A DNA stretch of 32,000 nucleotides, from NCBI RefSeq assembly GCF_000039765.1, contig NC_004460.2, forward strand, positions 1,440,001 through 1,472,000. The letters run 5' to 3'. This stretch comes from Vibrio vulnificus CMCP6 (GTDB lineage: Bacteria; Pseudomonadota; Gammaproteobacteria; Enterobacterales; Vibrionaceae). Both the position numbers and the translations under genes were made by a program. The notes under the pieces are model-generated. The model did no database searches. It was not told where the DNA came from and worked only from the letters and a program-made list of their open reading frames with translations. Positions 1 through 32,000 of the stretch are shown here, in pieces (the first letter of the stretch is position 1; each line of letters opens with the position of its first letter).

Positions 1-2
1 CC

Positions 3-908
3 TTGCTGGCGCCTGCCATGTGTGTGGTGTTTTTAACCACCACTCATGAGCCACCACCGCTGGCGATGATTTTGGTCATGGGGGGAATTCTGTTTATTAC
101 CGCTTGGGTACAGGCGTTCGTAAGCAACCTACTGATTGACTATCCGCAGGTCTACTATCTGTTCTTATTTGGCGTGTTTTACTGGTGTATGGAACGCACC
201 AAAAAGAACTCACAAGACGTGCTGGCGATATTGTTGATTGTTTCCACCGCCATGATTGCGGTATTCACCCAACAAAAAGGGATCGACGTAGAGCAAATCC
301 CATTTGCCTTGTTGGCGAACATCTTCATTGCGGGATTCACAGCCTATCTGGCGTATTTCATCTTCCCCGGTGGTGAGCCACTGGCAGAGAACGTGGCAGC
401 ACGCTCTTCAAGCATGAAATACACGCTCGATTGGCAGACGCTGATGAAAACCATCATCATCATGGTGGTGTTAGTTTTCACCATTCGTCTCGATTTAGAG
501 CAGAGCACCATCATCACCATCATTGTGGCCTTGGTGCTCAAAGATCCCGACCCCATCGTCGGGCGCGATTATGGCGTGAGAAGGCTCATCACCACCTACG
601 CCAGTGTGCTCTATGCAGTGCCGCCGTTGATCGTCAGCTTGTTCCAAGTGAACTTGGTGGGCTCGCTAGGCGCGGCATTGGTGAGTTCGCTCTTTATGGG
701 CATTCATGCGATGGAGAAAAAAGCCAGCTTCAACTCCATTCAACTGATGTATTCGAGCTACGTCGTGCTGGTGTTTTACGGCATCACCTCAACCAGCATC
801 AGCGCCATCAGCGATGATCTGGTGCGCTTTGCCTCGGTGATGTTCGCCGTATTGCTCGGCATCATGAGCTTAATCAGCTTGCTGCCCAAACAACGCAGCA
901 CCAGCTAA
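3..908 (+). CDS. Polytopic inner-membrane protein, 5' end cut by the window edge (FUSC/DUF2955-like, tentative)
   Basis: The ORF is open to the window edge. It has several hydrophobic helices (ILFITAWVQAFVSNLLI, IIIMVVLVFTI, VVLVFYGI, VMFAVLLGIMSLISLL) and is followed by a strong hairpin/T-run. The family name is from memory of similar Vibrio proteins and is not verified. Confidence 0.6.
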   Translation: MLAPAMCVVFLTTTHEPPPLAMILVMGGILFITAWVQAFVSNLLIDYPQVYYLFLFGVFYWCMERTKKNSQDVLAILLIVSTAMIAVFTQQKGIDVEQIPFALLANIFIAGFTAYLAYFIFPGGEPLAENVAARSSSMKYTLDWQTLMKTIIIMVVLVFTIRLDLEQSTIITIIVALVLKDPDPIVGRDYGVRRLITTYASVLYAVPPLIVSLFQVNLVGSLGAALVSSLFMGIHAMEKKASFNSIQLMYSSYVVLVFYGITSTSISAISDDLVRFASVMFAVLLGIMSLISLLPKQRSTS

Positions 909-952
909 ACCAGCGCGCTTTAAACGAAAGCAAAGACGCAAACTCAAGACAC

Positions 953-988
953 AAACAAAAAGCACTGAACTCACTCAGTGCTTTTTTA
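953..988 (+). terminator. Rho-independent terminator, copy 1 of a 34-bp perfect direct repeat
   Basis: AAAAAGCACTGA-actcac-TCAGTGCTTTTTT: an 8-bp stem flanked by an A-run and a T-run, so bidirectional in form. It lies 50 nt after the stop at 908. Positions 953-986 are identical to 2007-2040. Confidence 0.8.
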
Positions 989-1080
989 TATTTGGCGTAT
1001 CTCACTTTACCCCATCAAGATTCCTCGCCCTTCTTTTAGCGAAGTCGCTCAGATTGTGATTGAGATTCATGAACAATAGA

Positions 1081-1108
1081 TTGACACATCACCAAGCTAG
1101 TATAAGAT
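1081..1108 (+). promoter_or_regulatory. Candidate sigma70 promoter of the toxin-antitoxin operon
   Basis: TTGACA (1081-1086), a 16-nt spacer, then TAAGAT (1103-1108), about 70 nt upstream of the antitoxin ATG. A short GTACG..CGTAC inverted repeat at 1115-1133 could be an autorepression site. Motif inspection only. Confidence 0.45.
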
Positions 1109-1174
1109 TTAAGCGTACGGACAAGTGACGTACATTAGGTTTGAAGTGAGAGCGGAAAATAAGTAGGTACAACT

Positions 1175-1465
1175 ATGTCTGCACTAAAAAAAGAACGTGT
1201 GGAATTGAGAGTCACAGCAGAAGAGAAAAGGGCACTTGAAGAAGCCGCCTTGCTGAGCAATACCACCGTGAGTCGGTTCATTGCAGAAACGGTCGCGCAG
1301 AGAGTGGAATCGGTAATCGCGGAGCAAAAGCGATTGTTGGTCGCTCATGAACAATGGGAAAGTGTCATGTCTGCGTTGCAAAACCCTGTTGAGCCCACCG
1401 AGTTAATGAAAGAGATTCTAAGTTCATCCATGGAGGATTCTTGGTCGGTAAAAATCAACAAGTAA
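1175..1465 (+). CDS. DUF1778 (ribbon-helix-helix, TacA-like) antitoxin
   Basis: 96 aa. The N-terminal RVELRVTAEEKRALEEAALLSNTTVSRFIAETV fits the RHH pattern of DUF1778 antitoxins. It overlaps the downstream GNAT gene. Confidence 0.8.
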   Translation: MSALKKERVELRVTAEEKRALEEAALLSNTTVSRFIAETVAQRVESVIAEQKRLLVAHEQWESVMSALQNPVEPTELMKEILSSSMEDSWSVKINK

Positions 1466-1989
1466 GCGTTGAGCGATACGACGCCGAATCAGACTATGAT
1501 TTCGAACCATTTGACTGTGGCATTGAACACCTCAATCAGTTCCTCAAGTCGAGAATGCATAAGGAAGCAGATAAGGGGCTACTGGTCCCTTATCTTTGTT
1601 TCTACCTCAATGATGAGGGGAAAAAAGAAGTCATCGGTTACTTCACTCTCAGCAGTGGCAGTATTGAAAAAGCCGCGCTGACGGTCAGGCCAAGGCGGGA
1701 TGTCTCCTATTCAACAGTACCTTGCATCCTGCTCGGGCGGCTTGCTGTGTGTCAGTCTGTTCAGGGGCAAGGCTTGGGCAAATTCTTGCTCGGTAAAGCC
1801 ATTTTGCAATCACTCGTCAGTTCCAAAGCCATTGGCGTTTATGCCATCGCATTGCGTGCCGAGGAACATAACTGGCCGTTTTACCTTCAAGCGGGTTTTA
1901 CTCAGTCTAAGCACCATGATGGCAAAACCTTCTTCTACTCATTGAAGCAAGCTGAGCAGTACTACAAAACGCTCGCCAAGCCACGTTAA
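1441..1989 (+). CDS. GNAT-family acetyltransferase toxin (TacT/AtaT-like)
   Basis: It has the acetyl-CoA motif QSVQGQGLGKFLLGKA and a C-terminal WPFYLQAGF segment typical of GNAT toxins paired with DUF1778. The start is uncertain: TTG at 1441 overlaps the antitoxin by 25 nt, and there is no in-frame ATG nearby. Confidence 0.8.
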   Translation: MVGKNQQVSVERYDAESDYDFEPFDCGIEHLNQFLKSRMHKEADKGLLVPYLCFYLNDEGKKEVIGYFTLSSGSIEKAALTVRPRRDVSYSTVPCILLGRLAVCQSVQGQGLGKFLLGKAILQSLVSSKAIGVYAIALRAEEHNWPFYLQAGFTQSKHHDGKTFFYSLKQAEQYYKTLAKPR

Positions 1990-2006
1990 ATCAGAACGGT
2001 AATCAA

Positions 2007-2042
2007 AAACAAAAAGCACTGAACTCACTCAGTGCTTTTTAC
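2007..2042. terminator. Rho-independent bidirectional terminator, copy 2 of the 34-bp direct repeat
   Basis: Same hairpin as at 953-988. It sits between the converging stops of the GNAT gene (1989) and the minus-strand gene (2083). Confidence 0.8.
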
Positions 2043-2082
2043 TTTTCAATGTTTTCTGGTTGGCGCGTTTTACGCTTTGCTA

Positions 2083-3081
2083 TTAAAGGCGAGAATCATC
2101 AAGGCCGACGAAATTCTCAGCAGGCTGCGCTTGGCACCAGTCCCACGCTTTTTTCGAAATGTCGTACATCCCTTTCTCCGTATGGGCAAATTGCCAATCC
2201 TTTAAGCTGATTTCAACAATCTTCTCATCGATCTTATCGAGGAAGGTGCCGCTGGAAGCATGGTACATCTCACGTAATGCTTGCTGATTTTGCTCATCGG
2301 TAATGCCGTACGCTTCAGGTTGATGCTTCACCGCACCAATGCTTTCCGCCGATAAGGTCACGTCTTTGATCATATTGGCGCAAATGGCCCATTGTGATTC
2401 CTTTGCTGAGGCCAACTCAGGCGGAAGGTGGTCAAAGCTCGGTGTCATACCTAGCCACGGTTCATCTAGGCCAGTGGGTAGGTTGTGGGGGGCATGCTCT
2501 TTCAGCGGAGCGAGTTTCTTATTCATTTTACGCACTTCATTGGTCGCCAACTCCCATTCACGCTGCGAGCGATCCGCTTCTGCTTGCTCGAGTGGTTCCA
2601 TCTCTGCATAGAGATCTTGAAGCTGCTTCTCTAGTGCTTCGATCTTATTCCAGTGCGCGTCGGAATCGTCATTGCGGCTATTCAACTCATCTAGCTCAGC
2701 TTGCAACTTCTCTTCTTTTTCTTTCAGTGCGTAATAACGCTCTTCGTCATCGTCGCCATACTGATCGATACAAGCTTCTAGGCGTGCGTCCGTCACCCCA
2801 AGCACTGATTTCACGCCATTGGTGTAGCAAAGCTCATATTGGCTCTCATCTCCCCTCATGCACTTATTCATAAACTTGCGAAAGCCTTGAATAATGGTGG
2901 CTTCCGATTTGCCACTACAAGCCGCAAATTGGGTAAATGCGCCAGAGTCTTTCATCCAAGCGATTTGTGTATTGATGCCCAGTTCGATCTGGTTTTCGGT
3001 GAGTTTGATAGCCTGAGTTGGCATCGCCAATGTCATCGTAGAAACGGCCAACAGCGCGCGAGAAATCGTAGAAAATTGCAT
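2083..3081 (-). CDS. Secreted/periplasmic protein of unknown function with an acidic coiled-coil centre
   Basis: It has a signal peptide MQFSTISRALLAVSTMTLAMPTQA, several Cys residues in the mature part, and a central acidic heptad-like stretch (EKEEKLQAELDELNSRNDDSD...LEKQLQDLYAEMEPLE). I recognise no family. Confidence 0.65.
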   Translation of the reverse strand: MQFSTISRALLAVSTMTLAMPTQAIKLTENQIELGINTQIAWMKDSGAFTQFAACSGKSEATIIQGFRKFMNKCMRGDESQYELCYTNGVKSVLGVTDARLEACIDQYGDDDEERYYALKEKEEKLQAELDELNSRNDDSDAHWNKIEALEKQLQDLYAEMEPLEQAEADRSQREWELATNEVRKMNKKLAPLKEHAPHNLPTGLDEPWLGMTPSFDHLPPELASAKESQWAICANMIKDVTLSAESIGAVKHQPEAYGITDEQNQQALREMYHASSGTFLDKIDEKIVEISLKDWQFAHTEKGMYDISKKAWDWCQAQPAENFVGLDDSRL

Positions 3082-3505
3082 GGTATACCTCGAAGGGTGT
3101 TACACCCATTTGATGTCCTTATTCGGTCACATCGCACCCATAAAAACGGCACAAAATGTAACCCATTTATTTTGTGGTAGATAATGACAGCCTTGTACAA
3201 AGTTTCAACAGCTAAAGCATAAAGAAAGCAGCAAGATCACAGAGTTGAGATTGATGGGAGTAATGGGATGGTGTGTTGATAGGAGGGAACAGGTTAGGAG
3301 GAAGAGAGGATGTTAGATCAAAATTAACTTATGCCCTAAATCATAGATAATCAGGAAAAGAACCAATCTGAAGTAGTTCGTAACTTGTGTCGGCACATAA
3401 CACTGATTAACTCACACTTTATGCATATAATTGTCGCTAGAATAATAGCTAAATAAGTATAAACGTATATATTAGTTTCATAACTGTTTAGGTAGGATGT
3501 GGTAA

Positions 3506-5035
3506 ATGGAAACAATCTCGTTAATATACTTATTTTCTTTCGCTTTAGTTATTTTATTTATTATTTTTCTCTTTTTAGTTAGGAGGTCTATAAAATTAGG
3601 TGGGAAATTAGAAATTACAAGAACTCAATTGTTAGTGGCAGAAGAGGAAGTTGAAAAGTATAGAGAGAAATATGCCAAGGTCATAGACATTGAAACTGAA
3701 TGTGAGCAAATAAAAAAACAACTAGAATCAGATAAGAAGGAAATTGAAGATAAGGAACGCAAAACACTACACGAAATAGAACTAAAGAGAGATGAAGCGA
3801 TTACGAACCGTCAATTAGCAGAACAACAAATCAGAGACTTAAAGAGCGACTACATAACTAAGAAAGCTACCTATGACTCTTTGACTCGTCAAATCGCAAT
3901 TTTTAGTGAGGACATTGAACTTATTGAACTGGGTTTTTATGAACCAAAATTCGATTTTGATGCATCCGAAGTATTCAAAGAAGAAATAATTAAATGTAAG
4001 GAAATTCAGAAGAGTTTGTTAAAGAATAATAATTCTTCTTCTGGTGCGATTTATTGTAGTCGAGAATGGACGGTGGATGGTTCTCGAAGTGAAGGAAAGA
4101 AAATGACGCACAAGAGTATTCGCCTTACCGCTAGAGCTTTCAATAATGAGTGTGAAGCAGCGATTGCCAATTGTACGTGGAAAAACGTAACAAAGATGGA
4201 AGAACGCATAAAGAAAGCTTTTATTGCAATAAATAAACTAAATGAGTCGAATGCGATATATATAACTGAGCTTTATCTCATGGAAAAATTAAAAGAGCTC
4301 CAGCTAACTTATGAGTATCGAGAAAAGAAGCAACGTGAAAAAGAAGAACAGGCAGAAATTAAAGCACAGATGCGTGAAGAGGCAAAAGTAGAAGCTGAAA
4401 TTAAAAAAGCTGAAGAAGAGGCCATTAAAGAAGAAAAACGTTATCACAAAGCACTAGAAGCAGCTAGAAAAGAGCTAGAGAAAGCGAGTGATGAACTCAA
4501 AGCAGAATTAGAAAAACAAATTGTGCATTTACAGGCAAACTTAGAAGAAGCTGAGAAAAAACATCAACGCGCACAATCAATGGCGGAGCAAACTAAACAG
4601 GGGCATGTTTACATAATTTCGAACATAGGTTCATTTGGAGATGATGTTTACAAAATAGGCATGACTCGCCGTTTGGAACCAATGGATAGGGTTAGAGAGC
4701 TTGGGGATGCTTCTGTGCCATTTACATTTGATGTACATGCAATGATTCATACTGATGATGCTCCGATGCTAGAGAAGAAACTCCACGATAGGTTTGATGG
4801 TCAGCGTTTAAATATGATTAACCGTCGAAAAGAGTTTTTTGGTGTCTCGTTGGAAGAAATAAAATGTGCGGTTAATGACTTTACTGGACAATCTGTGGAG
4901 TTCATTGAAACAGCAGTCGCACAGGATTACTACGAAACACAGGCTATGAACAAACAGCGACTTGCTCGAGAGGGAAAATTGAACCAAGAGTTACCGCGAT
5001 CTAACTCTTTACCCCAATTCGCTGATGTTTTGTAG
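3506..5035 (+). CDS. Membrane-anchored DUF4041 + T5orf172 (GIY-YIG-superfamily) nuclease-like protein; putative anti-phage effector
   Basis: N-terminal TM helix (ISLIYLFSFALVILFIIFLFLV), then coiled coil. The DUF4041-like core is residues ~115-280 (LGFYEPKFDFD...WTVDGSRSEGKKM...RAFNNECEAAI). A K/E-rich coiled coil follows. The C-terminal T5orf172 motifs are at nt 4601-4870 (GHVYIISN...VYKIGMTRR...RVRELG...RRKEFF). AGGA lies 9 nt before the ATG. The gene is much more AT-rich than its flanks. Confidence 0.85.
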   Translation: METISLIYLFSFALVILFIIFLFLVRRSIKLGGKLEITRTQLLVAEEEVEKYREKYAKVIDIETECEQIKKQLESDKKEIEDKERKTLHEIELKRDEAITNRQLAEQQIRDLKSDYITKKATYDSLTRQIAIFSEDIELIELGFYEPKFDFDASEVFKEEIIKCKEIQKSLLKNNNSSSGAIYCSREWTVDGSRSEGKKMTHKSIRLTARAFNNECEAAIANCTWKNVTKMEERIKKAFIAINKLNESNAIYITELYLMEKLKELQLTYEYREKKQREKEEQAEIKAQMREEAKVEAEIKKAEEEAIKEEKRYHKALEAARKELEKASDELKAELEKQIVHLQANLEEAEKKHQRAQSMAEQTKQGHVYIISNIGSFGDDVYKIGMTRRLEPMDRVRELGDASVPFTFDVHAMIHTDDAPMLEKKLHDRFDGQRLNMINRRKEFFGVSLEEIKCAVNDFTGQSVEFIETAVAQDYYETQAMNKQRLAREGKLNQELPRSNSLPQFADVL

Positions 5036-5076
5036 AAAACAGTATCCAATAGACATAAAGAACTGATTCAGCAAAA

Positions 5077-5108
5077 AACGCCACTCCCCGAGTGGCGTTT
5101 CACTTCTT
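5077..5108 (+). terminator. Probable rho-independent terminator
   Basis: AACGCCACTC-ccc-GAGTGGCGTT (10-bp stem) followed by TTCACTTCTT, 42 nt after the stop at 5035. The U-tract is interrupted. Confidence 0.6.
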
Positions 5109-5272
5109 AGCCTCTTGCTCCACCTTTAAGACTCAGAACGAAAACAGCGTCAGCTCGCAAGGGTTGCGCTGTTTATGCAATGGGTGTCACTTCTGTGATA
5201 GTTTCCCACTCCTAACCTGAGAATGCGTGATCCGATTTTGGAGCCACGCATCATTTCACGTCAGGAGGAACT

Positions 5273-6189
5273 ATGGCAAAGCGAATACTTTTTATTCATG
5301 GCCGAGCGCCGAAACCAGACAAAAACGATTTACAAACATTGTGGTTCGACGCCATTCAACATGGCTTATTACGAGATTACGGCGAAAGCCGTGTTCAGGC
5401 GTTTAAGCAGATAGAAAAGCGATTTATCTACTATGGCGATCTTTCAAACGAGCTGCTCGACGCGCCAACCGAAGATCCGCAAAGTCGTATTGATGCGCTG
5501 AAAAAACTCAAGCAATACCCACGCAATGGCTTCACCAAAAAGAACTACAAGAAGGTCTCAAAAGCGGGTTTCTTAGCGGAAGCCTTGGCAGACACATTCT
5601 CGGCGGTATTGGGCCATTTAAAACTGGCAGAGCCGCTGATCACCAGTGTCGCCCCCGATATGGCGCATTACTGGAATGAAGACAGTTATTACGGCAGTGA
5701 CTTGCGTTCGCGACTGACCAAAGATCTGAAAGAAGCACTTGATAGTGGGATGAGGTCATGATGGTCGCGCACAGCTTGGGCAGCATGATCAGTTACGATT
5801 GTTTGTGGAAGCTCTCTCATTACGGCGAATATCGCCACGACTACGGCGCTGAAAAGAAAGTCGATCTCTTAGTCACTTTAGGTTCGCCGCTGGGGGATGA
5901 AAACGTGAAGGCGCGTTTGAAAGGCAGCAGCTTAAGCGGTAAAAAACGCTACCCACTTAACATTGACCAGTGGTGCAATATTTCAGCGGAAGACGATTAC
6001 ATTTCTCACGATAATCGCATCAAAAACGATTTCAAAGAGATGCTGCAACTAGGCTTAGTCAAAGGCGGGATGAAAGACATTTACCCCATCTACAATTTGT
6101 GTGTGAGAGATGGGCAGTCCAACCCTCATTCTGCGATTGGTTATTTGGTTCATCCGAAGTTCGTTACCGTGCTGAACCAGTGGATGTAG
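5273..6189 (+). pseudogene. Alpha/beta-hydrolase (lipase/esterase-like) gene interrupted by a 1-nt frameshift at ~5747-5750
   Basis: A strong SD (AGGAGG at 5262-5267) precedes ORF 5273-5761. ORF 5758-6189 begins directly with the strand plus nucleophile elbow MMVAHSLGS, and its frame is open back to 5746 (WDEVMMVAHSLGS). Adding one G to the GGG run restores ...EALDSGDEVMMVAHSLGS. Candidate Asp (AEDDY) and His (NPHSAIGY) of a triad lie in the second half. Confidence 0.7.
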
Positions 6190-6230
6190 CAGTGGGTGAG
6201 TTGCTAACGGCTCAAACCGATTAGCGATAG

Positions 6231-6289
6231 TTCGCTCTATTTACTCAATGGCCAGTGGCATTACTCAGTGGCACCGTAAATAGAGCGAA
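6231..6289. other. Long perfect stem-loop between convergent genes (possible bidirectional terminator or protein-binding element)
   Basis: TTCGCTCTATTTAC (6231-6244) and GTAAATAGAGCGAA (6276-6289) are perfect 14-bp inverted repeats. The 31-nt loop contains CAGTGGCA twice. There is no clear U-tract on either side. Confidence 0.45.
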
Positions 6290-6358
6290 AATGTTGAGTC
6301 GAGATTGGTTTGGTATGGCGCTTGTTGAGCGCCAGCGCCACACGCTCAAAGGCACGAG

Positions 6359-8056
6359 CTAGAATTCGGCATCCACTTGAAAATGCATGCGCTCTTTGCT
6401 GTAAGGGTGGTCAAGTTCAAGCGATTCCGCGTGCAAGTGCAGCCGGTTGGCTTTTTCACCATACAACCCATCGCCGACCATCGGCATGTGCAAACCAAGG
6501 TGATGAGCACAATGAACGCGAAGTTGGTGAGTGCGCCCCGTTCTTGGGTAGAGGTAAAGCTTGCTGCGGCCATCGCGAGTCTCAATCAACTGCCAATCGG
6601 TATGCGCGGGTTTTCCGTGTTCAAAACAGACCAGTTGGCGCGGTCTGTCGTCTGGGTCGCCTCGCATGGGCAGGGTGATTTCCCCTTGGCTTTGCGGCAC
6701 TTCACCTTCCAATAGCGCCACATAACGCTTTTGCACGCCACGAGAAATAAACTGCTTTTGCAGGCTCTTGTTGGCGCGACGGGTGAGGGCAAACACCAAT
6801 AGTCCCGATGTCGCCATATCTAGGCGGTGAATCACAAACGGCCCTTCCACGTCAGGGAATAGCGCTTGCAAACGGGTATAAGCGGAATCGGTAATGGTTT
6901 TTCCCGGCACCGATAACAGCCCAGACGGTTTGTTGACAACGACCATCGCCTCGTCTTGATAGACGATTTCCAGCTCTTTGTCTTCTGCCCAGTTTTCTTC
7001 CAGCGGGTTCGGGTCCATGTTCAGCCCTTGCAGCATATGGCCCAAAATGGGGTGGCATTTACTGTGGCATGATGGGTAAAACTTTTTGTGTTGGCGCACT
7101 TCCGATTTCGGCGACACACCCCACCAAAATTCCGCCATTGCCAGTGGCTTCAAGCCGTGGGTAAAAGCGTACTGCAGCAGTTTTGGTGCGGCACATTCGC
7201 CAGAGCCTGCTGGCGGCACAGGGCTGGTGGTTGGTGCGAAAATCGCGTTGAGATCGCTCTGCTCCCCGCGCACATTGAGGAAGCGATACTGAGCAAACAA
7301 TTTGTGTTGCAAGGCGTTCGATAAGGTTTTGCGCTGCTCTTTGAGCGTATCGAGTTGAGTAAGCAGCACTTGCAAACGTGCCTCTTCACTGGCGAGTTGT
7401 TCATCCCACTCCAGTTTGAGGTATTTGAGTACGTTTTTCTCAGCCACGCTTTGTTTGGCGAGATCATCCAACACCGCTTTGAGCGCATCGCCAGTGAGCG
7501 TTGCTTCCGCTTGCTCGCGCTGTTGCTTGCGTGCGGCGCGCCCTTCAATCATGGCTTGGCGTTGGGCTTGTTCTTGCGCTTGGTAAGCTTGGCGGTCAGC
7601 CTCAATTTGCTGGCGAAGTTGTGCCAGCTCTGCGCTTTGCGACAACTGTTTTACTTGATGATTGATGTCGGTGATTTCCGACAACTCGCGGCGGAAAAAG
7701 CTCTCTTCTGCGAGCATGTCAAACACCGGTGGCACAAAACCGGGCAATAGGTTTTGGTCGGCAATTTTGCCCGAGAACGCGCTCAAAAAGCCGATATCAC
7801 CTTGCGCATTTTCAACCAACAGCACGCCAAACATTTTGCCAATCGCGCTTTCATCGTCACTCACCACTTCGCCGTTCAACAAGCCAAAGTTGTGCTGCCA
7901 CTCTTGCTGAGTGAGCAAATGCTGTTGCAACTGCTCTGCCGCTAATACACACAACGGATGCGGTGTGTAGTAAAACGGGAAGGTAAAGCGCTCGGGCAGG
8001 GCGTAGCCGTCGATAACGGTGGTGAAGGGGGTAAAGCAAGGGTCCGGCGTGTGCAT
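6359..8056 (-). CDS. RluA-family pseudouridine synthase with a long N-terminal extension
   Basis: The C-terminal ~210 aa carry RluA motifs (VVVNKPSGLLSVPG, HRLDMATSGLLVFA, GRTHQLRVH). The ORF track starts at TTG 8077. I prefer ATG 8056 because a TACAAT -10-like hexamer (complement of 8092-8097) lies just upstream. Confidence 0.85.
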   Translation of the reverse strand: MHTPDPCFTPFTTVIDGYALPERFTFPFYYTPHPLCVLAAEQLQQHLLTQQEWQHNFGLLNGEVVSDDESAIGKMFGVLLVENAQGDIGFLSAFSGKIADQNLLPGFVPPVFDMLAEESFFRRELSEITDINHQVKQLSQSAELAQLRQQIEADRQAYQAQEQAQRQAMIEGRAARKQQREQAEATLTGDALKAVLDDLAKQSVAEKNVLKYLKLEWDEQLASEEARLQVLLTQLDTLKEQRKTLSNALQHKLFAQYRFLNVRGEQSDLNAIFAPTTSPVPPAGSGECAAPKLLQYAFTHGLKPLAMAEFWWGVSPKSEVRQHKKFYPSCHSKCHPILGHMLQGLNMDPNPLEENWAEDKELEIVYQDEAMVVVNKPSGLLSVPGKTITDSAYTRLQALFPDVEGPFVIHRLDMATSGLLVFALTRRANKSLQKQFISRGVQKRYVALLEGEVPQSQGEITLPMRGDPDDRPRQLVCFEHGKPAHTDWQLIETRDGRSKLYLYPRTGRTHQLRVHCAHHLGLHMPMVGDGLYGEKANRLHLHAESLELDHPYSKERMHFQVDAEF

Positions 8057-8142
8057 GAGGGAGTCCGCGCAAGTCAAAAAATCGAGCGAGGATTGTACCT
8101 ATTTTGCTTAGGATTTCCATCGCTCGAGGGCATTGAGTCACA

Positions 8143-9111
8143 TCAACTTCGTGGCGTTTTGTTGCCTTTTTGCTGGTACATGGCTTTATCTGCTTGAGAA
8201 AGAAGCTCATCCAAACTGATGTTGGCATCGGGCTCGACCGAAACAATCCCCGCGCAGAAGGACAAATCATAGCCTCGGTTGGCGCTTTGGTTGTAGCGTT
8301 GCAAGGCTTCGGTAAAGCGTTGAATGGCGATTTGCGCCACAGAGCGAGACGCGCCAGACATAAACACCACAAACTCATCTCCACCCAGACGGGCAAAGAC
8401 ATCAGACTCGCGGAAGCTCTTTTTCATGGTATCGGCGAACGCTTTGAGGGCGAGGTCGCCTTCTTGGTGGCCAAATTGATCGTTGATCGGTTTAAAACCG
8501 TTGAGATCTAAATAGGCAATGGAGTAGGGGTAATCGCCCACTTCGCAATAGGCCATGCTCTTTTTCGCCAAGGTCATAAAGCCACGGCGGTTGGAAATCT
8601 GCGTCAGGTCATCAATGGAGGCGCTGTGCGTGGCGGCGAGTTCTCGCTCCGCCATCTTGGCCAGATCGATCAAATCCAAACGCTCGTCTTCGTTAAGCGT
8701 GCGCGGTTTGGTGTCGATGATGCACAATGTGCCTAAGCAGGAGCTGTGTTCAAACATCAACGGAACGCCAGCGTAAAAGCGAATGTGTGGCTCACCGGTC
8801 ACTAATGGGTTGTCGGCAAAGCGTGCATCTTGGCTGGCATCTTCCACAATCAAGGTGTCAGCGCCAAGAATGGCGTGGCCGCAAAAGGAGATATCGCGTG
8901 GCGTTTCACTGGCATTCAGTCCAAAGCAGGATTTAAACCACTGGCGATCCTCATCCACCAAACTGACCAAGGCGATCGGCACATCAAACAGCCGACGCGC
9001 GATGCGAGTGACGCGATCAAAACGTTCTTCCGCGGCGGTGTCTAAAATGTTGAGCGAATGGAGATCCGCGATGCGCTGCGGTTCGTTGTCCGGTTTTTTG
9101 GGTGTTTGCAT
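8143..9111 (-). CDS. GAF-domain diguanylate cyclase (GGDEF)
   Basis: The N-terminal GAF-like region is RIADLHSLNILDT...FCGHAIL...FYAGVPL. The C-terminal GGDEF domain has RLGGDEF, with an RESD (RxxD I-site) five residues upstream. Confidence 0.9.
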   Translation of the reverse strand: MQTPKKPDNEPQRIADLHSLNILDTAAEERFDRVTRIARRLFDVPIALVSLVDEDRQWFKSCFGLNASETPRDISFCGHAILGADTLIVEDASQDARFADNPLVTGEPHIRFYAGVPLMFEHSSCLGTLCIIDTKPRTLNEDERLDLIDLAKMAERELAATHSASIDDLTQISNRRGFMTLAKKSMAYCEVGDYPYSIAYLDLNGFKPINDQFGHQEGDLALKAFADTMKKSFRESDVFARLGGDEFVVFMSGASRSVAQIAIQRFTEALQRYNQSANRGYDLSFCAGIVSVEPDANISLDELLSQADKAMYQQKGNKTPRS

Positions 9112-9242
9112 TGAGTTGGCCAGTGAATGAGGATTGCATTAACTATAGTTCAAAGCGCCATATGGGGTTGCCAGCAAGGTCACAAAGCGAGGGAGCGAGG
9201 CGCTGGGCCTCGCTCGTTTGCCGATTATTTACTCATTTTGCT

Positions 9243-12200
9243 TCATATCTCTTGGTGTTTATGTACTAAACCAAAATCGGCCAAAATGGCGTAAGCGGCT
9301 GGGATCATAAACAACACCAACAAGGTCGAAGCAAGGATGCCAAACACAATGGAAATGACCAAAGGTTGGATAACCTGCGCTTGCAAGCTGGTTTCGGTGA
9401 GCAGCGGCAACAAACCTGCTGCGGTGGTCATGGAGGTGAGGAACACGGCGCGAAAACGCTCACGGCTCGCTTTCACCACCGAGTCGTGCACGCTGTCGCC
9501 TTCATCGACATGATGGCGAATGTATTGCACCAGTAAAATCGAGTCGTTGACCACAATCCCCGCCAGCGAAACAAAGCCCATCATGCTTGGCATGCTCAGC
9601 GAATGGCCAAGCAGAATGTGCCCCCAAACCACGCCAATAAAGGCAAGAGGAATGGCAAGCATCACCACAAAGGGTTCCAAATAGCTGCGGAACTGGTAAC
9701 TCAAAATGGCGAACACCCCGAACAAGCCGAGCAAAAAGCCTTTGCCCATTGAAGAGCCTGTCTCGGCGGTGTCTTTGGCTTCCCCTTCAAAATCAAAGCG
9801 TAAGCCGGGGTATTTTTGCATCAATTTCGGCGCTTCTTGCTGTTGGAACTGACGAATGATCGCGGTGGAGTTGGCTTGCGTGTTGTCTACATCGCCAAAC
9901 ACGCTGATGGTTCTTAGCCCGTCAATGCGTTGAATGCGCACGTAGTTACGCTGAAAATCGAGCGTAGCAATGGTGGCGAGCGGGATCTGGCTGCCATCGG
10001 CCATCATGATCGGGAAGTTGGCTAATTGCTGCAAATCGCCCGCTTGCACTTTATCCAGCCGTACTTCAATCGAAATATTCTCCACGCCGAGTTGGATTTC
10101 ATCGGCGGTTTGACCAAAGAAAGCCGCGCGCAGCTGGTTGGCGATCAACTGGCCGTTAATACCATACACTTCCGCGCCAGGGCGCAGTTTGACCAACACT
10201 TCTTCTTTGCCCATGCGCATGTCATCCAACACCCCATGCACACCGGCGAACTGGTTGAGGTATTGTTGAATGTCGATAGAGGCGGCTTTGAGTGCATCGA
10301 GATCATCGTGTTTGGCGCGGATCTCAATTGCGCGTCCACCCGGGCCCATGGTCGGTTGCTTAAACACCAGTGAAATTGGTGCGGCCAACTCGCCGACATC
10401 ATCACGCCATGCGGCAATAAACTCGTCAATCACCGTGTTGCGGCTTTCTGCGCCGAGCAGATCCAACCGCACGGTGGCGATGTGTGGGCCCGATTCGTTA
10501 GCATCGGCATTGGCATTAAATTGGCTGGTGATATGGCGCACCAAAGGCGTGCCGTTTTCCTTCTCTTTACTCCACTGGCGATCCAGCTTTTGCGCAGAGG
10601 CGACGATTTTATCAACCACGGCTTCGGTTTGCGCCAAAGAGGCACCGGGCGGCAAAATGATGCGCGCCTCGGCGATATCGCCATCAAGCTCTGGGAAGGG
10701 CTGGAATTTCAATAGCCCGCCCGCCAAGGTCGCGGCAGAAATCAGCAGCAGCGCTAACACGCCACCCATAAAGGCGTAGCGAAATTCCACCACTTTTTCC
10801 ACGGCATTGACCAAGGTGGTATTGCGAAAATGCTCAAAGTGTTCGAGTAAGGTTTGCTTGAATTTGAGGTCCGGTTTTTCCTGTTTTTGCTTGTGCAGGG
10901 AATGCGCCAAATGGTTGGGCAGAATGAGGAAAGCTTCCACTAAGCTTAAGGTGAGCACCAAAATCAGCACTTGTGGCACCGCTTTGAGTACCGCCCCCAT
11001 TTCTCCTTGTAAAAACAACAAGCTACCAAAAATACACACGGTGGTGAGGAAGGAGGAAATCACCCCCGGCAGCACTTTGTTGACCCCTTTGATCACCGCA
11101 TCGTCGATCTTCTCTCCGCGATCAAGGTGCGCCGCAATCGACTCGGCAATCACGATGGCATCGTCCATCATGATGCCGATCGCCATCAGCAGCCCAACCA
11201 GCGACATGATGTTGATGGAGAGGCCAAGTTGCGCCATCAAAAACAGCCCGCCAAGAAAAGCCACCGGCAAACCGGCCGCCACCCAAAAGGAATAGCGCAA
11301 ACTGAAGAACAGCCACATGGTGGCAAACACCAGCACGATACCCTGCCAGCCATTTCTCACCATCATGGTGAGGCGATCCCACAAGACAGACGAGAGATCG
11401 TTGGTCATTTCCAGTTGCACGCCATCGGGGGCGATCGCCTGCTGGTCGGCAACAAATTGGGTAACGCGATCTTTGATGCGCAGGGCGTCGTCTTCTTTGT
11501 TCTTGCTGATTTTCAGCAGGGCTGAAGGGTGGCCATCAAACAGCACTTTTTGCTCATCGAGCTCGAAGCGGTCGCTGATGGTGGCAATATCGCCCAAGCG
11601 GATTAACGAACCATTGGGCCCAGAGCCCACCACTATGGTGCTGAGCTCTTGTGGCGTGACGCGACGTTCATCAAAGCGGATCAGAAAATGTTTGTCGGGC
11701 GTTTCCACATTGCCACTGGGGAGCTTGACGTTTTGGCGGCCAATTTGATCGGCAATATCGCCAACGCTTAAACCGAGCTGACGCATCGCTTGGGTATCGA
11801 GTTCGACGCGATATTGGTGATCGGAAAAGCCTGCCACGCTGACCAAAGAGACGCCATAATCTAGCTTTAACGTCCGCTTAAGCTGCTCTGCATAGGCTTT
11901 GAGTTCCGGCCATGTGGTGTCGGCGGTAATCGCCACATCCACCACGGGTTCGTTCCAATCAAGCTCCTGCACCACAGGGGATTCGATCTCTTTGGGGAAA
12001 TCGTTGATGGCGTTGATTTGCGTTTGCACATCCACCAGCATGCGGCTGATGTCCGCTTTCTCATTGAGCTTGAGGATTAAGCGTGCCGAGCCTTCAATCG
12101 CTTCACATTGGGTTTCGACAATGTTGGCAAGGCCATCCACGGCATCTTCCATGCGCACGCAAATGCTCTCTTCCACTTCTTGGGGCGACGCACCTGGATA

Positions 12201-12344
12201 GACCACCGCCGCCATAATGTAGGGCGGATCAAACTCCGGAAAGGTTTCCCGTTTGATGGTGGAGAGTGACGAAATCCCGAGGATCAGCAGCGTCAACATC
12301 AACAAGTTGGCTGCGGTCGGGTGTTTGGCGAAAAAACGAATCAT
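9243..12344 (-). CDS. RND efflux transporter, inner-membrane permease subunit (AcrB/HAE family)
   Basis: 1033 aa with a 12-TM RND layout. The N-terminus is typical (MIRFFAKHPTAANLLMLTLLILG...RETFPEF) and there are two large periplasmic loops. It overlaps the upstream MFP gene by 4 nt (ATGA). Confidence 0.9.
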   Translation of the reverse strand: MIRFFAKHPTAANLLMLTLLILGISSLSTIKRETFPEFDPPYIMAAVVYPGASPQEVEESICVRMEDAVDGLANIVETQCEAIEGSARLILKLNEKADISRMLVDVQTQINAINDFPKEIESPVVQELDWNEPVVDVAITADTTWPELKAYAEQLKRTLKLDYGVSLVSVAGFSDHQYRVELDTQAMRQLGLSVGDIADQIGRQNVKLPSGNVETPDKHFLIRFDERRVTPQELSTIVVGSGPNGSLIRLGDIATISDRFELDEQKVLFDGHPSALLKISKNKEDDALRIKDRVTQFVADQQAIAPDGVQLEMTNDLSSVLWDRLTMMVRNGWQGIVLVFATMWLFFSLRYSFWVAAGLPVAFLGGLFLMAQLGLSINIMSLVGLLMAIGIMMDDAIVIAESIAAHLDRGEKIDDAVIKGVNKVLPGVISSFLTTVCIFGSLLFLQGEMGAVLKAVPQVLILVLTLSLVEAFLILPNHLAHSLHKQKQEKPDLKFKQTLLEHFEHFRNTTLVNAVEKVVEFRYAFMGGVLALLLISAATLAGGLLKFQPFPELDGDIAEARIILPPGASLAQTEAVVDKIVASAQKLDRQWSKEKENGTPLVRHITSQFNANADANESGPHIATVRLDLLGAESRNTVIDEFIAAWRDDVGELAAPISLVFKQPTMGPGGRAIEIRAKHDDLDALKAASIDIQQYLNQFAGVHGVLDDMRMGKEEVLVKLRPGAEVYGINGQLIANQLRAAFFGQTADEIQLGVENISIEVRLDKVQAGDLQQLANFPIMMADGSQIPLATIATLDFQRNYVRIQRIDGLRTISVFGDVDNTQANSTAIIRQFQQQEAPKLMQKYPGLRFDFEGEAKDTAETGSSMGKGFLLGLFGVFAILSYQFRSYLEPFVVMLAIPLAFIGVVWGHILLGHSLSMPSMMGFVSLAGIVVNDSILLVQYIRHHVDEGDSVHDSVVKASRERFRAVFLTSMTTAAGLLPLLTETSLQAQVIQPLVISIVFGILASTLLVLFMIPAAYAILADFGLVHKHQEI

Positions 12345-13663
12345 GAGCCACTCTCCTCTGGATTCGCCTCGCTGCTGGCTTCTTTCAACTGCATGCCTTC
12401 AATCGCAGGCAATAGGTCGTTGACGATCAGTTTTTGCCCGTGGCTGAGTTCGCCATCGATCACCACTTGGTTGTCGCGGCGGAATAACACCGTGACCGGC
12501 ACGATGCGCAAGCGGTTTTGCTCATCCATCAAATAGATTTTGTTGCCATGCAGCGCACGCTCGGGGATGACCCAATTGGGGTTGGCTTGTCCTTCAATGT
12601 AAGCGCGAACAAACATGCCATTGACCAGTGGCGGCAATGAGGTTGGATTGAGCTCACGATAGTCTTGTTCTATCTCCAAAATCACCCCAGCGGTGGCTTG
12701 GTTGGCATCGACCGTTTCGCTCACCCGCGCCACTTTGGCTGGCCAACTGGCGCTTAAATTGCCGCTGCTCAGCTCAATGTAAGCTTGAATAAAGGTCATG
12801 TCCGGTTGCGGAATGCCCGATTCGTCGCGCGCGAACTCGCCCAAGCTGGCGGCGAGGGTTTGCATGTCATGAATCGAGAGCTGTGCTTCCACTTCCATCA
12901 CATCAATACCGTGCGCGGTGACCATGGTTTGCTGCTGGTTAACCACCTGATCTTGTTCGATGTCCACCTGCGCGATGCGCAGATCGTACGGCAGGGTGAT
13001 GATGGTTTTTTCCAGTGCGCGCTTGGCTTCATCCACCTTGGCGTTGTTGACCTTGATCAGTGCATCTGCCACCCGTTTTTCGTCCGGCATGAGGGCGATT
13101 TGGTTTTCAATGTCGAGCACCAATTTGCGCTGGGAAAGGGTGGTTTGTTCTTGTTGATCGACATCCGATTGTGAGTTCAGCCCTTTCTTACGCAAGTTCT
13201 GTTTGCGTTCGAGCTCTTTTTTGGCAATCGCGAGGCGGTTGGATTCGATCTTCAAACTGCTTTTGAGGTTTTGTTCTTCTTGATTGAGCTTAGCCAAAGA
13301 GGTTTGGGAAGATTTGAGGTCGGCTTGAGCTTGCACCAGTTTGAGTTGGTAATCGAGCGGGTCGATACGCAAAATTTCTGTGCCGGCTTTGAGTACTTGC
13401 CCTTTCTCTAAACGCGGGTGACGGTAGATCACCTTGCCCGAGACTTCAGCAATCGCCTTCCACTCCACTTTGGGGGCCACTTTGCCAAAACCAATCGCCA
13501 AAGGGGCAACGGCTTTGAGTTCCAGCGGCAGGGTTTCTACCAAGCGAGCGCGATCATCAGCAGGTTTCACTGGCAGTTCGGGTTTGAGTTTGACCGCCAG
13601 CACCAACACCAGCACGCCCACCGCCAATGCGGGGAAAAAGAGCCATTTTTTATTGAGGGTCAT
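12341..13663 (-). CDS. Periplasmic adaptor (membrane fusion protein, HlyD family) of the RND pump
   Basis: N-terminal TM anchor (WLFFPALAVGVLVLVLAV), barrel-sandwich/lipoyl-like segments and a long alpha-hairpin (QLKLVQAQADLKSSQTSLAKLNQEEQNL...). It is translationally coupled to the RND gene. Confidence 0.85.
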   Translation of the reverse strand: MTLNKKWLFFPALAVGVLVLVLAVKLKPELPVKPADDRARLVETLPLELKAVAPLAIGFGKVAPKVEWKAIAEVSGKVIYRHPRLEKGQVLKAGTEILRIDPLDYQLKLVQAQADLKSSQTSLAKLNQEEQNLKSSLKIESNRLAIAKKELERKQNLRKKGLNSQSDVDQQEQTTLSQRKLVLDIENQIALMPDEKRVADALIKVNNAKVDEAKRALEKTIITLPYDLRIAQVDIEQDQVVNQQQTMVTAHGIDVMEVEAQLSIHDMQTLAASLGEFARDESGIPQPDMTFIQAYIELSSGNLSASWPAKVARVSETVDANQATAGVILEIEQDYRELNPTSLPPLVNGMFVRAYIEGQANPNWVIPERALHGNKIYLMDEQNRLRIVPVTVLFRRDNQVVIDGELSHGQKLIVNDLLPAIEGMQLKEASSEANPEESGS

Positions 13664-14306
13664 GGGCTGCTCCTGAGTCCAAAAATCCGTGTTTCATCAG
13701 TTGAATATTGTGTTCAAACAAGCGGTTGAGAAAAGCTTCATTCAGTTCAATGCCGTGAATCGCCAGTAGCGCAGGGGGCGCCATAAAAGGAAACACCATC
13801 AAGCTGATAAAGGTGATGCGCGCTAATTTTGGGTCTACGCCTTGGCGCAATATGCCGCCTTCTAACAAGCGATCGAAGATCAACCCTTGCATCGGTTGGG
13901 TGATGTCGTTCATCACTTTTTCCATTAATTTGCGCTGGGTATCGGAGGGTGCCATACGCATCACTTGCGCAATCAAGCGGGGAAACTGAGGCACTTTGAC
14001 CATTTCACGGTAATAAGTGCGCATGATATCGAGCAGGTTTTTCTCTGAACTTTCGAGCACTAGGGCTTGCATCTGTTTTTGCATCGGCGCGAGGGTTTCT
14101 CGCAGCATGGTCTCGAACAGCCCTTCTTTGCTGCCAAAGTAGTAACGGATCATCGCCACATTCACGCCTGCTTTTTGCGCGACTAAGCGGGTGGAGACGT
14201 TGTTGTATTCCATCACAGTGAACAACTCGCGTGCGTGGTGAATCAGCAGTTGCCTTGTGTCGATGTTGTGCGTTGGCCGTCCTCGGCGTGGGTTGAGTTC
14301 CGTCAT
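13650..14306 (-). CDS. TetR-family transcriptional regulator, first gene of the efflux operon
   Basis: It has the TetR HTH (VSTRLVAQKAGVNVAMIRYYFGSKEGLF). Its 3' end overlaps the MFP start by 14 nt. Confidence 0.85.
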   Translation of the reverse strand: MTELNPRRGRPTHNIDTRQLLIHHARELFTVMEYNNVSTRLVAQKAGVNVAMIRYYFGSKEGLFETMLRETLAPMQKQMQALVLESSEKNLLDIMRTYYREMVKVPQFPRLIAQVMRMAPSDTQRKLMEKVMNDITQPMQGLIFDRLLEGGILRQGVDPKLARITFISLMVFPFMAPPALLAIHGIELNEAFLNRLFEHNIQLMKHGFLDSGAAHDPQ

Positions 14307-14372
14307 CAGCCGCCCTTCAAAATTAAACGTGTGATGAATTATAGGCGGCTGAGTCTGACGGTGATACGCGAA

Positions 14373-14405
14373 TAATTAATCAATATTTCATCAAGTGATT
14401 AATTA
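14373..14405. promoter_or_regulatory. Putative TetR operator: perfect 10-bp inverted repeat
   Basis: TAATTAATCA (14373-14382), 13 nt, then TGATTAATTA (14396-14405), 67-100 nt upstream of the tetR ATG (14306), in the only intergenic region ahead of the operon. Confidence 0.5.
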
Positions 14406-14429
14406 CACAAAAATAGTGTCGAATGGCGG

Positions 14430-15437
14430 TTATTTTGCAGGCGCGCCGACAGAGGCTCGGCGGATCAGCATGGGCAAAAAGAGCTTGTGCTCTTTGCGCT
14501 CAGGTACCTCACCATTGGCCAATTGTAGCGACATTTTTACCGCCTCGTTGGCCATCACCTGAATCGGATAGCGAACCGTGGTTAAGCGTGGGTAGATATA
14601 GCGTGCCACGTGGCCATCATCAAAGCCAATGAGCGACATCTCTTCAGGAATGCGAATGCCGTTTTCCAGCAACAACGAGAGGCATCCTGCGGCCATGTAG
14701 TCGTTGTATGTCGCCAGCGCGGTGATGGGGAGGTTCTTCGCCATGATGCTGATCATCGCCTGCTCGCCGCCGGTTTCGTCTGGCTCACCATATTCAATGT
14801 ATTCATCGCGGATCTCGATGCCGTTGTCGCGCAAGGCATCTTGATAGCCCGCGAGGCGATCTTTGGCGTCGTCGATGTTGTGGCTGGAACAAATATAGCC
14901 AATGTGTTTGTGACCACTGCGGATCAAAAACTCCGTCGCAAGGTAGGAACCGCGATGGTTGTCGAGCGCAATGCAGCGCGATTCGATGCCTTTCACGACC
15001 CGATTGATCACTACCATAGCGGGAATTTCGTCCGCCAGTGAGACGAGTTCTTGGTCACTCATGCCTTTGCTGTGCACCACCAAAGATTCACAACGGCTGT
15101 TGATCAACAACTCAATGGCGTTACGCTCTTTGTTGGCGTCGTGATAGCCGCTGCCAATCAACAACTGTTTGCCTTGTTCGCAGGCCACGGTGTCGATGGC
15201 TTTGACCATGGTGCCAAAAAAAGGCGCAGAGACGTCATTCACCAAAACGCCAATGGTATTGGAAGATTTGCTCACCAGTGCACGCGCGTTGGCGTTGGGA
15301 CGATAGCCCAAAGATTGCATTGCTTCTTTGACCGCGACGATTGCCGCTTCGCTGGTGTGAGGGGCGTTATTGATAACGCGTGAGGCGGTGGCTATGGATA
15401 CGCCAGCCAGTTTTGCCACGTCTTTGATGGTCGCCAT
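14430..15437 (-). CDS. galR: LacI-family galactose repressor (GalR/GalS type)
   Basis: MATIKDVAKLAGVSIATASRVINN forms the HTH. Similarity to E. coli GalS/GalR as I recall them runs along the full length (YRPNANARAL, IGVLV, RCESLVVHSK, TTVRYPI). It is adjacent to mglBAC. Confidence 0.85.
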   Translation of the reverse strand: MATIKDVAKLAGVSIATASRVINNAPHTSEAAIVAVKEAMQSLGYRPNANARALVSKSSNTIGVLVNDVSAPFFGTMVKAIDTVACEQGKQLLIGSGYHDANKERNAIELLINSRCESLVVHSKGMSDQELVSLADEIPAMVVINRVVKGIESRCIALDNHRGSYLATEFLIRSGHKHIGYICSSHNIDDAKDRLAGYQDALRDNGIEIRDEYIEYGEPDETGGEQAMISIMAKNLPITALATYNDYMAAGCLSLLLENGIRIPEEMSLIGFDDGHVARYIYPRLTTVRYPIQVMANEAVKMSLQLANGEVPERKEHKLFLPMLIRRASVGAPAK

Positions 15438-15568
15438 AAGGGATTACTTTTGTTGTTATTGTTCGTTTACGCCGCCATTTAACACCGCCCACGGTGATAA
15501 CTCAAATGGCAACCGAATAAATGTCGGATAAGCTCAAGTTTCGAGAGGATTTTTCACCGGAGTGAGTC

Positions 15569-15596
15569 AAAAAAGCCCTGCCGGTAAGGGCAGGGC
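15569..15596 (-). terminator. Rho-independent terminator after mglC
   Basis: On the minus strand: GCCCTGCC-cttacc-GGCAGGGC followed by TTTTTT. It lies 23 nt downstream of the mglC stop (15619). Confidence 0.8.
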
Positions 15597-15618
15597 GAGC
15601 GCTAGGCGCAGTTGGGGG

Positions 15619-16626
15619 TTATTTTTTGTTGGCGTATTTCATCGAATCGAGCGCGACCGCGAAGACGATGATGGAACCTTTAATAATGTATTGCCAGTAT
15701 GGGCTGACGCCGATGTAGGTCATACCGTAGTTGATGACGGTGAAGATCAACACACCCGTGACAACACCAGCAATGCTACCGACACCACCGGCAAATGAAA
15801 CGCCGCCGACCACACACGCGGCGATGGCATCGAGCTCGTATAGGAAGCCCAAGTTGTTGGTGGCACTGCCGATACGGCCAGCTTCCAACATACCGCCAAA
15901 GGCGTAAAGCACACCAGAAAGGGCATACACTTTCAACAAGGTGAGGGGGACGTTCACACCAGACACTTTGGCCGCTTCTGGGTTGCCACCCACGGCGAAA
16001 ATGTTTTTGCCAAACACGGTTTTGTTCCACAGCACCCACATAAAGACAATGGCGATGATGGCGTAGAAGGTGATGTAGGAGAAACGGAAACCACCGAGGT
16101 TGATAAAGCCTTGCGTAAAGGTGGTGAAACGCTCGTCAAAGCCCGCAATCGGAGAGGCGCCCACGGCATCGTAGTAAAGCGAGTTGATGCCGTAAACGAT
16201 GATCATAGTGCCTAATGTGGCGATAAAAGGCGTTACTTTCAGGTAAGCAACGATAACGCCGTTGACCAAACCGATGATGGCACCGATCAAGCACACGCAA
16301 ATGATCACCGCGACGATGGGCACTTCGCCAATGCCTGGGAACACTTTGTTGACGTTATCGATCGATTGCAACAAGGTGGCCGAAATCACCGCCGCCAAAC
16401 CCACTTGGCGGCCGGCGGAAAGGTCGGTGCCTTGGGTGACAATCAGGCCGGCGACACCGAGAGCAATGATGACGCGCACGGAAGATTGAGTCAGGATATT
16501 ACTTAAGTTTCTCAAGCTAAGAAACGATGGCTCTTGAATAACAATAACAGCCAGTAGAATAAGGAGAACCGCGTATATTGCGCTCTCTTTTAAATGCTTT
16601 AATGCGAAAGATTTAACAGCGTCCAT
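15619..16626 (-). CDS. mglC: Galactose/methyl-galactoside ABC transporter permease
   Basis: 335-aa polytopic permease immediately downstream of mglA. Size, order and sequence are consistent with MglC. Confidence 0.9.
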   Translation of the reverse strand: MDAVKSFALKHLKESAIYAVLLILLAVIVIQEPSFLSLRNLSNILTQSSVRVIIALGVAGLIVTQGTDLSAGRQVGLAAVISATLLQSIDNVNKVFPGIGEVPIVAVIICVCLIGAIIGLVNGVIVAYLKVTPFIATLGTMIIVYGINSLYYDAVGASPIAGFDERFTTFTQGFINLGGFRFSYITFYAIIAIVFMWVLWNKTVFGKNIFAVGGNPEAAKVSGVNVPLTLLKVYALSGVLYAFGGMLEAGRIGSATNNLGFLYELDAIAACVVGGVSFAGGVGSIAGVVTGVLIFTVINYGMTYIGVSPYWQYIIKGSIIVFAVALDSMKYANKK

Positions 16627-16636
16627 AATTCATTCC

Positions 16637-18145
16637 CTAGAGATAGCGAGAAGCCAGTTCTAATATTTCATTCTGTGAAGTTTCTTTGGTATTAACGATG
16701 CCCGCTGCGCGGCCATTACTCATGACTAATATTCGGTCTGTAATACCCAGTAATTCAGGCATTTCCGAAGAAATAATAATGATGCCTTTGTTTTTCTTGG
16801 CTAATTCGAGAATTAATTGGTAAATCTCAAACTTGGCGCCAACGTCGATCCCGCGTGTCGGTTCATCCAGCATGAGGATTTCCGGTTGCGTGAGTAGCCA
16901 GCGGCCAATGATGACTTTCTGCTGGTTACCCCCCGACAAAGAGCTGATGTGGGTTTGATGAGAGGGCGTTTTCACGCGCATGGAATCAATCACCCACTGC
17001 GTGTCACTCTTCATCTTTTTGTCGCTGAGTAGGCCCATTTGGGTTTTGTACTCATCGACGTTGGCCACCAACGCATTGAAGGTGATGTCGAGGTTGCCGT
17101 AGATGCCGGTGGAGCGACGTTCCTCGGTCACGAGGGCAAAACCGTTGTTGATCGCTTCATGCGCATCGCGGTTTTTCATCTCACGACCATGCAAGCGAAT
17201 GTGCCCTTCGCTGCGTTCGCGTACACCGAAAATCGTTTCGACGATGTCGGTTCTGCGTGAACCCACAAGGCCCGCAACGCCTAAGATTTCGCCCGCTTTC
17301 AGTTCAAACGACACATCTTGAATCGACGGTTGGTTGAGCGCGGTGAGGTTTTCCACTTCCAAAATCACATCTTTCGGTGTGTTGGTTTTTTCAGGGAAGC
17401 GATGCGTTAATTCGCGACCAACCATCATGGCGATGATCTGGTCCATATCGAGCCCTTTGAGAGGGCGAGTGTCGACCCATTGTCCATCGCGCAAAATGGT
17501 GATTTCATCGCAGATAGCAAAGATTTCTTCCATCTTGTGCGAGATGTACACCACGCCACAGCCTTTCTCTTTCAGCTTGTTGATGATGGTAAACAGGTGG
17601 CTGACTTCTTTTTCCGTCAGCGATGAGGTGGGTTCATCCATGATGACGATTTTGGCGTCATAGGAGAACGCTTTGGCGATCTCAACCATCTGCATTTGTG
17701 ACACGGATAAGGTCGCGACTTTGACTTTAGGATCGATATCGATATCCAGTTCGGCAAAGATTGCTTTGGTATCGCGATACATTTTATCGTGATCAACAAA
17801 GAACCCTTTCTTTGGGTAACGACCGAGCCAAATATTATCCATGACGGAGCATTGTTTTACTTGGTTCAATTCTTGGTGAACCATAGAAACACCGGATTCC
17901 AATGCTTCTTTTGATGAGGTGAAATTCACTTCCTTACCGAGAAAGAGAATATTTCCTTCATTCTTCTCGTAAATACCGAATAGACATTTTAATAGTGTTG
18001 ATTTGCCAGCCCCATTTTCTCCCATTAATGCATGAATAGAATGAGGGCGAACGTTTAAATTAACCTTATCTAATGCCTTTACCCCAGGAAACTCTTTACT
18101 TACTCCTGTCATCTCCAACAGGAATTCATGTGTTTGATTTACCAT
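16637..18145 (-). CDS. mglA: Galactose/methyl-galactoside ABC transporter ATP-binding protein (duplicated ABC domains)
   Basis: Near-colinear with E. coli MglA as I recall it ([78 protein letters not shown]). Confidence 0.95.
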
Positions 18146-18222
18146 GGTCTCTCTTTATTTCGTCAATGGGCGGACAACAGAAATGTTCTCTAACGACAGT
18201 GTGACAATGAAGAAAGCGCATA

Positions 18223-18240
18223 GGGGGAGCACGCTCCCCC
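18223..18240 (-). other. GC-rich intercistronic hairpin between mglB and mglA
   Basis: GGGGGAGCACGCTCCCCC, 11 nt downstream of the mglB stop. It is followed on the minus strand by a weak T-rich stretch. Likely an mRNA-stabilising or attenuating hairpin. Confidence 0.5.
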
Positions 18241-18250
18241 GGGCACTAAA

Positions 18251-19225
18251 TTAGTTCAAGGTATCTTTATCAACGCCAACATAAGGCACGCGAACAATTT
18301 TGTTCACGACTTGCCAGCGAGTGCCTTCAGCAGGCTGTTTGCCATCGGCGAGGTTGCGTGACAGTTCAAAGGTCGCTTTCGCTTGGGATTCCGCATCGTT
18401 GAGTACGGTACCCGCCATGTCGCCAGATTTGACCAGCGCCAAGGCTTCAGCTAGGGCATCAACACCGTACACAGGCAGTTTCACGCCCGCGCCGCGCAGT
18501 GCTTCTACCGCGCCCATCGCCATGCCGTCGTTGTTGGCAATCACCACTTCGATTTTGCTGCCGTTAGGGCCAGAGAGCCAAGCGTCCATTTTGTCTTTCG
18601 CCATCGCGGTATCCCACATGCCCGTATCCATGTGCAACTCTTCGGTTTTGATGCCGTTTTCATTGATGGTTTGCACAGAATACGTGGTGCGTGCTTCCGC
18701 ATCTGGGTGGCCAGGTTCGCCTTTTAGCATTACGTACTGCAGTACGCCATCGCCGTTTTTGTCCCATGCTGGGTTGGCTTTCCACGCTTGCGCGATGAGA
18801 TCACCCTGAATGATGCCCGATTCTTTTGAGTCGGTACCGACGTAGTACGCTTTGTCGTAGCTCGCGAGCGCTTGTGGGCTTGGTTCTTTGTTGTAGAACA
18901 CGATAGGCACATCGTCCATTTTCGCTTTTTGGATGATGGTTGGCGCGGCCGCAGGGTCAACCAGGTTAATGGCCAGCGCTTGCACACCACGAGCCAACAT
19001 GACGTCCACTTGGTCGTTTTGCATCGATTGGCTGTTTTGCGAATCGTTCATCAGAATGCGAGTGCTTTTGTCTGATGCCGCTTCTTTTTCAATCGCTTGG
19101 CGTACAACCGACATGAAGTTGTCGTCGTACTTGTAGATAGTAAATCCAAGGGTGGTATCCGCTAGAGCTTGTGTTCCAAAGCCTACACCAGCAGTGAGCA
19201 GAGCAAGTAGAGTAACCTTTCTCAT
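18251..19225 (-). CDS. mglB: Periplasmic D-galactose/D-glucose-binding protein
   Basis: The signal peptide is [22 protein letters not shown] and the mature sequence is MglB-like ([25 protein letters not shown]). I start at ATG 19225 rather than the track's 19282. Confidence 0.9.
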
Positions 19226-19298
19226 AGAAAAATCCTGATTGTTTGTTATTGGTTTGCTGTAGGGGTAATTCGTTATCTGCAATTAATTTTATAATTGG

Positions 19299-19312
19299 TG
19301 AAAACGTTTACC
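19299..19312. promoter_or_regulatory. GalR/GalS-type operator upstream of mglB
   Basis: TGAAAACGTTTACC (minus-strand reading GGTAAACGTTTTCA), centred ~80 nt upstream of the mglB ATG. It belongs to the TGnAAnCGnTTnCA set in this window. Confidence 0.6.
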
Positions 19313-19480
19313 CTTTGAGTATAGTGACAAACGAATCAATTAATGTGAACTAGATAAAAATTTCACCAGATTTGTAATTGAATGTTAATGTTTGTAAGGG
19401 TTTTGTGATTTGAGTGTGGTTTTTTATCTTGCGTGTAAACGTTGGTCAGAAAGGTAATGATCGAGAGCAAAAAACACGCA

Positions 19481-19525
19481 CTAAAACGACAAAACCAAGC
19501 CTTAGACGTAAAATCAAAGGCTTGG
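19481..19525 (-). terminator. Probable rho-independent terminator after lacZ
   Basis: CCAAGCCTT / AAGGCTTGG form a 9-bp stem (19495-19503 / 19517-19525). On the minus strand it is followed by TTTTGTCGTTTTAG. Confidence 0.55.
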
Positions 19526-19583
19526 CTTATCGGGTTTGGCCTAGAGGGAAAGCCTAGTGGGAAAGCCTGGAGGCGAGCAAACG

Positions 19584-22721
<3,138 letters not shown>

Positions 22722-22772
22722 CTACGGAGTTTGAGTCCGAAGCGAGGGTGTCTTTGCTTTTGTTGTGAAGCG

Positions 22773-23648
22773 TTATTTTGCCAATTGCTTCACGAGATAA
22801 TCTTTTGCGTGGGTAAAGCCTTGCTCACCCGCTTGATTGGCAATTGCCGCCGCTTGTTTTACGTCGTTGTCTTTGAGCGCTGCATCGATTTGAACTTGGT
22901 ACAGTGTCCATTCGTCTTGTGCTTTAGGCGATGCAGCAGGGGATAACTCTGCTTTCGCGGTGTCGTTGGTTTGCGTGCCCAATTCCGCCAAAAGCGTTAA
23001 TACCGCGTTGTTGTCGGAGGCACTCGCCGTGACATCAATAACGCCAAAAGGTTGGAACTGCGCTGTGAGCGGAAGCTGTTTATTGCCAATGACGTTTTGC
23101 CTTTCTGCATAAACTTCTTTTGGGTGCTTGCGAGTCAATTCCATGCCAAGCATTGTCGAATCTGAAGCGATGACCACGTATTTCGCGCCATTAAGTGGTG
23201 GGTTCACCGTGATCACTTGTTCAACACGCTCTAAGCCGCGCATGCCCGTTGTGTGGTAGTTAAAGTCTTTCGCCGAATAATCCGATAGAAGCTGCCATTT
23301 CGCGTCGTAAATCATGATATTCGCAGCAAATAACGAATTGTTGTCAACATAAGAGCGAACGAGCAGTGAAAATGGCACGTCAGAAGTGATTTGGTAGCTC
23401 ATCACTGGAAGCGGTTGGGATGAAGCAGAATCTGAAGAAAGTAAAACCGCACTACTCAAGCTTGGCAGATTTGCATCCATAACCACCTGTTGGTGGAAAG
23501 GAATCGATAGGGCGGTCAGAGGCAAAGTATCTAACGTCGAGCAACATTGCGGATGGCTCAAATCGGTATTGAAAGTTTGCTCTGGTAATCCACTACACGC
23601 GCTAAGAGACAGAGCCATGAATAGAGTTGCTAGCGGTTTTAGTTTCAT
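22773..23648 (-). CDS. MalM-like periplasmic protein, here with a lipoprotein signal
   Basis: It lies directly downstream of a LamB-type porin, as malM does in E. coli. The C-terminal helical tail (IDAALKDNDVKQAAAIANQAGEQG) resembles the MalM tail as I recall it. It has a lipobox LSLSAC. I start at ATG 23648 (MKLKPL...). Confidence 0.65.
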   Translation of the reverse strand: MKLKPLATLFMALSLSACSGLPEQTFNTDLSHPQCCSTLDTLPLTALSIPFHQQVVMDANLPSLSSAVLLSSDSASSQPLPVMSYQITSDVPFSLLVRSYVDNNSLFAANIMIYDAKWQLLSDYSAKDFNYHTTGMRGLERVEQVITVNPPLNGAKYVVIASDSTMLGMELTRKHPKEVYAERQNVIGNKQLPLTAQFQPFGVIDVTASASDNNAVLTLLAELGTQTNDTAKAELSPAASPKAQDEWTLYQVQIDAALKDNDVKQAAAIANQAGEQGFTHAKDYLVKQLAK

Positions 23649-23664
23649 CTGCGTTGTCCTTTGT

Positions 23665-23687
23665 GGGGTGAGCGAGTTACTCACCCC
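23665..23687 (-). other. Intercistronic hairpin between the porin and malM-like genes
   Basis: GGGGTGAG-cgagtta-CTCACCCC, an 8-bp stem with no U-tract. It lies just upstream of the malM-like RBS (AAGGA). Confidence 0.45.
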
Positions 23688-23717
23688 GTTGGGTTCAAAA
23701 ATAGTTGCGGGATTGGG

Positions 23718-24959
23718 TTACCACCATGTTTCGACGTTGAAGCCAAAGGTGATTTCGTCAATGCTTTGTCCACCAGTGCTGCGAGCATGGCCGTAGACTT
23801 CGCCGCCACGGTTCCACTCGTCGGTTTTCTCTGAGTAGGTCGCGAACAAGCGCAGTGATGGACGAGCCCAAACGCCTTTGCCAGCTTGGAACATTTGCGC
23901 CACAGTCACTTTGTACATGTCGTTGGTACCAGCGCCGTTTTGTGCTTCTACTGATTCGTAGCCAACTTCAAGTGCGGTGGCCATGTAATCTGTCCAGCTG
24001 TACTGAGGACGAGCGCCTACACTGAACCATTTCTCACCTTCGTTGTTGTCCAGGTTTTTGTTTTGGTAAGCGATGGAGTACATCACTTGGAAATCTTCAT
24101 TCACGTTAAGATCGCCAGAGTTGAAGAGACGCCAGCTGTAACCATCGTGCTCTACGCCTGTGTTGTATTTACGGTTTGAGCCACCTTCAGCACTCATCAA
24201 ACCGCCTGCAAGCGCATCCGTACCGTATTGGAAAGCGAATGTGTTTGAACCATAGTTCCAAGCTTGACTGTAAAGTGCCGAAAGCATGGCACCAGAAGTG
24301 GTGATGTCACTGTCGTCATAGCTAGAGTTTTGCGTGAACACGTAGTTCAAACCGACCGTAAGGTCTGCACTGTCACTCAGTTCAATGCCGCTTAAACGTG
24401 CGTCGATGTTGTGTAAGCTGCGGCCATCTGCGCTGGAGTTTGGCGCCATCCATGCGATGTGACCTTTAGCAAAACCAAGATCCCAGTTTTCAATACCGAT
24501 ACCTGTGCTCGATGTATCCCAGTATTTAATGTCGATCATGTGCACTTCATGACGACGGTAAAAACGTTCGCCCGCCCAAACAGTGGCATCCGCTTGGTCT
24601 TCAAACAGGCCGTGACCCGCTGACCACATTTGGATCACGCTAACGTCACCCCAGCTTTCACCGCTACCAAGGTAAAGGGTGGTATCAAAGTACGCTTCAC
24701 CTTGTTGCCAAACATCAGCTTTCAAGCCTGCTTCCCACCAGTTCAGTTCGTTACCCAAACGGTAGTTACCATAACCTTGACCAGCACGAATTACATCGTT
24801 GCGTTCGCCTTTGCCACCATTGTGTTCATCGTTATCGGTGTAAATGTTGCCCCACTTGGCGTAGCCAAAGTAAGTGATGTTCTCCACTGCAGCCATACCA
24901 GCAATCGGTGCTAGGGCGAGGGTGAACCCAAGCGCTCTGACAAGCGTCTTTTGTTTCAT
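23718..24959 (-). CDS. LamB/maltoporin-family sugar-specific outer-membrane porin
   Basis: It has a signal peptide MKQKTLVRALGFTLALAPIAGMA and LamB family motifs (YRLGNE, WAGERFYRRHEVHMIDIKYWD), and ends in ...FGFNVETWW like LamB (..EIWW). Confidence 0.85.
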   Translation of the reverse strand: MKQKTLVRALGFTLALAPIAGMAAVENITYFGYAKWGNIYTDNDEHNGGKGERNDVIRAGQGYGNYRLGNELNWWEAGLKADVWQQGEAYFDTTLYLGSGESWGDVSVIQMWSAGHGLFEDQADATVWAGERFYRRHEVHMIDIKYWDTSSTGIGIENWDLGFAKGHIAWMAPNSSADGRSLHNIDARLSGIELSDSADLTVGLNYVFTQNSSYDDSDITTSGAMLSALYSQAWNYGSNTFAFQYGTDALAGGLMSAEGGSNRKYNTGVEHDGYSWRLFNSGDLNVNEDFQVMYSIAYQNKNLDNNEGEKWFSVGARPQYSWTDYMATALEVGYESVEAQNGAGTNDMYKVTVAQMFQAGKGVWARPSLRLFATYSEKTDEWNRGGEVYGHARSTGGQSIDEITFGFNVETWW

Positions 24960-25038
24960 GAAGTGTCTCCATTCTATTTTTATGGATTTATTTTTTATTG
25001 GTTTGAGTCCTAACTCGCTGCGCAGTGTAAATAAACTA

Positions 25039-25055
25039 TGGAAACGTTTTCATGA
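25039..25055. promoter_or_regulatory. GalR/GalS-type operator upstream of the porin operon
   Basis: TGGAAACGTTTTCA (plus TGA), centred ~86 nt upstream of the porin ATG. The 17-mer is identical to 25704-25720. Confidence 0.6.
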
Positions 25056-25703
25056 TGAGCTTGGCATTTTTGTCGTAATGAGGGGGTAATTACCATTTTG
25101 TGTGATTTTGATCTCTTAAATTGAGGTTTCAAGCGCGATTTCAGATTGATTTTAAACCATGCAGGTTGGGAGCGTTTACTTTGACTGGCGGAGTTTGGGT
25201 TGGGGTATTGGAGTTGATGTTGTTTAAGATGCTGATTTAAATTGGCTTTTAGCTAAGGAAAGGCAGTTGTTAGGAAGAAGAGGAAAGAGCGCCCAATTGA
25301 AATCAACTGGGCATGTGAGACAAGGAAGCACATACACCAAGTGGTTCGCGGGCGCACTGCACACGAGCATTTGCTGTATCGTCAAACTGGGATTTTGAGT
25401 TAGGACCCAAGAGAGACACTTCATAAAGAATCTCGAAGCCTCAAGAATACGGTTGTCGGCTAACCACTTCAAGAGGTGAGGAGTTTAACTGAATGGTCTG
25501 TAACCTTATTTATGATTTTGTTGTTGTAAGGCAATGAATTGAATGGTGAAAAAGTCCTTATAAATCAACTTTGTATTTGAGTTTTTGTGCAGGGCTTTAA
25601 AGAATTCAGTAACCAAAGAATCTGAAGTGTTTTGGCGCTGATCGCTGCGTAATATAAGAAGGAATATAGCGTAGCGGGCGATGGCACAAGTTTGAAAAAT
25701 GGC

Positions 25704-25720
25704 TGGAAACGTTTTCATGA
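25704..25720. promoter_or_regulatory. GalR/GalS-type operator upstream of the alpha-galactosidase gene
   Basis: TGGAAACGTTTTCA (plus TGA), centred ~83 nt upstream of ATG 25793. Confidence 0.6.
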
Positions 25721-25792
25721 TTTTGCAGTGGCTCACAGATTATTTTGTCCGTTTCATTATGATGCGGCGTAATTTCTCGTTTTTAGGTAAGC

Positions 25793-27913
25793 ATGATGAC
25801 GAACAAAACAGTGATTGAGTTAAGTGGTCGGGAAACTCAGTTGATGGTCGAGCTCGGCGAATACGCGGAGATTCTGCACTGGGGAAACAAGGTTCAGGGG
25901 GAGCTTGAAAGCGCTCGCGTTGCACTGCATCGTCCGGTGCCATATGGTCGCCTTGATACTGATGTTGCGATGACACTGCATCCTGAGCTTGGCCGCGGTG
26001 TGTTCAGTAGCCCCGGTGTGGAAGGGCATCGTGAAGGACAAGATTGGGCACCCGTGTTTGTCATCTCCCATGTTGAACACGGCCAAGGTTCCATCGTGAT
26101 TCAAAGCGAAGATGCGATCGCGGGCCTTCGCCTGACAACAGAGCTGACTCTGGATCAGCATGATGTGGTCAAAACGCGCCACACACTCACCAACATTGAA
26201 GCGGGCCTATACCAAGTGAACCGCTTGGCGAACACTTTGCCTTTGCCTGCCCGTGCGAACGAGTTGATGACCTATTACGGGCGCTGGGTTCACGAGTTTC
26301 AAACCGTGCGTCAACCTTTGCTTCAAGGGGGCTACCAACAAGAGAACCGCCGTGGACGCACTTCCCATGAACATTATCCCGCATTGGTTGCTGGCAGCGC
26401 GCATTTTGACGAAATGAGTGGCGATGTATGGGGATTCCATTTCGCATGGAGTGGCAATCACAGACTGCGTGTGGACGTGAAAGCTGACGGTCGCCGTTAT
26501 ATGCAAGCGGAGGTGATCTATCTTCCAGGTGAAGTGGCACTGAAAGAGGGCGAAAGCCTGACTACGCCGTGGTTGTACGCAAGTTACAGCTGCTCGGGTC
26601 TTAACGGCATGAGCCACCATTTCCACTCACACGTCCGTGATTCGATTTTGCCTGAGGATTTTGCGAACAAGCCTCGTCCGATCCACCTTAATACGTGGGA
26701 AGGCATCTACTTCGATCACGATCCAGAGTACATCATGTCAATGGTAACCCAATCGGCGGAGATGGGCGTTGAACGCTTTATCATTGATGACGGTTGGTTC
26801 AAAGGGCGCAATGGCGACAAAGCCGGGCTAGGGGACTGGTTCTTATGTGAAACCAAGTATCCGAATGGTTTGCAACCGATCGTCGAGCACGTCAACAAAC
26901 TGGGTATGGAGTTTGGTTTGTGGTTCGAACCAGAGATGATCAACAAAGATTCAGATTTGTATCGCACGCATCCTGATTGGTTATTGGCCGTTGAGGGTTA
27001 CGACCAGCCAACCGGTCGCAACCAGTATGTGATTAACCTGCAAAACGATGATGCGTTTAACTTCCTGTTTGAGCGGTTGGACCATTTCCTCTCGACTTAC
27101 AACATCGCTTACATCAAATGGGACATGAACCGTGAAGTGGTGCAGCCAGCGCATTTAGGCCAAGCGGCAGCGCACAATCAAACCCAACGTTACTACCAGT
27201 TAGTCGATAAAGTTCGTGAAAAGCACCCGAACGTCGAGATTGAATCTTGCGCGGCGGGCGGTGGCCGTATCGATTTTGAGGTACTGAAACGTACGCATCG
27301 ATTCTGGGCGTCAGACAACAATGACGCACTTGAGCGTCAAACCATTCAACGCGGCATGAGCTATTTTTTCCCGCCAGAGGTGATGGGCAGCCATATTGGT
27401 GCCAGCCATTGTCACAGCACGCGCCGTCGCCATAGCATCGAGTTCCGCGGGCTTACGGCACTGTTCGGCCATATGGGGATTGAGCTTGATCCTGTGAAAG
27501 AAGAGCAAGCGGAAAAAGAAGGTTTTGAGCGCTATATCAAGCTGCACAAAATGCTGCGGCCACTGCTGCACAGCGGCAGAACTTGGCGTGTACCAACCGA
27601 TGATAAAGCACATCAAATTCACGCGGTGGTGGCAAACGATCAATCGCAAGCGGTGGTGATGATTGCTCAGCTAGCGATGCCGACGAACTCTCTAAGTGGG
27701 CATTTGCGCATACCGGGTTTAGATCCACAAGCGATATATCGAGTGACGGTATTGGATAAACCGTCTAACTACGATGACATCGTGAATTACCAGCCGCCAT
27801 GGACTGAATCGGGCTGTGAACTGTCTGGCGCATGGTGTGAAGAAGTTGGCTTAACCATGCCAATTCTTGATGCAGAAAGTGCGATGTTGGTGACGTTCGA
27901 ACGTATTCACTAA
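25793..27913 (+). CDS. Alpha-galactosidase (GH36, RafA/AgaA-like)
   Basis: 706 aa with GH36 signatures (IDDGWF, YIKWDMNR, ESCAAGGGRID, WASDNNDALER). Confidence 0.9.
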   Translation: MMTNKTVIELSGRETQLMVELGEYAEILHWGNKVQGELESARVALHRPVPYGRLDTDVAMTLHPELGRGVFSSPGVEGHREGQDWAPVFVISHVEHGQGSIVIQSEDAIAGLRLTTELTLDQHDVVKTRHTLTNIEAGLYQVNRLANTLPLPARANELMTYYGRWVHEFQTVRQPLLQGGYQQENRRGRTSHEHYPALVAGSAHFDEMSGDVWGFHFAWSGNHRLRVDVKADGRRYMQAEVIYLPGEVALKEGESLTTPWLYASYSCSGLNGMSHHFHSHVRDSILPEDFANKPRPIHLNTWEGIYFDHDPEYIMSMVTQSAEMGVERFIIDDGWFKGRNGDKAGLGDWFLCETKYPNGLQPIVEHVNKLGMEFGLWFEPEMINKDSDLYRTHPDWLLAVEGYDQPTGRNQYVINLQNDDAFNFLFERLDHFLSTYNIAYIKWDMNREVVQPAHLGQAAAHNQTQRYYQLVDKVREKHPNVEIESCAAGGGRIDFEVLKRTHRFWASDNNDALERQTIQRGMSYFFPPEVMGSHIGASHCHSTRRRHSIEFRGLTALFGHMGIELDPVKEEQAEKEGFERYIKLHKMLRPLLHSGRTWRVPTDDKAHQIHAVVANDQSQAVVMIAQLAMPTNSLSGHLRIPGLDPQAIYRVTVLDKPSNYDDIVNYQPPWTESGCELSGAWCEEVGLTMPILDAESAMLVTFERIH

Positions 27914-27960
27914 GCCATTCCTATTTAGACGATTTTATCGTTTCTCATTGGTTTTCTATC

Positions 27961-27992
27961 GCCGTACAGACATCAGGTTTGTACGGCTTTTT
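27961..27992 (+). terminator. Rho-independent terminator after the alpha-galactosidase gene
   Basis: GCCGTACA-11 nt-TGTACGGC followed by TTTTT. Confidence 0.8.
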
Positions 27993-28015
27993 GCGTTGTT
28001 TTTTATTAGTGGGGG

Positions 28016-28029
28016 TGAAATCGTTTTCA
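28016..28029. promoter_or_regulatory. GalR/GalS-type operator (distal) upstream of melB
   Basis: TGAAATCGTTTTCA, with 6 of 7 symmetric positions. Confidence 0.55.
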
Positions 28030-28131
28030 TGCTTAACGAGCGTAAAGTGCTGATAAAATGGCGTAAATGACACAATCTCCTGGCATTAATAGGTCCAAAT
28101 ATTGTTCGATATCTCATTTTTAAAACTTGTC

Positions 28132-28145
28132 TGTAAACGTTTCCA
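28132..28145. promoter_or_regulatory. GalR/GalS-type operator (proximal) upstream of melB
   Basis: TGTAAACGTTTCCA differs at one position from the core of E. coli gal OE as I recall it (GTGTAAACGATTCCAC). Confidence 0.6.
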
Positions 28146-28276
28146 TAAAGCGGTTTTTGATCACAGTAAGGCATTCAGTGTGTGAGTAGCATTAGCATCG
28201 AAAACTAAATAAAAGACGTCGACGTTATGAATTCTAGTTAGGGGAATGAATAGCAGTACGACACTAAGGAATGATT

Positions 28277-29650
28277 ATGTCTGAAAAAATTACGCTACAA
28301 ACCAAACTGTCCTACGGTCTTGGTGCACTCGGTAAAGACTTTGCTTGTGCACCTATCTACATCTTCTTAATGTTCTACTTTACGGACGTGGCCGGCTTGT
28401 CTGCTGCTTTCGTGGGTACCATCTTCTTAGCCGCTCGTATTATCGATGCGATTACTGACCCAATGATGGGGGTGATCGTCGACAATACACGTTCTAAGTT
28501 CGGTAAGTTCCGTCCTTGGATTGTGATTGGCACGCTGTTAAATGCGATTGTCTTAGTTGGCCTTTTTAGTACGCACATGTTTGAAGGGACAACGCTTTAC
28601 ATCTACGCGGCCGCGGCTTACATCCTTTGGGGTTTAACTTACACCATTATGGATATTCCTTATTGGTCAATGATTCCTGCGCTATCAAGTTCTCGCCAAG
28701 AGCGCGAGAAGCTGGTGGTATGGCCACGTTTGTTCGCGAGCCTTGCATGGTTCATTACGGGGACTTACGGTCTGCACATTGTCGGCGAGCTGGGTAACGG
28801 CAACCAAGGCGACGGTTTCTTTAATGTTGCTATGTTGATTGCCGTTCTGTTTGTGATGAGCGCATTCTTGATTGCGCGTAACGTCAAAGAGAAAGCGGCG
28901 CCGGCAAACGCGAAACCCGCAGAGAAATTCAGCTTCAAAGATGTACTGACTATCATCGGTAAAAACGACCAGCTTAAAGCGCTAATCGGCACGGTTCTCT
29001 CTTTCCAAATTGCGAACCTATTGGTGGGTGGTTTTGCGATTTACTACTTCTCTTACGCGCTGGGTAACGCAGAGCTATTCCCAGTTTACATGGCGGTGGC
29101 AGGCGCGGCAGAAGTAGCGGGGGTGTTCTTGTTCCCTCGCATCGCTTCTCTACTACCACGTAAACTGCTGTGGCCTATCGCTTGTGGTTTCCCAATTCTA
29201 TCTTGTGTGCTTCTGCTACTGATGGGCTTTGTTGCGCCAGCTAACGCTCTGATGATTGGTATGGCGGGTGCGGCAATTAAGTTCGGTGTAGGTATCGCGA
29301 ACGCACTGCAAACGGTCATGCTGGCGGACGTTGTGGATTACGGTGAGCACAAAACCGGTCGTCGTAGCGAGAGTGTTATCTTCTCAGTACAAACCATGCT
29401 TGTGAAATTCGCAGGCGCAGCAGGTGGCTTCATTGTCGGTGTGGGCTTGTCGGTTGTCGGTTACGTCCCTAACGTAGAGCAATCGTCAAGCACCATCATG
29501 GGGCTTGAATTTATGATGATTGGTCTACCAGCCATCATGATGACCATCAGTGGTGTGATTTACCAACGCTACTACCATCTGCATGAAGGGTTTGATAAGT
29601 CTGCGGTTGAATCTGAGGTAAAAGGAACGGGTTCTTTGGCTCAAGCCTAA
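28277..29650 (+). CDS. melB: Melibiose:cation symporter (GPH family)
   Basis: Colinear with E. coli MelB as I recall it (KLSYGLGALGKDFA, DPMMGVIVDNTRSKFGKFRPW, MDIPYWSM, YVPNVEQS). ATG 28277 sits 6 nt after TAAGGA. ATG 28271 is the alternative start. Confidence 0.92.
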   Translation: MSEKITLQTKLSYGLGALGKDFACAPIYIFLMFYFTDVAGLSAAFVGTIFLAARIIDAITDPMMGVIVDNTRSKFGKFRPWIVIGTLLNAIVLVGLFSTHMFEGTTLYIYAAAAYILWGLTYTIMDIPYWSMIPALSSSRQEREKLVVWPRLFASLAWFITGTYGLHIVGELGNGNQGDGFFNVAMLIAVLFVMSAFLIARNVKEKAAPANAKPAEKFSFKDVLTIIGKNDQLKALIGTVLSFQIANLLVGGFAIYYFSYALGNAELFPVYMAVAGAAEVAGVFLFPRIASLLPRKLLWPIACGFPILSCVLLLLMGFVAPANALMIGMAGAAIKFGVGIANALQTVMLADVVDYGEHKTGRRSESVIFSVQTMLVKFAGAAGGFIVGVGLSVVGYVPNVEQSSSTIMGLEFMMIGLPAIMMTISGVIYQRYYHLHEGFDKSAVESEVKGTGSLAQA

Positions 29651-29661
29651 CCCGAACAAGT

Positions 29662-29688
29662 ATCAGTCTGGCGCAGCGCCAGACTGAT
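29662..29688 (+). other. Perfect 13-bp palindromic hairpin just after melB (terminator-like, no U-tract)
   Basis: ATCAGTCTGGCGC-a-GCGCCAGACTGAT, 12 nt after the melB stop. It is followed by GTCATTGCTTTG. Confidence 0.5.
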
Positions 29689-29763
29689 GTCATTGCTTTG
29701 CATTGATGATTCCGTGTTACCGTTAACGTTTTTATACTCACTTTGCTCAAATAGCCTCTTCGC

Positions 29764-29934
29764 TCGTCATCCTCGCGAACGCGGGGACCCATCGTACAGT
29801 GACTGCCTTGGCTCAGTGTTACGACTGTGTTTACGTGTTGCTGTCGGTTTGGTCTATGTTGCGGTAAGTGCACTGGCAAAAGCTTCATGCGGTGGACGCG
29901 GATGAATGGATTCCCGCGTGCGCGAGAATGACGA
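29764..29934. repeat. MITE-like element bounded by ~27-bp imperfect inverted repeats
   Basis: TCGTCATCCTCGCGAACGCGGGGACCC (29764-29790) versus the reverse complement of 29908-29934 (TCGTCATTCTCGCGCACGCGGGAATCC). Each arm contains its own small CGCG palindrome. The arms are separated by 117 nt. No coding capacity beyond spurious ORFs. Confidence 0.6.
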
Positions 29935-30188
29935 CAAGTGATGTGACTCGGTGTTATTGCATTGTCGTTGCTGCTGTCAGTTTGCGATTGCTCAAACAGT
30001 ACCGAGTTCACTTCCTTTTACGGGTTATCGTTCCACACCTAAGCACAGCTATTTAGTATCACTATTTGATACCAGTCGTGCCAAATTTCTAGTTCATCGA
30101 ATTTTAAGTTGTTATGGGGGATTCCGACACGTCACCATTTAATGTCTACTTTAAGTAGAAAGCAATATCAGACACATGGAATAATAGA

Positions 30189-30668
30189 ATGTTAAAAATT
30201 ATAATAAATGGCGTTAAGGAAATTAGATCAAAATCTCAACTCTTTTTTCTATCTCTTGGCTCACTTCTTCTCTCACTATTTCTATTCTATTTATTTTCAC
30301 TACCTCAAATTTCACTTCTAATCTCAGTCGAGAAAGAAATATCAGGCTATACAAACTTTGATATCGTATGCAAGTCTAGGAAACCACAAGCAATAAAAAT
30401 AGCTGAATACTCATTAGATTTAGATTACGAAAAATGTAAGGAAATACAAAAAACCAAAGGAGAAATAATTATAAAAGTTTATGAGTCAGAGTTTTACTCG
30501 AAAATATCTGAACTATATACCAATAACATCAAAGTAATAAGCAAAGACCACTCTTATCGCTATTACTTATTTTCCATATTATTAGGATTACTTTGGCTAT
30601 CAATAAGCCTTCTACTTCTAACCATGTCAGTAATATATGCTATTTACTTTCTCAAAAGATTAAAATGA
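30189..30668 (+). CDS. Small membrane protein of unknown function (two predicted TM segments) in an AT-rich cassette
   Basis: 159 aa. It has an N-terminal hydrophobic segment (LFFLSLGSLLLSLFLFYLF) and a C-terminal one (YYLFSILLGLLWLSISLLLLTMSVIYAIYF). The RBS is weak. I recognise no family. Confidence 0.45.
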   Translation: MLKIIINGVKEIRSKSQLFFLSLGSLLLSLFLFYLFSLPQISLLISVEKEISGYTNFDIVCKSRKPQAIKIAEYSLDLDYEKCKEIQKTKGEIIIKVYESEFYSKISELYTNNIKVISKDHSYRYYLFSILLGLLWLSISLLLLTMSVIYAIYFLKRLK

Positions 30669-30787
30669 AAATGGATGAAATATGTCCATATATGGGCGAT
30701 GAAGAATGTGTTGAAAACAGAACAACAAACAATGAGGCTTGTATCCCCTATGGGAAAGGGTATAGCAATGGCTCTCGCCTCATTTAG
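30665..30787 (+). CDS. Possible 40-aa Cys-containing peptide overlapping the upstream stop (ATGA)
   Basis: MKMDEICPYMGDEECVENRTTNNEACIPYGKGYSNGSRLI. There is no convincing SD. It is supported only by the ATGA overlap and the shared AT-rich composition. Confidence 0.25.
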   Translation: MKMDEICPYMGDEECVENRTTNNEACIPYGKGYSNGSRLI

Positions 30788-30970
30788 CGATTAGAAAGCG
30801 ATGCAGGCTAATTCCCCGTGAATCTGCCACTCTCGGTTTGTCCCAACTAAAAGTCAAAAATCGAGCAACCGTTGGCAATCAAATGCGCCGAAATCACTGG
30901 ATAATAGCCATAGCGCCATCATTCATCGCCCCATCTTCTGTTTGTGTATGAGGACAACATGCCAATCCCC

Positions 30971-30999
30971 TTTAGCTCATCGCGGCTTTGCTCTATAAT
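30971..30999 (+). promoter_or_regulatory. Candidate sigma70 promoter of the methyltransferase gene
   Basis: A consensus -10 TATAAT at 30994-30999 with a weak -35 (TTTAGC, 17-nt spacer), 28 nt upstream of ATG 31027. Confidence 0.45.
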
Positions 31000-31026
31000 T
31001 CGCACGCTTTTATCTGGGACAATGCA

Positions 31027-31761
31027 ATGATTTCAAAAAACCAACTAAAACTGCTTCGAGCTTTGGGGCAAAAGAAACAGCGCAAAGCGCTTGGCTTATT
31101 TCTGGTTCAAGGTGAAAAAAATGTCCTTGAGTTGGCCAACAGCACGCTCAAGGTGAAACAGGTGTTTGCCACGGCAGAGTTTCTACAGCAACATGCGGTT
31201 GAGCTGGCAGGTTATGAATGCATTGAAGCATCGCTGGACGATTTGACGAAGGCGAGCACGCTGGTGAGCAACAACGCGGCGATTGCGGTGGTAGAAATCC
31301 CTGCGATTGAAACGCCAAAAGCACAAGGTTTGATGATCGCCCTTGATGGTGTGTCTGACCCCGGTAACCTTGGCACCATCATCCGCGTGGCGGATTGGTA
31401 TGGCATCAAACACATTATTGCCAGCAGCGATTGTGCCGACCCATACAACCCGAAAACCATCAGTGCCACCATGGGCAGCTTTGGCCGTGTGCAGGTGAGC
31501 CTGGTTGATCTGCCCAGTTACTTAGAGCAGGCAAATTTGCCAATTTATGGTGCGTTTCTTGAAGGGGAAAGTGTTCACAAAACGACGTTCTCAGCGCAAG
31601 GCATTTTGCTGATGGGCAGTGAATCTCACGGTGTTCGTGAACAAGCGTCGAAGCTCGTCACCGACAAGATCACCATTCCGACGTTTGGTGGGGCAGAATC
31701 GCTCAATGTGGCGATGGCAACGGGCATTATTCTCGACAATATTCGCCGTCAGCACAGTTAA
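31027..31761 (+). CDS. TrmH/SpoU-family RNA 2'-O-methyltransferase
   Basis: SPOUT motifs are present (DPGNLGTIIRVADWYG, LLMGSESHGV, ESLNVAMATGIIL). I start at ATG 31027 (MISKNQLKLL...), because the track's TTG 30988 overlaps the -10 box. Confidence 0.85.
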   Translation: MISKNQLKLLRALGQKKQRKALGLFLVQGEKNVLELANSTLKVKQVFATAEFLQQHAVELAGYECIEASLDDLTKASTLVSNNAAIAVVEIPAIETPKAQGLMIALDGVSDPGNLGTIIRVADWYGIKHIIASSDCADPYNPKTISATMGSFGRVQVSLVDLPSYLEQANLPIYGAFLEGESVHKTTFSAQGILLMGSESHGVREQASKLVTDKITIPTFGGAESLNVAMATGIILDNIRRQHS

Positions 31762-31831
31762 GCGTATAGTTTTGCTGCTGTGAAATAATAAGTGGTTTCA
31801 ATAGCAAACCGTTTACTTGAAATAGCAAAAA

Positions 31832-31858
31832 AGCGTCGTGGAATACGACGCTTTTTTA
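31832..31858. terminator. Bidirectional rho-independent terminator
   Basis: AAAAAAGCGTCGT-ggaat-ACGACGCTTTTTT, with an A-run and a T-run flanking an 8-bp stem. It lies between the methyltransferase stop and a converging minus-strand ORF. Confidence 0.8.
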
Positions 31859-31909
31859 TTGAATCCGTTTTTCTCGAATCTGGTTAACCCATCGATTCGC
31901 TGGGAAAAC

Positions 31910-32000
31910 TTATCTTTCGAGCATGTCCAACTTGTTTGGCACGCCATTCCACTTTTCTGCCTCATCCATTGCTGGCTTCACTTCGGTTTGTACTGGCCAG
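31910..32000 (-). CDS. 3' end of an unidentified minus-strand gene running off the window
   Basis: The frame is open from the window edge to TAA (complement of 31910-31912), reading ...WPVQTEVKPAMDEAEKWNGVPNKLDMLER. Only 30 codons are visible and I do not recognise it. Confidence 0.3.
   Translation of the reverse strand, partial: WPVQTEVKPAMDEAEKWNGVPNKLDMLER

Follow-up and report, generated by a model that had tools for sequence, protein, structure and literature searches.

A SNIPE (PD-lambda-1) family gene resides in a core-gene-flanked defence hotspot of Vibrio vulnificus

A strain-variable cargo segment between two conserved genes

The window, by which is meant the whole 32,000-nucleotide stretch of V. 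vulnificus CMCP6 DNA that was analysed, contains a 509-aa open reading frame with an ATG start at positions 3506–5035 of the + strand, in the AT-rich islet where the earlier note had placed it. This gene, a homologue of SNIPE (PD-lambda-1), is carried together with its own leader and 3' UTR on a strain-variable cargo segment of ~1.8 kb and ~36% G+C that extends from ~3279 to 5074 (no strand assigned). On the left, the slot is bordered by a conserved core gene of 332 aa (2083–3081, − strand) that is divergent from the slot, adjoins it in all loci and in V. floridensis, and has no Pfam family above cut-off. On the right lies a conserved gene (5273–6189, + strand) that encodes 305 aa if intact, as judged by alignment to an intact allele. 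Here, a 1-nt deletion near 5749 has split the latter gene into 162 and 143 aa; it is intact in loci L002, L004 and L017–L026. The slot is probably located on chromosome II.

The G+C content of positions 3289–5074 was 35.8%, compared with 49.9 ± 3.1% in windows of the same size elsewhere (n = 1067, minimum 41.0%; z = −4.6). In 300-nt windows, the G+C fraction was 0.28–0.41 over ~3150–5100 and 0.45–0.55 in the flanks, and GC3 of the SNIPE-family gene was 0.31 as against 0.51–0.64 for neighbouring genes. The limits of the segment were mapped by blastn against 25 V. vulnificus loci, which revealed that homology to loci with other cargo stops at 3256–3288 and restarts at 5074–5083, so that the breakpoints at either end fall in a span of about 30 nt. 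A foreign islet had been proposed at 3180–5108; the foreign segment was borne out, but its limits were revised to about 3279–5074. Given these sharp homology breakpoints and the alternative defence cargoes that other strains carry in the same slot, the segment is foreign and the SNIPE gene was acquired horizontally, as had been suggested. A repeat search around the cargo yielded only short, chance-level repeats, none of them, direct or inverted, credible as the mark of a mobile element, and no integrase or transposase Pfam family was present among the genes called within ±8 kb of the slot. Because integrases and flanking repeats were both lacking, the most likely route of cargo gain and replacement is homologous recombination in the conserved flanks. 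The G-rich sequence at the left junction was considered as Chi-like, an idea that lacked support and was dropped.

The gene had also been credited with an AT-rich leader of ~420 nt. The intergenic region is indeed 424 nt long, but only its last ~225 nt (3279–3505, + strand, ~33% G+C) belong to the cargo; the first ~200 nt (3082–3278, 41.6% G+C) form part of the conserved flank. The cargo-specific leader contains one match to a sigma-70-like consensus (TTAACT-16-GATAAT, 3324–3351) and a Shine-Dalgarno sequence, AGGA, at 3494–3497, 8 nt upstream of the ATG. Scanning of the region for sigma-70-like promoters returned 8 sites against 5.7 expected, i.e. chance level, and the match at 3324–3351 is therefore offered as a suggestion only. 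An Rfam scan of the whole window returned zero RNA families, leaving the leader with neither a riboswitch nor an sRNA. At the right junction, a conserved hairpin with an 11-bp stem, AAACGCCACUC-CCC-GAGUGGCGUUU (5076–5100, + strand), folds with −16.8 kcal/mol (z = −4.0). It was found with every cargo type, its left arm being partly replaced in L018 and L022. Despite its strong folding, the hairpin was missed by a simple terminator scan; its probable role is that of a terminator shielding the core gene downstream.

Family membership and domain architecture

HMM searches against Pfam and PADLOC, which the earlier note had proposed as a check on its assignment, gave significant matches. The PADLOC model PD-Lambda-1 (PDLC03976) matched the 509-aa protein over its full length with E = 1.5e-196 (protein aa 4–496 aligned with profile positions 4–487 of 491), and a second model, PDLC03977, matched with E = 1.5e-184. 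The anticipated DUF4041 core was recovered as PF13250 at aa 208–261 (60.7 bits against a gathering cut-off of 27, E = 1.2e-16), a family that carries the label "SNIPE" in current Pfam annotation. For the C-terminal module, described beforehand as T5orf172/MUG113, direct hmmscan gave MUG113 (PF13455; 60.9 bits against a gathering cut-off of 22.3, E = 1.8e-16, aa 382–458), whereas T5orf172 (PF10544) was listed only in the precomputed annotation of an identical database protein. In Pfam, both are members of the GIY-YIG clan. An NCBIfam search of the protein assigned no family. NCBI lists a V. vulnificus protein with the same sequence (100% identity) under the name "DUF4041 domain-containing protein", and at least 15 contigs of different assemblies carry the open reading frame intact and unchanged. 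Gene calls for a "466-aa SNIPE" were rejected as a distinct allele because their DNA is 100% identical to that of the window and the call simply begins at GTG/V44, thereby losing the transmembrane helix.

SNIPE is the new name of PD-lambda-1 (Saxton et al., Nature 2026, PMC13190303), which was discovered by Vassallo et al. (2022, PMC9519451) and whose host context is the E. coli ECOR26 prophage PhiR26_1 (RCP76574.1 / XSB42081.1). The former is the work to which the earlier note had alluded. The reference sequence was authenticated in two ways: it has the nine residues whose identities are published, and it agrees at 500/500 positions with the CDS annotated "PD-lambda-1" in phage PhiR26_1. Against this reference, the V. 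vulnificus protein is collinear and 53.2% identical, reaching 74% in the nuclease, 77% in the Pfam stretch of DUF4041, 56–77% in the core (aa 126–261) and 61% in the linker helix. Both are encoded by a single gene, are of near-equal length (509 and 500 aa), and share the domain order transmembrane helix, coiled coil, DUF4041, helix, GIY-YIG. The Vibrio gene differs from its E. coli counterpart in its host and in residing in a chromosomal, core-gene-flanked hotspot; the counterpart lies between ren and the nin region of a lambdoid prophage. The gene is thus a good but unsurprising member of a known, recently published family, one that standard defence-finding tools would flag.

All motifs quoted in the earlier note were found in the protein, namely LGFYEP (aa 142), WTVDGS (aa 188), RAFNNECE (aa 210), GHVYIIS (aa 366), YKIGMT (aa 382), RVRELG (aa 395) and RRKEFF (aa 440). 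The domains, all encoded on the + strand, begin with the single N-terminal transmembrane helix that had been expected (aa 4–25; 3515–3580), which is helical in the AF2 model and is the sole segment of the 509-aa protein with a Kyte-Doolittle value above 1.6 (19-aa maximum 3.1). Since the sequence RRSIKLGGK follows this helix, an N-out, C-in topology is predicted; together, the single helix and the positive-inside charge suggest that the protein is membrane-anchored with its bulk in the cytoplasm. One transmembrane helix is likewise present in 59% of SNIPE family members, and the N-out/C-in topology of SNIPE itself has been shown experimentally (PMC13190303). The helix is followed by a poorly conserved coiled-coil "adapter" (aa 26–125; 3581–3880), a region of low identity modelled as the long helices H2–57 and H62–132, and then by the DUF4041/SNIPE core (aa 126–261; 3881–4288), for which the pLDDT is 86–95. 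A K/E-rich linker helix (aa 262–360; 4289–4585; AF2 helices H255–326 and H329–364) leads to the GIY-YIG-type (MUG113/T5orf172) nuclease domain (aa 361–470; 4586–4915).

In the nuclease domain, G366, H367, Y369, K383, G385, R388, R389, R395, E398, H411, E423, H427, N439, R441 and E443 are invariant in 46 homologues. Of the active-site residues proposed beforehand, Y369 and R389 are thus invariant, but position 392 is a proline, and arginine is invariant at positions 388, 389 and 395. The glutamate sought in the region of residue 444 is present as the invariant E443 (in KEFF), but it is E423 (codon 4772–4774) that aligns with the tested catalytic E414 of SNIPE. In the AF2 model the protein is elongated and helical, its DUF4041 core is predicted with confidence, and its C-terminal domain has beta-beta-alpha-beta-alpha order. 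The top matches in a fold search with the nuclease domain were the GIY-YIG nucleases Slx1 and HIGLE, at non-significant scores (best E = 0.27), and the model of this domain is of moderate confidence only (pLDDT 68). Foldseek of the full-length model against the PDB returned coiled-coil noise only, and a profile search of PDB sequences left DUF4041 and the nuclease unmatched, giving just coiled-coil matches at E > 0.1.

Many homing endonucleases contain a GIY-YIG domain, and several database homologues are named "chromosome segregation ATPase" or "ParA", with weak NCBIfam coiled-coil matches to an SMC-related model. The protein might on these grounds be taken for a selfish homing-type endonuclease or for a misannotated SMC/ParA-like ATPase, either of which we regard as very improbable. 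The SMC-related matches are sub-threshold (13–15 bits against cut-offs of at least 300) and no ATPase family was detected in Pfam or NCBIfam, so the ATPase naming of homologues was rejected. Homing endonucleases do not typically carry a transmembrane anchor or a coiled coil of 350 aa, no homing-type DNA-binding module was recognized by Pfam, and the gene lies outside any intron, intein or phage gene. Moreover, in the loci compared, unrelated defence systems take turns in the slot, and no empty-versus-occupied pattern was seen.

Predicted mode of action

With a probability of roughly 0.8, the gene at 3506–5035 specifies a single-protein, direct (non-abortive) anti-phage system of the SNIPE type, the phenotype being drawn from E. 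coli, where SNIPE-bearing cells survive at high MOI and phage DNA is cut during injection (PMC13190303). By analogy, the N-terminal helix would anchor the V. vulnificus protein in the inner membrane so that only a very short N-terminus reaches the periplasm, and the remainder would form an elongated cytoplasmic coiled coil bearing DUF4041 and the C-terminal GIY-YIG-type nuclease. The tether would keep a non-specific nuclease off the chromosome. Upon genome injection by a tailed phage (siphoviruses being the likeliest), DUF4041 may bind the incoming DNA as well as the tape-measure-protein complex at the injection site, and the nuclease would then shred the phage DNA during entry. That the protein sits in the membrane, cleaves DNA during its injection and recognizes the tape measure protein is in each case extrapolated from the E. 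coli protein, in which DUF4041 binds DNA and makes contact with the tape measure protein (PMC13190303). Zorya, Kiwa and prophage superinfection-exclusion proteins also work at the membrane, during or close to genome entry; they are not known to be related in sequence and are multi-protein or nuclease-less, whereas in SNIPE one polypeptide combines anchor, sensor surface and nuclease.

The nuclease of E. coli SNIPE is non-specific and its deltaTM variant highly toxic (PMC13190303), and the tethered enzyme could accordingly be imagined as an abortive-infection effector that is released or activated after infection, destroys host and phage DNA and kills the cell. The diverged N-terminus could alter regulation of the protein, and many of the cargoes that other strains carry in the slot (retron II-A, SIR2-HerA, Septu-like) are of system types generally called abortive. 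Such a toxic role is nonetheless judged quite unlikely, as the characterized SNIPE defends directly, the architecture and catalytic core are conserved, and the sequence offers no hint of a release mechanism.

The N-terminal 125 aa of SNIPE are the proposed adapter that associates with ManYZ, the inner-membrane injection factor for lambda, and this region has been proposed to determine partner and phage specificity (PMC13190303). In the V. vulnificus protein, the adapter (aa 26–125) is only 17.6% identical to that of SNIPE and on average 26% identical to those of 45 homologues, and a ManYZ partnership can therefore not be assumed. Eight specificity-related positions were mapped, comprising seven Bas14-enhancing sites, which lie in DUF4041 and the downstream helix of SNIPE, and the crosslink site N250. 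Five of the eight differ, the substitutions at these tape-measure-binding tuning positions being (SNIPE to V. vulnificus) N250 to M259, W257 to Q266, K305 to H314, I308 to L317 and T319 to S328. Taken alone, the gene is confirmatory and would extend self/non-self discrimination by injection-timed and injection-sited DNA cutting to a human-pathogenic Vibrio.

Alternation of defence cargoes in the slot

At least 10 mutually exclusive cargo types were found between the 332-aa and 305-aa genes, and the slot is a core-gene-flanked defence hotspot. Other V. vulnificus strains carry a second SNIPE lineage, retron II-A, Hachiman, SIR2-HerA, a SIR2-TPR protein, DS-1, a CARF6-like set or one unrecognized three-gene set, and V. 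floridensis carries a Septu-like pair. Nine of the cargo types match defence models of PADLOC or NCBIfam, SIR2-HerA being called from Pfam domains only. No empty slot was seen among 86 contigs from exact-protein look-ups or in one cross-species scan. In the loci compared, the segment varies between conserved flanks by replacement of one cargo with another. In more distant Vibrio species, the 305-aa gene sits in a different neighbourhood.

Hotspots flanked by core genes are known from P. aeruginosa (cDHS; PMC10250203) and from the defence island repertoire of E. coli (PMC10121019), and at the V. europaeus insertion "Spot 15" Gabija and retron II alternate with PD-Lambda-1 (PMC12824646). The V. 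vulnificus slot resembles these in its conserved flanks, sharp junctions, mutually exclusive defence cargoes and lack of a dedicated integrase. It differs in being very compact (1.8–4.4 kb, with a single system each time) and in the conserved hairpin at one junction. No description of the V. vulnificus and V. floridensis slot was found in the searchable literature.

The second SNIPE lineage encodes a 480-aa protein (e.g. L017:12064–13506; PD-Lambda-1 E = 5.6e-179) in the same slot and orientation, of the same family and likewise with one N-terminal transmembrane helix. By contrast, it is only 46% identical over aa 126–478, its N-terminus is unalignable, and the DNA aligns over 224 nt only, at 75%. 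A putative basic ORF of 104 aa lies upstream of the second-lineage gene.

Very low G+C DNA is a typical target of H-NS, and the gene in the window could be a passenger, either xenogeneically silenced or specific to phages that V. vulnificus never meets, and kept only through recent arrival. The G+C of 36% and GC3 of 0.31 fit recent acquisition, the promoter signal in the leader is not significant, and the adjoining core gene has decayed in the same lineage. We consider such a silent or irrelevant passenger unlikely, in view of the full-length, identical ORF recurring across assemblies and the retention of every catalytic and structural invariant. That a second SNIPE lineage is also intact in the same slot argues for selection on function.

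A wider reading, which we put forward tentatively, is that the slot represents a compact hotspot of V. vulnificus and V. floridensis, uncatalogued in the searchable literature, that its unrecognized cargo may be a new anti-phage system, and that the two SNIPE lineages may target different phages. Were this so, the lineages, with their unrelated adapters, would strike different Vibrio phages via different inner-membrane injection routes and would constitute a natural allelic pair for mapping SNIPE specificity outside E. coli without presuming ManYZ. The two alleles and the diverged adapter make the phage choice of SNIPE testable in a second host. Knowledge of the cargo of each strain (SNIPE, Hachiman, retron, SIR2-HerA or DS-1) should also make it easier to predict phage host range when V. 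vulnificus is targeted by phage therapy or biocontrol. The candidate new system offered by the hotspot is the three-gene cargo of locus L022, which matches no recognized defence model and encodes proteins of 347 and 332 aa and a 535-aa metallophosphoesterase with a phosphoribosyltransferase-like C-terminus.

A 509-aa protein of the SNIPE family

The ORF listing of the window contained the 509-aa ORF claimed by the earlier note, at 3506–5035 on the + strand, with an ATG start codon preceded by AGGA 8 nt 5′ of it; the peptide motifs quoted there were all found, in the order given. The sole strongly hydrophobic stretch of the protein, aa 4–25, is followed by RRSIKLGGK. In 300-nt windows, G+C dropped to 0.28–0.41 over ∼3150–5100 compared with 0.45–0.55 in the flanks, and the suspected AT-richness was borne out: 3289–5074 has 35.8% G+C versus 49.9 ± 3.1% (minimum 41.0%) for the rest of the 32-kb window (z = −4.6; background of 1067 same-size windows elsewhere in it). 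Third-codon-position G+C is 0.31 in this gene and 0.51–0.64 in its neighbours.

The HMM searches called for in the note gave matches to DUF4041 (Pfam; 60.7 bits, cut-off 27; aa 208–261), MUG113 (Pfam; 60.9 bits, cut-off 22.3; aa 382–458) and PADLOC PD-Lambda-1 (E = 1.5e-196; aa 4–496 on profile positions 4–487 of 491). NCBIfam returned no family for the 509-aa protein, and a PDB sequence search returned nothing relevant. PD-λ-1 was discovered in ECOR26 by Vassallo et al. 2022 (PMC9519451; RCP76574.1, 500 aa) and given the name SNIPE by Saxton et al. (Nature 2026, PMC13190303), which bears out the statement in the earlier note; PF13250 is now labelled “SNIPE” in Pfam. The window gene is thus a further member of a known family, which PADLOC-type tools would label automatically. 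That it encodes a homing endonuclease, or a misannotated SMC/ParA-like ATPase, is considered extremely improbable. At least ∼8000 homologues were found at E < 1e-5. The protein is 100% identical to a V. vulnificus “DUF4041 domain-containing protein” at NCBI, which is found on contigs as long as 1.79 Mb, consistent with chromosome II.

In three V. vulnificus loci (L009, L010 and L039), SNIPE is annotated as 466 aa with a GTG start (V44), which leaves out the TM helix. Because their DNA matches window 3506–5035 at 100% identity, this call was rejected as an artefact of annotation, through which the membrane anchor would go unnoticed.

Comparison with E. coli SNIPE and predicted mode of action

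A 500-aa CDS from an E. coli prophage (plasmid record CP061260.1) was taken as the SNIPE reference because it has all nine residues named in the SNIPE paper (E223, N250, L253, W257, E264, K305, I308, T319 and E414) and is identical at 500/500 positions to the “PD-lambda-1” CDS of phage PhiR26_1. The window protein aligned collinearly with this reference at 53.2% identity. Identity was 17.6% in the N-terminal TM and adapter (coiled-coil) region (aa 1–125), 56% in the pre-DUF core (126–205), 77% in DUF4041 as bounded by Pfam (206–261), 61% in the linker helix (262–360), 74% in the nuclease (361–470) and 26% in the C-terminal tail (471–509). This conserved nuclease, moderately conserved DUF4041 and hypervariable N terminus match the published family pattern (PMC13190303). 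The adapter is unrelated to that of SNIPE, and several positions that tune tape-measure binding in SNIPE are changed (N250→M259, W257→Q266, K305→H314, I308→L317 and T319→S328). Catalytic E414 aligns with E423, which was invariant in 46 homologues together with G366, H367, Y369, K383, G385, R388, R389, R395, E398, H411, H427, N439, R441 and E443. A silent passenger gene is considered unlikely.

An AF2 model of the window protein (45 sequences; mean pLDDT 76) showed an N-terminal helix leading into two long helices (2–57 and 62–132), a confident DUF4041 core (pLDDT 86–95), a ∼110-residue helix and a C-terminal β-β-α-β-α domain. Foldseek with the whole model gave coiled-coil noise only. With aa 355–509 modelled in isolation (pLDDT 68, pTM 0.64), the GIY-YIG nucleases Slx1 and At-HIGLE made up 8 of the 12 top PDB matches; because the best E-value was only 0.27, the nuclease assignment rests on sequence-family evidence.

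SNIPE has an inner-membrane anchor with a periplasmic N terminus, a cytoplasmic DUF4041 and a GIY-YIG nuclease, requires E414 and DUF4041, has ManYZ and the tape measure protein as partners, and targets siphoviruses, cutting λ DNA during injection (PMC13190303). Its defence is direct and non-abortive, and the protein is toxic without its TM helix (PMC13190303); that the window protein is itself an abortive or toxic effector is judged quite unlikely. A functional SNIPE orthologue with the same mode of action as the E. coli protein is favoured, with a probability of roughly 80%. By analogy with SNIPE, the window protein would reside in the membrane, the tether keeping a non-specific nuclease away from the chromosome; at the site of injection, DUF4041 would recognize both the incoming DNA and the tape-measure complex, and the GIY-YIG domain would then degrade the genome during entry.

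In E. coli, SNIPE lies in lambdoid prophages, between ren and the Rha/YbcN-side module (L001:3878–5380 and L027:2378–3880), and an identical copy occurs on a 280-kb record deposited as a plasmid, with lambda O/P/ren genes. Salmonella phage ES18 and numerous Klebsiella phage-plasmids also carry homologues.

A variable slot and its cargoes

Exact-protein look-ups with the SNIPE gene and three flanking proteins yielded numerous V. vulnificus assemblies that share these flanks. The common gene order is DUF2955, TacA/TacT, the 332-aa gene (2083–3081, −), a variable slot, the 305-aa gene (5273–6189, +), an RluA-like gene, GAF-GGDEF and an RND efflux system. In blastn comparisons, left homology ended at 3256–3288 (with most cargoes the common block stops at 3278, in a G-rich stretch) and right homology restarted at 5074–5083; the cargo therefore spans ∼3279–5074. 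An islet at 3180–5108 with a ∼420-nt leader had been proposed; its foreign origin holds, but the first ∼200 nt of that leader are conserved flank. The finding of different cargoes between the same flanks across strains supports the horizontal acquisition previously proposed.

The left junction carries a G-rich block at 3251–3278 (GATTGATGGGAGTAATGGGATGGTGTGTTG), followed in several cargoes by additional, degenerate G-rich sequence. A hairpin at 5076–5100 (−16.8 kcal/mol, z = −4.0) marks the right junction with every cargo; its 11-bp stem is conserved, with the left arm partly overwritten in two cargo types, and it is probably a terminator ahead of the 305-aa gene. No empty slot was seen among the V. 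vulnificus loci compared or in V. floridensis (L028), and no integrase, transposase or flanking repeats were found at the slot loci compared. Exchange of cargo probably relies on homologous recombination within the flanks.

At least 10 alternative cargoes occupy the slot, one system at a time (window, L009–L026, L028 and L039–L044), making it a compact defence hotspot. In addition to the 509-aa SNIPE (window, L002–L008 and L021), other strains carry a second SNIPE lineage of 480 aa (L011, L014, L017 and L020; PD-Lambda-1 E = 5.6e-179), 46% identical to it and with its own TM helix. Other cargoes are retron II-A (RT + NDT; L019; E = 1.6e-105 and 7.5e-58), type I Hachiman (HamB + HamA; L024; E = 2.1e-290 and 1.9e-113), SIR2 + HerA (L041 and L043; Pfam domains only), an 883-aa SIR2-TPR protein (L026), DS-1, a nucleoid-associated anti-phage protein and partner (L018 and L023; NCBIfam 350 bits, cut-off 330, and 307, cut-off 315; DS systems originate from DefensePredictor), a CARF6-like gene with an ORC/CDC6-like ATPase and a metallophosphoesterase (L025), and, in V. 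floridensis, a Septu-like PtuA / PDC-M01 pair (L028). A recent cargo swap is suggested because L043 has the exact RluA-like allele and frameshifted downstream gene of the window, yet carries SIR2-HerA.

Only the cargo of L022 (12259–15914), three co-oriented genes of 347, 332 and 535 aa, lacks a recognized defence model. The 535-aa protein combines a calcineurin-like phosphoesterase domain at the N terminus with a weak phosphoribosyltransferase-like C terminus, and shows weak similarity to PDC-S60 and DS9_1; by position alone, the set is a candidate new anti-phage system. Directly upstream of the 480-aa SNIPE, an ORF of 104 aa is called that begins with TTG and encodes a highly basic, R/Q/E-rich product (L017:13510–13824; also L011 and L014). 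It is not called in L020 despite the same SNIPE allele, and may represent either a true accessory gene or a gene-calling error.

Hotspots flanked by core genes are already well known (PMC10250203, PMC10121019), and PD-Lambda-1 alternates with other systems at a V. europaeus insertion spot (PMC12824646). No description of the V. vulnificus slot was found in the searchable literature. It adds some value by offering a natural pair of SNIPE alleles and a single unrecognized cargo. A further reading, judged slightly less likely than not, is that it is an uncatalogued one-system-at-a-time hotspot of V. vulnificus and V. floridensis, in which the L022 set could be a new anti-phage system and the two SNIPE lineages could act on different Vibrio phages by way of different inner-membrane injection routes.

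Surrounding genes

At 1175–1989, a gene for a TacA-like antitoxin (96 aa, PF08681) is paired with a GNAT toxin-like gene (182 aa). The pair is absent from L019, L020 and L024, with indel boundaries at ∼987–2006, and is a second, independent presence/absence cassette. In the window, a 1-nt deletion near 5749 splits the 305-aa gene into pieces of 162 + 143 aa. Other strains have a different break (190 + 94 aa) and many have the intact gene, which suggests repeated, independent inactivation. The ILFIHG...AHSLGS motif of the 305-aa product resembles that of an alpha/beta-hydrolase, but no Pfam family was matched. Between this gene and the RluA-like gene, V. floridensis carries a LysE-type exporter and an AraC-family regulator (L028:9053–10472), and V. 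vulnificus only ∼170 nt.

A sugar-utilization cluster at 19584–29650 comprises a GH2 beta-galactosidase (19584–22682, −), a MalM-like gene (22773–23684, −), a LamB-family maltoporin (23718–24959, −), a GH36 melibiase (25793–27913, +) and an MFS_2 transporter (28271–29650, +). In E. coli, LamB serves as the receptor for lambda; the occurrence of such a gene ∼19 kb from the SNIPE gene is probably a coincidence.
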